Source: Candidatus Microgenomates bacterium (GTDB lineage Bacteria; Patescibacteriota; Microgenomatia; UBA8517). From it: 64,000 nt of DNA. Under the pieces are notes generated by a model that made no database searches, was not told where the DNA came from, and worked only from the letters and a program-made list of their open reading frames with translations. This document shows positions 1-64,000 of this stretch, one piece after another (positions within the stretch are counted from its first letter, which is position 1; each line of letters starts with the position of its first letter). Location of the stretch: assembly GCA_049523135.1 (NCBI GenBank), contig JBEKNE010000001.1, forward strand, positions 210,095-274,094. Reading direction: 5' to 3'. A program made the position numbers and the translations under genes.

Positions 1-230
1 GCTTCAGGCATTACAACCTGGCTATATATATCTGTGACACAAGCTCTGAGATTAACATTATGTGCATTGAAGGACACTGGAGAAGTGAGGCCAGTCAAAG
101 CGAATTTGAAGCAGGTCTCGTACTTGGTCGAAAGCTCGCTGCAACCCTCCCTGGGCAAAAATATACGGGTATGAAATATCCAACTAGCCGGATGCGCAAG
201 GCATGGAAGTCTGCAAAGAGATATAGATAA
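1..230 (+). CDS. 3' end of an unidentified protein-coding gene (frame 3, open to window start; ...FEAGLVLGRKLAATLPGQKYTGMKYPTSRMRKAWKSAKRYR*)
   Basis: Open reading frame running off the 5' edge with stop TAA at 228-230; intrinsic terminator follows. No confident homology by eye. Confidence 0.3.
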   Translation, partial: FRHYNLAIYICDTSSEINIMCIEGHWRSEASQSEFEAGLVLGRKLAATLPGQKYTGMKYPTSRMRKAWKSAKRYR

Positions 231-249
231 ACAAAGACAAGTGCAGGTT

Positions 250-289
250 AGCCCTGAACAATAAGAAAAATGTTCAGGGCTATTTTTTT
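250..289 (+). terminator. Rho-independent terminator (AGCCCTGAACA..TGTTCAGGGCT + T7)
   Basis: Perfect 11-bp inverted repeat followed by a 7-8 nt T run, seen directly. Confidence 0.8.
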
Positions 290-306
290 GGCAAAACCAG
301 CCTTGC

Positions 307-335
307 TTGCGCCCTGCCCAAACTTCTGATATAAT
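307..335 (+). promoter_or_regulatory. Sigma70-like promoter for the r-protein operon (TTGCGC - 17 bp - TGaTATAAT, extended -10)
   Basis: -35 TTGCGC at 307-312, TG at 327-328, -10 TATAAT at 330-335; spacing 17. Confidence 0.5.
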
Positions 336-410
336 TCCCCTCGTAACATGATAGTGGTATTGAATAACATCAGCCACGATAATTAGAGTTTTTGAGGGAA
401 GCCCCATCTA

Positions 411-436
411 AGGCGCCTCTCAAAGGCGCTTTTTTG
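411..436 (+). promoter_or_regulatory. Leader hairpin + U-run between promoter and rplC (attenuator/terminator-like)
   Basis: GGCGCC..loop..GGCGCT stem followed by TTTTTT at 430-435, about 50 nt upstream of the rplC start. Confidence 0.45.
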
Positions 437-483
437 TTGTTTAATGGCGAATCGGATTTGCCCCGATTTGCTCCAAAACCAAA

Positions 484-1272
484 ATGATAAATACGATTTT
501 AGGCTCAAAAGGAGTCAGCTCACAGACCTTTGTAGAAGGGTTTAGAGTTCCCGTTACAAAAGTAACCGCGGGGCCTTGTGTTGTGACCCAAATTAAATCT
601 CAGGATAAAGACGGTTACTGGGCAATTCAGATTGGATTTTCTTCTAGGAAAGCAAAACACACTTCAAAACCCCTTCAAGGACACCTCAAAGAAACTTCAA
701 AAGACAGCAAATTTCCAAGATATTTACAGGAAGTCAGAGTTGATAAAGAGCCTGAATTTAAAGTTGGAGATATAATCTCAGTCTCCGATATTTTGAAAGC
801 AGGAGATGTTGTTGCCGTAACGGGAGTCTCAAAAGGAAAAGGGTTTGCGGGGGTAGTTAAAAGACACCACTTTAAGGGAGGTCCCAGAACCCATGGACAA
901 TCCGATCGGGAGCGTGCTCCGGGATCAATTGGTCAGACAACTACTCCAGGAAGAGTCTACAGGGGAAAAAGAATGGCCGGAAGAATGGGCGGAGAGCAAA
1001 ATACCGTCAAGAATTTGCATATAATCTCAATTAATCCTGAAAATTCCGAGATTGAAGTCTCCGGACAAATACCCGGGCATCCCGGATCCCTAATTTCTAT
1101 CAGGAAAATTAAATCAGGAAGTCTGAAGGAGCTTGAACATGAAGTTGTTGCACAGGTAGTTGAAGGCGAAGCTCCTGCGGAGGAGGGAACCCCCGAAGTA
1201 GCAGCCAGTAGCCCGAAACCAGCAGAACCGGCAAAGGCGGATACCAAACAGACTGAACCAGCAAAAGAATAA
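484..1272 (+). CDS. rplC: 50S ribosomal protein L3, with ~45-aa Pro/Glu/Ala/Lys-rich C-terminal extension
   Basis: L3 N-terminal pattern (GFRVPVTKV..., GQ motif region) and operon position; low-complexity tail EAPAEEGTPEVAASSPKPAEPAKADTKQTEPAKE. Confidence 0.93.
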   Translation: MINTILGSKGVSSQTFVEGFRVPVTKVTAGPCVVTQIKSQDKDGYWAIQIGFSSRKAKHTSKPLQGHLKETSKDSKFPRYLQEVRVDKEPEFKVGDIISVSDILKAGDVVAVTGVSKGKGFAGVVKRHHFKGGPRTHGQSDRERAPGSIGQTTTPGRVYRGKRMAGRMGGEQNTVKNLHIISINPENSEIEVSGQIPGHPGSLISIRKIKSGSLKELEHEVVAQVVEGEAPAEEGTPEVAASSPKPAEPAKADTKQTEPAKE

Positions 1273-1281
1273 AAAATAAAT

Positions 1282-1956
1282 ATGGCAAAAGTACAAATAT
1301 TTACAATAAAAGGAACAAAAACAGGTGAGATGAGCCTTCCTAAGGAATTTGAGCAGAAGGTAAATCTTCCTCTTTTGGCTCAAGCTATTCATATTTATGA
1401 GGAAAGAAGCCACGTTGGTCTCAGGAATACCAAAACAAGATCTGAGGTCAATAGGACCACAAAAAAGCTTTATAAACAAAAAGGAACCGGTGGAGCCCGT
1501 CACGGAAGCCGTCGTGCACCTATTTTTGTCGGCGGAGGTGTAACTTTTGGTCCGAGGCCCCTTCGAAGGGTTTTGAATTTATCGGATAAACTTAAAAGTC
1601 AGTCAAGACTTTTAGCCTATTCATTAAAAATCAGTGAAAAAGAATTAGTTCTTGTTTCCGGACTTGCCAAACTCGGAAAAACAAAAGAAGCACACACTTT
1701 TCTGAAAGCTTTGGAGAAAGCTACCGGCGCCAAAAGGTTTACTTTTGTTCTTTCGGAGAAGGCAACAGGGATTACAAAGTTTTTGAGAAATTTATCTCAG
1801 ACAGAAACCGTCTTTTATAAAGACGCAAACGCTTTTGATATTTTCAGGGGAGGAATGATTGTCATGGATGAGGAAATATTTGGGAGTAGCCCGAAAGAGG
1901 AAAAAAAGACGGTAAAAACAGTTAAAAAACAAGATACGAAAGAAATCAAAAAATAA
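1282..1956 (+). CDS. rplD: 50S ribosomal protein L4
   Basis: GTGGARHGSRRAPIFVGGGVTFGPRP motif; position after rplC. Confidence 0.93.
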   Translation: MAKVQIFTIKGTKTGEMSLPKEFEQKVNLPLLAQAIHIYEERSHVGLRNTKTRSEVNRTTKKLYKQKGTGGARHGSRRAPIFVGGGVTFGPRPLRRVLNLSDKLKSQSRLLAYSLKISEKELVLVSGLAKLGKTKEAHTFLKALEKATGAKRFTFVLSEKATGITKFLRNLSQTETVFYKDANAFDIFRGGMIVMDEEIFGSSPKEEKKTVKTVKKQDTKEIKK

Positions 1957-1957
1957 T

Positions 1958-2233
1958 ATGTTGAAACCAATATTTACGGAAAAAAGTCTGAAAGACGCAA
2001 AACAAGGAAACTATACATTTAGTGTAGAACCCAGAATGAACAAAAAAAGAATTGCGGCAGAAATTGCCAAAATTTTTGATGTAAAAGTAACTCGCGTCAG
2101 AACATTAAAAACAGGCGGAGAGAAAGGAAGGAATGCCAAAGGTAGAAATTTCAGCTCCGTTGCCGGCAAGAAGGCCATAGTAACTCTTAAAGAAGGAGAT
2201 AAAATAGATGTTTTTGAGGAGGGCAAGAAATGA
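1958..2233 (+). CDS. rplW: 50S ribosomal protein L23
   Basis: Size, basic composition, conserved operon position between L4 and L2. Confidence 0.9.
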   Translation: MLKPIFTEKSLKDAKQGNYTFSVEPRMNKKRIAAEIAKIFDVKVTRVRTLKTGGEKGRNAKGRNFSSVAGKKAIVTLKEGDKIDVFEEGKK

Positions 2234-2985
2234 AACAACTAAAAACTATATTGGCTAAAAAATCAGGCAGAGGTCCTCATGGCAATGTCACCGTAAGGCA
2301 CCAGGGCAAGAGAGAAAAGAGATATTTGCGTACTGTTGATTTCAGAAGAGACAAAAAAGATATATGGGGAGCTGTTGAGGCAATAGAATACGATCCGAAT
2401 AGAAATGCCGAGCTTGCTAAGGTAAAATACGAGGATGGCGAAAGGCGTTACATACTTTCACCTTTCGGACTTGAGGTTGGTTCTAAAGTTATAGCTTCGG
2501 AAGAAGCACCGGTTGAGGCAGGAAATGCTCTTCCTTTGAGAGCTATTTCGGTAGGAACTCCGATTCATAATGTTGAGATAACTAAAGGAAAAGGCGGACA
2601 GCTGGTAAAAGGTGCGGGAAGTACGGCAGTTGTATTTGGAAAAGAAGACAACTGGGTCTTGGTAAAACTTCCTTCAGGAGAAATCAGAAGATTCGATCCG
2701 GATTGCTCGGCTGAGGTTGGACAGGTCGGAAATATCGATGCCAAGAATGAGGTAATTCACAAGGCGGGACGCGTCAGGCATATGGGAATCCGCCCGTCCG
2801 TCAGAGGTGTAGCCATGAATCCGCATTCACATCCGCATGGAGGTGGAGAAGGAAGAAGCGGCGTCGGATTAAAATATCAAAAGACGGTCTACGGCAGGAA
2901 AGCTGTTGGAAAGACCAGAAACAAAAAGAAATATTCCAACCGTTTGATAATTCAGAGGAGAGGGGGAAAAGCGGTTTTAGGTTAA
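2230..2985 (+). CDS. rplB: 50S ribosomal protein L2
   Basis: L2 signature ...GRNxxGxxTxRHxGGGHK-like core ([26 protein letters not shown]). Confidence 0.95.
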
Positions 2986-2989
2986 TTCT

Positions 2990-3271
2990 ATGGCAAGAAG
3001 TTCTAAAAAAGGGCCTTTTGTAGACCCGATACTGGTTAAAAAAATAGAGAAGGGAATGGGCTCGAAAGAAAGCCCTATCAAAACGTGGTCAAGAAGGTGT
3101 CAAATTTCACCGGAGTTTGTCGGAAAGTATTTTCAGGTTCATAACGGCCATGTTTTTATTGATGTTTTTGTGACCGAAGATATGGTTGGACACGCTTTGG
3201 GGGAATTTTCTCCCACCAGAACATTCAGAGGACACGGAGAAATCGTGAAGAGAACTTTGGAGAAAACGTAA
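2990..3271 (+). CDS. rpsS: 30S ribosomal protein S19
   Basis: [11 protein letters not shown]...[10 protein letters not shown]...[16 protein letters not shown] typical S19. Confidence 0.95.
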
Positions 3272-3275
3272 TCAT

Positions 3276-3692
3276 ATGGAAAAAGAATTTAAAGCAACAC
3301 AAAAATATCTTTTGATGAGCCCGAGAAAAATCAGGCTGGTAGTGGATGTTGTCAAAAAAATGAAACCTACCGAAGCGGTAGAAAAATTGCCTTTTGTACA
3401 AAAAAGAGCCGGTGCGGAACTTGCCAAAGTCATTAAAAGTGCTATTGCTTCCGCCAAAGCTCAGGGAATTTCCGAGACAGATTTGGTATTTAAAGAGATT
3501 CAAATAGGTGAAGGGCCAAGACTCAAAAGGGGTATCGCCGTAAGCCGCGGAATGTGGCATCCGATTAAAAAGAGAATGAGCCATATAAGAGTTATTTTGA
3601 CAATTCTTAAAAAAGAAGAGGTAAAGGCAAAAACTGAAAAAGTTATTGAAGAAAAAGTAGAAAAGAAAGGAAAAAATGGGACAAAAAGTTAA
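3276..3692 (+). CDS. rplV: 50S ribosomal protein L22 (Lys/Glu-rich C-terminal tail)
   Basis: Operon position; L22-like core with beta-hairpin region. Confidence 0.9.
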   Translation: MEKEFKATQKYLLMSPRKIRLVVDVVKKMKPTEAVEKLPFVQKRAGAELAKVIKSAIASAKAQGISETDLVFKEIQIGEGPRLKRGIAVSRGMWHPIKKRMSHIRVILTILKKEEVKAKTEKVIEEKVEKKGKNGTKS

Positions 3693-4326
3693 TCCAATCG
3701 GTATAAGAATAGGCAGTTTCCTACCTTGGAAGTCAAGGTGGTTTGCTGATCAGGGAAATTTCCGGAATTTCCTGATTGAGGACGTGAGAATCAGAAAAGA
3801 ACTAACCAAGAAGTTGAAGCTGGCAGGAGTAACCGGAGTTGAAATCGAAAGATTGCCTAAAAGCATGGTGGTAATAATTACGGTTAGCCGTCCGGGAGTT
3901 GTTATTGGTAGAGGGGGAACCGGAATAGAAGATGTTAAAAAGTACATTTTGGGAATTATGAGTGAAGTCAGGAGGAAACCTGTAAAAGATCTTAAGATTG
4001 ATATAAGGATTAATGAAGTAAAAAATCCCGAACTTTCGGCATATTTGGTTGCGGAAAGAATTGCGGGGGAAATGGAAAGAAGAATCCCCCACAGACGTGC
4101 GGTTCAGAAAGCAATTGAACGTGTGATGGCATCCGGAGCTCTTGGGGTTAAAGTAGTTGTTGCTGGTCGTATAAACGGCGCGGAAATTTCCAGAGTTGAA
4201 AAATTCCATCAGGGTTCGGTTCCAACACAAACTTTGCGCGAGAATTTGGATTATGCCCAAGTTCCGGCACTTTTGAAGAGGGGTTATGTAGGGGTAAAAG
4301 TTTGGATTCACAAAAAGCAGGAATAA
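3676..4326 (+). CDS. rpsC: 30S ribosomal protein S3
   Basis: MGQKVNPIGIRIG... KH domain start typical of S3. Confidence 0.95.
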   Translation: MGQKVNPIGIRIGSFLPWKSRWFADQGNFRNFLIEDVRIRKELTKKLKLAGVTGVEIERLPKSMVVIITVSRPGVVIGRGGTGIEDVKKYILGIMSEVRRKPVKDLKIDIRINEVKNPELSAYLVAERIAGEMERRIPHRRAVQKAIERVMASGALGVKVVVAGRINGAEISRVEKFHQGSVPTQTLRENLDYAQVPALLKRGYVGVKVWIHKKQE

Positions 4327-4339
4327 TTTATAAAGTACT

Positions 4340-4750
4340 ATGTTACAACCAAAAAGGAGAAAATATATAAAAGAATTTAGAGGCAGGCGACACGGCGTTG
4401 CAACCCGCGGGAGTGCAATTTCTTTTGGGGATATGGCAATGAAGGCTCAGGAAGTTTCATGGATCACATCAGCTCAGATTGAAGCCGCAAGACGTACAAT
4501 TACCCATGGTCTGAGAAAAGGTGGAAGAGTTTGGGTAAGAATTTTTCCTGATAAACCAATTACTGCGAGGCCCGCAGGAAAAAGAATGGGTGGAGGTAAA
4601 GGTGATATTTCAACTTATGTTGCTGTAGTGAGACCGGGAACAATCCTTTTTGAAGTTGCGGGTGCCGACCCTGAGATAGTCAAGGAAGCTTTTAGAAAAG
4701 CCGGAGCAAAATTGCCTATAAGTGTAAAGACGATTAGTAGACAGGAATAA
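4340..4750 (+). CDS. rplP: 50S ribosomal protein L16
   Basis: MLQPKRRKYIKEFRGRRHG... typical L16. Confidence 0.95.
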   Translation: MLQPKRRKYIKEFRGRRHGVATRGSAISFGDMAMKAQEVSWITSAQIEAARRTITHGLRKGGRVWVRIFPDKPITARPAGKRMGGGKGDISTYVAVVRPGTILFEVAGADPEIVKEAFRKAGAKLPISVKTISRQE

Positions 4751-4759
4751 TATTCTGAT

Positions 4760-4975
4760 ATGAAAAGAAAAGATTTTACCGGTTTAAGAGAGAAAACAAT
4801 CAAAGACTTGAAAGCCTTGGCTTCCAAGAAGAGAATTGAATCCATTAAAACAAAAATGGGGATAATGTCCGGAAAAGAGAAAAATCTGAAATTGCACAGG
4901 AATTTAGATAGAGAAATTGCTAAAATACTAACCTTGATCAGGGAAAAAGAGATAATTGAGAAATTACAACCATGA
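4760..4975 (+). CDS. rpmC: 50S ribosomal protein L29
   Basis: Size (71 aa), helical, position between L16 and S17. Confidence 0.85.
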   Translation: MKRKDFTGLREKTIKDLKALASKKRIESIKTKMGIMSGKEKNLKLHRNLDREIAKILTLIREKEIIEKLQP

Positions 4976-5220
4976 AAATTTTTATCGGTAAAGTAATCGG
5001 CACAAAACAAGCAAAAACAGCCACCGTTGCTGTGGAGCGGATGGTTATAGCTCCTATTTACAAAAAAAGATTTAAGAGACTAACCAAGTTTCAAGTTCAT
5101 GACGAAATCGGCGTAAAAGTCGGCGATATGGTTAAGTTCGCAGACTCCCGACCTTACTCTAAAACAAAAAAGTGGAAAATTACTAAAGTGATGGATACCA
5201 AGAAAGGAGCGAAAGCTTAA
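4972..5220 (+). CDS. rpsQ: 30S ribosomal protein S17
   Basis: Gx(V/I)xS.KMxKT..V.VER motif-like start GKVIGTKQAKTATVAVER. Confidence 0.92.
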   Translation: MKIFIGKVIGTKQAKTATVAVERMVIAPIYKKRFKRLTKFQVHDEIGVKVGDMVKFADSRPYSKTKKWKITKVMDTKKGAKA

Positions 5221-5221
5221 A

Positions 5222-5587
5222 ATGTTGCAACTTAGAAGCATACTGGTACCGGCGGATAATAGCGGAGCAAGAAGGATTATGGTAATCGGTGTTCCCGGGA
5301 GAGTCGGCAAGTTTGCAACTCTTGGAGATGTTGTTTTAGGAGTTGTCAAGGAAGCCGATCCGGCAGGAATTGTCGGACATCACGAAAAAGTCAAAGTACT
5401 TATTGTGCGCACAAGGAAAGAAGTCAGAAGGCGTGACGGAAGCTATATCAGATTTGATGATAATGCGGGAGTTGTTATAGATAAACAAGGTCTTCCCCGC
5501 GGCACCAGAATTTTAGGGCCGATTGCAAGGGAAGTTAAGGAAGCCGGTTATAACAAAATAGCATCACTCGCCCGTGAGGTAGTATAA
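5222..5587 (+). CDS. rplN: 50S ribosomal protein L14
   Basis: MLQLRSILVPADNSGARRIMVIGV... typical L14 (MIQ..T.L.VADNSGA). Confidence 0.95.
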   Translation: MLQLRSILVPADNSGARRIMVIGVPGRVGKFATLGDVVLGVVKEADPAGIVGHHEKVKVLIVRTRKEVRRRDGSYIRFDDNAGVVIDKQGLPRGTRILGPIAREVKEAGYNKIASLAREVV

Positions 5588-5597
5588 AAATAAAAAT

Positions 5598-5912
5598 ATG
5601 GTCAAATTTAAAATTGGAGATACAGTTAAAGTAACGGCAGGAAAAGATAAAGGCAGAGAGGGAAAAATTGAAAAAGTCCTGTCTGCCGAGAGAAAAGTAG
5701 TAATTCCTGAGGTAAATCTCTATAAAAAACATGTTAAGGGTTTTGGAGATGTAAAAGGAGGAATTTATAGTATTCCCAGAGGTTTGGGATTTGGCAAGAT
5801 TGCTCTGATTTGTCCGAAGTGCAAGAAAATTACAAGGGTTGGTTTTAAGTTCGCGGGAGAGGAAAAAGTGCGCATTTGTAAAAAATGCGGAAAGGAGATT
5901 GACACAAAATGA
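5598..5912 (+). CDS. rplX: 50S ribosomal protein L24 with C-terminal CxxC..CxxC zinc ribbon
   Basis: N-terminal KOW (KIGDTVKVTAGKDKGREGKI) then CPKCKK..CKKCGK. Confidence 0.9.
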   Translation: MVKFKIGDTVKVTAGKDKGREGKIEKVLSAERKVVIPEVNLYKKHVKGFGDVKGGIYSIPRGLGFGKIALICPKCKKITRVGFKFAGEEKVRICKKCGKEIDTK

Positions 5913-6466
5913 TAGGCAGATTACAAGAAAAATACGAAAAAGAAGTTAAAGGGACTTTGGCTAAGGAATTTGGTATCAAAAATGGCCTTGCTACCCCAAG
6001 AGTGGAAAAGGTTGTCATTAATATGGGAATTGGGTCAATTGCTAAAAATCAGCAACAGTTGGATGCTTTGAAAAAAGATTTGGCAGTGGTTGCCGGACAG
6101 GCTCCCTCCGTCCGTAATGCGAAAGTCTCGATAGCCAGTTTTTCCCTTAGAGCCGGAATGCCGGTAGGCTTAAGCGTTACTTTGAGAAAAGAACGTATGT
6201 ATGCCTTTTTGGATAAGCTTTTTTCAATAGTTTTGCCGCGCTTGAGGGATTTTAGAGGAGTATCATTAAAATCTTTTGATAAAATAGGAAATTATACATT
6301 AGGGTTTGAAGAGCATACTGTTTTTCCGGAAATTGATCCGACCAAAAGCGCCAATGCCCACGGTCTTGAAGTCACAATTGTGACAACAGCCAAAGATAAG
6401 GAGCAGGCAAAAAGACTTTTGGAGCTCTTGGGATGCCCGTTTGTGAAGGAGGAAATTAAAAAATGA
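5909..6466 (+). CDS. rplE: 50S ribosomal protein L5
   Basis: L5 core (VINMGIG..., [18 protein letters not shown]). Confidence 0.95.
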
Positions 6467-6648
6467 GTACAACTGCAAAAGAAGTAAGAGAGACAAAGAA
6501 ACTGAAATACAAAGTTCGATATCACAACAGATGCAAAATCTGCGGCAGATCGCGTGGATATCTTAGGAAATACGGAATATGCAGGCTTTGTTTTAGGGAA
6601 TATGCTCTTAAGGGAGAAATCCCGGGAGTTAGAAAGGCATCATGGTAA
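6463..6648 (+). CDS. rpsZ: 30S ribosomal protein S14 type Z (zinc-binding)
   Basis: 61 aa, [17 protein letters not shown]. Confidence 0.93.
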
Positions 6649-7031
6649 AAGCAAGAACTAATTATCCGGTTGGAGATTTTTTGATAAGACTTAAAAATGC
6701 CGCAATGGCGGGAAATAAAAAGGTGGATGCCAGTCCCGACAAGCAGATAAAAGCTATCGCCGAGGCTCTTAAAAAAATGGGTTATCTGGATGAAGTAAAA
6801 AGTGAGAAAGGAACTTTAACCGTTTCTCTGACTTTTAAGAATAAGGAGCCAAGACTTATGAATCTAAAACTTGTCTCAAAGCCGGGCTTAAGGGTTTATT
6901 TGGGAGCTGATGAGCTTGAAGAAAAGAAAGGTCCGTCGGTTTTTTTGGTTTCAACACCAAAAGGAGTAATTTCTTCGCTGCAGGCAATTAAAAACCGCGC
7001 AGGGGGAGAAGTTATAGCCGAAATTTGGTAA
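6642..7031 (+). CDS. rpsH: 30S ribosomal protein S8
   Basis: DFLIRLKNA... typical S8 start; operon position. Confidence 0.93.
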
Positions 7032-7041
7032 TAATAAAAAA

Positions 7042-7596
7042 ATGAGCAAAATTGGAAAACAACCGGTAATAATTCCGTCAGGAGTAACAGTTGAAGTTAG
7101 TGGTCATGATGTCAAAGTCACAGGGCCTAAGGGAACTTTGGAAAAACATTTTCCGCCGGAAATTAATGTTGAGGTTAAGGACGGTAAAGTTTTTGTAACC
7201 GCTAAAGGATCCGGAAAATATGTTACATCCTTACATGGAACAACAAGAGCTCTGATAAATAACGATGTAAAAGGTGTTTCGGAAAGTTGGAGCAAAAAAC
7301 TGGAATTAGTAGGAACGGGATTTAAGGCGGAGCTGAGCGGCAATGTTTTATCGCTTACCGTCGGCTATTCCCACCCCGTAAAAATAGAGGCACCGGATGG
7401 GATTAGTTTTAAGATTGAAAAAACAATCGTCACAGTTGAAGGAGCCAATAGGGAACTTGTCGGACAGGTATCTGCTAATATCCGCGCAGTCAGACCTCCG
7501 GAACCCTACAAAGGAAAAGGAATTAAATATACGGATGAGGTGATAAGAAGAAAGGCCGGTAAAGCAGCCGCAACAAAAGCAGGTCCGGCAGCTTAA
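7042..7596 (+). CDS. rplF: 50S ribosomal protein L6
   Basis: SKIGKQPVIIPSGVTV...VKVTGPKG typical L6. Confidence 0.93.
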   Translation: MSKIGKQPVIIPSGVTVEVSGHDVKVTGPKGTLEKHFPPEINVEVKDGKVFVTAKGSGKYVTSLHGTTRALINNDVKGVSESWSKKLELVGTGFKAELSGNVLSLTVGYSHPVKIEAPDGISFKIEKTIVTVEGANRELVGQVSANIRAVRPPEPYKGKGIKYTDEVIRRKAGKAAATKAGPAA

Positions 7597-7605
7597 AGCG
7601 CAAAA

Positions 7606-7968
7606 ATGAAAAAATTACAATTAAAAACAAAAAGATATATTCAAAGAAAAAACCGTGTCAGGTCTAAAGTGGTGGGAAGTGCCTCCCGCCCAAGGCTTTC
7701 CGTTTTCCGGTCAAATAGTCATATTTACGGACAAATTATTAATGATGAAAAGGGAGTAACATTAGTGGCTTTTTCCGACCTGAAAATTAAGAAGGCGGAT
7801 AAAAAGATGACAAAAGTAGAAGTGGCCGGACAAGTTGGAGAAGAAATTGCCAAATTGGCTTTGACTAAGAAGATTAAAACAGTTATTTTTGACAGGAACG
7901 GATTCAGGTTCCACGGCAGAGTTAAAGCTTTGGCTGAAGGAGCAAGAAAAGGAGGTTTACAATTTTAA
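7606..7968 (+). CDS. rplR: 50S ribosomal protein L18
   Basis: RPRLSVFRSNSHIYGQIIND typical L18. Confidence 0.93.
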   Translation: MKKLQLKTKRYIQRKNRVRSKVVGSASRPRLSVFRSNSHIYGQIINDEKGVTLVAFSDLKIKKADKKMTKVEVAGQVGEEIAKLALTKKIKTVIFDRNGFRFHGRVKALAEGARKGGLQF

Positions 7969-7970
7969 AC

Positions 7971-8465
7971 ATGGCAAATTTTAATAGAGGCAGAAACAAT
8001 AATTATCAGGGCCCGCCCAAAGAATTTGAGGAAACTGTTGTCCAAATCAATAGGATCAGCAAGAAAACCAAAGGCGGAAACCAAATCAGATTTTCGGCGC
8101 TGGTTGTTGTGGGTGATAAAAAGGGAAAAGTGGGAGTCGGTCTTGCCAAGGCTACCGATGTGCGAAATGCCATAAGAAAGTCGGTAGATGCGGCCAAGAG
8201 AAAAATGACAATGATTCCTCTTGCGGGAACTACCGTTCCTTACTCCGTTCACGAAAAGTTTTCTGCAGCCGAAGTTTTGCTTAAGCCGGCCCCTCCAGGA
8301 TCAGGAATTATTGCGGGAGGCGCCATGAGAGTTGTACTTGAAGCGGCAGGTGTTAGGGATGCAGTAGGTAGAATTTTAGGAACAAAAAATAAAGTTTCAA
8401 ATGTTTACGCAACACTTAAAGCCTTGGAAAAGATTTCTGAAATAGTTGAAATGAAGAGAAAATAA
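7971..8465 (+). CDS. rpsE: 30S ribosomal protein S5
   Basis: S5 dsRBD + GRRFSALVVVGDKKGKVGVGLAKA region. Confidence 0.95.
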   Translation: MANFNRGRNNNYQGPPKEFEETVVQINRISKKTKGGNQIRFSALVVVGDKKGKVGVGLAKATDVRNAIRKSVDAAKRKMTMIPLAGTTVPYSVHEKFSAAEVLLKPAPPGSGIIAGGAMRVVLEAAGVRDAVGRILGTKNKVSNVYATLKALEKISEIVEMKRK

Positions 8466-8467
8466 TT

Positions 8468-8740
8468 ATGATACGTTTACCAAAAGTCACCGAAAGAAGA
8501 AAAAAGAGAGTTGGACGTGGAATGGGAAGCGGAAAAGGATCCCATACCTCCGGCCGTGGTCAAAAAGGACAAAAAAGCAGAGGAAACAAAATCGGTGTTC
8601 TTTTTGAAGGAATGAAAATGAAAAAGTCTTATCTTAAAAGACTTCCTTTAATGCGCGGAAAAGGAAAATTCCATGCAAAAGTAGGCAGGCGCGAAAAAAT
8701 TGCGGGCTTCAAGGCTAAAAAAGCCAAGACTTCAAAATAA
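8468..8740 (+). CDS. rplO: 50S ribosomal protein L15, N-terminal extended region only (90 aa; C-terminal globular domain missing)
   Basis: RVGRGMGSGKGSHTSGRGQKGQKSRG matches the L15 N-terminus. The ORF stops at 8740 and no L15 C-domain (KVLG..G...A..FS.SA.EKI) is found in any frame downstream. It starts directly after rpsE, so there is no L30. Confidence 0.8.
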   Translation: MIRLPKVTERRKKRVGRGMGSGKGSHTSGRGQKGQKSRGNKIGVLFEGMKMKKSYLKRLPLMRGKGKFHAKVGRREKIAGFKAKKAKTSK

Positions 8741-8764
8741 AAAGTTTATATTTTGGGATATTTT

Positions 8765-8815
8765 GCCAACAAAAAACCTGAAACAGTATCCTTTTTAGGG
8801 GGCCTATTTCAGGTT
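8765..8815 (-). terminator. Intrinsic terminator of the antisense cassette (AACCTGAAA/TTTCAGGTT stem, U-run on minus strand); also closes rplO
   Basis: 9-bp perfect inverted repeat at 8775-8783/8807-8815 with A6 (plus) = U6 (minus) immediately downstream in the minus orientation. Confidence 0.6.
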
Positions 8816-8839
8816 CTTTGCACTTCAATTGCGGTTTTT

Positions 8840-9190
8840 TTAACTGATCAGTACGGTAAGACCTTTTTTGTGAGTACGTCTTTCCAACTTCCTGATCAGG
8901 TCCAGATAATCTTGGTCAGAATAACCATGCGTCCTTCTAACTGTGAACCAGTTATTTATTTCGGCATCTTTAGGATGCACTGACCAAATGTGTTTGTACT
9001 TTCGTTTGCTGGCGTCACCAAAGTGTACGTTTACGCAAACGAACTCGGCCCTATCGTAAATTTCTTTGGCTTGTTGGCCGGTAGTCCATAAGTCGTGTTT
9101 CCAATCGGTATTATCTGGACGGACCTCAACAACCTTTAGATATGGTTGTTCGTGGTAATAATACAAACGAGTGATCCCATCTGGTTCCAT
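8840..9190 (-). CDS. Hypothetical 116-aa protein of the antisense cassette at the rplO-secY junction
   Basis: Strong SD on the minus strand (AAAGGAGAAAAAG-ATG). No recognizable family by eye (YYYHEQPYLKVVEVRPDNTDWKHDLW...). Confidence 0.6.
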   Translation of the reverse strand: MEPDGITRLYYYHEQPYLKVVEVRPDNTDWKHDLWTTGQQAKEIYDRAEFVCVNVHFGDASKRKYKHIWSVHPKDAEINNWFTVRRTHGYSDQDYLDLIRKLERRTHKKGLTVLIS

Positions 9191-9203
9191 CTTTTTCTCC
9201 TTT

Positions 9204-9398
9204 TTAAATATTTCTGAAAATTAGTATGACAACGATTATTACCCCGATCTCAATAGCAATCAATATTTTTTGTTGAGATTTGGATAAACCCGTTAGAAAG
9301 ACCACGAATTTCCGAATCGGCTTTCGTAGAAAATAACCGATCAAGATTGCAACAAAAACAGTAATAACAGTAGTGACCAACACGATTAAAAAATTCAT
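9204..9398 (-). CDS. Small two-TM membrane protein (64 aa), first gene of the antisense cassette
   Basis: Perfect SD (AAAGGAGGTAAA-ATG) on the minus strand; two hydrophobic helices; 13-nt gap to the downstream 116-aa gene. Confidence 0.55.
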   Translation of the reverse strand: MNFLIVLVTTVITVFVAILIGYFLRKPIRKFVVFLTGLSKSQQKILIAIEIGVIIVVILIFRNI

Positions 9399-9670
9399 TT
9401 TACCTCCTTTTTGGTTTGATTGAATGAGTAGCCCTTTAGGTATACCAGGTTACTTTGATATCCAAGGGGCTACCCACTCAAGTTGGAAAGAAAATCCGCA
9501 ATATTTGAAAGTGCAAAACTAAGCCTAAAAAACAAAAATCAGGCTGCAAATTGAGCCTGGCGTTGTTTATTTAGTATCGGGATGCTAGCACAAACAGGAG
9601 GAAAAGTCAAGATTATGGGGTATTGGAAGAACTTCATGGGTAGCTTCAGATTTGGATTTGGATTATAATC

Positions 9671-10960
9671 TTGGAAGTTATGCTTAATTCTGTTGAACAA
9701 TTTTTTATAAAAGCAGTCAGAACTCCTTCTATCAGGAAGAAGCTGATTATCACGGGGATAATTTTGATTGTTTTTAGACTAGCGGCACATATTCCGGCCT
9801 CCGGAATTGATAGAACTACTCTTACGGCGCTTTTTGCGGGTAGCCCGCTTCTTTCCCTTTTGGATGTTTTTTCCGGCGGAACTTTGGCCAATTTTTCAAT
9901 TCTGGCTCTGGGTCTAAACCCTTACATTAATGCTTCGATTATTTTCCAGCTCTTAGGCTACGTTGTTCCTTCAATTGAGGAACTGCAAAAAGAGGGAGAA
10001 TACGGACAGGAAAAAATCAATCAATACACCCGTCTTTTGACAGTACCTCTTAGTGCTCTTCAGGCATTCGGAATGTATGCCCTTTTGAAGGGACAACATG
10101 TAATCTCAAACTTAAGTCCGATTGCGCTTCTTGCACTTGTGATAACAATGACGGCAGGAACAATTTTTGCCGTTTGGCTCGGTGAACTTATTACAGAATA
10201 CGGATTTAAAGACGGAGTTTCAATCCTGATATTTACCGGAATAATAGCCCGTTTGCCGGTTACTTTGACCCAGTCGGCAAGCATTTTCCAGTCTCAGGAT
10301 ATACTTAAGATTGTTATTTTCTTCGCAATAGTGGTACTTCTTGTTGGGCTGATTGTGTTTGTCAGTGAGGCAACGCGCCAGATACCGATTCACTATGCCA
10401 AAAGGCGTACGGAAAGCGGGCTTGCGGCTTCTTCATACTTGCCAATCAGGTTAAATCAGGCGGGAGTCATCCCGATAATTTTTGCAGTTTCCTTGGTTTT
10501 GATGCCTTCTATGATCGGACAATTTTTGGCAAATGTCAGTAATCCCCAGATCGCCGGTTTTGCCCGTTTTTTAACTACAACATTCAGTACGCAGGGAGCC
10601 CTTTATAACGTTGTTTATTTCTTCCTTGTTTTTGGCTTTACATATTTTTACACGGCAGTTGTATTTAGTCCGGAAAAAGTCGCTGAAGATTTGCAAAAAG
10701 GAGGAGGTTTTATTCCGGGAATTAGACCTGGCAAAGAAACGGAGAAATATCTATCTTTTGTCCTTTCAAGAATAACCCTGGTCGGAGGAATTTTCTTGGG
10801 TGCTGTGGCAGTTCTGCCGTCCCTATTCAGAAATTTTGTGGGAACAACCAGCATGGCGGTTGGAGGAACAAGTATTTTAATTATTGTTTCCGTTGCCTTG
10901 CAGGTAATTAGGGAACTTGAAGGGGAACTTGTTATGGAAAGGTATGAGGGATTTCTGTAA
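9671..10960 (+). CDS. secY: Preprotein translocase subunit SecY
   Basis: 10-TM protein with SecY motifs (LGxxPYI.ASII.QLL, GTSxLI); position before adk. Confidence 0.93.
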   Translation: MEVMLNSVEQFFIKAVRTPSIRKKLIITGIILIVFRLAAHIPASGIDRTTLTALFAGSPLLSLLDVFSGGTLANFSILALGLNPYINASIIFQLLGYVVPSIEELQKEGEYGQEKINQYTRLLTVPLSALQAFGMYALLKGQHVISNLSPIALLALVITMTAGTIFAVWLGELITEYGFKDGVSILIFTGIIARLPVTLTQSASIFQSQDILKIVIFFAIVVLLVGLIVFVSEATRQIPIHYAKRRTESGLAASSYLPIRLNQAGVIPIIFAVSLVLMPSMIGQFLANVSNPQIAGFARFLTTTFSTQGALYNVVYFFLVFGFTYFYTAVVFSPEKVAEDLQKGGGFIPGIRPGKETEKYLSFVLSRITLVGGIFLGAVAVLPSLFRNFVGTTSMAVGGTSILIIVSVALQVIRELEGELVMERYEGFL

Positions 10961-10962
10961 AT

Positions 10963-11622
10963 ATGAATATTGTACTTCTTGGTTCTCCGGCATCAGGTAA
11001 AGGGACTCAGGCTGAAATTTTATGCCAAAAATTCGGCCTTTTTCACCTATCAACCGGCAATATCGCCCGCAAGTTAGCCGAAACAGATGAGAGAATAAAA
11101 GAAATGATAAATTCGGGCAAACTTATTCCTCAAGAAGAAATGACGATGCACGTCTTGGATTTTCTGGAACACAACAAACCAAGCTTGAAAGACATTCTTT
11201 TTGAAGGATTTCCAAGATTTATTTCTCAGTATGAGGCCTTGGATAATTTTCTTAAGGATAAAGGTGACGGCATTGATACCGTAATTTCTCTTGAAGTTCC
11301 GATGGAGGTTGCAATCAAGAGAATCTCTGCAAGATGGATGTGTCCGAAAGACGGCGAGATTTTTAATACCGAGACAAAACCACCCCAAAAACCGGGAATT
11401 TGTGATAAATGCAGAAGTACCTTGATTCAACGTGATGATGATAAACCGGAGTCTGTAAAAACAAGGTTTGAATATTATATTCAAAACACAAAAGGGCTGA
11501 TTGACTATGTAGATAAAAAAGGAAAACTTACCAGAGTGGATGGTGATAGACCCATTGAGGACATTGCCAAGGATTTGGAAGAAATAGTTAGAAAGGCTTC
11601 GTTAAATCATGATAAAAATTAA
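10963..11622 (+). CDS. adk: Adenylate kinase (zinc-lid type)
   Basis: P-loop GSPASGKGTQ; LID with CPKDG...CDKC. Confidence 0.93.
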   Translation: MNIVLLGSPASGKGTQAEILCQKFGLFHLSTGNIARKLAETDERIKEMINSGKLIPQEEMTMHVLDFLEHNKPSLKDILFEGFPRFISQYEALDNFLKDKGDGIDTVISLEVPMEVAIKRISARWMCPKDGEIFNTETKPPQKPGICDKCRSTLIQRDDDKPESVKTRFEYYIQNTKGLIDYVDKKGKLTRVDGDRPIEDIAKDLEEIVRKASLNHDKN

Positions 11623-12358
11623 GACTCCTGAGGAAATTCAGATTATGATCGAGGGCGGGGCCAAGCTTGGAAAAGTAAAAAAAGCTCTTGCGGCTGCGGC
11701 TAAGCCCGGAGTTAGTGCGCTTGACATCGAAAATCTGGCAATGAAGCTTATTAAGGAGGAAGGGGCGGAGCCGTCTTTCAATAAAGAGCCTAATTATTAC
11801 TGGGCAACTTGTGTGAACGTCAATGAAGGCATAGTTCACGGAATTCCCACTGCAGATACCGTTTTTAAGGATGGAGATGTGGTCAAAATTGATGTTGGAA
11901 TTTATTACAAAGGCTTCCACACAGATACCTCTATCAGTGTGGGTATTAACCCTTCCCCCGAAAACAAGAAGTTTTTGTATGTGGGAGAGCTGGCTTTGCA
12001 AAAGGCGCTAAAGGAAGTTAAAGAAGGAAACCACCTTTACAGCATTTCCAAGGCTATTGAGGATACTATCGAGGGAGCCGGCTATTCCACGATAAAAGCT
12101 TTGGTCGGGCACGGAGTTGGCAGAAAACTCCATGAAGATCCCCAAATTCCCTGTTTTGTTCCCGGGGGGATTGAGGACGGCCCTATTATAAAGCGCGGAA
12201 TGGTTTTTGCGGTTGAGGTTATGTACGCCGCAGGAAGCGATAAAGTTGAAATCCTGGAAGACGGGTGGACAATTGCCATGCGTGATGGTAAAATGTCAGG
12301 ACTTTTTGAGGATAGTATAGCCGTGACAAAGAAAGGACCCAGGGTTCTAACGAGATGA
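11609..12358 (+). CDS. map: Methionine aminopeptidase type I
   Basis: Pita-bread fold motifs (HGIP, D..DVVKIDVG, GHGVG, E..F.VE). Confidence 0.92.
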   Translation: MIKIKTPEEIQIMIEGGAKLGKVKKALAAAAKPGVSALDIENLAMKLIKEEGAEPSFNKEPNYYWATCVNVNEGIVHGIPTADTVFKDGDVVKIDVGIYYKGFHTDTSISVGINPSPENKKFLYVGELALQKALKEVKEGNHLYSISKAIEDTIEGAGYSTIKALVGHGVGRKLHEDPQIPCFVPGGIEDGPIIKRGMVFAVEVMYAAGSDKVEILEDGWTIAMRDGKMSGLFEDSIAVTKKGPRVLTR

Positions 12359-12570
12359 AGACCAAAAATGTAGTTAATGTTGATGGTTCTGTTTCTCAAG
12401 CCTTACCCAATACAATGTTTAGGGTAGAGCTAGCGGACGGAAGGAGTATTTTGGCGACATTAACAGGGAAGATGCGAAGAGCTTATGTCAGGATTTTCCC
12501 GGGGGACAGGGTCAAGGTCGAAATGACGCCCTACGATGAAAACCGGGGCAGGATTGTTTATAAATATTAA
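12355..12570 (+). CDS. infA: Translation initiation factor IF-1
   Basis: 71 aa S1-like; [26 protein letters not shown]. Confidence 0.93.
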
Positions 12571-12574
12571 TATC

Positions 12575-12688
12575 ATGAAAGTTTTAAGTTCGATTAAAGT
12601 ACGATGCAAAGATTGCAAGATTGTTAAGCGCAAGGGCGTTTTATACGTTATTTGTAAAAACCCCAAACACAAGCAACGCCAAGGTTAA
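12575..12688 (+). CDS. rpmJ: 50S ribosomal protein L36 (37 aa, zinc ribbon; below ORF-track size cutoff)
   Basis: Manual translation [37 protein letters not shown], classic L36 C..C..C..H pattern, between infA and rpsM. Confidence 0.9.
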
Positions 12689-12698
12689 TCTTTAATTT

Positions 12699-13115
12699 AT
12701 GACAAGAATCGCCGGAATTGATTTACAGGACAGTTGGAAAGTTGATTACGCCTTAACCAAAATTAGAGGGATTGGTTGGGCGTTGTCAAGGAAAATTATG
12801 AAAGATGCCGGAATCGATCATAAAAAAAGAGTGTCGGAACTAACCGGCGATGAGGTTGCCAAAATCGGGGTTGAACTTGAAAAATATCAAATAGAAGGTG
12901 ACCTTATTAGAACAGTAAAAGCCAATATTCAAAGATTGCAGGTAATCGGTTCTTACCGGGGAATGAGGCATACCAGAGGTTTGCCGGTAAGAGGGCAAAG
13001 AACAAGAACAAATGCGCGTACAAAACGCGGTAAGAGAAAAACAGTAGGAGCTTTCAAGAAGGAAATTCTTTCTAAAATGAGTGCAGGCAAGACTGAGGAG
13101 GAAAAGAAAAAATAA
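12699..13115 (+). CDS. rpsM: 30S ribosomal protein S13
   Basis: MTRIAGIDL... typical S13 start (ARIAGV.IP); basic C-terminal tail. Confidence 0.93.
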   Translation: MTRIAGIDLQDSWKVDYALTKIRGIGWALSRKIMKDAGIDHKKRVSELTGDEVAKIGVELEKYQIEGDLIRTVKANIQRLQVIGSYRGMRHTRGLPVRGQRTRTNARTKRGKRKTVGAFKKEILSKMSAGKTEEEKKK

Positions 13116-13122
13116 CTAGGAT

Positions 13123-13503
13123 ATGGCAACTAAAACAAAAAGAGCTAACAAGGAAGTAGGTTTGGCAAGGGTTTATATTTCCGCTTCTTTCAATAATACT
13201 TTAGTAACGGTAACCAATACTCTCGGTGAAACTTTGGCATGGGGTTCATCCGGAGCCTCCGGCTTTAAAGGAACGAGACGTGCTACCCCTTTTGCAGCCA
13301 CAACTGCAGTTGAAAAAGTTATTAATAAAGCAAAAAGTGAATTTGGAGTTAACGAAGTTGAAATTTATGTTAAGGGACCAGGTGCAGGCCGCGATGCGGC
13401 TCTTCGGGCAATTAAGGCGGCAGGGGTAAAGATTTCTTTGATTGCAGATATTACACCGGTTCCTCATAACGGACCGAGACCGAAGAAGAAACGCAGAGTC
13501 TAA
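13123..13503 (+). CDS. rpsK: 30S ribosomal protein S11
   Basis: GLARVYISASFNNTLVTVTN...GFKGTRRATPFAA typical S11. Confidence 0.95.
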   Translation: MATKTKRANKEVGLARVYISASFNNTLVTVTNTLGETLAWGSSGASGFKGTRRATPFAATTAVEKVINKAKSEFGVNEVEIYVKGPGAGRDAALRAIKAAGVKISLIADITPVPHNGPRPKKKRRV

Positions 13504-13519
13504 AAATCAGAATTTAATT

Positions 13520-14119
13520 ATGGCAAAATACGTAGGACCAAAAGACAGATTAAGCAGACGCGAAGCCTTTGATATTTTTGGAGCGGGAGCAAAGTTAACC
13601 AGACTTCAGGTTCCCCCCGGAGTTCATGGGCCGAAAGGCGTCAGGGGTTCTTCCCGATATGGCCAGCAGCTAAGGGAAAAACAAAAGGTAAAACGACTTT
13701 ATGGAATTTTGGAGAAGCAGTTTAGGAAATATGCCGAAGAAGCTTTTAAGACTAAAGGTAATACAGGAGAAGCTCTTCTTGTGAATCTTGAAAGACGTCT
13801 TGACAATGTTATCTACCGACTTGGTTTTGCTCCGAGTAGACCCAGTGCCCGCCAGATTGTTTCCCACAGACATGTTCTAGTAAACGGTAAGAAAGTTAAT
13901 ATTCCTTCTTACAGGCTGTCCGTTGGTGATACGGTTAGCCTGGACTCGAAAGCTTCCGGCATTCCTGAGGTTGGCAAAGTCGTTGAGCGGAAAGATTTTA
14001 AGATCCCTTCATGGTTGGAAAAGAAAGCCTTGGTCGGAAAAGTTGCGGCATTACCCAAAAGAGAAGATATAACTGAACCTATCAGTGAGCAGGATATAGT
14101 TGAATTCTATTCCAGGTAA
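13520..14119 (+). CDS. rpsD: 30S ribosomal protein S4
   Basis: MAKYVGPKDRLSRRE start (ATG 13520; the ORF-track start at 13442 is an upstream extension overlapping rpsK); S4 domain LERRLDNVIYRLGFA. Confidence 0.9.
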   Translation: MAKYVGPKDRLSRREAFDIFGAGAKLTRLQVPPGVHGPKGVRGSSRYGQQLREKQKVKRLYGILEKQFRKYAEEAFKTKGNTGEALLVNLERRLDNVIYRLGFAPSRPSARQIVSHRHVLVNGKKVNIPSYRLSVGDTVSLDSKASGIPEVGKVVERKDFKIPSWLEKKALVGKVAALPKREDITEPISEQDIVEFYSR

Positions 14120-14169
14120 GGTTATAATACACCCTAGTCTTAAAGTTAAGACTGTATTTTGAAAGAAAA

Positions 14170-15087
14170 ATGAACGAGCCCATGTTTGAAATTAAAGAAG
14201 AAAAGAAAGAAGCTGGTTACGGCAGGTTTGCCATTACGCCTTTGGAACAAGGTTATGGTTTAACTATCGGAAACTCGATTAGACGGGTTCTTTTGACCTC
14301 ACTTCCGGGAGTTGCCGTCACTTCAGTTAAAATTGCCAGTGTTAAACACCAGTTCTCTACTCTAAGCGGGATGAAAGAAGATATTGTTGAGTTTATTCTT
14401 AACCTCAAAAAAGTCAGATTTTCAGGAAATACCGATAAACCCGTTAAAGCTTCCTTGGAAGTTACAAAAGCGGGGGAATTTACTGCGGCAGAAATTAAAG
14501 TCGGTGGTGGAATTAAAGTTGCCAATCCTGAACTCGTTCTTGGAACCTTGGATAAAGGATCCAAACTTTCCGCAGAAATTGTAGTTGAGACTGGAGTTGG
14601 TTATTCTCCCGCAGAGGATAGACCTTCCGAAACAATCGGCCTTATTCCGGTTGACGCTTCCTTCTCACCTGTAAAGAGAGTTAGCTATAAGATTGAGGAA
14701 ACCCGTGTCGGTCGTCTTACAAATTACGATAAACTCATTATGGAAGTTTGGACAGACGGCACAATGGATGCCAAAAATGCTTTAGTTGAATCCGCAAAGA
14801 TCTTAATGGGTTATTTTGCTCAAGTAGTTAACCCCAAGAAAGTTGAAAAACAAGCAGAAGCTCCCAAAGATGAATTGGGACTAACCGGCAAACTTTCGGT
14901 TGAGGAAATCGGACTTCCTACAAGAGTTGCAAATGCTTTAATCAAAGCCGGTTTTGAAACGGTTGAAGATTTGGCTCACGCGAAGAAAGAAGATTTGGTA
15001 AAAGTCAGAAATCTTGGCGAAAAATCCCTCAAAATTGTAGCAGCTGCACTCGGAACAAAAGGAGTCGAGTTCCCCGCTATTAAGTAA
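14170..15087 (+). CDS. rpoA: DNA-directed RNA polymerase subunit alpha
   Basis: N-terminal domain (GYGxTIGNSLRRVLLSSLPG) and C-terminal domain (LGLPTRVANALIKAGFETVEDL). Confidence 0.93.
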   Translation: MNEPMFEIKEEKKEAGYGRFAITPLEQGYGLTIGNSIRRVLLTSLPGVAVTSVKIASVKHQFSTLSGMKEDIVEFILNLKKVRFSGNTDKPVKASLEVTKAGEFTAAEIKVGGGIKVANPELVLGTLDKGSKLSAEIVVETGVGYSPAEDRPSETIGLIPVDASFSPVKRVSYKIEETRVGRLTNYDKLIMEVWTDGTMDAKNALVESAKILMGYFAQVVNPKKVEKQAEAPKDELGLTGKLSVEEIGLPTRVANALIKAGFETVEDLAHAKKEDLVKVRNLGEKSLKIVAAALGTKGVEFPAIK

Positions 15088-15091
15088 AACT

Positions 15092-15547
15092 ATGAACAAG
15101 AAAGTGTTCGGAAGAAAACTTTCCCGCAGTCGACCGGCCAGGGAGGCATTATTTGCAACTTTGGCTAAGGCTCTGATTATAAACGGGAAGATAGTTACCA
15201 CCCGCGCAAAAGCAAAGGCGGTTATCGGCAGTGTAGAAAAAATGGTTAGTTTGGCAAAGAAGGGTGATATTTCGGGTAGAAGGCATGTTTTGGGAGAGCT
15301 TGATAATGACAGAAAAGTAACGGATATGCTATTTCAGAAGGTTGCAAAAGCTTTTCCGGATAGAAACTCCGGGTTTATAAGAGTAATTTCTCTTCCAAGA
15401 CGCGTTGGGGATAACGCTCAGATGGTTAGAATGGAATGGACGGAAAAGATTGAATACGAGAGTAAAAAAGTTGAAGCCAAAAAAGAAGAACCCAAGAAAG
15501 TGGTTAAAAAAGTTGCCAAAAAGACAGCAAAAACTGCTAAAAAATAA
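15092..15547 (+). CDS. rplQ: 50S ribosomal protein L17 (Lys-rich C-terminal tail)
   Basis: L17 core (...RRHVLGELDNDRKVTDMLF..GFIRVISLPRRVGDNAQM); follows rpoA. Confidence 0.9.
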   Translation: MNKKVFGRKLSRSRPAREALFATLAKALIINGKIVTTRAKAKAVIGSVEKMVSLAKKGDISGRRHVLGELDNDRKVTDMLFQKVAKAFPDRNSGFIRVISLPRRVGDNAQMVRMEWTEKIEYESKKVEAKKEEPKKVVKKVAKKTAKTAKK

Positions 15548-15963
15548 TGAAAACATTTCAACCAACACCTAAAGACATAAAGAAAGAATGGCACTTAGTA
15601 GATGCAAAAGATCAAATATTGGGTAGACTTTCCACTGAGATTGCAGGACTTTTGATGGGTAAGGGTAAAACTACTTTTAGCCGTCATATGGATTCCGGAG
15701 ATTACGTAGTTGTGATTAATGCCGAAAAAATTATGGTAACCGGCAGGAAAGCTTCCCAAAAAGTTTATAGAAGTCATTCGGGGTATCCAAGCGGATTTAA
15801 GGAAAAGAAATATAGTACCGTGATGGAAAAAAATCCTGAAAGAATAATTGAGCATGCAGTTGCCGGTATGATTCCGGAAAACCGTTTGAAGAATGAAAGA
15901 ATGCTAAGATTGAAAGTTGTTGCGGGAGATAAGAATCCGTACGAAGCAAAATTTAATAAATAA
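15547..15963 (+). CDS. rplM: 50S ribosomal protein L13
   Basis: KEWHLVDAKDQILGRLSTEIAGLL... typical L13. Confidence 0.93.
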   Translation: MKTFQPTPKDIKKEWHLVDAKDQILGRLSTEIAGLLMGKGKTTFSRHMDSGDYVVVINAEKIMVTGRKASQKVYRSHSGYPSGFKEKKYSTVMEKNPERIIEHAVAGMIPENRLKNERMLRLKVVAGDKNPYEAKFNK

Positions 15964-15964
15964 T

Positions 15965-16375
15965 ATGGCAAGAACAAAAAAGATTGATTATACATATGGA
16001 GTTGGTCGTAGAAAAGAAAGCACAGTTCGTGTCAGGCTTTTCCGTGGAAAAGGCGAAAATACAGTTAACAGTATGCCTGCGGAGAAATATTTCCCGGGTG
16101 AAATTGCCAAGAAAGCTTTGGCTAAACCCTTCGGTGCGACTGAAACTTCTGACAAATATTATTATTCAGCAAGAGTTTCCGGAGGAGGCAAAGAAGGACA
16201 GCTTGAAGCTTTGGTATTGGGGATTTCCAGAACTTTAGTCAAAGTTGCTCCGGATAAAAATAGGGTAACTCTCAGAAAACTTGATCTTTTAACCCGTGAT
16301 TCGCGTACAAGACAAAGAAGAATGGTGGGAATGGGTGGTAAATCAAGAAGAAAGAAACAATCTCCAAAGCGTTAA
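15965..16375 (+). CDS. rpsI: 30S ribosomal protein S9
   Basis: MARTKKIDYTYGVGRRKES...; C-terminal ...RDSRTRQRRMVGMGGKSRRKKQSPKR; ATG at 15965. Confidence 0.93.
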   Translation: MARTKKIDYTYGVGRRKESTVRVRLFRGKGENTVNSMPAEKYFPGEIAKKALAKPFGATETSDKYYYSARVSGGGKEGQLEALVLGISRTLVKVAPDKNRVTLRKLDLLTRDSRTRQRRMVGMGGKSRRKKQSPKR

Positions 16376-16414
16376 ACTTCAAAGTTTGTAAGTTTCTTTG
16401 TTATACTTTTAATT

Positions 16415-17515
16415 ATGGAAGGTGGCGTGTCTGAAATTCCAAACGTTTCTCCTGAAAGTAAAGAAATGGAACCTATCACTCTGGAGCAAACTTGTGTTAT
16501 TGGAAGTGTTTTCTATAAAGATTATCAAGTTGAAAATTCGGAAGGCAGTGTCAGGGGACATGAGGCGATTGATTCCTTGATGAAAATTGCAGAAAAAGGC
16601 TATAAGGCAGCAGTAATTATTGGTGAAGGAACTGACCAGAAATTTTTGGACGATTTAAAGAAAAGATTGTCTGGCCTTGGAGATAAAGGAGAAAACATTG
16701 TTTGGCATATTCAAGAAAAACCTGGCTATAGTGAGGCAAGACGGGAATCTGTAATACTTGCTTGGAGCAAATACCCTGAGACAAAGGCTTTCATAATGCA
16801 AGAGATTGAAAAAGATCTGACCAAAGATCAAGGATATGAGAAATTCTTGGATGCCCTTTCCGATAATAAAATTTTGGTAATGATGAATAGGGGCATAGAT
16901 GCTCCCTATAATGGAAATTATTTTTCTGATGCGAATATACCAAAAGAGCAGTTTTGGGGAGAAAGACATCAAAATATTGAAATGGCTGGTCAAGAAAATG
17001 CCGCGGGATTGACCAAGAAGGAACATGATTGGGACAGATTAAGTGATACACGTGCTATAAGAAATGAAGAAATAGAAATCGGAAACACAAAGATTAATCC
17101 GGCGGACTTGATACTTTTAAAATATCAATACGTAGACGGTTACAACGAGGGTGATAGAAAAAATAAGATAGATGCTTATTCGGCAGCAGTTTACAATATG
17201 GTCCCAATTTTGGAAGCATTAGGATTTGAAGATCAAATGGCAGAGGCTCCGATAAAATATGCTCATTCGGAAAAACAAAGAGAACAAGAAGAGGGTAACC
17301 CCGTTTTTAGAGCAAAAAGATTGGGACATAAAGTAGATCTGCCTGCTATTAATTTTGATATTGTTGCCAATATTGTGGAATGGAAAAAAGAAGGCAAATG
17401 GCCGTCGATTTTACTCGAAGCGATTAAAGGCGACCATACGCTAAATATAAAACACTTCAATGAAGATGATTATAGTTTGACTGGGACTATTTTAAGAAAG
17501 AATCCGGCTTTCTAA
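16415..17515 (+). CDS. Hypothetical protein (366 aa) appended to the r-protein cluster; no recognizable domain
   Basis: Long clean ORF 40 nt after rpsI. No motif recognized by eye; likely soluble. Confidence 0.55.
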   Translation: MEGGVSEIPNVSPESKEMEPITLEQTCVIGSVFYKDYQVENSEGSVRGHEAIDSLMKIAEKGYKAAVIIGEGTDQKFLDDLKKRLSGLGDKGENIVWHIQEKPGYSEARRESVILAWSKYPETKAFIMQEIEKDLTKDQGYEKFLDALSDNKILVMMNRGIDAPYNGNYFSDANIPKEQFWGERHQNIEMAGQENAAGLTKKEHDWDRLSDTRAIRNEEIEIGNTKINPADLILLKYQYVDGYNEGDRKNKIDAYSAAVYNMVPILEALGFEDQMAEAPIKYAHSEKQREQEEGNPVFRAKRLGHKVDLPAINFDIVANIVEWKKEGKWPSILLEAIKGDHTLNIKHFNEDDYSLTGTILRKNPAF

Positions 17516-17542
17516 AGAGGGGATAGAGGGATAATTTTATAT

Positions 17543-17770
17543 TTATACTTTTGGGGCAAATTTTTTCTGTCTTTGAAGAAATGATATATGTCTTTTTTCC
17601 TGTTCTTGAGCCAAAAATATTTCAACTTTTTTCTGACATTCAGGGTCAGGACACGAAGTTTCCTGATAGGTAACAACACTGTTTCCGATTTTTTCCGTTC
17701 TTGTTGAAACAACAATTCTTTGCTTTCCGCACTTAACACAAACACTTGGGTTATTTTTATTAGTAACCAT
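17543..17770 (-). CDS. Small zinc-ribbon protein (75 aa; CxxC...CxxC)
   Basis: CVKCGK ... CPDPEC; antisense orientation; alternative-frame ORF 17512..17745 rejected. Confidence 0.45.
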   Translation of the reverse strand: MVTNKNNPSVCVKCGKQRIVVSTRTEKIGNSVVTYQETSCPDPECQKKVEIFLAQEQEKRHISFLQRQKKFAPKV

Positions 17771-17916
17771 TTATTTGCCTAAATATGCGCTTTTAAGATA
17801 AATGGATAATTTATGTGAGGATCTTACCAATGAATCTGTAAGTGAATTATTTAAACTAATCTCATTATACCACTCTTTACTTTGATAAGTGGGATTTGCT
17901 ATGCGGAAGACAATTA

Positions 17917-17945
17917 TTGGCCAAATCGAAATGAAATGTTAAAAT
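17917..17945 (+). promoter_or_regulatory. Candidate promoter for the tRNA-like gene (TTGGCC - 17 - TAAAAT)
   Basis: -10 TAAAAT at 17940-17945, 8 nt before the predicted tRNA 5' end. Confidence 0.35.
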
Positions 17946-17953
17946 ACGCATTA

Positions 17954-18024
17954 CGGGGTGTAGTTCACCGGTAGAATGGGCGCACGGGGTGCGTCCGAAC
18001 TGAGTCCAATTCTCAGCACCCCGA
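17954..18024 (+). tRNA. tRNA-Pro(GGG)-like gene, 71 nt, no encoded CCA, non-canonical C33 and C55 in my hand fold
   Basis: Cloverleaf folds as acceptor CGGGGTG/CACCCCG plus A73 (typical tRNA-Pro), D arm GTTC-ACCGGTA-GAAT, anticodon arm GGCGC-ACGGGGT-GCGTC, 4-nt variable loop, T arm CTGAG-TCCAATT-CTCAG. A14, G18G19, A21 and G53-C61 are conserved. The odd loop positions may mean a degenerate copy. Confidence 0.5.
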
Positions 18025-18080
18025 CTATAGGGTATTAAGTAGGTATTGACTTCGTATTTCCTTCGGGGTGACAATTAAAT

Positions 18081-18926
18081 ATGGTTACTTCTCTTCAAAA
18101 ATGTACTTTTTGTGGAAAACCAGTATACCGTGACAATAGAAGAATTAATGAAAGTAAAAAACGTAGGTGGAGAATATTTTGTTCTCAAAAGTGCCTTGCC
18201 CTGTCACGAAGGACTCGAAAAGAGTACATATGTGCCAGAAAGGGTTGTGGAAAGCATTTCACAAGAAATCCGGGTGAATTATATAGATCAAAGATATTTT
18301 ATTGTTCCTTAAGGTGCGCTGCTTTAGTAAATAATAAGCTACGGAAGAAAATTATCCGAATATGCCCAACTTGTAACGGAAAATTTACTGGTAAAAATAA
18401 ATATTGTTCATCTGTGTGCATACCTAAACGTGGGTCTAAGTACACAAGAGAAATTGTTATAGAAATAATCACGGAATTTTATAAAAAACATGAACGAATA
18501 CCTGTAAAAAAAGAATTGTATGGTTGTTATAGAGTAGCAAGAAAATATTTTGGAACTTGGAATAAAGCCATTGAGGCCGCTGGTTATAAACCAAATCCAG
18601 TGATGTTTTCCAATAAATATATTGCAAAAGACGGAGATAAATGTGATTCTTTGGCTGAGAAGATAATTGACGATTATTTATCAAGACGGAATATTAAGCA
18701 TATACGAAATTTCCCATACCCTGGAAATGATGGGTTTAAGGTAGATTTTAAAGTTGAAGATAATTGGATTGAATTTTTTGGTTTGTCTGGGCAATTAAAA
18801 AGTTACGATCAGATTGAGAGGAGAAAGTTAAAGCTTACTAAAAAATTGGGGATCAATTTGATAAAGATTTATCCAGAAGATCTATTTCCAATAGGTAAAC
18901 TTGACAAAAAACTAGTTTTTTCTTGA
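18081..18926 (+). CDS. Homing-endonuclease-like protein: three FCS/TRASH-type zinc fingers + HEARO-like repeat + C-terminal Vsr/DUF559-like PD-(D/E)xK nuclease domain
   Basis: Zinc fingers CTFCGK..FCSQKC, CARKGCGK..YCSLRC and CPTCNG..YCSSVC. YGCYRVARKYFGTWNKAIEAAGY resembles the homing-endonuclease-associated repeat. SLAEKIIDDYL...VDFKVEDNWIEFFG resembles the DUF559/Vsr core (VDF...IEvDG). Domain calls are from memory of family consensus. Confidence 0.55.
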   Translation: MVTSLQKCTFCGKPVYRDNRRINESKKRRWRIFCSQKCLALSRRTRKEYICARKGCGKHFTRNPGELYRSKIFYCSLRCAALVNNKLRKKIIRICPTCNGKFTGKNKYCSSVCIPKRGSKYTREIVIEIITEFYKKHERIPVKKELYGCYRVARKYFGTWNKAIEAAGYKPNPVMFSNKYIAKDGDKCDSLAEKIIDDYLSRRNIKHIRNFPYPGNDGFKVDFKVEDNWIEFFGLSGQLKSYDQIERRKLKLTKKLGINLIKIYPEDLFPIGKLDKKLVFS

Positions 18927-19232
18927 CCTTTATTTTGAATATTCGTAAAGATATGAGAAGGAAGGATGCGGAATTTCATAAAGGGTGAGGGCAAATCGCC
19001 GCCCCCTTCTCAATTCAGATGCAAGAATTACTTAGGCTAAAGATACATGAGGGTTTTATCAAAATAAAGCAAACATTTCAGGAGTAGAAGTCGTTGGTCA
19101 CGCCAGACTTGAACTTGAAAGAAAATCGGGTAGAAAAGTCTCGATGAGGAACAATTATTTGATGGGCTACAGGGACGGAAAGTCAATTGGGTCTTGAATT
19201 TTAATTTGGAAGAATGTAAAAGGAATTCTGAC

Positions 19233-20315
19233 ATGGTAAAAATAAAAAAACCCGAAGTAGAAGCTCCAGTCAAGCAGGAGGGTGGCTCTGCGAAACTTCA
19301 AGCAATAAGGCTTGCCATGGACCAGATTGAGAAACAATATGGAAAAGGCTCAATTATGCGTCTGGGTGGTGAAGGCGAAAGATACAAGATTGACGTCATC
19401 TCTACAGGTTCTATAGCGGTCGATCTAGCCCTTGGAGTAGGAGGACTACCAAGAGGTCGTATTACAGAAATCTACGGTCCTGAGGCCTCTGGTAAGACCA
19501 CGCTGGCCTTGGCGGTTATTGCTGAGGCACAGAAGCGCGGCGGGCAGTGTGCTTTTGTGGATGCCGAACACGCACTCGACCCGCAGCGTGCTGAAATCCT
19601 TGGCGTTGACCTTGATAATCTTCTTATGTCCCAGCCCGATACAGGCGAGCAGGCTCTCGAGATTACGGAAACCTTAATCCGCTCGGGTGCTATCGACGTA
19701 GTTGTTGTCGATTCCGTTGCTGCCCTTGTACCGCGTGCCGAGCTTGAAGGAGAAATGGGAGATGCTGTTATGGGAATGCAGGCACGTCTTATGTCTCAAG
19801 CCCTTCGTAAATTAACCGGTGCTATCTCCAAATCAAAAACTGTTCTTATCTTCACAAATCAACTTCGTCAGAAGATCGGAGTTATGTTTGGCAACCCTGA
19901 AACCACCCCCGGCGGACTTGCTCTTAAGTTTTATTCATCGGTAAGAATCGACCTTCGAAGAATCGAAGTTCTTAAAGACGGAGAAAAGGTAATCGGATCC
20001 CGCCATAGAGCCCGTATTGTTAAAAATAAAGTTGCACCTCCCCTCAGAGTTGCCGAATTCGATATTATGGAAACCGAAGGAATTAGTAAAACAGGTGGGC
20101 TTCTTGATGTAGGACTGGAACTTGGACTGATAGGTAAAAGCGGCTCATTCTTTAACTATCAGGGCAAGCCAATTGCACAAGGAAAAGAAGCCGCCAAGTT
20201 ATATCTAAGGGATAATCCCAAAGTTGCCGATGAAATTGATAAGAAAATCCGCGAAATGGTAGCTAGTGGTAAGAAGCTCCCCAAGGAAATTGGAGAAGAG
20301 GAAAAAGAAGAGTGA
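19233..20315 (+). CDS. recA: Recombinase RecA
   Basis: Walker [14 protein letters not shown]1/L2 loops, MAW-like core; start at MVKIKK (ATG 19233), the ORF-track start 19194 is an extension. Confidence 0.95.
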
Positions 20316-20328
20316 GTCTCTCTAAAGA

Positions 20329-20967
20329 TTAATAAATTGGTCCGTAGTGATGATGTGTTGGGGCTTGGGGACAGTTTTTAACTTCTCCCCAATACCAACC
20401 AAATTGTTCTTTATCGAATCCTGTAATTTTTTCCAAAGCCGCCTTAAACTTTTTTACTTTATTAAGCACCTCTTCATCAGGTAATTCCTCTTCAGACTTA
20501 AATTGCCTAAAATGAACATTCTTTTCATCTTGTGTAGTACTAACGGAAGTTTTAAATATGACAGTTTTCCATCTTGTAAGGATTTCCTGTTTCTTTAAAT
20601 ATAATTCTTTCTCGGTGGCATACTTATCTGCAGTTTTCTTTATAGAAGAAATATCATTAATTTTGTCTAGCTTGCTTTTAATAATGTTGTCTGGTGTTAA
20701 AGAAATTTTCTTTTCTGCGAGTTCAATTTGTTGATCAAGTTTATGGTTGAGTTGAGCACAAGATGCTGCTGGGTGAAAATCTGCGCTTTCAAGATAATGA
20801 ATGAACCCATCCGAATATCGAGTGTTACTCATTTTTTCTGTGCAAAAGTTTTCAGGGGTAAGTTCTACGCCAGTTAAGGAAGCACATATTTGTATAAGTT
20901 TGGTGTGGGGACAGTAAGGTCCTTTTTCGTAATCATCTGGATAATTGTGCCGCCTTTCATCGAACAT
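20329..20967 (-). CDS. Hypothetical protein (212 aa) antisense between recA and recX
   Basis: Clean ORF on the opposite strand; no recognizable family; N-terminal Cys/His-containing region then Lys/Glu-rich helical region. Confidence 0.5.
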   Translation of the reverse strand: MFDERRHNYPDDYEKGPYCPHTKLIQICASLTGVELTPENFCTEKMSNTRYSDGFIHYLESADFHPAASCAQLNHKLDQQIELAEKKISLTPDNIIKSKLDKINDISSIKKTADKYATEKELYLKKQEILTRWKTVIFKTSVSTTQDEKNVHFRQFKSEEELPDEEVLNKVKKFKAALEKITGFDKEQFGWYWGEVKNCPQAPTHHHYGPIY

Positions 20968-21006
20968 ACTCGCGATTGTAAAGTCATCAAGTTATAATGT
21001 CAAGAA

Positions 21007-21618
21007 ATGTCGGTAATTACTTCAATTAAACAGCAAAAAAATAAAGACAGAGTTAATGTTTATTTGGATGACAAGTTTGGCTTTGGAATTGATCTGGATA
21101 ATTTTGTTTTACTTCATCTGAAAGTTAATCAGGAACTAACTGAGCAAGAAATTGAAGAAATAGTCAAAAAGGCTGAGTTTCAAAAAACTCTGGATAAGCT
21201 TTTAAGGTTTGCGATGGTACGCCCTCGAAGTGAAAAAGAAATACGCGACTATTTCCGCCGGAAAAAAGTTCACGAAAGTCTACATGAAAAACTCTTTGAA
21301 AAACTTATGCATTTTGAACTTTTGGACGATGACAAATTTGCCGAGTGGTGGGTGGAACAGCGGACAAATTTTAAACCCAAACCAAAAAGAATTTTGATTC
21401 AGGAGTTAAGAATTAAGGGAATTGATAAAGAAATAATCGATAAAGTGTTGGGTGAAGAGGTTGTTGACGAAGAAAAGATAGCGAGAGATTTAATTGAAAA
21501 GCGCGCTTATAAATGGGAAGGTCTACCCCCTCGTGAGGCCCGGCAAAAAATATCCCAATATTTGGCAGGAAAGGGATTTAACTGGGATGTAATTGAAAAA
21601 GTGGTGGCAAAACGGTAA
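21007..21618 (+). CDS. recX: Regulatory protein RecX
   Basis: Three-helix-repeat protein with RecX-like pattern (...ALRLL..R.RSE.EIR..L...). Confidence 0.75.
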   Translation: MSVITSIKQQKNKDRVNVYLDDKFGFGIDLDNFVLLHLKVNQELTEQEIEEIVKKAEFQKTLDKLLRFAMVRPRSEKEIRDYFRRKKVHESLHEKLFEKLMHFELLDDDKFAEWWVEQRTNFKPKPKRILIQELRIKGIDKEIIDKVLGEEVVDEEKIARDLIEKRAYKWEGLPPREARQKISQYLAGKGFNWDVIEKVVAKR

Positions 21619-21720
21619 AATACCCCTAGAGTCAAAGAAAATGGTTAAAAGAACTCAAATTGCAGCTTCTTTCGCCGTAAGCCTAATTTAAGGCTAATCT
21701 TCTTTGGTTCCTAAAATAAA

Positions 21721-22884
21721 ATGACAGTAAAGGATGAATACACCGAAAAATTGGCTAAAGTGGCTAGGTTGACCTCTGATGAGGCCAGAAAGGCCCTTTT
21801 GGAGGAGGTTCAGAAGGATCTGACTTCCGAAATAGCTAAGAAAATAAGAGCTGCCGAGGAAAAAGTAAAAGAGGAAGCCAGCGAAAAGGCTCGCGAGATC
21901 CTTCTTGACGCTATGAAGCAGGGTGCAACCGGTTATGTGGCTGAATATACGGTTTCTTCAGTAACTGTGCCCAATGAAGATGCCAAGGGAAGAATAATCG
22001 GAGCGGGTGGAAGGAATATTAGGGTTTTTGAAAAAGAGACAGGAGTTGAGATGGAAATTGACGAGACTAACGAGATCAGACTTTCTTCATTTGATTCCAT
22101 AAGACGCGAAATTGCAAAGAGGGCTCTCGAAATCCTTATAAAAGATGCCAGAATCCAGCCTTCGAGAATTGAGGAAGTAATTAGACAGGTTAAAGCCCAA
22201 ATGGAAGATGTGCTTTTGGAGGAAGGCAAGAAAATTTGTCACGAGTGCGGCGTATTTAATTTGCCGGTTGAGCTTATGCGTATGATAGGGCGTTTCAGGT
22301 TCAGAACTTCTTACGGTCAAAACTTGGGAATTCATACTATTGAAGAAACAAAAATGGGGGTTGCCATTGCACTCGAAATTGGAGCCAATGCAGATATTGT
22401 GCGACTTGGATGTCTTCTTCACGATATCGGAAAAGTTGTTACCGATGAGGAAGGAAATCATATCGAACTGGGAGTTAACCTTTGCAAGAAATACGGAATG
22501 CCGAAAGAAGTAATAGCTTGTGTAGCGGAACACCATGAAGATAGACCTTTCAGCAGCAATGAAAGCGTAATTGTTTGGATGGCGGATGCAATTTCGGGAT
22601 CAAGACCTGGTGCACGCTATGAACCCCATGAAGATTATGTAAAAAGAATGAGCAATATTGAGGAAATTGCCAAAGGTTTTCCAGGTGTGGATGTTGCCTA
22701 TGCATTTCAGGCGGGTCGCGATGTCAGAGTAATTGTTAACCCGGATGAAGTTGATGATGATAAACTAACTATACTGGCCCACGATATTGCTAGAAAATTG
22801 GAAAAGGAAGCGGAATATGCAGGACAAATCAAAGTTTCGGTCATCAGGGAAGTCAGAGCTACGGAAACTACTTCGGCAAAATAG
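21721..22884 (+). CDS. rny: Ribonuclease Y-like (KH + HD domains; no N-terminal TM segment)
   Basis: KH GRIIGAGGRNIRVFEKETGVEMEID; HD motif LLHDIGK, AEHHED. Confidence 0.85.
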   Translation: MTVKDEYTEKLAKVARLTSDEARKALLEEVQKDLTSEIAKKIRAAEEKVKEEASEKAREILLDAMKQGATGYVAEYTVSSVTVPNEDAKGRIIGAGGRNIRVFEKETGVEMEIDETNEIRLSSFDSIRREIAKRALEILIKDARIQPSRIEEVIRQVKAQMEDVLLEEGKKICHECGVFNLPVELMRMIGRFRFRTSYGQNLGIHTIEETKMGVAIALEIGANADIVRLGCLLHDIGKVVTDEEGNHIELGVNLCKKYGMPKEVIACVAEHHEDRPFSSNESVIVWMADAISGSRPGARYEPHEDYVKRMSNIEEIAKGFPGVDVAYAFQAGRDVRVIVNPDEVDDDKLTILAHDIARKLEKEAEYAGQIKVSVIREVRATETTSAK

Positions 22885-23746
22885 TCTCCTTGTTGTCTTT
22901 TTTACCTTGCTTATTTTTGTAACTGTATTTGTTTATTTAAATAGATCTGTTTTTCAAACAAATTCTTCCCTATTCAAAAGATCAAATACAAGTAAGTTCG
23001 GTCAGCTGCTCGGTTCTCCGATCCCGACTCCACCCCCGACGCCAACCCCCAAACCATTAACCGTTGCCGAGATGAATACTTTGTATGGCCCTTGTGTTCA
23101 TCTGCCGGTTCTTATGTATCACCATATTCAATCTGAGGATGCGGCAAAAGCGGATAAACAGACAAATCTGACAACTTACACTGATTATTTCAAAAAGCAG
23201 ATGCAATATCTGAAAGATGACGGTTATCATGTTGCCACAATGCAAGACTTAGTCAATTTTTTTGACAACGGAACCCCAATTCCTCCTAAGAGTGTTCTTC
23301 TTACTTTTGATGACGGATATGAAGATTTTTATACGGATGCTTATCCAATTCTTCAAAGTTTTGGATATAAGGCAACCATGTTTACTCCGACTGGACTTAT
23401 GGACAATCCAGATTATCTTACATGGGATCAGATTATGTCAATGAATGGGGGGATTTTATTTGGAAATCACACATGGTCCCATAAAAATGTAGGAGTATCC
23501 GTAAGTATTATGCAATATGAAATTTCTACTGCCGATACACAGCTTTCCGATCACAATTTAAATTCTCCGAAGGTTTTTGCATATCCTTACGGTTTGGATA
23601 CTCCGGCCTCGGAAAGTTATTTGAAATCACTTGGATATAAAGCCGCATTTACTGAAATTTCCGGAAGTGTCCTTTGCAAGAAACAAAGATTTGCTTTACC
23701 CAGAATCCGGATCGGTAGTACATCTCTCTCTTCTTACGGATTTTAA
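22817..23746 (+). CDS. Polysaccharide deacetylase (NodB/CE4) family membrane-anchored protein
   Basis: TM helix then Pro/Thr linker and NodB motifs (LTFDDGY, GNHTWSH); the start is uncertain and overlaps the rny 3' end. Confidence 0.75.
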   Translation: MQDKSKFRSSGKSELRKLLRQNSLLVVFFTLLIFVTVFVYLNRSVFQTNSSLFKRSNTSKFGQLLGSPIPTPPPTPTPKPLTVAEMNTLYGPCVHLPVLMYHHIQSEDAAKADKQTNLTTYTDYFKKQMQYLKDDGYHVATMQDLVNFFDNGTPIPPKSVLLTFDDGYEDFYTDAYPILQSFGYKATMFTPTGLMDNPDYLTWDQIMSMNGGILFGNHTWSHKNVGVSVSIMQYEISTADTQLSDHNLNSPKVFAYPYGLDTPASESYLKSLGYKAAFTEISGSVLCKKQRFALPRIRIGSTSLSSYGF

Positions 23747-23768
23747 TTGTTTATATTAGTCCGAAAAC

Positions 23769-23797
23769 TTGACATTTTGTTCGCTTTCATTTATGCT
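23769..23797 (+). promoter_or_regulatory. Sigma70 promoter for hup (TTGACA - 17 - TATGCT)
   Basis: Consensus -35 TTGACA at 23769-23774 and -10 TATGCT at 23792-23797. Confidence 0.55.
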
Positions 23798-23807
23798 ACT
23801 TCGCAGA

Positions 23808-24083
23808 ATGACAAAAGCGGAACTTCTTGATCAAGTTGCAAGAAAAGCACACCTTACCAAAAAGGCGGCGGAAGAAGCAGTTGAAGTTTTTCTGGATGAA
23901 GTCGGAAGAGTTTTGGGTAAAGGAGAAAAAGTAGTTCTTTCCGGTTTCGGAACTTTTAAAGTTATCTCCATGAAAGGGAAAACCGTAAAAATTCCTAAAA
24001 CGGAAAAAATGGTTACAATTAAATCTCACAGACTTCCGCGTTTTACTCCGGGCAAAAAATTAAAGAGACAAGTAAGCCGCTAA
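23808..24083 (+). CDS. hup: DNA-binding protein HU
   Basis: MTKAELLDQVA...GFGTFKV...PRFTPGKKLK HU/IHF fold signature. Confidence 0.9.
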   Translation: MTKAELLDQVARKAHLTKKAAEEAVEVFLDEVGRVLGKGEKVVLSGFGTFKVISMKGKTVKIPKTEKMVTIKSHRLPRFTPGKKLKRQVSR

Positions 24084-24114
24084 CTCCTCAAATTCTAAGT
24101 GTTATACTAGGCTT

Positions 24115-25098
24115 ATGGACAAGGCTATTATTATTGATGGTCTAGTTAAGAATTTTGAAATTATCGAAAAAGAGCCGGGTTTAACGGGTGCCCTCAAATC
24201 TCTAATATCTCCCAAGAAAAAACTTGTACACGCCCTAAGGGGAATATCTTTTGCAATTCAGCCCGGAGAGCTTGTTGGGTTTATCGGTCCGAACGGAGCC
24301 GGTAAAACAACAACTCTTAAAACTTTATCGGGTCTGCTTTATCCGACGGGGGGATTTGTGGAAGTTTTGGAATATAATCCTTGGGAAAGAAAACCGGAAT
24401 TTTTGAAACAAATTTCCCTTGTGATGGGCCAAAAAAATCAGCTTTGGTGGGACCTTCCTGCCATCGAAACATTTGAACTTAACCGGGCGATTTATGAAAT
24501 TCCCACCCAAACATATAGGGAAACTCTTAATGAACTTATCGAACTGTTAGATATTGGAAAGCTGCTTAAAACCCCCGTAAGAAAACTTTCTTTGGGACAA
24601 AGGATGCGGATGGAACTGACAGCCGCCCTTCTTCATAAACCAAAAATATTATTCTTGGATGAACCCACAATCGGGCTTGACCTTGTTGCTCAACAAAAAG
24701 TGCGTGATTTTATTTACGATTACAATCGGAAATACAATGCAACAATTCTTCTTACATCCCACAACATGGACGATCTGACGAACCTGGCAAGGCGTGTGAT
24801 TATTATTGATAACGGAAGTATTTTATTTGACGGAGCCTTAGAGGAGTTGGTTTCTCGATTTGCTAAAGAAAAAATTATTAAAGCAACTCTTTCCGGAGAG
24901 GACAACATCGCTCAGATTGAAAAGATCGGAAAGGTTAGAAAACTTACCTTTCCTGAAGTTACTATCGCAGTTCCCAGGTCAACGGTTGCGGTTGCCGCCG
25001 CGGAACTGTTACAAAATTTTCCCGTGGATGATCTGACAATAGAAGAAATTCCGATAGAAGAAATAATCCGCAAAGTTTTTAAAGGGGAGTTAAAGTGA
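24115..25098 (+). CDS. ABC transporter ATP-binding protein (ABC-2 type exporter ATPase)
   Basis: Walker A GPNGAGKTT, signature LSLGQRMR, Walker B ILFLDEPT. Confidence 0.9.
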   Translation: MDKAIIIDGLVKNFEIIEKEPGLTGALKSLISPKKKLVHALRGISFAIQPGELVGFIGPNGAGKTTTLKTLSGLLYPTGGFVEVLEYNPWERKPEFLKQISLVMGQKNQLWWDLPAIETFELNRAIYEIPTQTYRETLNELIELLDIGKLLKTPVRKLSLGQRMRMELTAALLHKPKILFLDEPTIGLDLVAQQKVRDFIYDYNRKYNATILLTSHNMDDLTNLARRVIIIDNGSILFDGALEELVSRFAKEKIIKATLSGEDNIAQIEKIGKVRKLTFPEVTIAVPRSTVAVAAAELLQNFPVDDLTIEEIPIEEIIRKVFKGELK

Positions 25099-25121
25099 TA
25101 AGTGAAACTTGTTAGAATATC

Positions 25122-25925
25122 ATGAAAAAATATTGGAGTATCTTCAAAATCTCCTTTGAACAGGAGTTTGCATACCGTCTGAATTTTATTCTTTGGAGAG
25201 TGAGAAACGTTTTTCAGATTCTTTTGACTTATTTTCTCTGGAGTACGGTTTTTGCGAATCCCACAACACAAATTTTCGGCTACGATAGGACAAAGATTTT
25301 AACCTATGTTTTTGGAATAATGATTGTTCGGGCACTGGTTCTTTCGGCGCGGGCAATGGATGTTTCAAATGATATTTCTCAAGGAGATTTATCCAATTAT
25401 CTTTTAAAGCCTATTAGCTATTTCAAATATTGGTTTACAAGAGATATCTCCAGTAAAGCCTTAAATTTAATATTTGCGGCAGTTGAGTTTACCGGTCTTT
25501 TTATAATTTTAAGACCGCCGTTTTTCTTTCAAGGTAACCCTCTTACTTTATTAATCTTTTTGGTTAGTATAATTTTGGCAATTTTAATTTATTTTCTTCT
25601 TCTTTTTTTGATCAGTTCAATTCCTTTTTGGGCTCCTGAAATTGGCTGGGGTTCGCACTTTTTAGTTACGGTTGTCATAATAGAAGCCTTGTCGGGTTCA
25701 CTTTTCCCGATAAATATCTTACCCGGAGTTTTGCAATCGATAGTTTTGGCGACTCCATTCCCTTATCTTATTTATTTCCCTGTCGAGGTTTATCTTGGAA
25801 ATATAACAGGGGCTGCCCTTATCGGCGGCTTAATGGTTGCGACTGCCTGGTGCGGAGTTTTATGGTTTTCACTGAATTTTATCTGGCAAAAGGGACTTAA
25901 AGCCTATCAGGCGTTTGGAAGATGA
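25122..25925 (+). CDS. ABC-2 family transporter permease
   Basis: 6-TM hydrophobic protein immediately after the ATPase. Confidence 0.75.
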   Translation: MKKYWSIFKISFEQEFAYRLNFILWRVRNVFQILLTYFLWSTVFANPTTQIFGYDRTKILTYVFGIMIVRALVLSARAMDVSNDISQGDLSNYLLKPISYFKYWFTRDISSKALNLIFAAVEFTGLFIILRPPFFFQGNPLTLLIFLVSIILAILIYFLLLFLISSIPFWAPEIGWGSHFLVTVVIIEALSGSLFPINILPGVLQSIVLATPFPYLIYFPVEVYLGNITGAALIGGLMVATAWCGVLWFSLNFIWQKGLKAYQAFGR

Positions 25926-26715
25926 TATGAAAAAATTCAAGAAATATTTAAAAATTTGGTGGATGATGAGCAAAAATTCTTTTTCTATGGTTCTCAGTCA
26001 AAGGATCGCACTTTTTATGTTTTTGACGGGAAAAATTTTAAGATTTGTTTTCTTTTTCGGTTTTCTGTATTTTCTATTGCTCGGTAGCGGAAGTCTGGCA
26101 GGTTATACGGGAAACGAAATAATATTTTTCTTTTTAACCTTTAATTTGATTGATGTTATTACCCAGTTTTTATTTAGAGAAGCTTACAATTTTAGACCGA
26201 TGATAATTAATGGCGACTTTGATTTGGTTTTGGTAAAGCCTATTAGCGCTCTTTTTAGGGTATTAATGGGAGGAGCTGATGTGATTGACTTGATAACGAT
26301 CCCTCCGCTTATTGTTTTAACGGTTTATTACGGAACACTTCTTCATCCTACAATTTATGGTTTGGCATTATTTTTAGTATTGTTATTTAACGGCTACCTG
26401 ATAGCAACCGCGTTTCATGTAATTATTCTTTCCTTTGCAATTATTACGCTTGAAGTTGATCACACTGCAATGATTTATAGAGATATAACCAGTTTGGGAA
26501 GACTTCCGACAGATATTTATAAGGAGCCTCTAAAATCTTTTTTGACTTACATTGTCCCGGTGGGAATCATGATGACTCTTCCCGCAAAGGCAATGATGGG
26601 AACGGTGACCCCTGCTGTGGTAATGATTGCATTTTTGGTCGGATTTACCGCGATTTTTGTTTCTCTGAAGTTTTGGAAATATTCATTAACTAGATATTCA
26701 AGTGCCAGTAGTTAA
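25915..26715 (+). CDS. ABC-2 family transporter permease (second subunit)
   Basis: 6-TM hydrophobic protein, overlapping start with the previous permease. Confidence 0.75.
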   Translation: MEDDMKKFKKYLKIWWMMSKNSFSMVLSQRIALFMFLTGKILRFVFFFGFLYFLLLGSGSLAGYTGNEIIFFFLTFNLIDVITQFLFREAYNFRPMIINGDFDLVLVKPISALFRVLMGGADVIDLITIPPLIVLTVYYGTLLHPTIYGLALFLVLLFNGYLIATAFHVIILSFAIITLEVDHTAMIYRDITSLGRLPTDIYKEPLKSFLTYIVPVGIMMTLPAKAMMGTVTPAVVMIAFLVGFTAIFVSLKFWKYSLTRYSSASS

Positions 26716-26720
26716 ATAGT

Positions 26721-27704
26721 ATGAATAATCTTTTAGTTATTTGTGGTCCCACTTCAACAGGAAAGACGAGTTTAGGCATTACTCTTGCCAGGAAGTTTAA
26801 TGGTGAAATTATCTCGGCCGATTCCAGACAGGTTTATAAAGGAATGGATATAGGAACCGGTAAAAGCCTGCCGAAGGGGGTAAAAATAAAATTCCCATGG
26901 TTTGGAAAATATGGATATTACGAAATAAATGGGGTAAAAATCTGGGGTTATGATTTAGCCGATCCGAGGCATGGATTTAGCGTCTCACAATATCTAAAAT
27001 TTATCGAAAGAATACTTGCAGATATTAATAAAAGGGGCAAACTTCCTATTCTTGTTGGTGGAACAGGACTTTACATAAAAGGAGTAATTGAAGGAATCCC
27101 GACGGCCTTGATTCCTAGAAGCAGTCAGTTAAGGAAAAATCTGGAGATGAAAAGTCCTGAAGAGCTTTTTGAAAATCTGGCCCAAATAGATTCCATCAGA
27201 GCAGCGCAAATGAATTCTTCCGACAAGAAAAATCCAAGACGTCTGATTCGTGCCATAGAGGTTGCAACATGGAAAATAAGTAATATGGGAAAGGATCGTG
27301 ATATTGAAAAAAGGAAAGTGAATTTGAATGTTTTGGAAGTAGGGCTTACCGCTTCTGCAAAGGTAATTGAAAAAAGAATAAATTTGAGGGTAAAAAATCG
27401 TCTAAAGGAAGGGATTAAAGAAGAAATAGAACACTTGCTGAAATCCCATGTTGGTTGGGATGTGCAGTCAATGTCGTCAATAGGCTATGGCCAGTGGAAA
27501 GATTATTTTGAGGGTAGAAAACCTGAGGAAGAAGTTGTTAAAGAATGGGAAGAAGAAGAAAAAAAGTATACAGGGCGTCAAATGGTATGGTTTAAAAAAG
27601 ATAAAAAGATTGTCTGGTTTGATATATCTGACCCTGATTATCCCGAGAATGTGGACAAATTAATCGGAAAATGGCATAATAACCTAAATGTTCAGAAAAA
27701 TTGA
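26721..27704 (+). CDS. miaA: tRNA dimethylallyltransferase
   Basis: N-terminal P-loop ICGPTSTGKTSLGITLA and ISADSRQVYKGMDIGT motif. Confidence 0.9.
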   Translation: MNNLLVICGPTSTGKTSLGITLARKFNGEIISADSRQVYKGMDIGTGKSLPKGVKIKFPWFGKYGYYEINGVKIWGYDLADPRHGFSVSQYLKFIERILADINKRGKLPILVGGTGLYIKGVIEGIPTALIPRSSQLRKNLEMKSPEELFENLAQIDSIRAAQMNSSDKKNPRRLIRAIEVATWKISNMGKDRDIEKRKVNLNVLEVGLTASAKVIEKRINLRVKNRLKEGIKEEIEHLLKSHVGWDVQSMSSIGYGQWKDYFEGRKPEEEVVKEWEEEEKKYTGRQMVWFKKDKKIVWFDISDPDYPENVDKLIGKWHNNLNVQKN

Positions 27705-28662
27705 GATTTCCCACAAAACTGTTATTTTTACCGTATTTTTCCTACTGAGTCTTTGGTTCGTGTATTTTATAAGGGGAATAATTTTAGAACTTTTTGTTGC
27801 TTTTCTCCTGATGACTATTATGGAACCGTTGGTGGTATTCCTTGAGAAGATTAAAATCCCAAGGGTCGTGTCGGTATTAATAACTTACATCTTGGTGATT
27901 GGAGTTTTGGGAGGATCAATAGCTTTAATAATTCCGACTTTGGTTCAGCAAACAACCAACTTTGCGAATGCCCTTCCCACGTATTTTGCCAATATCGGTA
28001 TTCAACTTTCAATAAGTGGAGATGTTGCGAAAGGGTTCATGCAACAGATAAGCGGAGTTTCCGGTGAGGTGCTTAATTTTACTTTTTCACTTTTCTCGAA
28101 TGTGTTTGCCATTTTGACGATTCTTGTTTTTGCCTTCTATATGCTTCTGACTCACAACGGGTTTAAGAGCCAGGTCCAGATGCTTTTCGGTGAAGCCAAG
28201 GGCCAAAAAATCAGTAAACTGATTATCGGCATTGAGGAAAAATTAGGTAAATGGGCCAGGGGGCAGCTTATTTTGATGTTGGCAGTAGCGATTGGAACTT
28301 ACATAGGGTTACTTCTTATCAGTGTTCCGTTTGCCTTACCGCTTGCGATTTTAGCCGGGATTTTTGAAATAATTCCTATTTTGGGACCGATTGTTTCCAC
28401 TATTCCTGCTGCCCTTATCGGATTTGGTATTTCTCCTGTTACAGGAGTGGGAGTGGTTGTTGTAGCACTATTGGTACGCGGGCTTGAAGGTTATGTGTTG
28501 GTGCCAAAGGTTATGCAAAAGTCCGTAGGAGTTTCACCTTTGGTTGTGCTTATTTCAATTGCCGTTGGTGCCAAGCTTGCCGGAATAATGGGAGTAATTG
28601 TTTCAATCCCTTTGGTTATTACGTTTGAAGTTTTAATTAGAGAATACTTCATCAAGGAATAA
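27688..28662 (+). CDS. AI-2E family transporter (PerM-like permease)
   Basis: 8-TM protein with the AI-2E conserved segment ...IPILGPIVSTIPAALIGF.... Confidence 0.8.
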   Translation: MFRKIEISHKTVIFTVFFLLSLWFVYFIRGIILELFVAFLLMTIMEPLVVFLEKIKIPRVVSVLITYILVIGVLGGSIALIIPTLVQQTTNFANALPTYFANIGIQLSISGDVAKGFMQQISGVSGEVLNFTFSLFSNVFAILTILVFAFYMLLTHNGFKSQVQMLFGEAKGQKISKLIIGIEEKLGKWARGQLILMLAVAIGTYIGLLLISVPFALPLAILAGIFEIIPILGPIVSTIPAALIGFGISPVTGVGVVVVALLVRGLEGYVLVPKVMQKSVGVSPLVVLISIAVGAKLAGIMGVIVSIPLVITFEVLIREYFIKE

Positions 28663-28670
28663 TTTATACC

Positions 28671-28702
28671 AACAAAAAATCCCGCTTGTGCGGGACTTTT
28701 TG
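28671..28702. terminator. Bidirectional intrinsic terminator (TCCCGC-TTGT-GCGGGA flanked by A6 / T5)
   Basis: Stem-loop with T-run on the plus strand (ends the permease transcript) and U6 on the minus strand (ends rnpB). Confidence 0.8.
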
Positions 28703-29013
28703 TACTCTGGAAAAGAGTAAGCCAGGTTCTGTTTTTCGATGATCATCCATCTAACGCCCTCGAACCTCGGGACTCGGGAAAGCGCTTCAAACGTCCCTTT
28801 CGGAGGTTGCAGCGGGGAGGATTGCCTCTTTTCACTCGTTTTCTTTTACCTTTAGGGTAAGAGACTCGACATAGTTTCTGTGGCTCTATACTGGCCAAAC
28901 CCAAGGTTTCCCTTGAGCCTGTCTCCGGCTTACGCCAGACACCCTGCTTTCTGCTGCCTGGACTTTCCTCACCAGCCTTGTGAGGCTAGCGCGATCATCC
29001 TTTCTCCAGAGTG
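28703..29013 (-). ncRNA. rnpB: RNase P RNA (bacterial type, compact ~310 nt)
   Basis: Minus strand reads ...GGUGAGGAAAGUCCAGGC... (CR-I/P4 5' strand) and ...ACAGAACCUGGCUUAC... (CR-V/P4 3' strand), with an A-U covariation relative to E. coli CCGGG/CCCGG. P1 pairs CUCUGGAG with CUCUUUUCCAGAG, P2 pairs GAUGAUCG with CGAUGAUCAUC, and P3 is the hairpin CCUCAC-AAGGCUG-GUGAGG. GUGAAA and ACAGAAAC motifs are present. The region is GC-rich and ORF-free on both strands. Confidence 0.85.
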
Positions 29014-29018
29014 AGGAA

Positions 29019-29050
29019 AGTATACCACTTTTTGCTACCGATTTCATAAA
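29019..29050 (-). promoter_or_regulatory. rnpB promoter with extended -10 (TGgTATACT)
   Basis: On the minus strand TGGTATACT lies ~7 nt upstream of the predicted RNA 5' end (CACUCUGG); the -35 is weak (ATGAAA-like). Confidence 0.45.
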
Positions 29051-29120
29051 CCCAAAATATTTTTAATATTCAATTTGCTGAGACACTTCAGTATCGGCCG
29101 AAGTTGGACTAATATTAATT

Positions 29121-31493
29121 ATGATTGCTACGACTAATAAAATTAAACGTCAGAAATTTAGTGCTTGGGTTGTGTTTCTTAGGCAATTCAAAAACCCGCT
29201 TCTTTTGGTTTTTATTGTCTCAACTATAGTTGCATTTGTTGTTGGAGAAAAAACGGAAGCGTTTGCTATTTGGATTGTAATGTCTCTTTCCATAATTTTA
29301 GGTTTTTGGAATGAATACCAAGCGGAAAAAGTTGTCAATGATCTGATTAAGCGGATTTCATTTACGGTTAGCGTTAAAAGAAACGGAGTTGAAAAAATAA
29401 TTCCCGTTGCCGAAATACAACTTAATGATGAAGTTTTTCTGCATTCTGGATCGATTATCCCCGCCGATATCCGAATATCAATTTCTGAAGGTCTAGAGGT
29501 CAATGAATCTGTTATTACTGGAGAATCGTTACCTGTGCCGAAAAAGGACGGAGACCCTGTTTATATGGGAACAGTTGTAACAAGCGGAAATGCTCACGGA
29601 GTTGTTACTGCAATCGGAATGGATACAAAATATGGAAAAATTTCTGGTCTAACCGATAAAGCCCGGCCTCTTACCGAATTTCAAAAAGGGCTTCAGGATT
29701 TTAGTTTGCTTCTTGCCAAAATTGCGGGGGTAACAGTTGTGCTTGTTATCGGTTTTGGATATTTTCTGCATCATCCGATTGTCGATACGGTACTTTTTGC
29801 ATTGACTGTAGCTATGGGAATCACACCGGAGCTTTTGCCGCTTATTGTCACATTAAGTCTTTCTTACGGTTCCAAAAAATTAGCAAAGAAGGATTTAATT
29901 GTAAAACAATTTGTCTCAATAGAGGATATTGGAAATATGGAAGTTCTTTGCACGGATAAAACAGGCACTTTAACGGAGGGCAAAATTTCTCTAAGTTTAT
30001 ATCAGGACAAATCCGGTAAAGAAAACCCCGAAGTTCTTAGCTTAGGTTTAATTTGCAATTCAGGGTTTACCCATGGATACGCCGCTGCGGATTCTATCGA
30101 TAAAGCAATCATTGATTTTGCAGAGTCAAAGGGCATTAAGATTACCAATAAACCAGAAAAACTTTATGAAATGCCCTTTAATTTTGAGAATAGATTTATG
30201 TCTATCGCGATAAAAAGAGATGGAAAAGTAGTTTTGATTTGTAAAGGTTCGCCAGAAGCAATAATAGCTCGGTTGAAACTTGATGATGAGGAGAAGAAAA
30301 AACTTGAGAGTACTTCGGATGGTCTTCAAAAGAACGGCTTGAGAGTAATTGCTGTTGCATCAAAAGAAATAGTCAATTTTGATCCTAAACTTATTAAAAG
30401 CGAATTTAAAGATCTTAAGTTTGGAGGATTTATGAGTTTTGCCGATGTTCCCAAAAAAGATTTGGCGGAAGATTTTAGAAAATTTGAAAATCTCGGGGTT
30501 TCAATAAAAATAATTACGGGAGACAGTGAAATTGTTGCTGAAAAAGTGTCCAAAGATGTCGGGTTTGATTATAAAAAGGTTTTGACCAACTCTGAAGTTG
30601 AGAAGATGAATGACTTGGAGTTGGAAAAAGAAGTATGGAAAGTAGACATTTTTTCCAGAATTACTCCATCCCAAAAAGTAAGGATAATTCAAGCTTTAAA
30701 GAAGGGTGGCAGAACCATAGGTTATATGGGTGATGGGGTTAATGACGGCCCGGCTCTTCGTATCGCCGATGTGGGAATTTCTGTTAATACCGGAGTGGAT
30801 GTAGCCAAAGATACAGCCTCAATTGTACTTCTTAGGAAGAGCCTTGGGACTATTGCTGATGGAATTAAAGAAGGAAGAATTACTTTCCAAAATACAATTA
30901 AATATATTTTAATGGGAACAAGCTCTGATTTTGGAAACATGGTGAGTGCGGCGGCGGCATCCATAATCTTGCCATTTTTGCCCATGACACCGGTGCAGTT
31001 TTTACTTAATAACATTTTGTATGATGTTTCTCAAACTTCTATCCCGACGGATAATATTGACCCTGATCAGATACGACTTCCCAGAAGTTGGGACATAAAT
31101 TACATAAAGAAATTCATGATTTTATTTGGTTTAATAGGAACTTTATATGACTTTTTGACCTTCGCAGTTATGTATTTTGTATTTCACGCTAGAGGAAGCC
31201 TATTCCAGACCGGTTGGTTTGTTACTTCGTTCATAACTCAAGTCTTGGTAGTTTTTGTAATAAGAACCAGAAAAATTCCCTTTTGGAAAAGTAAGCCCAG
31301 TACTCCATTTTTAATAACTTGTTTAAGTGTTGTAGTTCTGGCTTTATATCTGCCATTTAGTCCGTTTGCAGACTACCTCGATTTTAGTAGACTTCCGTTA
31401 CTTTATTTTGGTTTTCTAATTGGAATTACTCTAACATATTTAGGAATGGTTGAAATCGGAAAATATTATTTGAATAGGAATAAATTTATATAA
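29121..31493 (+). CDS. Cation-transporting P-type ATPase (MgtA/Ca2+-type, P2/P3 family)
   Basis: DKTGTLT phosphorylation motif, TGES, GDGVNDGPAL hinge, 10 TM helices. Confidence 0.88.
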   Translation: MIATTNKIKRQKFSAWVVFLRQFKNPLLLVFIVSTIVAFVVGEKTEAFAIWIVMSLSIILGFWNEYQAEKVVNDLIKRISFTVSVKRNGVEKIIPVAEIQLNDEVFLHSGSIIPADIRISISEGLEVNESVITGESLPVPKKDGDPVYMGTVVTSGNAHGVVTAIGMDTKYGKISGLTDKARPLTEFQKGLQDFSLLLAKIAGVTVVLVIGFGYFLHHPIVDTVLFALTVAMGITPELLPLIVTLSLSYGSKKLAKKDLIVKQFVSIEDIGNMEVLCTDKTGTLTEGKISLSLYQDKSGKENPEVLSLGLICNSGFTHGYAAADSIDKAIIDFAESKGIKITNKPEKLYEMPFNFENRFMSIAIKRDGKVVLICKGSPEAIIARLKLDDEEKKKLESTSDGLQKNGLRVIAVASKEIVNFDPKLIKSEFKDLKFGGFMSFADVPKKDLAEDFRKFENLGVSIKIITGDSEIVAEKVSKDVGFDYKKVLTNSEVEKMNDLELEKEVWKVDIFSRITPSQKVRIIQALKKGGRTIGYMGDGVNDGPALRIADVGISVNTGVDVAKDTASIVLLRKSLGTIADGIKEGRITFQNTIKYILMGTSSDFGNMVSAAAASIILPFLPMTPVQFLLNNILYDVSQTSIPTDNIDPDQIRLPRSWDINYIKKFMILFGLIGTLYDFLTFAVMYFVFHARGSLFQTGWFVTSFITQVLVVFVIRTRKIPFWKSKPSTPFLITCLSVVVLALYLPFSPFADYLDFSRLPLLYFGFLIGITLTYLGMVEIGKYYLNRNKFI

Positions 31494-31934
31494 ATGAGAC
31501 TTGTAGTACAAAGAGTCGAAAAAGCGAAAGTTGTGAAAGTATCTGACAAAAAAACGGTTGGGAAAATCGGTTTGGGTCTTTTTGTTTTAGTCGGATTTAA
31601 AAAAGGTGACTCAGAAAATGATGTGAACTCGTTGGCAGAAAAACTTTCAAAACTTCGTGTAATGTCGGACGATAAAGAAAAGATGAATTTATCAGTTCTC
31701 GATACCAAATCGGAAATTTTGGTTGTTTCCCAATTTACTCTTTATGCCGATACAATGGGGGGCAATAGACCGAGTTTTTTTAAAGCGGAAGAACCGGCTA
31801 GGGCCGAAAAACTTTATAACTATTTTATTGAAAATCTTAGGCAAAAAGGAATAAAAGTTGAAACCGGAAGTTTTGGAGATTATATGCAGATAGAGGCCAC
31901 CCTAAACGGACCGGTTACAATAATTTATGAGTAA
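31494..31934 (+). CDS. dtd: D-aminoacyl-tRNA deacylase
   Basis: MRLVVQRV...SQFTLYAD..GNRPSF conserved Dtd motifs. Confidence 0.88.
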   Translation: MRLVVQRVEKAKVVKVSDKKTVGKIGLGLFVLVGFKKGDSENDVNSLAEKLSKLRVMSDDKEKMNLSVLDTKSEILVVSQFTLYADTMGGNRPSFFKAEEPARAEKLYNYFIENLRQKGIKVETGSFGDYMQIEATLNGPVTIIYE

Positions 31935-32532
31935 GATATTAAAATCTTTGGGCACGGTAGTTCTGGTATTCGCCTGCGTTGTCGTAGCGATAACAACGTT
32001 TTTGGTTGGCTATATAAAAGGATATTCATTCGGTAAAAACGATCAATATGGTGTTGATCAGAAGTATTTATCACAATTCGTTTCAGCGACATCAAAACCG
32101 TTTGCAACTTCCACTTCTTCTCCAAAACCAATTGTGGTTTATGTAAAACCTACTCCAGCTCCGAGTTGGGGAGGACCTCAGCTTTGGGATGCAGTCAATC
32201 AATCCAGAGTTGAGCATGGAGTTAACCCTTTAAAATCGAAAGATGATCTTTGCACAATTGCCTCAATACGTTTGAATGAACTTCTACAACTGGGAACACT
32301 TGACGGACACCAGGGTTTTTCGGCACTTGAACAAAGAAACGATATAAAACCGATTTTTGATAGCTATGGAGTTGTTTCCGAATTTCTGGTTAGCGGGGCA
32401 ACCAGTCCTCAAAATGCAGTTGATCTTTGGCTTAATACAATGGGTCATAAACAGCTTCTGACAGGAGGAGAGTATGTTTGGGGCTGTATTTATGCTCAAA
32501 ACGGATTTGGTGTAGCAATCGCAGCGTATTAA
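31927..32532 (+). CDS. CAP/SCP/PR1-like domain protein, membrane anchored
   Basis: N-terminal TM; C-terminal CAP motifs (GH..Q.L..GGEYVWGCIYA). Confidence 0.65.
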   Translation: MSKILKSLGTVVLVFACVVVAITTFLVGYIKGYSFGKNDQYGVDQKYLSQFVSATSKPFATSTSSPKPIVVYVKPTPAPSWGGPQLWDAVNQSRVEHGVNPLKSKDDLCTIASIRLNELLQLGTLDGHQGFSALEQRNDIKPIFDSYGVVSEFLVSGATSPQNAVDLWLNTMGHKQLLTGGEYVWGCIYAQNGFGVAIAAY

Positions 32533-33131
32533 ATCAATTTTTCTCTTTTTAAGAACTTTATTAATTTTTTCTTTGAAGTAAATTGACGCCCAATTCCAAC
32601 AAAAAGCCTATTCATATCGTTCCAATATTTTTTAGGAACTGTTTTAATTAATTCCTTTTCGGTTTGTTCAGGGTTTTTTGTATGGACCCAACCAAGTAGG
32701 TTACTGATTCTGTGGACATGGGTATCAACTGCGATTGCTGGAATGTTAAATGCACGATTAAGAACCAAATTTGCAGTTTTTCTACCAACCCCGGGGAGGG
32801 TAATAAGTTTTTTAAATGTTCCTGGAACTTTTCCGTTAAAATCTTTTAGTACTTTTTCGGTTAGAAGCTTTATGTGTTTTGCTTTTATTTTATAAAAACC
32901 AACAGGGTAGATTAATTTTTCAATGCTTTTGACTTCAAGTTTATTTAATTCGGAAAAATTTGGAGCAACCTTAAAAAGTCTTTTCGCGGCAGCCAGAGTG
33001 GTATTGTCGTTAGTCCGTGCGGACATAACTGTTGAAATTAATGTTTTATATTTATTTGAGCCAAAAACCTCCAAGGGGATCGGCTTATAGTTATTTTTGA
33101 ATACTTTAAAAACTTTGGAGTAGTCTTTCAT
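32529..33131 (-). CDS. nth: Endonuclease III-like HhH-GPD DNA glycosylase (no C-terminal 4Fe-4S Cys cluster)
   Basis: HhH motif LITLPGVGRKTANLVL and catalytic-region D in VDTHVHRI; ends without the CX6CX2CX5C cluster. Confidence 0.75.
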   Translation of the reverse strand: MKDYSKVFKVFKNNYKPIPLEVFGSNKYKTLISTVMSARTNDNTTLAAAKRLFKVAPNFSELNKLEVKSIEKLIYPVGFYKIKAKHIKLLTEKVLKDFNGKVPGTFKKLITLPGVGRKTANLVLNRAFNIPAIAVDTHVHRISNLLGWVHTKNPEQTEKELIKTVPKKYWNDMNRLFVGIGRQFTSKKKLIKFLKREKLI

Positions 33132-33149
33132 TATCTGTTAAGGAATACA

Positions 33150-33190
33150 AAAGGGGCCCTACCAATTCCGGTGGGTGCCCTTTTGCTTTA
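33150..33190 (-). terminator. Hairpin + U-run after the small zinc-ribbon gene (minus strand)
   Basis: GGGGCCCTACC..GGTGGGTGCCC imperfect inverted repeat with flanking A4 (plus) / T4 (minus). Confidence 0.4.
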
Positions 33191-33206
33191 AGTGTTCAAA
33201 TCAAAG

Positions 33207-33344
33207 TTATTTGCCTCCGATCTTGAACATGGTTGTGCCACAAACTTCACAAACTGCTTTTGTAGCTTTCTTGCCATTTTTCATGGTAACCTCTTGAGCA
33301 TCTTTGCCCTCTCTTTTTGCGCGGCACTTTACACAGTACATCAT
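33207..33344 (-). CDS. Small C4 zinc-ribbon protein, 45 aa (not in ORF track)
   Basis: Manual translation MMYCVKCRAKREGKDAQEVTMKNGKKATKAVCEVCGTTMFKIGGK: two CxxC pairs; resembles the widespread ~45-aa zinc-ribbon small-protein family. Confidence 0.5.
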   Translation of the reverse strand: MMYCVKCRAKREGKDAQEVTMKNGKKATKAVCEVCGTTMFKIGGK

Positions 33345-33403
33345 AAATTACTTCACCCCCTTCCTTAGGACAGACAACACTTAATTGTCTTTTACAGAAC
33401 AGC

Positions 33404-33691
33404 TCATTTAATCATGAACTTGCTCCAGGCTAAGTATATCACGAGCTCCAGGAACAGGATGAAGCTAATGAGAATTAAGCTTCTGAGAATGTTTTTTCTG
33501 GTTTTTGAGGCTGACCCATCTTGTGCCAAGTATTCGGCTTTTTTTTCATGCCTGACCGTGGCTGGTGAAGAAATTTTGTCTGATCTTGATTCCCCCTTGA
33601 CATGCGTTCCAGAAGGCTCTTTTGGTTGCCACGAAACGAGAAATCCGTAATGCGGATTCTCTTTATTTTTTCGTGTCCTTTCTATTGCCAC
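33404..33691 (-). CDS. Questionable ORF (95 aa, GTG start, C-terminal hydrophobic segment)
   Basis: ORF-track entry only; no SD; runs through a plus-strand hairpin/T-run; may be non-coding. Confidence 0.15.
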   Translation of the reverse strand: MAIERTRKNKENPHYGFLVSWQPKEPSGTHVKGESRSDKISSPATVRHEKKAEYLAQDGSASKTRKNILRSLILISFILFLELVIYLAWSKFMIK

Positions 33692-33782
33692 GGCATCAAT
33701 TTACATCGAATTGGTAAATTTTACAATCTCCTTGACACTGACTTTTCAAGATGTAAAAATGACACCAGCCTGCCAAAAGTAA

Positions 33783-34241
33783 ATGCAAAATTTGAGTTTA
33801 TATATTTCTTTAATTTTGGGAGTTTGGCTTTTGGTACTAAGTTTTTTCTTGTACCGTTATTTCGCTCTTTTTAATAGACTAGGTAAAGATATTGAAGTAT
33901 CTGATCTTAAAAAAGTTTTGGAAAAACTTTTAGGACGGGTAGATGAAAATACCGAAAATATAAAAGGTATTGAAAAAAGAATTGATCTTTTGGAAGATGA
34001 CGGCAAATACCACGTACAGAAAGTAGGCTTGGTAAGATTTAATCCGTTTAAAGAACTTGGCGGAGATCATAGTTTTAGTTTGGCCATTCTTGACGGTCAC
34101 GACTCGGGAGTTATCATAACAGGACTTCATACAAGAGAAAGAACCAGAATTTATATGAAGGATATTAAAAAGGGTAAGAGTAGTTCCGAACTGTCAACTG
34201 AAGAAGAAAAGGCTTTGGTTAGCGCTCAAAAGAGCAGATAG
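33783..34241 (+). CDS. DUF4446 family protein
   Basis: N-terminal TM and conserved VGLVRFNPF...GGDHSFSLAILD segment typical of DUF4446. Confidence 0.7.
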   Translation: MQNLSLYISLILGVWLLVLSFFLYRYFALFNRLGKDIEVSDLKKVLEKLLGRVDENTENIKGIEKRIDLLEDDGKYHVQKVGLVRFNPFKELGGDHSFSLAILDGHDSGVIITGLHTRERTRIYMKDIKKGKSSSELSTEEEKALVSAQKSR

Positions 34242-34325
34242 TAATATATACAAATAAACTTTGTGTTATTTAAAAGCTCTTATTTGCGATTGCAAATTCG
34301 GGTCCATTGAGTATAGAATGAAACA

Positions 34326-35570
34326 TTGTTACCTTTAATGAAAAACTTTAAGAATTTTTTTATTTCAAGAAAATTTATAGTAATTGTCAGTTTTGTTGGA
34401 CTTTTCTTAATTACGGTTGGGGTCTCATTAATCATTTTTTATTATGTAGCTCCTCAAAAAGCTTCTAACCTTCTTTCCGAGATTGGTCAAAGGACAAAAA
34501 TAAATGTCAATCTTCCCAAGACCGAAGAATGCCCGATTAACGGGGAAATGTATACAAAAGCGGAAAGTGATGTCTGGAATACAAGGCGTCCTATTGCAAT
34601 GATGATTGAAAATCACACTGAGGCAAGACCAGAGTCGGGTTTATCACGCGCGGATGTTGTTTACGAAGCTGTAGCTGAAGGCGGAATAACAAGATTTACG
34701 GCAATATTCTATTGCGGAGCGGCAGCGGAGGATGTCCAAGCAGCTCCTCTTAGAAGTGCCAGGGTCTATTTTGTCAATCTTGCGGCAGGTTATGGAACCG
34801 ATCCAATCTTTTTGCATCAAGGTGAAGCGAATAATATTTGCAGCACTTGCCCGGGAGGAAATAAACCATCATCTCAAATCGATCCTTTAGTTAATGTACT
34901 GACTCTATTTGATAAGCTTGGTTGGCAAGGAGGAACAACAGGCAATAATTTTGATGGCGGCTACGACATAGGCTATCCTATCGTTGTTCGTAACCAATAC
35001 CGCTTGAGTAGCACCGCTTCCGCTTGGGAGCATTCGGTTGTAGCAGATCTTGATCTTGTTTGGCAGGAAGCTGCAAAGCGGGGATGGAATTATAAAGACA
35101 GTAGTGGAGTGCCGTGGACACAGGGCTTTACAAAATGGATTTTCCAAAACGGCAAAGCAACAACCTCACCTGCAGTATCCGATATCAAGTTTAACTTTTG
35201 GGCTAGTATGCCGGGTTATGATGTTGAATGGAAATATAATTCCGCTACAAATTTTTACATGAGATATAATGCCGGGCAAGCGTTTATTGATTGGGAATTT
35301 GATAAGCCTCAGATAGCGGCAGCGAACGTAGCAATAATGTTCGTTAAGGAAAGTGGTCCTCTTGATAGTGAGCATCATATGTTCTATCAGGATATCGGAA
35401 CAGGCAATGCAATAGTTTTCCAGAACGGTCAGGCGATAGTGGGAACTTGGAAAAAGGCATCAGCGCTTGACAGGGAAGTTTTTTATGATACAAATGGGAA
35501 AGAGATACAAATGGTTCGTGGACAAACCTGGGTAGAGCTGGTACCTTCCACAAACAAAGTCAGTTATTAA
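34326..35570 (+). CDS. DUF3048 (YerB-like) family secreted protein
   Basis: N-terminal TM/signal; RPIAMMIENH...RPESGLSRADVVYEAVAEGGITRF matches the DUF3048 core. Confidence 0.7.
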   Translation: MLPLMKNFKNFFISRKFIVIVSFVGLFLITVGVSLIIFYYVAPQKASNLLSEIGQRTKINVNLPKTEECPINGEMYTKAESDVWNTRRPIAMMIENHTEARPESGLSRADVVYEAVAEGGITRFTAIFYCGAAAEDVQAAPLRSARVYFVNLAAGYGTDPIFLHQGEANNICSTCPGGNKPSSQIDPLVNVLTLFDKLGWQGGTTGNNFDGGYDIGYPIVVRNQYRLSSTASAWEHSVVADLDLVWQEAAKRGWNYKDSSGVPWTQGFTKWIFQNGKATTSPAVSDIKFNFWASMPGYDVEWKYNSATNFYMRYNAGQAFIDWEFDKPQIAAANVAIMFVKESGPLDSEHHMFYQDIGTGNAIVFQNGQAIVGTWKKASALDREVFYDTNGKEIQMVRGQTWVELVPSTNKVSY

Positions 35571-35591
35571 TTATTACCTGCTCCAAAATAG

Positions 35592-36176
35592 ATGGCGACT
35601 CTAGGTGACATTATTACTTCGAAAGTTAGAATTAAAATCTTGGAGCTTTTCTTCTCCAACCTGAAAGAGGTTTATCATGTCAGAGGAATTGTTAGGGAAA
35701 CCGATGAGGAAATTAATGCCGTAAGACGCGAACTGATGAAACTTGAAACAGACGGCTTACTTAGGAAAGAACCCCGGGGAAACAGGATTTACTATTCAGT
35801 TAGACCCGAATATCCGTTTTTTGATGATTTGGTTTCAATGGTTGCCAAAACTACCGGTTTGGGTAAATTGATAATTGAAAACAGAAATAAAATTGGCAGG
35901 ATCTCATTTATAATGTTTTCAGGAAAGTTTATCAGACGAAAAGAGCGCAAGCGTGAGGACGATGTAGATATTTTGGTTGTTGGAGAAGTGGTATTGCCTG
36001 AATTAGCTTCAATTATTAGAGTTGAGGAAAGCAAGCGAGGAACAGAAATAAATTACACAGCGATGAACAGAGATGAATTTGATTTCAGAAAAAAAAGGCG
36101 TGACCCGTTTCTTCTGGGAATACTGTCCGGCAGTCGGGTTATGATAATTGGGGATGAAGAAGACCTCGTCGGTTAA
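35592..36176 (+). CDS. Putative transcriptional regulator (N-terminal winged helix + C-terminal nucleotidyltransferase-like domain)
   Basis: wHTH-like N-terminus (VRIKILELF...HVRGIVRETDEEINAVRRELMKLETDGLL); basic linker; C-terminal DDVDILVVG. Confidence 0.5.
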   Translation: MATLGDIITSKVRIKILELFFSNLKEVYHVRGIVRETDEEINAVRRELMKLETDGLLRKEPRGNRIYYSVRPEYPFFDDLVSMVAKTTGLGKLIIENRNKIGRISFIMFSGKFIRRKERKREDDVDILVVGEVVLPELASIIRVEESKRGTEINYTAMNRDEFDFRKKRRDPFLLGILSGSRVMIIGDEEDLVG

Positions 36177-36184
36177 TTTTATCT

Positions 36185-37516
36185 ATGCTGTCAACTCCCG
36201 TTAAAAGACTGGTGTTAATTACGGTTTTGGTTATAGCGGCAATATATATTTGTTTGCCTCATACTTTTTCATTGTTTGGCAAGAATATTACCCGTCCGGA
36301 TTTGAATGTAAAAATCGGAAATCTTACTATCAACCGTAGTTTTGATTTGCATCTAGGTCTGGACCTTGCCGGAGGCAGCCAACTCGTGTTTGAAGCGGAT
36401 ATGAGCAAAATCCCCGCCGATAAGCAAGCCACAGCTTTGGAAAGTGTAAAAAATGTAATTGAAAATCGTGTTAATCTTTTTGGAATATCCGAACCCACTG
36501 TCCAGACGTCTGTTTTTGAAGGCAAGGATAGAATTATCGTCGAACTTCCGGGAATTAGTGATACCCAGCAGGCGATTAGTCTTATTGGTCAAACAGCCCA
36601 GCTTGCTTTTGCCGAAATTAAGGAAGTTCCTGGTATCAAAGGGGCATCACCTTCAGCACAGCTTGTTCCTACAGATCTGACTGGAGCTGATTTGCAAAGC
36701 GCATCGGTTATATTTGATTCACAAACCGGAAAACCCGAAGTCTCTCTTCAATTTACAACTGAAGGTGGCAATAAATTTGCGGATATTACCGGCAGAAATG
36801 TGGGTAAACCTCTTCCCATTGTGCTTGATAATAATATCATTGAGGAACCCGTAGTTCAGGAGCAAATTACCGGCGGAAACGCACAAATAACCGGAAGTTT
36901 TACTGTTGATGAAGCAAAACAACTTGCGGTTCAACTTAATGCCGGAGCTCTTCCTGTTCCCGTAAATCTTGTTCAGGAGACAACGGTCGGGGCAACTCTG
37001 GGAGCACTTTCCGTTAAGCAAAGTCTTCTTGCCGGGGTTGTTGGAATGATAATGGTTTGTCTTTTTATGATTCTGGCTTATGGAAAACTTGGTATTATCG
37101 CCGATCTTGGTCTCGGTATATTCACCGTGATCACAATTGCTCTTTATAAACTTATACCGGTTACAATTACACTTCCCGGAATTGCCGGATTCTTGCTTTC
37201 TGTCGGGATGGCAATGGACGGGAATATTCTTATTTTTGAAAGGTTTAAGGAGGAAAAGCCTAAGCACGAATATCATCAAGCGATGGAAATCGCATTTGGA
37301 AGAGCGTGGAATTCAATAAGAGATGCTTATACGGCGACACTTATTACATGTTTCATTTTGGCTAATCCTTTAGATTGGAATTTCTTAAATACCTCAGGTC
37401 CGATTAGAGGTTTTGCAATTACTCTTGGACTCGGAATTTTTATAAGTCTTTTTTCGGGAATTTTTGTCAGCAGGAATCTGCTTAGAGTTTTTACGAAAGG
37501 AGACAAAAATGATTGA
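36185..37516 (+). CDS. secD: Protein translocase subunit SecD
   Basis: N-terminal TM, periplasmic domain with LGLDLAGGSQLVFEAD, C-terminal 5-TM bundle. Confidence 0.9.
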   Translation: MLSTPVKRLVLITVLVIAAIYICLPHTFSLFGKNITRPDLNVKIGNLTINRSFDLHLGLDLAGGSQLVFEADMSKIPADKQATALESVKNVIENRVNLFGISEPTVQTSVFEGKDRIIVELPGISDTQQAISLIGQTAQLAFAEIKEVPGIKGASPSAQLVPTDLTGADLQSASVIFDSQTGKPEVSLQFTTEGGNKFADITGRNVGKPLPIVLDNNIIEEPVVQEQITGGNAQITGSFTVDEAKQLAVQLNAGALPVPVNLVQETTVGATLGALSVKQSLLAGVVGMIMVCLFMILAYGKLGIIADLGLGIFTVITIALYKLIPVTITLPGIAGFLLSVGMAMDGNILIFERFKEEKPKHEYHQAMEIAFGRAWNSIRDAYTATLITCFILANPLDWNFLNTSGPIRGFAITLGLGIFISLFSGIFVSRNLLRVFTKGDKND

Positions 37517-38384
37517 CTGGATGAAATATCGTTGGCTTTATTTGCTTATTTCCGGAACCGTAATTCTTTCGGGAATTTTTGGGATGATAAAATGGGGTTT
37601 TCGGATTGGTGTTGAATTTAAGGGCGGAACCTCTATTGAATATCAGCTTAATCGCGATGTGGATCCGGATAAATTAAGTACGGCAGTAAAAAGTGTCGGA
37701 GTGGAAGTTGTTTCTATCCAAAAAACAGCAACAGGATCTTATATTTTGAAACTTGGTCAGGTAACCAATTCCCAAAGGGCGGATATTAAGAAAAGTATCG
37801 AAAAACTTGGAGTTTCGGCAGATGAGCTTAGTTTTGAAGTGGTCGGCCCGACAGTCGGAGCCGAACTTGTCAGAAAAACAGTTTATGCGTTGCTACTTTC
37901 TTCTTTAGGAATTCTTCTTTGGGTGGCAATCCAATTCAAAAGTTTTAAGTTTGGAATTTCTGCAGTTTTGGCGATGCTGCACGATAGTTTGGTGGTTATC
38001 GGAACATATTCTCTCTTTTGCCACTTCTTCGGAGCGGAGGTAGATTTACTTTTTGTAACGGCTCTTCTCACAATACTTTCTTTTTCCGTACACGATACGA
38101 TTATAGTTTACGATAGGATTAGGGAATCCAAGAAAAGTTTTGGTGATGACCTTTATGGTCTAGCCAACAAAGCAACAAGCGAGACAATGGTCAGGTCCCT
38201 GAATAATACTTTTGTTGTTATTTTTATGATGGTGGCGCTTCTTCTTCTGGGAGGATCAACCATCAAATGGTTTACCGCAACTCTTCTTGTGGGGACTCTT
38301 TCGGGAGCATATTCGTCACCTTTTGTCGCAGTTTCAATTTTGGTAACCTGGGACGAACTTCAAAAGAAATTCAAGAAGTACTAG
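37509..38384 (+). CDS. secF: Protein translocase subunit SecF
   Basis: Start MIDWMKYRW (ATG 37509, 4-nt overlap with secD stop); SecF TM bundle. Confidence 0.88.
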   Translation: MIDWMKYRWLYLLISGTVILSGIFGMIKWGFRIGVEFKGGTSIEYQLNRDVDPDKLSTAVKSVGVEVVSIQKTATGSYILKLGQVTNSQRADIKKSIEKLGVSADELSFEVVGPTVGAELVRKTVYALLLSSLGILLWVAIQFKSFKFGISAVLAMLHDSLVVIGTYSLFCHFFGAEVDLLFVTALLTILSFSVHDTIIVYDRIRESKKSFGDDLYGLANKATSETMVRSLNNTFVVIFMMVALLLLGGSTIKWFTATLLVGTLSGAYSSPFVAVSILVTWDELQKKFKKY

Positions 38385-38448
38385 TTTTTACTGTTTTTGG
38401 ACATCTGCTTGGTTTGAAGCGTCGGAAAATTATGCAAGAGAAAATAAT

Positions 38449-39789
38449 TTATGACTTTTGGGAAAGTGCAGCTATTAAATCTTCTTTATTATTTTCAATT
38501 TCCTTATTTACTACTTTTTCAAATAGGTCATTCAGTATTTTTCCGACTTCCGGACCCGGTTTAAGGTTAAGCTCTTTCATCACGTCATTTCCGTCAATCT
38601 TCAGATCGCGAACAGTGAAGGGTTCCTTTTGAACTTCGATAAGTCTTTTCTTAAATTCCTCGAGCCGCCATGAAGTTTCCCTGGCTCCCCCTCCAAGTCT
38701 GTCTGCAACCCGAAGAGCTAGCATATCATCCATATTTTCCAGGCCCACATTCCGTAAAATTCTTCTTATGGCGGAGTCTGTTTGATGTTCATCAACCGTG
38801 AATTGATGCCACCGGATAAGTTTTATAAATTTGTCCTTTTCTTTATTGGAAAATCTAAGTCTGTCCGCAATGTTTTCGGCAATTTTAGTTGAAACCATTT
38901 CATGATTATAAAAAGTTATAGTTCCGGTTGAGAGTTTTTTATAAGTTTGGGGTTTACCAATATCATGAACTAAAGTTGCAAAGCGTGTAACAGGATCTGG
39001 CGATTTACAAAATTTCAGAGACATCAGAAGATGATTCCCAACATCATAAATGTGGTGACGCCCTGGGGATTTTTGCTCGACGCCGAAGCACTTTTCCATT
39101 TCCGGTAGAATTTCCTGCATAAGTCCGGAATTCCTGAAAAGAACCATCCCCTCATAGGGATTTGGAGATGCAAAGAGTTTAAAAAGTTCATCTTTTACTC
39201 TCTCTTTGGCGATTTTATTGATTAGAGGAGCGTTTTTTTTGATTGCTTCAAATGTCTTATTCTCGATGGTAAAGCCAAGTTCTGCGGCAATCCTTACGGC
39301 TCTCATCATTCTCAAGGCATCTTCGGAGAATCTTTCATTCGGATCTCCAACTGCTCTAATTAATTTATTTTTTATATCCTCTTGCCCTTTGTATAAATCG
39401 ATAATTTTAAGATTTTTATCGAGAGCCAATGAATTAATTGTAAAATCGCGCCTTGCCAAATCCTCTTCTAAGCTCTTTCCCCAGACAATTTTGGTTGGAT
39501 GGCGAAAGTCTTCGTACCCCTCTTCGGTTCTGAAAGTCGTTATTTCGTGAGGACGTTCAGGATCATCCGGATTATCCGTAAATACCGTACCGAACTGATT
39601 GTTATAAAGCCCACCGGGGACCACTTTTAAAATTTCTTCAGGGGTGGCATTGGTTGTGAAGTCCCAATCATTTGTAATTCTGCCCATAATGATGTCCCTG
39701 ACGGCTCCCCCCACGATATAAATTTCATATCCGGCTTTATCAAATTTTTCCAAGATATCTTTTACCGATTTTGGTAATTGGACTTCCAT
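38449..39789 (-). CDS. cca: CCA-adding enzyme (tRNA nucleotidyltransferase) with HD domain
   Basis: Pol-beta NT motif IYIVGGAVRDIIMGR...DWDF, HD motif LVHDIGK; start at MEVQLPKS. Confidence 0.88.
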   Translation of the reverse strand: MEVQLPKSVKDILEKFDKAGYEIYIVGGAVRDIIMGRITNDWDFTTNATPEEILKVVPGGLYNNQFGTVFTDNPDDPERPHEITTFRTEEGYEDFRHPTKIVWGKSLEEDLARRDFTINSLALDKNLKIIDLYKGQEDIKNKLIRAVGDPNERFSEDALRMMRAVRIAAELGFTIENKTFEAIKKNAPLINKIAKERVKDELFKLFASPNPYEGMVLFRNSGLMQEILPEMEKCFGVEQKSPGRHHIYDVGNHLLMSLKFCKSPDPVTRFATLVHDIGKPQTYKKLSTGTITFYNHEMVSTKIAENIADRLRFSNKEKDKFIKLIRWHQFTVDEHQTDSAIRRILRNVGLENMDDMLALRVADRLGGGARETSWRLEEFKKRLIEVQKEPFTVRDLKIDGNDVMKELNLKPGPEVGKILNDLFEKVVNKEIENNKEDLIAALSQKS

Positions 39790-39815
39790 GGCTATATAAG
39801 ATAAATTATACCAGT

Positions 39816-41426
39816 ATGAAGTGGGAAGTATTAGACAAATCATCGATATCGGATACAGAGTCAGTCGTAAATGTACTTCTTAAAAATAGGGGAATAAAGG
39901 GTGAAAAACAAAAGGAAGAATTTTTTTCACCAACTCTTCCCTCCAAAATTTTACTGAAATTTCTGGGTGTAAAAGAATCTGAGGTTAAAAAAGCAATTGC
40001 CAGAATTAAAAAAGCAAAGAAAAACAAGGAATTTGTAATTGTTTATGGAGATTATGATGCAGACGGAATTACGGCAACGGCAATTATGTGGGAAGCGCTC
40101 CATTCCTTTGGACTTGATGTTTTACCCCATATTCCGGATAGATTTGAGGAAGGATATGGAATTAATGCGGAAAGTATTCAGAGTCTTAAAACCAAAATTC
40201 CAAATTTAAAACTTATTGTGACAGTTGATAACGGGATTGTCGGTTATGAAGGAATTGAATCTGCTAAAAAATTGGGAATTGATGTTATCGTAGTTGATCA
40301 CCATACAAAGGGAACAAAAAACCTCAGTGCCCAAAGTGTAATTCACACGACAATGACTTCAGGTTCCGGTTTAGCATGGTTTTTTGCCCGTGAGTTGATA
40401 ATCATCCCAAATACTTTAGAATTGGCTGCAATCGGAGTAATCGCAGATCAGATTCCCCTGATTGGAGTGAATAGGTCAATTGTAAAATACGGGCTTCAGG
40501 AATTAAATAACACTAAAAGACCGGGTCTCTTAGCTCTTTTTAAAGAAGCAAGAATAGAAAAGGTTGGTGTGTATGAAGTGGGTTACATGATTGCTCCAAG
40601 GATAAACGCGATGGGCCGATTAAAAAACGGGATTGAATCGCTTCGTCTGCTTTGTACTAAAAATAAACTTAAGGCTTTTGAAATTGCCAAAAATATAGGA
40701 GGTATAAATTCTGAACGGCAAAAGATTGTTGAAGAGGTTCTTCTTCTTGCACGGAAGAAAGTGACCAATGAAAAAATTATAGTAATATCAGGTGAGAATT
40801 ATCACGAGGGAGTAATAGGACTTGCGGCGGGACGTCTGGTTGAGGAGTTTTATCGTCCGGCAATAGTATTTTCGGTAAAAGGAGATATTTCAAAGGCATC
40901 TGCCCGTTCCGTAGTAGGATTTAACATAATTGAAGCAATTAGGGGGGTAAATCTTCATCTCGAAGGTGGAGGGCATCCTATGGCGGCCGGATTTTCTATT
41001 GAAACAGAAAAAATTGACAAATTTACCAAGGAGATAAATAGATATGCCAGTAAATTGTTAACCAATGAGCTGTTATCAAAAAAACTAAGAATTGATTGTA
41101 AAATTGGTTTTGATCAATTGAATTATGATCTGATAAAGAAACTTGATGAGTTTGAACCGACGGGGTTAGGCAATCCTGGGGCTACGTTTATGTCAAAGCG
41201 CGTAGAAATAATAAGTGTAAAACCTGTCGGGCGTGAGGCAAGACATCTGAAGATGAAACTAAAACAAGATGAATATATTTTTGACTCAATATTTTTCGGT
41301 GGAGGAGAAATGTACTCAAAGTTAATTCCAAATTCAAAAATTGATATAGTTTATCAAATTGAGGAGAATATTTGGAATGGATATAAATCAATTCAGCTAA
41401 AAATAAAGGATATAAACAAAAATTAG
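39816..41426 (+). CDS. recJ: Single-stranded-DNA-specific exonuclease RecJ
   Basis: DHH motifs (VIVYGDYDADGITA, VDHH), DHHA1 (GGGHPMAAG); start at MKWEVL. Confidence 0.9.
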   Translation: MKWEVLDKSSISDTESVVNVLLKNRGIKGEKQKEEFFSPTLPSKILLKFLGVKESEVKKAIARIKKAKKNKEFVIVYGDYDADGITATAIMWEALHSFGLDVLPHIPDRFEEGYGINAESIQSLKTKIPNLKLIVTVDNGIVGYEGIESAKKLGIDVIVVDHHTKGTKNLSAQSVIHTTMTSGSGLAWFFARELIIIPNTLELAAIGVIADQIPLIGVNRSIVKYGLQELNNTKRPGLLALFKEARIEKVGVYEVGYMIAPRINAMGRLKNGIESLRLLCTKNKLKAFEIAKNIGGINSERQKIVEEVLLLARKKVTNEKIIVISGENYHEGVIGLAAGRLVEEFYRPAIVFSVKGDISKASARSVVGFNIIEAIRGVNLHLEGGGHPMAAGFSIETEKIDKFTKEINRYASKLLTNELLSKKLRIDCKIGFDQLNYDLIKKLDEFEPTGLGNPGATFMSKRVEIISVKPVGREARHLKMKLKQDEYIFDSIFFGGGEMYSKLIPNSKIDIVYQIEENIWNGYKSIQLKIKDINKN

Positions 41427-41749
41427 TTATGGTTTTCGGCAACAATTAGTGACCTTACACTTCCATCACTTTGAACAAAAGGAGGAAGCACAATCTGTAT
41501 TTCGTCGTTGTTAATTAACGATTGATCGGTATATGCATTTGTAACTCCGTGTCCAAGTATTCCATTAATCTCTTTGTGGATTTCCTTATCGTTGGTAGAG
41601 GCGTATATATATCTTGGACATTCCTTAATATCAAGTTTTCCACAATGTCCATCATGAGGAAGTGATATCATTTTTGAGTCAGGCGGATTTTCTCTAAATT
41701 TAACAAAACCGCAATGTTTACGAAACCGGCATTCACCTTCTGTTGTCAT
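41423..41749 (-). CDS. Hypothetical Cys/His-containing protein (108 aa)
   Basis: Clean ORF convergent with recJ; CRFRKHCGF, HDGHCGKLDIKEC possible metal ligands; family not recognized. Confidence 0.45.
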   Translation of the reverse strand: MTTEGECRFRKHCGFVKFRENPPDSKMISLPHDGHCGKLDIKECPRYIYASTNDKEIHKEINGILGHGVTNAYTDQSLINNDEIQIVLPPFVQSDGSVRSLIVAENHN

Positions 41750-41893
41750 AGGAGTCTATTTTACAAAAACTGTGCTTATTATCAAGGACGTAAAAACTGC
41801 TTGCACTCATCCAACTTTTATTTATAGTAATTTATTACCATATTTTATTTTGTTGAATGAGTGCATTTGGAAAGAAACGAAAAAGGAAAAAGA

Positions 41894-42046
41894 TTAACCG
41901 CTTCCAGACTTTTGGTGACATTTATATACTTCCGCAATTTCTGGAATTTTTTCATCATCATCTGGTTCAGGTTCTTGCTCTTTCTCCTTTTTTTTCGGAC
42001 AGTTATCCTCGTCGTGTAGAAAAGAACCACAAAATGAGCAATACAT
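41894..42046 (-). CDS. Small Cys-rich protein, 50 aa (not in ORF track)
   Basis: Manual translation MYCSFCGSFLHDEDNCPKKKEKEQEPEPDDDEKIPEIAEVYKCHQKSGSG with a strong SD (GAGGAGAAUAUU-AUG). Preferred over the alternative-frame track ORF 41845..42081, which lacks an SD. Confidence 0.45.
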   Translation of the reverse strand: MYCSFCGSFLHDEDNCPKKKEKEQEPEPDDDEKIPEIAEVYKCHQKSGSG

Positions 42047-42064
42047 AATATTCTCCTCTCCGTT

Positions 42065-42117
42065 CCGAATAGTAGTAACACACTACTTGCATGGGTAATG
42101 TGTTCCTTTCTATTCGG
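42065..42117. repeat. Long imperfect inverted repeat (CCGAATAG...TAACACA..TGTGTT...CTATTCGG)
   Basis: 8-bp outer and 6-7-bp inner complementary arms, 20 nt upstream (minus sense) of the small ORF start. Confidence 0.5.
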
Positions 42118-42135
42118 ATGTGTGTCAAAGTGCCG

Positions 42136-42197
42136 ATAAAAACAAAAAACCTCTTTTTAAAAAGAGGTTGAACGGTAACCAAATAGGTTCAACCCCC
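42136..42197 (-). promoter_or_regulatory. Two mutually exclusive hairpins; on the minus strand they read as anti-terminator then terminator + U-run (attenuator-like)
   Basis: Perfect palindrome AACCTCTTTTT/AAAAAGAGGTT (42148-42169) with A12 (plus) = U-run (minus). It overlaps GGTTGAAC...GTTCAACC (42166-42194) through shared GGTT. Confidence 0.4.
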
Positions 42198-42324
42198 TTA
42201 GGTTAAGAGGTTAATTTGAACAAATTTAGTTCCGTAAGAAAATTCCATAATTAGATATTTGTATTACATAGAATTTATGCCTACTTGTCAAGCACGGAAA
42301 TTAAAATTACAATTGGGAAGAGTT

Positions 42325-43638
42325 ATGGAAAGAACACTTGTAGCGGAAGCCGTAAAAAAGATTGGAGAAAAAGTCCGCCTGGAAGGTTGGGTAAATACTG
42401 TCCGTGATCATGGAAAAATTACTTTTATAGATTTAAGAGACAGGAGTGGGATTGTTCAGTGTGTCGGGAGCGATTTGGAAAAAGTATCTCCGGAATCCGT
42501 GGTTGAAATAACAGGAATCGTTGCCAAACGTCCGGAAAAATTAATTAATCCAAAAATAAAAACCGGGAGCGTTGAAATTCAAATTGAAACATTGAAAGTA
42601 ATCAGTGCAGCTGCCGAGTTACCGTTTGACATGGGTGCGGAGGACCTGAATTTGGATTTACCGACTCTTTTAAATTATCGCGCGCTAACTCTGCGTCACA
42701 AAAAACAGCAGGCAATTTTTAAGGTTCAGGCAGTTATCATAGATGCTTTCAGGCAGTCTCTTCTTAAAAAAGATTTCATTGAGTTTCAGGCCCCTTCAAT
42801 AATATCGGCAGTGCCGGAAGGAGGGGCGGAAGTATTCAAAATAAAATATTTCGATCATGAAGTTTATCTTTCCCAAAGTCCCCAACTTTATAAATCACTT
42901 CTTGTTGGAGCGTTTGAACGTGTGTTTTCCGTAAATCATATATTTAGGGCCGAACCATCCGTGACGACACGCCACCTGACGGAGGTTACCAGTTTGGATG
43001 CGGAATTCGGTTTTATAGATTCATGGAAAGATGTTATTGATATGGAAGAATATGTAGTGAGATTTATCTTTTCCGAAGTTGAGAAAAAATGTGGAGATGA
43101 ATTGAGCCTGCTTGGTGCGACTTTACCAAAACTTTCGGATAAAATATCAGTTCTTAAACTACGTGAAGCTCAGGAAATTATTTATAAAAGGACGGGAAGA
43201 GATGTCCGAGCCGAAAAGGATTTAGCTCCGGAGGATGAAAGGGAAATTTGTAAGTGGTCATTAGAGGAGAAAGGTAGTGACCTTGTATTTATTTCTCATT
43301 TTCCGACCAAGAAAAAACCTTTTTATGTTTATCCTGATCCTTCCGACCCGACTTATGGATTTTCAGTTGACCTATTGGGTAGGGGTGTTGAGTGGTCAAG
43401 CGGTGGTCAAAGACTTAATGATTACAAGGAAATATTAGAACATGTGAAGGAGTGGGGTTTAAAGGAAGAAGACATAGAGCTTTTCCTGCAGTCTTTCCGT
43501 TACGGGGTTCCTCCGCTCGGCGGATTTGCACTAGGGGCCGAACGGATGACGATGCATATCCTGGAACTTAAAAATATACGTGAAGCTTCGCTCTTTCCGA
43601 GAGATATGGAAAGAGTTGATCTTAGACTTTCCAAATGA
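42325..43638 (+). CDS. aspS: Aspartyl-tRNA synthetase (compact, likely non-discriminating type)
   Basis: N-terminal OB anticodon-binding domain, class II motifs (FRAE, GGxxRLxM-like GAERMTM); start MERTLV with SD GGGAAGAG. Confidence 0.88.
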   Translation: MERTLVAEAVKKIGEKVRLEGWVNTVRDHGKITFIDLRDRSGIVQCVGSDLEKVSPESVVEITGIVAKRPEKLINPKIKTGSVEIQIETLKVISAAAELPFDMGAEDLNLDLPTLLNYRALTLRHKKQQAIFKVQAVIIDAFRQSLLKKDFIEFQAPSIISAVPEGGAEVFKIKYFDHEVYLSQSPQLYKSLLVGAFERVFSVNHIFRAEPSVTTRHLTEVTSLDAEFGFIDSWKDVIDMEEYVVRFIFSEVEKKCGDELSLLGATLPKLSDKISVLKLREAQEIIYKRTGRDVRAEKDLAPEDEREICKWSLEEKGSDLVFISHFPTKKKPFYVYPDPSDPTYGFSVDLLGRGVEWSSGGQRLNDYKEILEHVKEWGLKEEDIELFLQSFRYGVPPLGGFALGAERMTMHILELKNIREASLFPRDMERVDLRLSK

Positions 43639-44564
43639 ATCTTCGCAAAAACAAAAATTGGTTTTTGTACTTGTCCATGCTGGCCTTTGTTTTCATTTCT
43701 ACAAGCGCCCTATCTATTTCAAAAAACCTCCCTACGGCGGTAAAAAATATTTCGGAAAACTTATTCCTTCAGAAGAAGTTTCCACCTAATCCGGTTTTGG
43801 GAGCCGATACTTCTTTTCCTGTTCTTTCGGCTCAGGGAGCTCTTGCTGTTGATTTGGATTCGGGTGTAAGTCTTTATGAAAAAAATCCCGATGCAACCCT
43901 TCTTCCCGCCTCTACTACAAAAATAGTAACAGCACTTGTTTCTCTTGATACCTACCCGCTTGATCAGGTTTTAACTGTACCCAAGGGAGTTAATGTAGAT
44001 GGGCAAAAAATGGGTCTTTATGCGGGGGAGCAGATGAAATTTGAGAATATACTTTACGGTTTACTGGTTTATTCGGCAAACGATGCAGCGGAAACATTGG
44101 CAATCGATTATCCCGGCGGATATGATGCTTTTATTTCCGCGATGAACGCCAAAGCAAAAGATCTTTCCATGGTTAATTCCCATTTTGATAATCCTGTTGG
44201 GCTTGATACCGATGATCAACATTCAACCGCAAGAGATTTAGTCAGAGCTGCTGAAGTGGCAATGAGAAATCCTGAATTTGCAAAAGTTGTTGACACAGAA
44301 CAAATTACAGTAACCGACGTCACAAACAAAAATGTTTACAATCTCAAGAATATTAATGAGCTTTTGGGAAGTGTACCCGGGGTTATGGGAGTTAAAACCG
44401 GTTGGACAGAAAATGCGCGTGAGAATTTAGTTACTTACATAGAACGCGACGGACATAAAGTTATGATTGCGGTTTTGGGGAGTGAAGACAGGTTTGGAGA
44501 AACTAAACAGCTTATTGATTGGATTTTCTCAAATTATAAATGGGAAGACGTAACGTTTCCTTAA
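43635..44564 (+). CDS. D-alanyl-D-alanine carboxypeptidase (PBP5/6-like, S11 peptidase)
   Basis: Signal peptide; SxxK (ASTTK), SxN (SAND), KTG (KTGWT) motifs. Confidence 0.85.
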   Translation: MNLRKNKNWFLYLSMLAFVFISTSALSISKNLPTAVKNISENLFLQKKFPPNPVLGADTSFPVLSAQGALAVDLDSGVSLYEKNPDATLLPASTTKIVTALVSLDTYPLDQVLTVPKGVNVDGQKMGLYAGEQMKFENILYGLLVYSANDAAETLAIDYPGGYDAFISAMNAKAKDLSMVNSHFDNPVGLDTDDQHSTARDLVRAAEVAMRNPEFAKVVDTEQITVTDVTNKNVYNLKNINELLGSVPGVMGVKTGWTENARENLVTYIERDGHKVMIAVLGSEDRFGETKQLIDWIFSNYKWEDVTFP

Positions 44565-44581
44565 TTTAATTTCCGTGGTGG

Positions 44582-44617
44582 GATTACTCAGCGTAATGGG
44601 ATTACTGTGCGTAATAA
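44582..44617. repeat. Tandem 18-bp hairpin units (GGGATTACTCAGCGTAAT / GGGATTACTGTGCGTAAT) between convergent genes
   Basis: Two near-identical units, each an ATTAC/GTAAT mini-hairpin; probable bidirectional terminator. Confidence 0.4.
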
Positions 44618-45654
44618 GCAGAAGTTACTGCAGGTAAGTAGGCTTCAAATCCGTTATCTCCTTCAAATACATAGATCGGTTGGTAAAATTCAGTTATAGA
44701 ATCGGGATCAAAATAAGCAAGATAAATTTTCCTGATTTTTAGAGAGTCGCCGTCTTTATTTACACCAAGTGACGCAATAAATGCCTGATTATTTTGCAGT
44801 TCACTAAATGCTTCTGCAGGAGTTTTAATAGGATAAGTTGAATATTGGGTTTCATCGACGGCGTAATAATGATATTCCGCCGCAATTATTTCCTGTCCCT
44901 GATTATTTGCTCCGCTTATTATTGCCCAAACGTTGGCCTGATCAGGATTGCCGGTTACGCTTGGAAGATTATCATAATCTTGTCTAAATAAATTGATTTT
45001 AATTAAGTTTGATTCCGAAAGTGAAAGGGCATTTACAAGTTGTCCATTTGAAAGTTTTAGAAACTCATTTGTCATAGGTCCGGTGAGGTCTGTAGGAAGA
45101 ATATTTGCGCCGGAAAGAATTGATCTGAAGTCTGAAGCTGCAACTTCCGCAACAGGGGGTTTAAAGTCCAGCGGGCTTTTATCAGCGGCTAAGTTGTAAC
45201 TGATCGAAAATGTGCCCGTAATTATATTCATTTGCAGCGTTGAGGGGTAATTGGCGTTTGTAAATTTGTAGATAGTATCTGAGACTTGTTGGGCGTCGGA
45301 GCCGTATCCCAAGCTCGAGCTTATTGTTTTTGCGGAGTCCAGAGAAAGAAGGTTTGCATTTGTTTTAGGCATAAAATAAACCTTGGCCTGAGTTGGAATG
45401 TCTGTAGGAAGTCCTCCTTCTGCCGTTTCAAGAGTATAGGTGAGTTTAGCGGTGATTCCATTACTTGGAAAAGGAATTACGGTAAGTTTGCCGTATTTTA
45501 CGGTTGGTGTCGGAGGGGGCGCCGGAAACAGTTTTTTATAAATTGCAATTCCCGAGTCAAGAATAATTCTTCCGACAATTAGGAAAATAAGCAGGTAAAT
45601 AATGTATCTAATAACTTTTCTGGCTGTAATTGCAATTCGGGTCAGTGAGGTCAT
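44602..45654 (-). CDS. Hypothetical membrane-anchored extracellular protein (350 aa)
   Basis: N-terminal TM then Pro-rich linker; no recognized domain. Confidence 0.5.
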   Translation of the reverse strand: MTSLTRIAITARKVIRYIIYLLIFLIVGRIILDSGIAIYKKLFPAPPPTPTVKYGKLTVIPFPSNGITAKLTYTLETAEGGLPTDIPTQAKVYFMPKTNANLLSLDSAKTISSSLGYGSDAQQVSDTIYKFTNANYPSTLQMNIITGTFSISYNLAADKSPLDFKPPVAEVAASDFRSILSGANILPTDLTGPMTNEFLKLSNGQLVNALSLSESNLIKINLFRQDYDNLPSVTGNPDQANVWAIISGANNQGQEIIAAEYHYYAVDETQYSTYPIKTPAEAFSELQNNQAFIASLGVNKDGDSLKIRKIYLAYFDPDSITEFYQPIYVFEGDNGFEAYLPAVTSAYYAQ

Positions 45655-45730
45655 ACCTTAGTATAAATGCTAAATACTAAATTATAAATGCTAAATGATA
45701 AATAAATAATTAGATGTTAGAATTGAAGCT

Positions 45731-47080
45731 ATGGATAAAGTCAGAACGCGGTTTGCTCCATCTCCGACAGGATTCCTACACATAGGTGGCTTAAGAACCG
45801 CACTCTATGCGTATGCGCTGTCAAAACATAGTGGTGGAGATTTTATCTTAAGGATTGAGGATACCGATCAAAAACGTCAAGTAGCCGGTGCAACCGAAGC
45901 TTTACAAAAAACACTGAAGGAATTTGATTTAAATTGGGACGAATTTTATGTTCAATCGGAACGGCAGAAAACCGGAATATACGAAAAAGCCGCGAAAAAA
46001 ATGGTTTCCGAAGGCCACGCTTTTTATTGCCAATGTAAACCCAAGAATGCAAAAGAAGAAGGTTTTTCAACCGATTTGAGAGATCAATGTCGCGACAAAA
46101 GTTATACTTCCGGTGCAATCAAACTTAAAGTTCCGGACGGGGAAACCATTACCTATTATGATTTTGTTCACAGGAAAGAAATTTCGTGGAATAGTGATAC
46201 CGTCTATGACGCGACTCTTCTAAAATCCGACGGGTTTCCAACTTATCATCTTGCGGCGATGGTTGACGATTTGGATATGGGTGTGACCCACATTCTGCGG
46301 GGTCACGACTGGCTTCCTTCAACTCCGATTCATCTTTTGGTTTTTAAGTATCTTGGAGGAACTAGGCCTGAAATAGGACATTTAACCGATATTCTTTCGG
46401 CGGAAACCGGTAAGAAATTAAGTAAAAGAAGAGATTCTGTTTTTGTGGAAAAATTTTTGGAAGAGGGGTATCTGCCCGAAGCTCTTCTAAATTTTGTAAT
46501 GCTACTCGGCTGGGCGCCGAAAGATAACCGTGAACTTTATACTCTGCCGGAATTTGTTAAAAATTTTGATATAAACGGTTTTCAGGAAGCGAACCCAAGA
46601 TTTTTGGAAGATAAATTAAATTGGTTTAATGGAGAATATATCAGAAAACTTTCTGATGAAAGTTTAAATTCCAAATTCCAAACTATAAATTCCGAATTTG
46701 CAAAACTCTCAAAAGAAAAACAATTTGCAATAACAAAATTAGTAAAGGATAGAATAAAGAAAATATCGGACATTGATGAACTTGCAAAGTTTTTTTGGGA
46801 TGTGCCCAGTGTTGATGTAAAAATTCTTGGAAATGATTACAAAAATCATATTTCCGATGCAATTGGAATAATTGAAAATTTTGATAAATGGGAATTGGAG
46901 GAATTGAATGAAAAATTAATGCAAAATATTAAAAATAAAGGATATAAAGTCGGAAACTTTTTCATGGATTTAAGAATTGCAATTACCGGTTCTAAATTTA
47001 CGCCCCCGATAAACGACTCGATTATTATTTTAGGGAAAGAAGAAAGCATTAAGAGATTGAAAACTACTCTTAAATTGTAA
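45731..47080 (+). CDS. gltX: Glutamyl-tRNA synthetase
   Basis: HIGH motif (PSPTGFLHIGG), KMSKS (KLSKR). Confidence 0.9.
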   Translation: MDKVRTRFAPSPTGFLHIGGLRTALYAYALSKHSGGDFILRIEDTDQKRQVAGATEALQKTLKEFDLNWDEFYVQSERQKTGIYEKAAKKMVSEGHAFYCQCKPKNAKEEGFSTDLRDQCRDKSYTSGAIKLKVPDGETITYYDFVHRKEISWNSDTVYDATLLKSDGFPTYHLAAMVDDLDMGVTHILRGHDWLPSTPIHLLVFKYLGGTRPEIGHLTDILSAETGKKLSKRRDSVFVEKFLEEGYLPEALLNFVMLLGWAPKDNRELYTLPEFVKNFDINGFQEANPRFLEDKLNWFNGEYIRKLSDESLNSKFQTINSEFAKLSKEKQFAITKLVKDRIKKISDIDELAKFFWDVPSVDVKILGNDYKNHISDAIGIIENFDKWELEELNEKLMQNIKNKGYKVGNFFMDLRIAITGSKFTPPINDSIIILGKEESIKRLKTTLKL

Positions 47081-47095
47081 ATTGAAAATAGAATT

Positions 47096-48073
47096 ATGAC
47101 TCTTCCTGCCAAAAAAACTTATAAAAAGTTTGAACAAGAGAAAATTAACTCGGAATTTCTTCGGAATAAGCTGAAAATAAAGAGTTTGGAAGCCAGGCGC
47201 TCCCTATTTGAAAAATATCCCCATGTTGAAAAATTTCTTTCGGAAAAAGGTTTGGATCTGGGTAAAATCCGTGAGCACTCCGCAAAAATTATTACCACGG
47301 GAGCCCTAACCGGAACACTTCTTTTTGCTACCCCCGGGCTGGCCGTTAATATTCCTCCAGTAACCAATATTATTAAAAAACTGTCGGATATTGAAGGTAC
47401 GGGTTCAAATATTTCCAATCAGCAAACACTGCTTTCTTCATTGCAACAAATTTTGCCTCAAAAAGTAGGGCCGCTTGATAGAACCCAGGAAAAAACCTTG
47501 GAGCAGGTTTTTCAGGGAAATATTGGTGTTAATGCGAAAGCAACATTGGAAGGGGAGCATCTTAATACTACATACGGCTATATTGGAGCCGAACAACATC
47601 TGGCCCGTTACCCCGGAGATAGCATGGCTGTTCATCCCAAAATACCAGAACTTGATGAGGGAATGGCACCGGGACTCGGTGCCTGGGGTTATTTTGCCGA
47701 TTCGAAGAAAGATCTTACACCAAGTTTAGATAACGATGAAAAGTGGTATGTTGCGGTGCAAACTTTATATTTGCCGGATTGGGAAAAACGTTTACCCTAT
47801 TTAATTAATTGGTACAAATATAGAAAAGTTTTGGTTGTGAATACGGTTAATGGAAATGCAGTTGTTGCTGATATTGCCGATTCCGGACCTGCTGCGTGGA
47901 CAGGAAAACAATTTGGCGGAAGCCCTGAGGTTATGAATTACCTCGGCGGTGCCAAATATAAGAAGGGATCTGTTATAGTATTTTTTGTAGACGATCCGAA
48001 TAATCAGGTTCCCTTAGGACCGGTGGAATATAATGATGTAAATAACCTGGGAGTTACGATGGTACAAACATAA
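47096..48073 (+). CDS. Hypothetical protein with C-terminal RlpA-like double-psi beta-barrel (DPBB/3D) domain
   Basis: C-terminal VVADIADSGPAAWTGKQFGGSPEVMNYLG resembles the RlpA/3D-domain core; N-terminal TM. Confidence 0.5.
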   Translation: MTLPAKKTYKKFEQEKINSEFLRNKLKIKSLEARRSLFEKYPHVEKFLSEKGLDLGKIREHSAKIITTGALTGTLLFATPGLAVNIPPVTNIIKKLSDIEGTGSNISNQQTLLSSLQQILPQKVGPLDRTQEKTLEQVFQGNIGVNAKATLEGEHLNTTYGYIGAEQHLARYPGDSMAVHPKIPELDEGMAPGLGAWGYFADSKKDLTPSLDNDEKWYVAVQTLYLPDWEKRLPYLINWYKYRKVLVVNTVNGNAVVADIADSGPAAWTGKQFGGSPEVMNYLGGAKYKKGSVIVFFVDDPNNQVPLGPVEYNDVNNLGVTMVQT

Positions 48074-48077
48074 AAAT

Positions 48078-48440
48078 ATGAGCAAACTTTTTTTTGATCA
48101 TTTAATAGTTTTTGACGAGATAGAAGTTGTTATCAAAAAAACGGCTACCTCCAAGGAAGAAAAAGAAGAACTTTGGGGTTTGGTTGACGAGATAGTTAAT
48201 CATAAAGTTGTTGAGAAAGTACTTGACAGATTACCCCGGGAAAATCATGAAGAATTTTTGGAATTATTTCATAAAAGCCCACATGATGAGGAAATCATTT
48301 TCGGGTATCTAAAAAGTAAAATCGGCGAGAATGTAGAAAAAGAATTACAAAAAGAATTGGAAAATGTCTCTTCAGAAATTTTAAAAGAGTTGGAACCGCA
48401 AGATGAGGTTTCTGCGGAAATGCAGGTATCAAAAAAGTAA
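48078..48440 (+). CDS. Hypothetical acidic protein (120 aa)
   Basis: Glu/Lys-rich helical ORF, 1-nt gap to the next gene. Confidence 0.4.
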   Translation: MSKLFFDHLIVFDEIEVVIKKTATSKEEKEELWGLVDEIVNHKVVEKVLDRLPRENHEEFLELFHKSPHDEEIIFGYLKSKIGENVEKELQKELENVSSEILKELEPQDEVSAEMQVSKK

Positions 48441-48743
48441 ATGGACAATCATTTTGGCGGAGTTATTTGGACAAATCATTCACTTGATAGACTAAGGGAA
48501 CGTGGAATAAAACAAGGTGATGCTTGGGCTGCATGGAGAAACCCCGAAAGCTCAAAGAAAGGATCTGCCCCCGGATCTTGGGTTTATTACCGTAATTACA
48601 ATGGAACCCAGATTGAAGTTGTAGCTAAACAAAATGAAAAACACGAGTGGCTAATTCTTTCCGTTTGGTCAAGGCCCATTTTCAGCAATGGCAAAAAACC
48701 GGAGTCCTTCTGGAAATTCATTTTCAAGAAGCTATTCCATTAA
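48441..48743 (+). CDS. Hypothetical small protein, DUF4258-like (possible toxin-like)
   Basis: WTNHSLDRLRERGIKQGDAWAAW resembles the H-A-x-ER-x-x-ERGI signature of DUF4258; weak. Confidence 0.35.
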   Translation: MDNHFGGVIWTNHSLDRLRERGIKQGDAWAAWRNPESSKKGSAPGSWVYYRNYNGTQIEVVAKQNEKHEWLILSVWSRPIFSNGKKPESFWKFIFKKLFH

Positions 48744-48786
48744 GCCTTGCTCCAGATTATACTTAAAAGTAGAATTTGATTTTGGC

Positions 48787-49863
48787 ATGAAAAAGATATT
48801 TGGCAAGGCAAACGACTTCAGAAAAAGATTGGGAAAATGGTTCTGGTTGACCATTGTAATAATTGCTTTGGTTATCTGGAGAATATATGTTTCTTTAAAC
48901 ACTTCCGTAAAAGTTCAAACTGTGCAAGTTACCCGCGGTGATATAAGTGAGGCTGTTTCCACATCTGGCAATGTTGAAGCGGATTACTATGCGGCACTTA
49001 CTTTTCCTTCAGGTGGTCAAATATCAGCTGTTGGAGTAAAAGCAGGGCAAAAAGTTGTAAAGGGCCAATTCATTGCTCAAATAGATTCGATACCCCTTAA
49101 TGCAGCCTATGAGGATGCTTTGAATAATTACAGAGATACGCAGGCGGCTGTGGAGTTGGAACATGATAACGATAAGAATTATGGGTCGGCAGAGACTTTC
49201 GCCCAAAAGGCCACAAGAACTGCCGCTGAGGTCGCAAATGATAATGCTTATAACAATCTTTTAGCCGCTGAGGATAATCTTAAAAATGCGGTAATTTATG
49301 CTCCCTTTTCCGGAATAATCGATACGGTTAGTCCCGGCTCCCCGGGAATAAATGTTTTGCCTGGGGCCGCGAACTATACGATAGTTGATCCATCATCCGT
49401 TTATTTTGATGCCGAGGTTGAAGAAACGGATTTAACGAATGTATCTGTTGGAGAAAGCGTAGATATAAAACTGGATGCGTATCCTGATAAAGATTTTCAG
49501 GGAAAAGTAACCGTTATTGGAAACGTTGCATTTACTTCCTCAACAGGCGGAAATGCTTATCATGTGAGGATTTCACTTCCCGACAATTCGGCTCAAAAGT
49601 TTAAAGTTGGGATGCAGGGGGATGTGGAAATTGTTTACGGGACAGTTTCCAACACAACTAAGGTATCAACTTCGGCAATATTGTCTGATGGAGGCAATAA
49701 CTATCTTTGGGTGATAGACGGCGGGCGGATCAAAGAGGTTGAGGTGGGTCTTGGTGCGGCTTCCGATACGGAAACGGAAATTAAATCCGGAGTTTCCGAG
49801 GGTATGACTGTGGTGGACAATCCAGCCTCAAATCTTAAGGACGGTGAGAATGTTCAATATTAA
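48787..49863 (+). CDS. Efflux transporter periplasmic adaptor subunit (MacA/HlyD-like)
   Basis: N-terminal TM, coiled-coil, beta-barrel/lipoyl-like segments; precedes MacB-like ATPase/permease. Confidence 0.8.
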   Translation: MKKIFGKANDFRKRLGKWFWLTIVIIALVIWRIYVSLNTSVKVQTVQVTRGDISEAVSTSGNVEADYYAALTFPSGGQISAVGVKAGQKVVKGQFIAQIDSIPLNAAYEDALNNYRDTQAAVELEHDNDKNYGSAETFAQKATRTAAEVANDNAYNNLLAAEDNLKNAVIYAPFSGIIDTVSPGSPGINVLPGAANYTIVDPSSVYFDAEVEETDLTNVSVGESVDIKLDAYPDKDFQGKVTVIGNVAFTSSTGGNAYHVRISLPDNSAQKFKVGMQGDVEIVYGTVSNTTKVSTSAILSDGGNNYLWVIDGGRIKEVEVGLGAASDTETEIKSGVSEGMTVVDNPASNLKDGENVQY

Positions 49864-49884
49864 AGTTGTTAATCCTGAATTTTT

Positions 49885-50574
49885 ATGCAGCCTCTAATTT
49901 CTCTTTCAAATGTTAAAAAGATATACAAGTTGGGGGATGATATTGAAGTTGATGCTCTTCGCGGAATAAATCTTGAGGTTTATCCCAAGGAATTTGTCGC
50001 AATAATCGGTCATTCAGGCAGCGGCAAATCCACACTAATGCATATAATCGGAATTTTGGATAAGCCCACGAGCGGAACGGTTATTCTGGAGGGACATGAT
50101 GTTTCCAAACTTAAAGAAGAAAAACTTGCGGAGCTTAGAAATAAACACATAGGTTTTGTTTTTCAGGCTTTTAATTTGCTTCCCAAAACTTCGGCCGTGG
50201 AAAATGTGGAGTTGCCCTTGGTTTATTCAAGCATCTCGGAAAGAGAAAGAAGAGAAAGAGCAATTAAGGCTTTGCAGGTAGTGGGGCTTGGCGAGAGACT
50301 TGACCATGCGCCTAATCAGCTTTCGGGAGGACAACAGCAAAGGGTGGCGATTGCCAGAGCGTTTGTTACAAAACCAAGCATAATTTTGGCCGATGAACCA
50401 ACAGGAAATTTGGATAGTAAAAGTAGCGACGAGATAATAGATCTTTTGGCTGAACTTAATCGGGAAGGAAACACGATTATTTTGGTAACTCACGAAATGG
50501 AGATCGCCAGGAAAGCAAAAAGAATTATAGAAATAAAGGACGGACTTATTATTTCCGATAGAAAAAATAAATGA
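49885..50574 (+). CDS. ABC transporter ATP-binding protein (MacB/LolD-like)
   Basis: Walker A GHSGSGKST, signature LSGGQQQRVAIARA, Walker B ILADEPTGNLD. Confidence 0.92.
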   Translation: MQPLISLSNVKKIYKLGDDIEVDALRGINLEVYPKEFVAIIGHSGSGKSTLMHIIGILDKPTSGTVILEGHDVSKLKEEKLAELRNKHIGFVFQAFNLLPKTSAVENVELPLVYSSISERERRERAIKALQVVGLGERLDHAPNQLSGGQQQRVAIARAFVTKPSIILADEPTGNLDSKSSDEIIDLLAELNREGNTIILVTHEMEIARKAKRIIEIKDGLIISDRKNK

Positions 50575-51776
50575 TTGCCATAACCGAAATTTCAAAACTT
50601 GCTTTCAGGAGCTTATTGCGTAATAAAACCAGATCGCTTCTTACAATGGTAGGGATAATTATTGGAGTTTCCGCAGTAATTCTTTTGGTTTCGATCGGAC
50701 AAGGCTTGCAGGATTATTTGCTTAATACTTTTGAATCTTTGGGGAGCAATTTGATTACTGTTTTACCCGGGAAGGTTGGTCAGGGAGGGTTTTCTGCCGC
50801 GAGCAGTCCCAATTTTGCCGGGACCAAGCTTACAATAAAAGATGTTACCGATATTGCCCAACTCGGCGGTTCAGTGGAAACGGCGGGCGGAGGGCTTGAA
50901 TCGGCGGCAACAGTCAGTAATGGAGGAAAAAACAAATTTGTGTCGGTAATTGGGGCTGACGCAACATACCTTAAGATAAGGGATTTTAGTGTGGAAAGCG
51001 GCAGAACTATTACCGATTCGGATTCCCGCGTATCACGCAATGTTGCAATTGTCGGGAAGACCATCGTGACGGATCTTTATGGTGGGGCTGACCCTGTTGG
51101 TAAAAAAATAACCATAGGTTCGCAAAAGTTTGAAATAATAGGCGTCTTAAATGAAATTGGATCGGGAGGGTTTGGTATAGATGTGAACAGCTATATATTT
51201 ATACCTTTAACCACGGCGCAAAATGTCTTCGGCATTAAGGGCGTTGAGGTTATTGCGGCAAAAGCGGTTGATAAAGAAAGCATTCCCCAAGCTATTAGCC
51301 AAATAAATGCTTTACTGTCGAAACGTCTTAAGTCGGATGATTTTTCTGTGGTTGACAACACTTCTTTAGTGCAGACAGTTGACCAAATCTTAGGGGTTTT
51401 GACATTGGCCTTGGGAGGAATTGCCGCAATTTCCCTTTTGGTAGGGGGAGTCGGAATAATGAATATTATGCTTGTTTCCGTTACCGAGAGGACAAAGGAA
51501 ATTGGTCTTAGAAAAGCCGTAGGGGCAAAGCCGGGGGATATCCTTTACCAGTTTCTTATAGAGTCTGTGGTTTTGTCGCTCGGGGGCGGGGTAATCGGGG
51601 TTGCAATCGGGGCGCTTGGGGCATGGGCAATGAGCTTTTTCATCCAAACATCCGTTTCTTTTTGGAGTGTGGCATTGGCATTTGGTGTTTCGGCTCTGAT
51701 AGGAATAGTTTTCGGTGTTGCGCCTGCCGCAAGAGCTTCTAAGTTAAATCCAATCGATGCCCTTAAATATGAATGA
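50571..51776 (+). CDS. ABC transporter permease (FtsX/MacB-type)
   Basis: N-terminal TM, large periplasmic domain, C-terminal FtsX-like 3-TM bundle. Confidence 0.85.
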   Translation: MIAITEISKLAFRSLLRNKTRSLLTMVGIIIGVSAVILLVSIGQGLQDYLLNTFESLGSNLITVLPGKVGQGGFSAASSPNFAGTKLTIKDVTDIAQLGGSVETAGGGLESAATVSNGGKNKFVSVIGADATYLKIRDFSVESGRTITDSDSRVSRNVAIVGKTIVTDLYGGADPVGKKITIGSQKFEIIGVLNEIGSGGFGIDVNSYIFIPLTTAQNVFGIKGVEVIAAKAVDKESIPQAISQINALLSKRLKSDDFSVVDNTSLVQTVDQILGVLTLALGGIAAISLLVGGVGIMNIMLVSVTERTKEIGLRKAVGAKPGDILYQFLIESVVLSLGGGVIGVAIGALGAWAMSFFIQTSVSFWSVALAFGVSALIGIVFGVAPAARASKLNPIDALKYE

Positions 51777-51778
51777 GG

Positions 51779-52228
51779 TTAAATGAGGGATTTCAAATCC
51801 GAAATGATTTGTAAAGAATGTGTTAATGGGTTTACCTTTTTATAAAATTTTTTAATTTCTCCTTTCGGATCAATCAAATAAGTATTCCTGATAGTTCCTT
51901 CAAATTCTCTGCCCATAAATTTTTTAGTTCCCCAAGATTTATAGTCTTTAATTACTTTTGTTGATTCATCGGAAAGTATAGGGAAATTTAGGTCATATTT
52001 CTCGGCAAACTTTTTGTGCGAAGCAACGGAATCTTTTGATATGCCAAGTATTTGTGTCCCCATTTTTTGCAGTTCGTGATATGAATCCCTGAAACTGCAA
52101 GCTTCTTTTGTACAGCCTGGAGTATCGTCTTTCGGATAAAAATATAAAACTATCCAACTTCCTTTATAATCCGACAGTTTGTGAAGCTTCCCCTCTTGGT
52201 CCGGAAGAGTAAAGTCTTTTGCTTTCAT
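51779..52228 (-). CDS. bcp: Peroxiredoxin (Bcp/thiol peroxidase type)
   Basis: FYPKDDTPGCTKEAC peroxidatic Cys motif; start MKAKDFTLPD. Confidence 0.9.
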   Translation of the reverse strand: MKAKDFTLPDQEGKLHKLSDYKGSWIVLYFYPKDDTPGCTKEACSFRDSYHELQKMGTQILGISKDSVASHKKFAEKYDLNFPILSDESTKVIKDYKSWGTKKFMGREFEGTIRNTYLIDPKGEIKKFYKKVNPLTHSLQIISDLKSLI

Positions 52229-52310
52229 TATCAGTATTTTTATACTTATTTTTTGTTTTATCAAGTAAGTCTTTATCAAGGAAGAAAGTTTTCAGTTTTA
52301 ATTCAGCATT

Positions 52311-52622
52311 TTGATGTATATTACGATTACAAAGAAGGTGATAAGGATGATGAATTATTACGGATTTAGAATGGTGGGACCGGCTCATTCTTTTATTAGT
52401 TTTGGCTGGATTTTCGGAGTTATTTTTTGGATTTTATTTATACTTTTGATAGTCGGGCTTATAAGATGGTATGTTTCCGACAAACCAAATAAGACCTCCG
52501 AAGATTCAAGTGAAGACGAAGTCAAAAAAGAAGACTCGGCTTTGGAAATTCTTAAGAAACGATATGCCAGAGGAGAAATAACATTTAGTGAATTTGAGAA
52601 GATGAAGAAAGACATAAAATAG
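52311..52622 (+). CDS. SHOCT-domain membrane protein
   Basis: TM helix then C-terminal LKKRYARGEITFSEFEKMKKDI SHOCT motif. Confidence 0.65.
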   Translation: MMYITITKKVIRMMNYYGFRMVGPAHSFISFGWIFGVIFWILFILLIVGLIRWYVSDKPNKTSEDSSEDEVKKEDSALEILKKRYARGEITFSEFEKMKKDIK

Positions 52623-52652
52623 TTTTTAAGTTTATTCTCAGCATATAAATTT

Positions 52653-53744
52653 ATGCTAAAATGTTTTAGCTGTATGAAAAAACTGATAGCTTTTTTTGTT
52701 GCTGCCGTTGTACTTTTATTTTCGCCTTCCAAGATTTTGGCCAGCGGAACTCCTAGTCAATCAAACTCAAGTTATAAGGGTCCTTCAAATTCACTGCCGG
52801 CAGACGGATCTACAACAGGAACAATAACAATTTATTTGAAGGATTCAAACAACAACCCGGTTGCTTATGATACGTTGAAGTTGTCATCGTCGAATGATAG
52901 TACGGCTATATTCAATAATAATCAAACAACCGGTGCCGACGGAAGTGCAAATTTTACAATATCTTCAACTACCGCCGGTACAACGGAGGTCACAATGACG
53001 GATTCAACTGCAGGAATAACTTTTACAAATTGGTTTGCAGTAACTTTTTATTCGGCAACCGTTAACTGTTCCAATGTTCCGGCGGCACCTGTTCTTAACT
53101 CGGTTGTTTCCAATTCAAGCGGTGCGGTTATATTAAGCTGGACAGATTCAGCCAATCCGGTTTCAAATTACGTTGTTTCCTACGGTATTGCATCGGGAAG
53201 TTATATTTACGGAAACCCAAATGTTGGAGGTCAGGGAACTACAACAACGACAATCAGTGGACTAACTGCAAATAAAAAATATTATTTTGTAGTGGCCGCC
53301 AATAATGCTTGCGGAATCAGCAGTTTTTCAAATGAAGTGTCCGCTGTCGCGAGTCCCGCCACCCCTACACCGGTAGCAACAATTACACCGACTGTCGCTC
53401 CATTGATTTCTACTTTAGCTACATCCGAGCCAACCGAAACACCCGAGGAAGTTACGGAAACCCCAAGTCCTACCCCTGAAGCTTCAACCGGGAGCCCCAA
53501 TACTCTTATGAGAGATATTGCGATCGGAATAATAGCTCTCGGCGTGATCCTACTTTTAGGTATTGTCCTTATAGCCAAGAAGGGAAAGAAAAAAGGTCCC
53601 GGCGGTTTTCAAAAGATTGATACAAATTCGACTCCACAGAATTCACCGCAGAATTGGCCGCAAAATCAGTCCGACAACCCATCGTCTCAACCGCCTACAT
53701 ATAATCCACCGACAAATTTTCCTCCGCAAACCCCGTTGCAGTAA
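52653..53744 (+). CDS. Secreted/cell-surface protein with Ig-like/FN3-like beta domains, Thr/Pro linker, C-terminal TM anchor and Pro/Gln-rich tail
   Basis: Signal peptide; S/T-rich repeats; PATPTPVATITPTVAP linker; hydrophobic anchor IAIGIIALGVILLLGIVLIA. Confidence 0.55.
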   Translation: MLKCFSCMKKLIAFFVAAVVLLFSPSKILASGTPSQSNSSYKGPSNSLPADGSTTGTITIYLKDSNNNPVAYDTLKLSSSNDSTAIFNNNQTTGADGSANFTISSTTAGTTEVTMTDSTAGITFTNWFAVTFYSATVNCSNVPAAPVLNSVVSNSSGAVILSWTDSANPVSNYVVSYGIASGSYIYGNPNVGGQGTTTTTISGLTANKKYYFVVAANNACGISSFSNEVSAVASPATPTPVATITPTVAPLISTLATSEPTETPEEVTETPSPTPEASTGSPNTLMRDIAIGIIALGVILLLGIVLIAKKGKKKGPGGFQKIDTNSTPQNSPQNWPQNQSDNPSSQPPTYNPPTNFPPQTPLQ

Positions 53745-53806
53745 AAGGCACTGTCATCTTCGGCGGAGTGAAGATAACAAATTTAAAAAGGCGTTATAAT
53801 TAGAAA

Positions 53807-54829
53807 ATGGCTGCCCAGATTATTGCCCGTATCACCACATTCATTGCTCTTATTACTGGAATTTTTCATTCTGCAAGCGGAATTATTTTAACGTCCACTC
53901 CGATTATTCAAAATCCTCTTGCGATTCAAACAATGAGAGCAGGAAGTTATCCCGGGAGTAATGTCACGTTTGAACAGACTCTACCTTCGGGAAGCAATTA
54001 CAAACGTTATATTGTTTCTTTTTATTCACAAGGATTAAAAGAATATGCGTATCTTACAATTCCCAATACCGGTAAACCTCAGAACGGGTTTCCTGTTATC
54101 ATTTTTAACCACGGCTATCAAACTCCCGAACTTTATACGCCGGAGGGGAATTATATTGCCTACATGGATGCTCTCGCCAAGGCTGGTTATGTAATTTTTA
54201 AGCCGGACTATCGTGGAAATGGAAAATCACAAGGTGCCCCGACCAGTTCTTATTTCTCTCCGAATTATACGGTTGACGACCTAAATGCAATTTCTTCAGT
54301 TAAGAATTTAGAGGATCCAAAAACCGGTCTGAAGGTAATAGATAATAGTAAAATCGGAATGTGGGGTCACTCGATGGGTGGAGCAATTACGCTAAGGGCT
54401 TCGGAAATTTCTCCCGATATAAAAGCGGTTGTAATTTGGGGAGGGGTGGTTGGTAGCTACAACGATATTATTTATAACTGGCAGGATGCTGTTTCCTACA
54501 AGCCGGCAAAAGAGGATCTGACTTTGCGGAATTTGGGCTTAGCTGCCCTTCTGACTCAGTATGGAAACCCTACCCAAAATCCGGATTTTTGGGATTCCGT
54601 CGATCCAAGTGCAAATGTTGCTTATATTACAGCACCTGTCCAAATTCATGTTGGGGGAAGCGACGAGCAGGTGCCTTCTTCCTTCTCAAAATATTTATAT
54701 AATCAGCTTATCGCCGCTGGCAAAACGGCCGAGTTTTACAGCTATCCCGGGGCAAACCATGATATTGCGCAGGGATTTTCCCCGGCGATGAAAAGAACAA
54801 TTGACTTTTTCGACCGTTATCTTAAGTAA
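53807..54829 (+). CDS. Alpha/beta hydrolase (S9/dienelactone-hydrolase-like serine hydrolase)
   Basis: Nucleophile elbow GHSMGG, catalytic His region GANHD. Confidence 0.75.
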   Translation: MAAQIIARITTFIALITGIFHSASGIILTSTPIIQNPLAIQTMRAGSYPGSNVTFEQTLPSGSNYKRYIVSFYSQGLKEYAYLTIPNTGKPQNGFPVIIFNHGYQTPELYTPEGNYIAYMDALAKAGYVIFKPDYRGNGKSQGAPTSSYFSPNYTVDDLNAISSVKNLEDPKTGLKVIDNSKIGMWGHSMGGAITLRASEISPDIKAVVIWGGVVGSYNDIIYNWQDAVSYKPAKEDLTLRNLGLAALLTQYGNPTQNPDFWDSVDPSANVAYITAPVQIHVGGSDEQVPSSFSKYLYNQLIAAGKTAEFYSYPGANHDIAQGFSPAMKRTIDFFDRYLK

Positions 54830-54848
54830 AATCAGCTATAATTCACCC

Positions 54849-55895
54849 ATGAAGAAGGAATATGTAAAGTCAATTGACTCTCTCAGGGTTATCGCCATAC
54901 TGGCGGTTATCATGATCCATGTAACGACCCGTACACTGGAAGCGGCAAAATTTAATCTTGCGGCTTTTCCTTTTACGATTTTCTTAAATCAAATTTCCCG
55001 ATTTGCCGTTCCTCTTTTTATTTTGATTTCCGGTTTTGTTCTGGAAGCAAGTGCCCGGGATGAAAGTTATTGGTCTTTTATTAAAAGGCGTTTTTCAAAA
55101 GTATTTATTCCCTATGTTCTTTGGAGTGCTATCTATTATCTTTTTATCTACAACCAAAATCATGATAATTTTTTAAGAGTGATTTTAGTCGGAAATGCTT
55201 CTTATCAACTTTATTTTATTCCGACTCTCTGTATTTTTTATCTCTTGTTTCCTTTTCTTCATAAAATTTATAATGTTATTTCAAATAAAATTATTTTGTT
55301 TTTGCTTTTTTCTTCAGAAATATTTCTTTTGTATCACGATTATTTCATAAAGCAATTTAGTTTTAGCGACCCGATCCATATTGCAATTCTTAGCTACTTT
55401 TTCTTCATTGCCGGAATTGTCGTCTCAAGAAATAGGGAAGCAATGAATTCATTTATCCATAAATGGAAATATTTATTAGTTTCGGGAATGGTTCTTTCCG
55501 GAGTTTATGTTTTTTTGGAGGGATTTGACAGATATTTATCGGATAAAAATTATCTTGATTATTATTCTCAATGGCGCCCCAGTGTTTTGATTTATACAGT
55601 TCTTCTTGCTTTAGTGCTTTTCCATATTTTTGAAAAAGTAAAGTTCCAGTTTTCACTTTCCGAAAAACTTTCTAAGCTTTCCTTTAATGTTTTTCTTATT
55701 CATGTAATTTTTCTCGAAGGATTTTGGACCGTTGCCGGAAAAACCATTTTTAATTTCCTTAGCGGGTTTACAATCGGAAAACCCCTTTTTGATATTTTGT
55801 TTTTTGTGATAGTCACTGGATTATCGTTTGCTTTTGCTTATATTATTCAGAAGATTTCAAAATTGAATAAAATCTTAGGTGTGCTCGGTTCTTGA
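54849..55895 (+). CDS. Acyltransferase family 3 (membrane O-acyltransferase)
   Basis: IDSLRVIAILAVIMIHV start typical of Acyltransferase_3; 10 TM. Confidence 0.8.
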   Translation: MKKEYVKSIDSLRVIAILAVIMIHVTTRTLEAAKFNLAAFPFTIFLNQISRFAVPLFILISGFVLEASARDESYWSFIKRRFSKVFIPYVLWSAIYYLFIYNQNHDNFLRVILVGNASYQLYFIPTLCIFYLLFPFLHKIYNVISNKIILFLLFSSEIFLLYHDYFIKQFSFSDPIHIAILSYFFFIAGIVVSRNREAMNSFIHKWKYLLVSGMVLSGVYVFLEGFDRYLSDKNYLDYYSQWRPSVLIYTVLLALVLFHIFEKVKFQFSLSEKLSKLSFNVFLIHVIFLEGFWTVAGKTIFNFLSGFTIGKPLFDILFFVIVTGLSFAFAYIIQKISKLNKILGVLGS

Positions 55896-55896
55896 A

Positions 55897-56070
55897 GAAA
55901 GGGCTTTAGTCAGGGCTTCACGTATATTTTTGCCGCCAAACCAGCCTTTGAGATAGACAACTGCGTGTTTATTTTTGTTCCAGTCCTGAAGATAATATTT
56001 GTCAATGCGGCCGCCCTTTTTTGTAAAATCGCGGACAAGATCGTTAAATGAAAAAGATGTGTTAATACAC
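55897..56070 (-). pseudogene. Start-less C-terminal gene fragment (~58 codons) on the minus strand
   Basis: Minus-strand frame reads ...FNDLVRDFTKKGGRIDKYYLQDWNKNKHAVVYLKGWFGGKNIREALTKALSS... with an in-frame stop upstream and no ATG/SD. Confidence 0.3.
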
Positions 56071-56143
56071 TATTATACTACGATTTGTTCGTTTTAGATA
56101 GTTTAAATTGAATCAAACTTTTATTGTAAACAAGTTATTTTAT

Positions 56144-56845
56144 TCAGTAATCTTCCAGATATTTTCCTTCTTTATCGACAATTATTGGTTTGCTGTCACG
56201 AATGATGATTAATCCTTTGCAATCGGAATTGTGTTCGATTTCATTATCAAAAAATTTTTTAACTCTTTCGCGATTTATAGATACAGTTCCCGGTTTACAA
56301 AAATCCACAATTTGATTTGGGGTGAAATAGTGTCCGTCGAGCAGTTGAGTGGCGTTTTCTATAACACCCGCATTTCTGTTTGATACAAGCCGTTGCTTAC
56401 CGAGAGAAATTTTTCCTTGAAAATTAAGGAAATTATTTTCCCATGAATCCGCCGTTAAAAGTATTTTGTCTGGATGAATAACAAATGCTCCAAGAAGACC
56501 GTGTTTAGTTGTTTCAAGTGTTTCTAAGAATATTAATTCTTTATGTTGTTCCGGAAATGATATTTTGGGATTAAAGAGGAGTCCGTTATAAATTTTTGGA
56601 AAGTAAATTATCCTTTTATATTCGCCAATTCTCGTTTCTTCCGAAAGTAGATTATACGGAAGTGCGTGAATTGTGGGATATTTTGTTAAAGTTTTTCTGC
56701 CCGATTCCAATAAAGATTTCAGTTGTGTAGTACTTAGGTTTTGAATGTCGGATATTTCCTGAGCCTTTTTAATCTCTTCTAAAGGCAGAATTTTTATATT
56801 TTCGAAGTCTATTTCTATTGTTCGGGGTGTATTTTCTATGCTCAT
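56144..56845 (-). CDS. Hypothetical protein (233 aa), no recognized domain
   Basis: Clean ORF; soluble. Confidence 0.45.
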   Translation of the reverse strand: MSIENTPRTIEIDFENIKILPLEEIKKAQEISDIQNLSTTQLKSLLESGRKTLTKYPTIHALPYNLLSEETRIGEYKRIIYFPKIYNGLLFNPKISFPEQHKELIFLETLETTKHGLLGAFVIHPDKILLTADSWENNFLNFQGKISLGKQRLVSNRNAGVIENATQLLDGHYFTPNQIVDFCKPGTVSINRERVKKFFDNEIEHNSDCKGLIIIRDSKPIIVDKEGKYLEDY

Positions 56846-56952
56846 TTTCCGGATTTTCTCAATAGATAATAGTCTTTAAAAGCATATTTACAACCCTCAA
56901 ATTTTAACCCGCATTGAAGCGTTCGGCCAGGTATGCTAGCCTGAAGTACCGA

Positions 56953-58119
56953 ATGAAAATAAAAATATTAGTTTACATATTGATTTTAGGATTGGGACTT
57001 TTGGTTGGCGGTTTAATCACACGCAATTATGTCTTGCCGAAGCTTTCTGGGGAAAAAGTAACTCCAATTAATATAATATTTCCCAAAAAAGAAGTGATTG
57101 GATTCCTCCCTTATTGGCTTTTTAGCAAAGCTGACCAGGATTATTCGAAATATATTACGACCTTGACTTATTTCAGTTTGACTGTGGATAAAGACGGCAC
57201 GATTCAAAAGTATACGAAACCCGGGGAAAGCGAACCCGGATATCTGGGACTTCAAAACGGCAAAGCGGACCCTTTCTTAAGTTCCGCCAAAGATAAAGGT
57301 TTAGACTTGTCGTTGGCCGTTTTTAACGGGAATGATGGCGATATTAATGAAATACTGAAAGATCCTGCAACCTCAGCAAATAATTTAACGGGTGAGGTTA
57401 TTCCGATAATGCGGCAGTATGGATTTACCGATTTAAATCTTGATATAGAGCAGACCCAGGATGCGTCTCCCGCGGCAAGAATAAATTTTGTGCAGTTTGT
57501 TCAGGATGTAAAAAATAATTTGGATAACGCCAAAGCGGGGATGCTAAGTATTGATGTGAGTGCAATTTCTTTTGTTAAGGATTCAAATCTTGCCGACCCT
57601 GCTGCTCTTGCCCCAATTGTCGATAAAGTAATTCTTATGGCTTACGATTATCACAGTACGGCTTCTTTTGTAACCGGACCCGTTGCCCCCGCATATGGAG
57701 CCGGAAGCGTTTCGGAACTTGATACAGATTCCGCCATTGCGGCTGCCCTAAAAATAATGCCGACGGAAAAACTTATTTTGGGAATTCCGCTTTACGGTTA
57801 TGAATGGGAAACAATCGGAAATACGGCGCGCTCTGCTGTTATTCCCGGAGCGAGTCTAATAATAAGTAATCAGCGTGCGGAGGATTTTCTTGCCGGTTGT
57901 GCAACCTGTAGCGCTACTTTTGATACAACCGACGAAGAATCGCATATTATTTATGAAACCGGTACGGGAACTTATCAGCAAATATTTTATCCCAATGAAA
58001 ATTCAACTCAGATAAAAGTAAATATGGCAAAAGAATACTCTCTCGGGGGGATTGCTGTCTGGGCGCTTGGCTATGAAGGTAAAACTATTTTAGAACCCCT
58101 TTCCTTGTACCATAATTGA
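56953..58119 (+). CDS. Glycoside hydrolase family 18-like protein (chitinase/YaaH-like), membrane anchored
   Basis: DxxDxDxE-like catalytic motif (FTDLNLDIEQ); N-terminal TM. Confidence 0.7.
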   Translation: MKIKILVYILILGLGLLVGGLITRNYVLPKLSGEKVTPINIIFPKKEVIGFLPYWLFSKADQDYSKYITTLTYFSLTVDKDGTIQKYTKPGESEPGYLGLQNGKADPFLSSAKDKGLDLSLAVFNGNDGDINEILKDPATSANNLTGEVIPIMRQYGFTDLNLDIEQTQDASPAARINFVQFVQDVKNNLDNAKAGMLSIDVSAISFVKDSNLADPAALAPIVDKVILMAYDYHSTASFVTGPVAPAYGAGSVSELDTDSAIAAALKIMPTEKLILGIPLYGYEWETIGNTARSAVIPGASLIISNQRAEDFLAGCATCSATFDTTDEESHIIYETGTGTYQQIFYPNENSTQIKVNMAKEYSLGGIAVWALGYEGKTILEPLSLYHN

Positions 58120-58747
58120 AAGTATAAGTTTGACCGGCTGAGACTTTAACTTCATGGCTTATATAATTCAGATCGTTGAAGGCCAGGGTAGCGCTGCCGG
58201 ATTTGATGGACACCGTTACAATCGGTTTAATGGGATTTCTGGAGACGGTTGCGTCTCCGTTTAACTCCGTAAGAAGCGAGGATACCCTGATGCTAATGGG
58301 GTAGCTTCCGTTTACTATAAATTCTCCCGTGCCGCTAACTTGAGAAAAAACAACATTAGCAGGCAGAGTTTGTATGATGTCTATTTCAGTATTTTTCGAA
58401 TAGTTTATTGTGCATGAGTTTGGAAAAGTAAGAGTAAGACTTCCGCTGGCCCCGGTAGTCAAATTTTCACCCTGTTGAACTGCCTGAGGAGAATTGATTT
58501 GGGAAGATACGGTTGCGGTTCTTCCTTGCCAGTCGACTTCGCCGGACATTGTTGTAATTTCTCCCTTAAGGGACTGGCTTGGTGCATTTTCTATAGAGAA
58601 GGTTGGCGTATTTTTTGTTACGGATATGGCAGTGGGAGTGGGAACTTCCACAATATCCCGGTTTCTACTCTTGTAGAAAAGAAAACCTCCTACGGCAATC
58701 AATAAAACCGGAATGACGGTTAATATTAAGTATTTGGAAGCTTTCAT
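58085..58747 (-). CDS. Hypothetical membrane-anchored Ser/Thr-rich extracellular protein
   Basis: N-terminal TM (LILTVIPVLLIAVGGFLF), beta-rich S/T-rich body. Confidence 0.5.
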   Translation of the reverse strand: MKASKYLILTVIPVLLIAVGGFLFYKSRNRDIVEVPTPTAISVTKNTPTFSIENAPSQSLKGEITTMSGEVDWQGRTATVSSQINSPQAVQQGENLTTGASGSLTLTFPNSCTINYSKNTEIDIIQTLPANVVFSQVSGTGEFIVNGSYPISIRVSSLLTELNGDATVSRNPIKPIVTVSIKSGSATLAFNDLNYISHEVKVSAGQTYTFNYGTRKGVLK

Positions 58748-58820
58748 TTTATATAGTAATTATACTATCATCGCTAAATTTTCATCGTATTTTCAGACTT
58801 CAAAAATAAAATGATTTGAA

Positions 58821-59738
58821 TTGATAAAAAATTGTTTGAAGGTGATTGATGCAAACAAGGCCATCAATATAATAACTTTTGGTTATGTATTTGTTGTTTG
58901 TATCTACATGATTTCCCATAGAATCTGGTTTTCCCCGGATCAGTTTTTTGTTTTTGCCCTAATCGGAGCCACATTTATCGGACGGGCAGGAATTTTTCTA
59001 AAAGACTGGGTGCTTTTTATATTTCCCTACCTGGGTTATGAATTTTTGCGGGGTTTAATTCCCTTTGTCAGTAAAAATGTTCACATTTTTCCGATGATTA
59101 ATATCGACCAATTTATTTTCGGTTTTATCCCGACGGTTAAACTTCAATCCTTGCTTTATAATCCTAACCATCTTATGTGGTATGACTATGTGGCAGTAAC
59201 CCTTTATATTTGTCACTTCGTAACTCCAATGATTGTTGGGTATTTTTTCTGGTTAAAAGACAGGAAGTTTTTCAAAAAATATGCTATTGGAATTCTAGGT
59301 GTTTCTTATGCGGCTTTTATTACATACATTATTTTTCCTGCAATGCCTCCTTGGATGGCCAGCAGTTTTGGTTATATTCCGCCTGTAAAAGAAGTTACCG
59401 GAATAGTTATGTCTCATTTCTTTCCAACAACAATAAAATTGCCGTCAATTTATTCTTTTGTAGGAGGTAACTCTGTTGCGGCAATGCCCTCTCTTCATGC
59501 AGCATTCCCCTTAATGGTATTTTTCTTTCTTTATAAGTGGAATAAAAAGATGGGAATTGCCTTTATTCCTTATGTTTTAGGAGTTTGGTTTGCGGTGATT
59601 TACTTGGGGGAGCACTATTTTATAGATATGGTAATTGGGGCTCTTTACTCAACTGTTATCTTTATAATTATTGAAAAGTTAAGTAACCATGCCAAAGCCA
59701 AGTCTGTTTCTAACAAGAATTTGCTTTTCCGCCTTTGA
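58821..59738 (+). CDS. PAP2 superfamily membrane protein (phosphatase/IPC-synthase-like)
   Basis: Multi-TM with PSLHAAF and GEHYFIDMVIGA (PSGH / SRx5Hx3D-like) motifs. Confidence 0.6.
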   Translation: MIKNCLKVIDANKAINIITFGYVFVVCIYMISHRIWFSPDQFFVFALIGATFIGRAGIFLKDWVLFIFPYLGYEFLRGLIPFVSKNVHIFPMINIDQFIFGFIPTVKLQSLLYNPNHLMWYDYVAVTLYICHFVTPMIVGYFFWLKDRKFFKKYAIGILGVSYAAFITYIIFPAMPPWMASSFGYIPPVKEVTGIVMSHFFPTTIKLPSIYSFVGGNSVAAMPSLHAAFPLMVFFFLYKWNKKMGIAFIPYVLGVWFAVIYLGEHYFIDMVIGALYSTVIFIIIEKLSNHAKAKSVSNKNLLFRL

Positions 59739-59942
59739 TAGATTTTTGATTTTTGCTTCCCTTCTTAAAGCCTCAGATTTTGTTGCGAATTTTTCCTGGT
59801 AAATCAGTTTTATGGGTTTATGGCTTTTTGTGTATTTCGCCCCACGGCCCGAAAAATGTTCTTTAAACCTTTTGGCAACATTATTTGTGGAACCTGTATA
59901 GTAGCTTCCGTCGTGACAGAGGAGAATGTAAGTAAACCACAT
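59679..59942 (-). CDS. GIY-YIG nuclease family protein (small YhbQ/UPF0213-like)
   Basis: FTYILLC.DGSYYTGSTNNVAKRFKEH ... EKFATKSEALRREAKIKNLSKAEK classic GIY-YIG. Confidence 0.85.
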   Translation of the reverse strand: MWFTYILLCHDGSYYTGSTNNVAKRFKEHFSGRGAKYTKSHKPIKLIYQEKFATKSEALRREAKIKNLSKAEKQILVRNRLGFGMVT

Positions 59943-59997
59943 ATTTAAATATTACGCTTAATATTGCGGATTCGTCTAATGGTATACGTTATAATAA

Positions 59998-60804
59998 GTG
60001 ATGCTTAGAAAACCAAGAAAACACTTTTCTTGCAATTTGCTTCCCAGGACTGATCCAAGATATATTATATGGCTTAACAGTTTAAAGAAAAAACGCAGAT
60101 GTGAACCTTGGAATAAGAGTAAAACTAGATTTACTGACAAAAGAATTAAGAAAATATCAGAAACTTTCTTGAGAAAAAAGATTGACAATTTTTCTAACTG
60201 GCGGATTAATGCTAGAAATTCGGGATTAATTCCAAACCCAAACCGATCTTTTAAACATTCCAAAGAGCTAGCATTTTTAATTGGCATGACCTTGGGTGAT
60301 GGTTGCTTACAAAAAATATCCAGAACAGAATCTTTAAGAATTACATTAGGATCGAATAGACCATTATTAATTGCCTACACAGCAAACATAGTTGGAAAAG
60401 TAATCAACAAAAAACCATCGGTTATTAAGCGCAATTGCTCAAACTGTTTTAATGTCACTCTTTATCAAAATAATCTAAGCAAAAGATTAGAAGTACCTTT
60501 GGGTGCCAGGAAAAATTTAAAAATAATGTTACCAAATTGGATTTGGTCAAAAAAATCATTCCTTGTCTCGGCCTTAAGCGGATTGTTTGAAGCTGAGGGA
60601 TCATTCTCAATACATAAACCAACTTATACTTACAATTTTAGTTTTTCTAATGTGAACGTTAGTTTACTTGACGAAGTAGAAAAAGCACTAAAATTATTAA
60701 ATTTTCATCCGGAAAGGAGATCAAAAGAGGTTAGATTAAGAAAAAAAGAGGAAGCTTTAAGGTTTGAAAAACTAATTAGCTTCAGGAATTATCCTCTGAT
60801 ATAA
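59998..60804 (+). CDS. LAGLIDADG-family homing endonuclease (double-motif, freestanding)
   Basis: Two LAGLIDADG motifs, LAFLIGMTLGDGCL and LSGLFEAEGSF, ~100 aa apart; basic N-terminal ~85 aa. Confidence 0.8.
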   Translation: MMLRKPRKHFSCNLLPRTDPRYIIWLNSLKKKRRCEPWNKSKTRFTDKRIKKISETFLRKKIDNFSNWRINARNSGLIPNPNRSFKHSKELAFLIGMTLGDGCLQKISRTESLRITLGSNRPLLIAYTANIVGKVINKKPSVIKRNCSNCFNVTLYQNNLSKRLEVPLGARKNLKIMLPNWIWSKKSFLVSALSGLFEAEGSFSIHKPTYTYNFSFSNVNVSLLDEVEKALKLLNFHPERRSKEVRLRKKEEALRFEKLISFRNYPLI

Positions 60805-60817
60805 TAAGGCGGTATAT

Positions 60818-60892
60818 TGCGGGATCGTCTAACCGGTAGGACACGGCCCCCTGGAGGCTGGTATCGGGGTTCAAATCCCTGTCCCGCAGCCA
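60818..60892 (+). tRNA. tRNA-Gln (anticodon CUG by hand fold), 75 nt with encoded CCA
   Basis: Cloverleaf folds as acceptor TGCGGGA/TCCCGCA (U1-A72) + G73 + CCA, D arm GTCT-AACCGGTA-GGAC, anticodon arm CGGCC-CCCTGGA-GGCTG, T arm CGGGG-TTCAAAT-CCCTG. Position 33 reads C in my fold, which is unusual. Confidence 0.7.
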
Positions 60893-61083
60893 ACACGTGC
60901 ACCCCTGTGACCGTGAAGCCTAGAATAGCCCGAAAATACACTTAAAACTGCTAGTTTTTACCTCAAACATTCGTACTACACGCTCGCTGTTCGGAGAAAG
61001 ACTATAAAAATACAATCAACGTGCACTTAATGAAGTTATAGTGCAGTTATAAAGGAATGGAGTAAAATTATAAGAGTTTAATA

Positions 61084-61149
61084 ATGTTAAAAATCAAAGA
61101 CAAGGGAATAGTTTTAGAAGAAAGTAATTTGGAATCTGAAAAACTTTAA
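61084..61149 (+). pseudogene. Original N-terminal segment of the first GH130 gene, orphaned from its body by a stop and frameshift
   Basis: atgttaaaaatcaaagacaagggaatagtt... = MLKIKDKGIVLEESNLESEKL*, near-identical to the start of the gene at 62124 (MLKIKDEGIILEKTNLEFENK); out of frame (+2) with the ORF at 61155. Confidence 0.6.
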
Positions 61150-61154
61150 ATAAA

Positions 61155-62120
61155 ATGGAAATAGGAGTTGAAAATACGGAAAATGTCACTTTTTCCCCTG
61201 CGATTGAAAAAAATCCGGAAATTAAGGCTGCAATGAGTATGGCAGTAGTTTCTATGGAAGGATACTACGATGCTCTATACAGACAAGTCACTAAAGCAAA
61301 ACCCGGAGAACTAATTCCGGAATCTGTTATAGCTTTTGCATCAAGCCCCAATGGGGTGGATTTCGCAAGAAGCGGAATGGTGCCACTAAAACCAACCACG
61401 GAAATAAATAGTATTGATCGACTAGCAGTAGAAGATCCAACTATTGTGAAATTAGATGGTAAATATTATGTTTTCCATTCTGCCGTCAGTCCGAAAGTAA
61501 GCGGGGAGGGTGTGCAAGTTGCTATCCAGGTGGTAGAAGGAGATTCATTGGGGCATTTGGGGACCGAAAAAAAGGTTGTTCTGACTCCCAAAGATGTCCA
61601 AGATTCTTTGGGCAAAAAAGTTGATATGGTTAAGGAACCGGAATTTTATTTCGGTAAAGACGGACTTTGGCATATGATTTACGAACACACAGGAAGAGGG
61701 ATTTCGGAAATTGCAACTGCCGAAAGCCCCCAATTGACCGGTCCGTATAGGAATAACCGTCCCCTTATGGAAGTTCGCCCGAATGCCTGGGACTCCCAAC
61801 ACCTTAGTCCCGGCCCACTGCTTTTTACTTCAAAAGGGGACATTTTAATGTTTTACAACGGCAGAGGCCCCAAAAGTTCTGAGGATCAAACGCCAAGTTG
61901 GTCGATCGGACATGTTATTATTGACGCTAGTACGGGGGTTGTCAGTGACCGCGCAGAGTCCCCAATTATTCGACCTTCCGATGAAATTGGTCCGGAAAAT
62001 CAGCTGATCTCATTTGCCAATTCAATAACATCAACCGAAGGAACCAAAAACAACAGACTTTATTATACGGTAGCCGATACGCGTTCAGCCGTTGCCAGTA
62101 TTTTTATAAACGGTATATAA
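61155..62120 (+). CDS. GH130-family (DUF377) glycosidase/phosphorylase-like protein, paralog 1 (N-terminus possibly disrupted)
   Basis: Beta-propeller GH130-like motifs (EDPTIV..DGKYY, ...WSIGHVIID); upstream orphan N-terminal fragment. Confidence 0.65.
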   Translation: MEIGVENTENVTFSPAIEKNPEIKAAMSMAVVSMEGYYDALYRQVTKAKPGELIPESVIAFASSPNGVDFARSGMVPLKPTTEINSIDRLAVEDPTIVKLDGKYYVFHSAVSPKVSGEGVQVAIQVVEGDSLGHLGTEKKVVLTPKDVQDSLGKKVDMVKEPEFYFGKDGLWHMIYEHTGRGISEIATAESPQLTGPYRNNRPLMEVRPNAWDSQHLSPGPLLFTSKGDILMFYNGRGPKSSEDQTPSWSIGHVIIDASTGVVSDRAESPIIRPSDEIGPENQLISFANSITSTEGTKNNRLYYTVADTRSAVASIFINGI

Positions 62121-62123
62121 ATA

Positions 62124-63149
62124 ATGTTAAAAATCAAAGATGAGGGAATAATTTTAGAGAAAACAAATTTAGAATTTGAAAATAAGGCTGTACTAAATCC
62201 TGCTTGCATCCAGGTGGGTGACATAACTCATATGTTCTATCGAGCAGTTAACCAAAATGATATTTCCTCCATAGGTTATTGCCAACTAAAGGATAATAAG
62301 GTGATTAAAAGGTTTGATAAGCCGATTCTTTTTCCCGAATTCGATTATGAAAAAGATGGACTGGAAGATCCAAGAATTACTTATTTGGACGGAGTCTACT
62401 ATCTTTTTTTTACGGTCTATGACGGCAATGACGCTCTCATTTCCTACGCCACAAGCAGTGATCTTATTCATTTCGTCAAACAAGGTCTTATTTCACCTAA
62501 GATTTCCTACGATGAAGCAGAAGATATTTTTCGCGGATCGGGGATCAGGGAAAGGTATTCAATGTTTGAGATGTATTATAAAGAAAAAGGGGGCAAGAAC
62601 ATCCTGCTGTTTGAAAAAGATGCCTCTCTTTTTCCCCAAAAAATAAATAACAAATTCGCTCTTCTTCATAGAATTTTACCCGGAATTCAAATCATTTATT
62701 TTGACAGCTTTTCAGACCTTACTGATAACCACTGGCGTGATTATTTAAAGAGTTTGGGTGATTTTATTGTGCTTGATCCTCTCTTTTGGTTTGAAAACCG
62801 CAATGTCGGCGGTGGTTGCCCACCTATTGAAACGGAAGATGGATGGCTCATTATCTATCACTCAGTAGAAGATACGCCTTTAGGAAAAATCTATCATGCT
62901 GCTGCCGCACTTCTTGATCGTAAAAATCCTCTGAAAGTTTTAGGACGGTTATCGGAGCCTCTGTTTTCCCCGGAAACTTCCTGGGAAAAAGGTGGCGGTA
63001 CAAGTAATGTTGTCTTTCCTACCGGTGCAGTAATACAAGGTAAAAGACTTTTTATTTATTACGGGGCTGCCGATAAATTAATTGCCGCAAAATCCATTGA
63101 TCTTTTAGAACTCCTATCTGAGCTCAAGAAAAGCTCATTAAAATTATGA
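62124..63149 (+). CDS. GH130-family (DUF377) glycosidase/phosphorylase-like protein, paralog 2
   Basis: LEDPRITYLDGVYYLFFT, ...YYGAADKLIAAKSID GH130-like. Confidence 0.7.
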   Translation: MLKIKDEGIILEKTNLEFENKAVLNPACIQVGDITHMFYRAVNQNDISSIGYCQLKDNKVIKRFDKPILFPEFDYEKDGLEDPRITYLDGVYYLFFTVYDGNDALISYATSSDLIHFVKQGLISPKISYDEAEDIFRGSGIRERYSMFEMYYKEKGGKNILLFEKDASLFPQKINNKFALLHRILPGIQIIYFDSFSDLTDNHWRDYLKSLGDFIVLDPLFWFENRNVGGGCPPIETEDGWLIIYHSVEDTPLGKIYHAAAALLDRKNPLKVLGRLSEPLFSPETSWEKGGGTSNVVFPTGAVIQGKRLFIYYGAADKLIAAKSIDLLELLSELKKSSLKL

Positions 63150-64000
63150 AACCCGATCAGCAAGATAAATCTTTAATAGTATTTCTTTCCACCTTTCCGC
63201 CGCGGCAATGTGGAATAGCCACCTTTACTGCCGATCTTGCCGATACCGTTGACCGAATGTTTAGTCCGTTTATTGAATCAAAAGTTGTTGCCATGAATGT
63301 GAATGATATAAGTCACTTGCCTTATTCAAACAGAGTAATTTTTCAAATAAGCCAGACTAATGAAAAAGATTATATTGATGCGGCCTTAAAGCTTAACGAG
63401 CTCGAGAAAGTTAAACTAATTAACATTCAGCATGAGTTTGGCATTTTTGGAGGTGAATATGGTTCAAATTTAATTCTTTTTCTGGAAAAAATTAAAAAGC
63501 CGGTTATTGTTACATTCCATACCGTTCTCCCCACTCCGGATGAAAAAATGTTAAATGTGGTTCGAAACATAGCAAAATATTCTAAAGGGATTGTTGTTAT
63601 GACTCAATATTCAAAAGAACTATTAGAGAAAAATTACGGTTTAAATCCCAACCAAATTCAAATTATTCCGCATGGTATTCATAATGTTCCCTATAAAACC
63701 AGTCAATACGCAAAATCAGTCCTTGGTTTTTCCACCAAACTGATTCTTTCAACCTTTGGCCTGTTAAGTTCAACAAAAGGAATTGAATATGTAATAGAGG
63801 CTTTACCACCTGTTGTAAAAAAATTTCCAAACATTCAATTTATTGTTGCCGGTGTTACTCATCCGGTGGTTTTGGAACAGGAAGGAGAAAAATACCGCAA
63901 TTTCCTTATAAATAAAGTTTATGAGCTTAATCTAAGTAAGTATGTCTTATTTTTTAACACATATTTTAATACAAATGAGCTTCTTAGAATTCTGGAAGCT
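63146..64000 (+). CDS. Glycosyltransferase family 4 (partial, continues past window end)
   Basis: GT-B N-terminal domain pattern; ATGA overlap with the preceding stop. Confidence 0.7.
   Translation, partial: MKPDQQDKSLIVFLSTFPPRQCGIATFTADLADTVDRMFSPFIESKVVAMNVNDISHLPYSNRVIFQISQTNEKDYIDAALKLNELEKVKLINIQHEFGIFGGEYGSNLILFLEKIKKPVIVTFHTVLPTPDEKMLNVVRNIAKYSKGIVVMTQYSKELLEKNYGLNPNQIQIIPHGIHNVPYKTSQYAKSVLGFSTKLILSTFGLLSSTKGIEYVIEALPPVVKKFPNIQFIVAGVTHPVVLEQEGEKYRNFLINKVYELNLSKYVLFFNTYFNTNELLRILEA

Follow-up and report, generated by a model that had tools for sequence, protein, structure and literature searches.

How does the gene of a LAGLIDADG nuclease come to stand at a bacterial tRNA gene without an intron or an intein around it? 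LAGLIDADG homing endonucleases cut site-specifically at targets of 14–22 bp and leave 4-nt 3′ overhangs, and, to our knowledge, homing endonuclease genes are thought to persist in essential genes only by means of self-splicing introns or inteins. We analysed a stretch of 64,000 nucleotides (64 kb, hereafter the window) from a Candidatus Microgenomates bacterium, in which the first-pass annotation had described a freestanding two-motif endonuclease gene directly upstream of tRNA-Gln and next to a small convergent GIY-YIG gene.

The features of the locus are listed in Table 1. The ATG at 60001 is preferred over the GTG at 59998 as the start of the ORF, based on public annotation (P0001) and cross-locus comparison. 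The tRNA gene begins 13 nt past the stop codon of the ORF, in agreement with the earlier description, and was recognised by both ARAGORN and Rfam; its cloverleaf, U1-A72, G73 and CUG anticodon are those of a bacterial elongator tRNA-Gln. A direct repeat, 59961–59979 versus 60814–60832, comprises the tRNA 5′ flank and nucleotides 1–21. The ORF is therefore preceded by a 5′ fragment of tRNA-Gln and followed by the complete gene, that is, it lies inside a partly duplicated host gene. The term freestanding holds in that there is no intron, but it overlooked this leftover fragment upstream. The small GIY-YIG gene is indeed present (Pfam), but by the start positions (59942 on the minus strand versus 59998/60001 on the plus strand) it is transcribed away from the LAGLIDADG gene instead of towards it; it converges with the upstream PAP2 gene (58821–59738), whose 3′ end it overlaps. 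The ORF list contains no recombinase genes within the unit of ~850 bp.

Table 1. Features of the nuclease and tRNA-Gln(CUG) locus, in window coordinates.
Feature	Position	Strand	Remarks
GIY-YIG (YhbQ-like) single-domain nuclease gene	59679-59942	-	87 aa; Pfam GIY-YIG E=4.8e-22
tRNA-Gln 5′ leftover (orphan) fragment	59961-59984	+	through D-loop, just 5′ of ORF
-10-like TATAAT	59990-59995	+	5 nt before ATG; read from sequence
LAGLIDADG homing endonuclease gene	60001-60804	+	267 aa from ATG; 268 aa from GTG 59998
LAGLIDADG motif 1, LAFLIGMTLGDG	60268-60303	+	catalytic-position D101; alignment
LAGLIDADG motif 2, LSGLFEAEG	60574-60600	+	catalytic-position E200; alignment
TGATATAAT, extended -10-like element	60797-60805	+	overlaps ORF stop codon; read from sequence
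tRNA-Gln(CUG), complete, encoded CCA	60818-60892	+	ARAGORN; Rfam tRNA 49.3 bits

The ORF was confirmed as a two-motif LAGLIDADG gene of 268 codons when called from the GTG, by its motifs, its fold and Pfam. It matches LAGLIDADG_3 in two stretches (37.4 bits versus a cut-off of 22.5, E=3e-9); the LAGLIDADG_1, LAGLIDADG_2 and WhiA models are below their own cut-offs. The acidic residues sit in LGDG (D101, conserved in 120/120 family members) and EAEG (position 200, glutamate in 119/120 and aspartate in 1/120). Residues 89–260 contain the two LAGLIDADG domains, each folded as alpha-beta-beta-alpha-beta-beta-alpha in an AlphaFold model with a pLDDT of 87 (core >90). A Foldseek search against PDB retrieved I-DmoI (TM ~0.65–0.70, target-normalised) as well as bI3 maturase, PI-PfuI, I-Tsp061I, I-AniI and I-SceI, all with probability 1.00. 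The basic N-terminal extension reported earlier (residues 1–88) is helical in the model and has no matches in Pfam or NCBIfam; it may resemble NUMOD3-type motifs. By its motifs and model, the product is a genuine two-motif LAGLIDADG enzyme of the single-chain type, and the invariant D101 and E200 together with the confident I-DmoI-like fold suggest an active enzyme. The family includes >300 proteins and is carried by 135 species-level genomes.

WhiA, a transcription factor derived from LAGLIDADG proteins that has lost the catalytic acidic residues and gained a C-terminal helix-turn-helix domain, is also among the fold matches. An assignment to this domesticated class was rejected, as the acidic residues are invariant, the protein model has no additional C-terminal domain and the Pfam WhiA match is sub-cut-off. 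An intein-encoded endonuclease was likewise rejected: the gene is a stand-alone ORF of 267 codons with its own start, and models of intein-containing proteins gave only marginal partial matches (NCBIfam E=0.007–0.02, far under the cut-offs). No intron family was found by Rfam at E<=10 in positions 58500–62000 of the window, and in 12 related loci searched at the gathering threshold only tRNAs and one SAM riboswitch were detected, which places the ORF outside group I and group II introns.

The association with tRNA-Gln(CUG), first seen as a feature of one genome, instead defines a whole protein family across CPR. A tRNA-Gln(CUG) gene was called directly 3′ of the nuclease ORF in 74 of 80 related loci, on the same strand and at a distance of 0–40 nt. 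In two further loci this gene is cut by N gaps, and the remainder end at contig edges; the linkage thus amounts to 76/76 loci where the sequence exists. These loci span Microgenomates, Parcubacteria, WWE3, Berkelbacteria and contigs labelled Omnitrophota, and the adjacency is far beyond chance. We found no prior description of LAGLIDADG genes linked to tRNA-Gln in CPR in the literature searched. Carriage by phages was rejected, since a scan of IMG/VR yielded a single relative, 23% identical, and the family is essentially absent from viral contigs. The GIY-YIG neighbour is not generally linked: a tblastn search against the 80 loci placed it next to the nuclease gene only in the window and L020, its matches in L033 and L035 being distant from the nuclease locus. 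Its adjacency is too rare for a conserved module partner. L081 is an independent contig from a species related to that of the window, and its gene table shows the GIY-YIG gene arranged as in the window.

Single nonsense codons interrupt the nuclease gene in two loci, one of them in a complete genome, and the GC content of the ORF is below that of its flanks (0.358 versus 0.423 in 69 loci; 0.316 versus 0.39 in the window). We count both observations as pointing to dispensability and foreignness. The mean identity of the nuclease is 55% versus 40% for FtsX from the same genomes, i.e. the nuclease is the more conserved protein. Its divergence partly tracks that of the host (Spearman 0.42 versus FtsX identity), a correlation that is ambiguous between vertical and horizontal inheritance; long vertical inheritance or a role useful to the host is possible. 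Within the population of the window itself we saw no variation in the presence of the gene: the eight contigs that encode the identical protein match across the locus and diverge only from ~110 nt downstream of the tRNA.

The leftover fragment consists of a 4-nt 5′ flank (ATAT), a decayed acceptor strand (TGCGGAT, 59965–59971) and an intact D-arm core, TCGTCTAATGGTA (59972–59984), and is the sole match with <=1 mismatch in the window. The core corresponds to the standard bacterial tRNA-Gln D-arm. Allowing <=2 mismatches, it occurs 5′ of the nuclease ORF in 50/73 related loci versus 1/122 control regions; 19 of these loci have it without a mismatch, and of the real tRNAs beside the ORF only 2/74 contain it exactly. 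Across loci the core is conserved while the acceptor part has decayed to 0.1–0.6 bits. As a 5′ exon, the acceptor strand of the window leftover would mispair at 2/7 positions, and the acceptor parts do not significantly track their own tRNAs (permutation P=0.11). A functional 5′ exon and a gene-converted copy were both rejected on the grounds that the acceptor part is decayed and matches its own tRNA no better than others.

A TANNNT element was found 4–8 nt before the ATG in 40/55 loci versus 29% in shuffled sequences; it is located at exactly 6 nt in 30 of these loci and carries a TG extension in 34. The spacing between the core and this -10 element is quantised: 21 nt in 19 loci, 10–11 nt in eight and a 2-nt overlap in four. 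We predict that TATAAT in the window is the promoter of a leaderless or near-leaderless nuclease mRNA. A two-hexamer promoter scan of the window yielded seven sites versus 4.8 expected, none at the ORF start, so the argument for this promoter is its conservation across loci. The element TGATATAAT, 12 nt upstream of the tRNA and without statistical support on its own, hints that the tRNA may also have its own promoter. Co-transcription of the nuclease and the tRNA, considered probable at first, is possible in that a terminator scan of the window found none, but TGATATAAT suggests that the tRNA may be transcribed separately as well. Given its position and conservation, the leftover is probably the left half of the nuclease target, reused as a putative operator.

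The tRNA adjacent to the nuclease gene differs from the usual sequence. Its D-arm is TCGTCTAACCGGTAGGAC instead of the canonical TCGTCTAATGGTAGGAC, with AAT changed to AACC in the D-loop. The canonical 17-mer is missing from all nuclease loci (L001–L090) and present in 7/10 nuclease-free relatives anchored by ftsX (Fisher P ~2e-8, calculated by hand on loci that are not phylogenetically independent). Conversely, none of the 76 canonical tRNA-Gln genes whose upstream sequence extends for at least 900 nt has a LAGLIDADG gene beside it. In their distribution, the nuclease gene and the canonical D-arm thus exclude each other, from which we infer that the canonical 17-mer is the probable target. 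D-arm variants also occur without the nuclease, in L212, L214 and L218, and the tRNA of L212 is identical to that of L029, which has the nuclease gene. Should the canonical D-arm be retained in the tRNA-Gln(UUG) genes of genomes that carry the nuclease, the enzyme would have to discriminate these in some other way. The canonical 17-mer is common to very diverse bacteria.

The anticodon loop, CCCUGGA, has a C33 (60850) in place of the universal U33. This residue, noted in the original hand fold, was confirmed, and the whole tRNA is identical in L081, C33 included. C33 is also present in L029 and L212. In total, U33 was found in 72/74 nuclease-linked and 58/58 other tRNA-Gln(CUG) genes, leaving C33 in 2/74 versus 0/58. 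These counts are too few to regard C33 as a mutation that escapes the nuclease, and L212 has C33 without the nuclease; this explanation was set aside.

The states of a single genomic site could be compared next to ftsX. In L029 the order is ftsX, 3 nt, the leftover, the LAGLIDADG gene and the tRNA. In L176, L192, L215, L216 and L221, ftsX is followed by an intact tRNA-Gln(CUG) and the nuclease gene is absent. In L211, the closest relative, a canonical tRNA begins at the same spot and the contig ends inside it. None of the ten ftsX-anchored relatives of L029 (FtsX 68–91% identical) has a LAGLIDADG gene. In L213 and L219 the same site holds a GIY-YIG gene with a leftover before it and a complete tRNA after it; the window GIY-YIG protein is 38% identical to the product of the L213 gene, which is embedded in a duplicated tRNA-Gln. 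The ftsX–tRNA-Gln(CUG) site of one CPR clade therefore exists in empty, LAGLIDADG and GIY-YIG states, and such occupied and empty alleles at one site of related genomes are the mark of a mobile homing element. The comparison of tRNA-Gln loci bears out, for tRNA-Gln genes, the suggestion that tRNA loci serve as landing sites for nucleases. The gene at 18081, put forward as another tRNA-associated endonuclease-like gene, matches only HNH_repeat ('homing endonuclease associated repeat', E=1e-9) with no nuclease domain detected, and for this reason gives weak support to a genome-wide pattern. Other changes at these loci include 5′ leftovers of tRNA-Gln without a nuclease ORF (in tandem in L094, single in L177 and L181), GC-rich palindromes inserted in the D-loop (L213, L219, L220), and serine recombinase genes directly beside tRNA-Gln (L212) or in its vicinity (L083).

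The anatomy of the locus is conserved in every related locus, its site is empty or differently occupied elsewhere, and the catalytic residues are retained. In our preferred reading, the gene is probably part of a homing endonuclease cassette without an intron, which resides within the tRNA-Gln(CUG) gene and targets it. Besides the LAGLIDADG ORF, the cassette would contain a promoter and a replacement for the tRNA 5′ flank and the first ~21–24 nt. It would interrupt the tRNA gene in the D-arm, so that the displaced original 5′ fragment remains upstream as the leftover and the replacement copy together with the old 3′ part makes a working tRNA. The enzyme would bind and cut nuclease-free tRNA-Gln(CUG) genes with the canonical D-arm, at about tRNA positions 21–25, whereupon repair of the double-strand break from the occupied allele would copy the cassette in. 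Immunity of the nuclease-linked tRNA would come from its D-arm, which is never the canonical one. The leftover would be bound and not cut, as it retains only the left half-site; since it overlaps the predicted nuclease promoter at a fixed helical phasing, it probably acts as an operator for autorepression, as in I-TevI.

Part of the evidence would also suit a domesticated protein, whose ancient insertion was fixed early in CPR and which was kept, after homing ceased, for a host function such as control of tRNA-Gln(CUG) and of its own expression via the conserved leftover site. The perfect linkage across very deep lineages, the higher conservation than that of FtsX with partial congruence to host divergence, the leftover core kept as a DNA element at fixed promoter phasing, the polymorphism not seen in the window's own population and the WhiA precedent are all in its favour. 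We nevertheless consider domestication unlikely, given that both acidic residues are invariant, whereas WhiA-type proteins lost them, that the gene is patchy in close relatives (0/10 around L029), that nonsense pseudogenes exist even in a complete genome, that the ORF is AT-richer than its flanks, and that the canonical D-arm is missing from exactly those loci that have the gene, as active cleavage predicts. A related reading, which we regard as distinctly improbable, is a system at the level of the whole cell, no longer purely selfish, in which the enzyme gives these ultra-small, host-dependent bacteria self/non-self recognition and would cut any DNA with the canonical D-arm, with the leftover switch also tuning tRNA-Gln(CUG) expression. 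The cell's own tRNA-Gln would then be recoded to escape, possibly including C33, and foreign or host-cell DNA would be the target.

The duplication of the 5′ part could instead come from replication slippage, small palindromic elements or integration by a recombinase, with the nuclease gene merely occupying a permissive gap and the tRNA untargeted. The ORF-less leftovers, the D-loop palindromes and the serine recombinase genes described above fit such processes; the 76/76 loci in which a single protein family is tied to a single tRNA isoacceptor, the absence of the canonical D-arm, which we count as limited to nuclease-linked tRNAs, the conservation of the core while the acceptor part decays, and the lack of a recombinase in the ~850-bp unit make this explanation very unlikely. 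A tRNA 5′ fragment upstream and tRNA sequence downstream of the ORF are also what a group I or other self-splicing intron would leave if the fragment were the genuine first exon of a split tRNA-Gln gene, and group I introns can occur in bacterial tRNA genes (PMC3984707). This intron-encoded reading is largely refuted by the Rfam searches of the window and the 12 related loci and by the downstream tRNA, which is complete by itself; the acceptor strand of the leftover is decayed in many loci and would mispair in the window, and the predicted promoter is located downstream of the leftover, ahead of the ORF, so that we give it hardly any weight. The idea that an unrelated endonuclease gene and a tRNA became neighbours by chance in one genome has nothing but the single window in its favour, is refuted by the comparative linkage and the leftover-core data and can be considered negligible.

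The proposed cassette can be compared with several known systems. Integrative elements insert in tRNA genes by means of integrases, bring a replacement segment with them, are kilobases long and usually restore the 3′ part of the gene. The CPR unit shares with them the tRNA gene as a presumed target, the flanking partial direct repeat and the preserved tRNA; unlike them, it is ~850 bp long, has a nuclease as its sole product and restores the 5′ part. With I-DmoI, I-AniI, I-SceI and PI-PfuI the CPR protein, which matches LAGLIDADG_3, has in common the two motifs with acidic residues and the double fold. It differs in being only 16–22% identical to them, in an additional N-terminal stretch of ~88 aa, basic, helical and conserved, that has no Pfam match, and in the location of its gene in a bacterial tRNA gene outside an intron or intein.

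The closest functional parallel in phages is T4 SegB, a free-standing gene with intronless homing in a tRNA gene cluster (PMC2330249, PMC2988022). Similar to SegB (PMC2330249, PMC2988022) are the lack of an intron or intein, the association with tRNA and, as we propose here, the protection of the resident allele by sequence differences and the co-conversion of flanking sequence; however, SegB is a GIY-YIG enzyme encoded between phage tRNA genes, whereas the CPR LAGLIDADG gene interrupts a chromosomal tRNA gene and duplicates its 5′ part. In fungal mitochondria, LAGLIDADG and GIY-YIG ORFs lie beside C-terminal partial duplicates of atp6 and cob (PMC6279837). There, too, the nuclease ORF is found between a gene and its partial duplicate and the gene function survives the insertion, but the hosts are protein-coding organelle genes with a duplicated 3′ end, in contrast to the duplicated 5′ end of a chromosomal tRNA gene, and only the CPR duplicate is conserved as a sequence element. 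The I-TevI operator resembles the homing site and overlaps the promoter of its own gene, leading to autorepression (PMC2988022). In CPR, a sequence resembling the presumed target likewise covers the promoter of the nuclease gene; I-TevI is a GIY-YIG enzyme, and the operator role proposed for the CPR leftover draws on conservation and helical phasing. Finally, LAGLIDADG genes were described in insertion sequences and introns of CPR rRNA genes, in a study where tRNA goes unmentioned (PMC11270868). The radiation, the superfamily and the invasion of a structural RNA gene are the same. Many of the rRNA cases lie within introns, while the tRNA-Gln cases lack one, and a duplication rescues the host gene.

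The family thus apparently represents a third route in bacteria, in which a nuclease gene interrupts a tRNA gene and repairs it by a short 5′ duplication, and so can inhabit an essential RNA gene without an intron. At this tRNA, GIY-YIG genes seem to have taken that route too. Such insertions would account for an oddity that recurs in the annotation and assembly of CPR tRNA-Gln loci. For a new natural meganuclease scaffold, the locus provides a predicted target, the tRNA-Gln D-arm at about positions 8–35, and it may exemplify a target half-site that has come to serve as the operator of the enzyme's own gene. The cassette would also link selfish nucleases to the evolution of tRNA sequences, by recoding of the D-arm in every occupied locus and, rarely, by C33 in a few.

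The LAGLIDADG gene lies between a small GIY-YIG gene and tRNA-Gln(CUG), and its identification from motifs in the first-pass annotation is borne out by the Pfam search. The public annotation of the protein (P0001) starts at the ATG at 60001, giving 267 aa, under the name 'LAGLIDADG family homing endonuclease'. Rfam matched no intron family around the ORF, even at E<=10, when the flanks were searched for the group I intron raised in the first-pass annotation. That annotation holds apart from one orientation: the GIY-YIG gene, described there as convergent, is divergent from the LAGLIDADG gene and convergent with the PAP2-family gene. The latter two overlap tail to tail by 60 nt (59679-59738).

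Features of the window locus, and tRNA-Gln sites in ftsX-anchored relatives of the nuclease locus L029
Feature or locus	Position	Strand	Evidence or content
PAP2-family gene	58821-59738	+	ORF call
GIY-YIG gene, 87 aa	59679-59942	-	Pfam GIY-YIG E=5e-22
Gap, 55 nt	between GIY-YIG gene and LAGLIDADG ORF		
Direct repeat, upstream copy ATATTGCGGATTCGTCTAA	59961-59979		repeat search
TATAAT	59990-59995	+	5 nt past core, 5 nt before ATG
LAGLIDADG ORF, 268 aa	59998-60804	+	Pfam LAGLIDADG_3 above threshold, two stretches
Putative tRNA promoter TGATATAAT	60797-60805		sequence reading
Direct repeat, downstream copy ATATTGCGGGATCGTCTAA	60814-60832		repeat search
tRNA-Gln(CUG)	60818-60892	+	13 nt past ORF; Rfam 49.3 bits
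L215, L216, L221			intact canonical tRNA-Gln(CUG), nuclease-free
L220			canonical tRNA-Gln(CUG) after short leftover-like fragment (TGCGGGTTTAATGG), no nuclease ORF
L211, closest relative			canonical tRNA begins 3 nt past ftsX, then contig end
L212, L214, L218			D-arm variants; L212 tRNA same as L029 tRNA, C33 included
L213	2419-2785		leftover, GIY-YIG gene (80-81 aa), complete canonical tRNA
L219	2216-2599		as L213

Both copies of the direct repeat span the D-arm and acceptor strand of tRNA-Gln together with its 5' flank; if one indel is allowed, the similarity takes in the D-loop (TGGTA), reaches 59984 and ends there. The ORF is therefore flanked by a leftover 5' fragment and a complete tRNA-Gln, so the gene first called freestanding does adjoin the tRNA but is enclosed by tRNA-Gln sequence. 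A 19-nt imperfect repeat would not be compelling from the window alone; it is the comparison of related sequences that makes the case.

One genome was scanned for each species, giving 135 nuclease loci, of which 80 were retained, from Microgenomates, Parcubacteria, WWE3 and Berkelbacteria and a few contigs labelled Omnitrophota. ARAGORN called a same-strand tRNA-Gln(CUG) in 74 of these 80, positioned from a 37-nt overlap with the ORF to 40 nt past it. In two loci (L002 and L034) the tRNA-Gln is present and broken by runs of N, and the remaining loci stop at a contig edge; tRNA-Gln(CUG) thus occurs in every locus with sequence available. Linkage to this tRNA gene defines the nuclease family. 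Other gene neighbours vary by lineage; many Parcubacteria have ftsX upstream and tRNA-Thr about 3 kb further up. Assemblies break inside the tRNA-Gln gene at the gaps of L002 (3839-3908) and L034 (3664-3679) and at the contig end of L211 (2443), which could reflect trouble from a repeat or from population heterogeneity.

The D-arm core of the leftover, the 13-mer TCGTCTAATGGTA, corresponds to tRNA positions 8-21. Allowing up to two mismatches, it was found upstream of the nuclease ORF in 50 of 73 loci (exact in 19) and in 1 of 122 same-sized control regions. In those 50 loci the seven acceptor-strand bases before the core carry only 0.1-0.6 bits per position and are no closer to their own tRNA than to others (P=0.11). 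The real tRNAs next to the nuclease gene have diverse D-arms (GTCT, TGCT, GTGT, GGCT, GTGC and others), and only 2 of 74 contain the exact 13-mer. Since neutral decay would not spare 13 bases yet lose the neighbouring seven, the core is under a constraint of its own.

In 40 of 55 loci the ATG of the long ORF is preceded, at a distance of 4-8 nt, by a TANNNT hexamer (29% in shuffles); the distance is exactly 6 nt in 30 loci, and 34 have a TG extension. Such a position would suit a leaderless mRNA. The gap between core and hexamer is quantised: 19 loci have 21 nt, eight have 10-11 nt, and in four the two overlap by 2 nt. Among the loci most closely related to the window, TGGTA of the D-loop abuts TATAAT directly. 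In the window, the TATAAT was not called by a generic two-hexamer promoter scan and no terminator-like site was found; TGATATAAT may serve tRNA-Gln.

Scanning metagenome contigs for the core extended as in a real tRNA (TCGTCTAATGGTAGGAC) yielded 120 loci, nearly all of them tRNA-Gln genes of the CUG and UUG isoacceptors, in genomes of 27%-74% GC. The core is the D-arm that bacterial tRNA-Gln genes carry as standard. The nuclease gene is missing from all of these loci, among them 76 (41 CUG) whose upstream sequence extends for 900 nt or more, and the canonical 17-mer of the D-arm is absent from all nuclease loci L001-L090, so that nuclease gene and canonical D-arm are mutually exclusive. Two tRNA-Gln-like genes received no ARAGORN call: one in a tRNA cluster with a ~60-nt insertion after the D-arm (L116, oriented copy ~440-560), and a UUG-type gene losing similarity past the anticodon arm (L156, oriented copy ~2045-2100).

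At L029, in a Staskawiczbacteria-type genome, the ftsX stop is followed after 3 nt by the leftover TGTCGGGTCATTTAATGGTA, the nuclease gene and tRNA-Gln. Ten FtsX proteins 68-91% identical to that of L029 were picked regardless of tRNA, and no LAGLIDADG gene was present at any of the ten sites. The canonical 17-mer occurs in 7 of these 10 relatives versus 0 of 76 nuclease-linked tRNAs (Fisher test, about 2e-8, hand-computed, a value that overstates independence because the ten come from one clade). The pattern scan supplied two more empty sites, L176 and L192. The presence/absence comparison proposed in the first-pass annotation has thus uncovered both empty and otherwise occupied sites, the latter holding a GIY-YIG gene (Pfam E=1.5e-15 in L213).

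The GIY-YIG cassettes, whose genes are small and single-domain, share the duplication layout of the LAGLIDADG cassette, and the window GIY-YIG protein is 38% identical to that of L213. On the reverse strand of another contig, L091, an orphan fragment, an insert and tRNA-Gln(UUG) follow the same layout. Leftover 5' fragments also precede intact tRNA-Gln without a nuclease ORF in L094 (oriented copy 4207-4663; a 126-nt repeat that begins with the fragment, present three times in tandem), L177 and L181; such fragments may have been left behind by lost cassettes or may have arisen through a different duplication process. In L213 (2438-2468), L219 (~2222-2265) and L220 (~2400-2440), GC-rich palindromic mini-insertions (e.g. 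CCCCGCCTTAGCGGGGTCCCGCTGTGGCGGG) interrupt fragments of tRNA-Gln or a gene resembling tRNA-Gln(UUG), in or just before the D-arm. Their sequences hardly differ from contig to contig, and they may represent a small mobile element that shares this target.

The 3' side of tRNA-Gln also appears to be an integration site. Two contigs with an identical nuclease protein (L083/L084) are identical to the window up to ~61003, about 110 nt 3' of the tRNA; beyond this point the GH130 genes give way to a 339-aa ORF and a large serine recombinase. In L212 a serine recombinase gene overlaps the tRNA-Gln 3' end. Elsewhere in the window, a 281-aa protein (18081-18926, + strand) begins 55 nt past tRNA-Pro(GGG) (17954-18025); it contains one Pfam HNH_repeat ('homing endonuclease associated repeat', E=1e-9) besides several zinc-ribbon-like repeats of Cys pairs, with no nuclease domain found in Pfam or NCBIfam.

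The anticodon loop of the window tRNA (60849-60855) is CCCUGGA, so position 33 is C (60850), as read in the first-pass hand fold. U33 is near-universal in tRNA anticodon loops and was found in all 58 other tRNA-Gln(CUG) genes sampled. The C33 loop recurs in L081 (1897-1968), from a related species, and in L029 (3284-3355) and L212 (2498-2569), which belong to an unrelated Parcubacteria lineage; L212 lacks the nuclease gene. The L029 C33 tRNA was called by ARAGORN yet is missing from the Rfam gathering-threshold matches of its locus; the C33 tRNA of the window scores 49 bits.

By motif, profile and fold, the window protein belongs to the LAGLIDADG superfamily. In an alignment of 20 sequences the two motifs read LAxLIGxxLGDG and LxGLFEAEG, a basic segment at the N-terminus (PWNKGKT..VKKISETF..KIDNF..WR) is conserved, and some members have an extra CxxC...H...H segment. 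Acidic residues at the catalytic positions are retained in the 120 best family members (first, D in 120/120; second, E in 119/120 and D in 1/120). The AlphaFold model (pLDDT 87) has three N-terminal helices followed by two alpha-beta-beta-alpha-beta-beta-alpha units (residues 89-260); Foldseek against PDB matched it to bI3 maturase, I-DmoI (TM ~0.65-0.70 of target), PI-PfuI, I-Tsp061I, I-AniI, I-SceI and WhiA, and sequence-profile matches to PDB were weak (I-AniI, I-DmoI). The family is compact: in a 50%-identity clustered library, E<=1e-30 retrieves 17 representatives and E<=1e-10 retrieves 91. It is essentially absent from viral contigs (one 23%-identical relative in an IMG/VR scan). A single nonsense codon interrupts an otherwise aligned ORF in L066 and L070 (both 3001-3684), indicating that the gene is dispensable; in L066, the complete WWE3 RAAC2 genome (CP006914.1), the stop occupies the position of the conserved Trp in IDNFxxWR and the downstream tRNA-Gln is intact. 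GC content is lower in the ORF than in its flanks (0.358 vs 0.423 in 69 loci; 0.316 vs 0.39 in the window). Mean identity is 55% over the C-terminal 225 residues of the nuclease versus 40% for FtsX (Spearman 0.42 between them), a pattern compatible with vertical descent under strong constraint or with a more recent spread.

Integrative elements target tRNA genes, a lifestyle similar to that of the cassette. Similar too are T4 segB, a free-standing phage gene among tRNA genes (PMC2330249), and fungal mitochondrial nuclease ORFs with partial atp6 or cob duplicates (PMC6279837). In none of the three does a LAGLIDADG gene occur together with a conserved half-site and a 5'-duplicated tRNA gene of a bacterial chromosome. 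The LAGLIDADG genes so far described from CPR bacteria lie within rRNA insertions, and tRNA goes unmentioned in the main survey (PMC11270868); no earlier description of the tRNA-Gln-linked arrangement was found in the literature searched, the coverage of which is incomplete.

We propose that the enzyme targets the canonical tRNA-Gln(CUG) gene, with recognition spanning positions ~8-35 and cleavage close to 21-25, at the end of the leftover similarity, and that the cassette is copied in by repair from an occupied allele. The adjacent tRNA would escape through D-arm changes (AAT to AACC in the window), and the leftover, having the left half only, would be bound and uncut and would repress the nuclease promoter, with a parallel in the I-TevI operator (PMC2988022). 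We speculate that the direct repeats allow precise loss, restoring a sensitive tRNA. The proposed mechanism is well supported by the comparative evidence, and the first-pass suggestion that tRNA loci of this genome receive nuclease genes is right in part: tRNA-Gln is a homing site for them, as a property of the whole family rather than of this genome.
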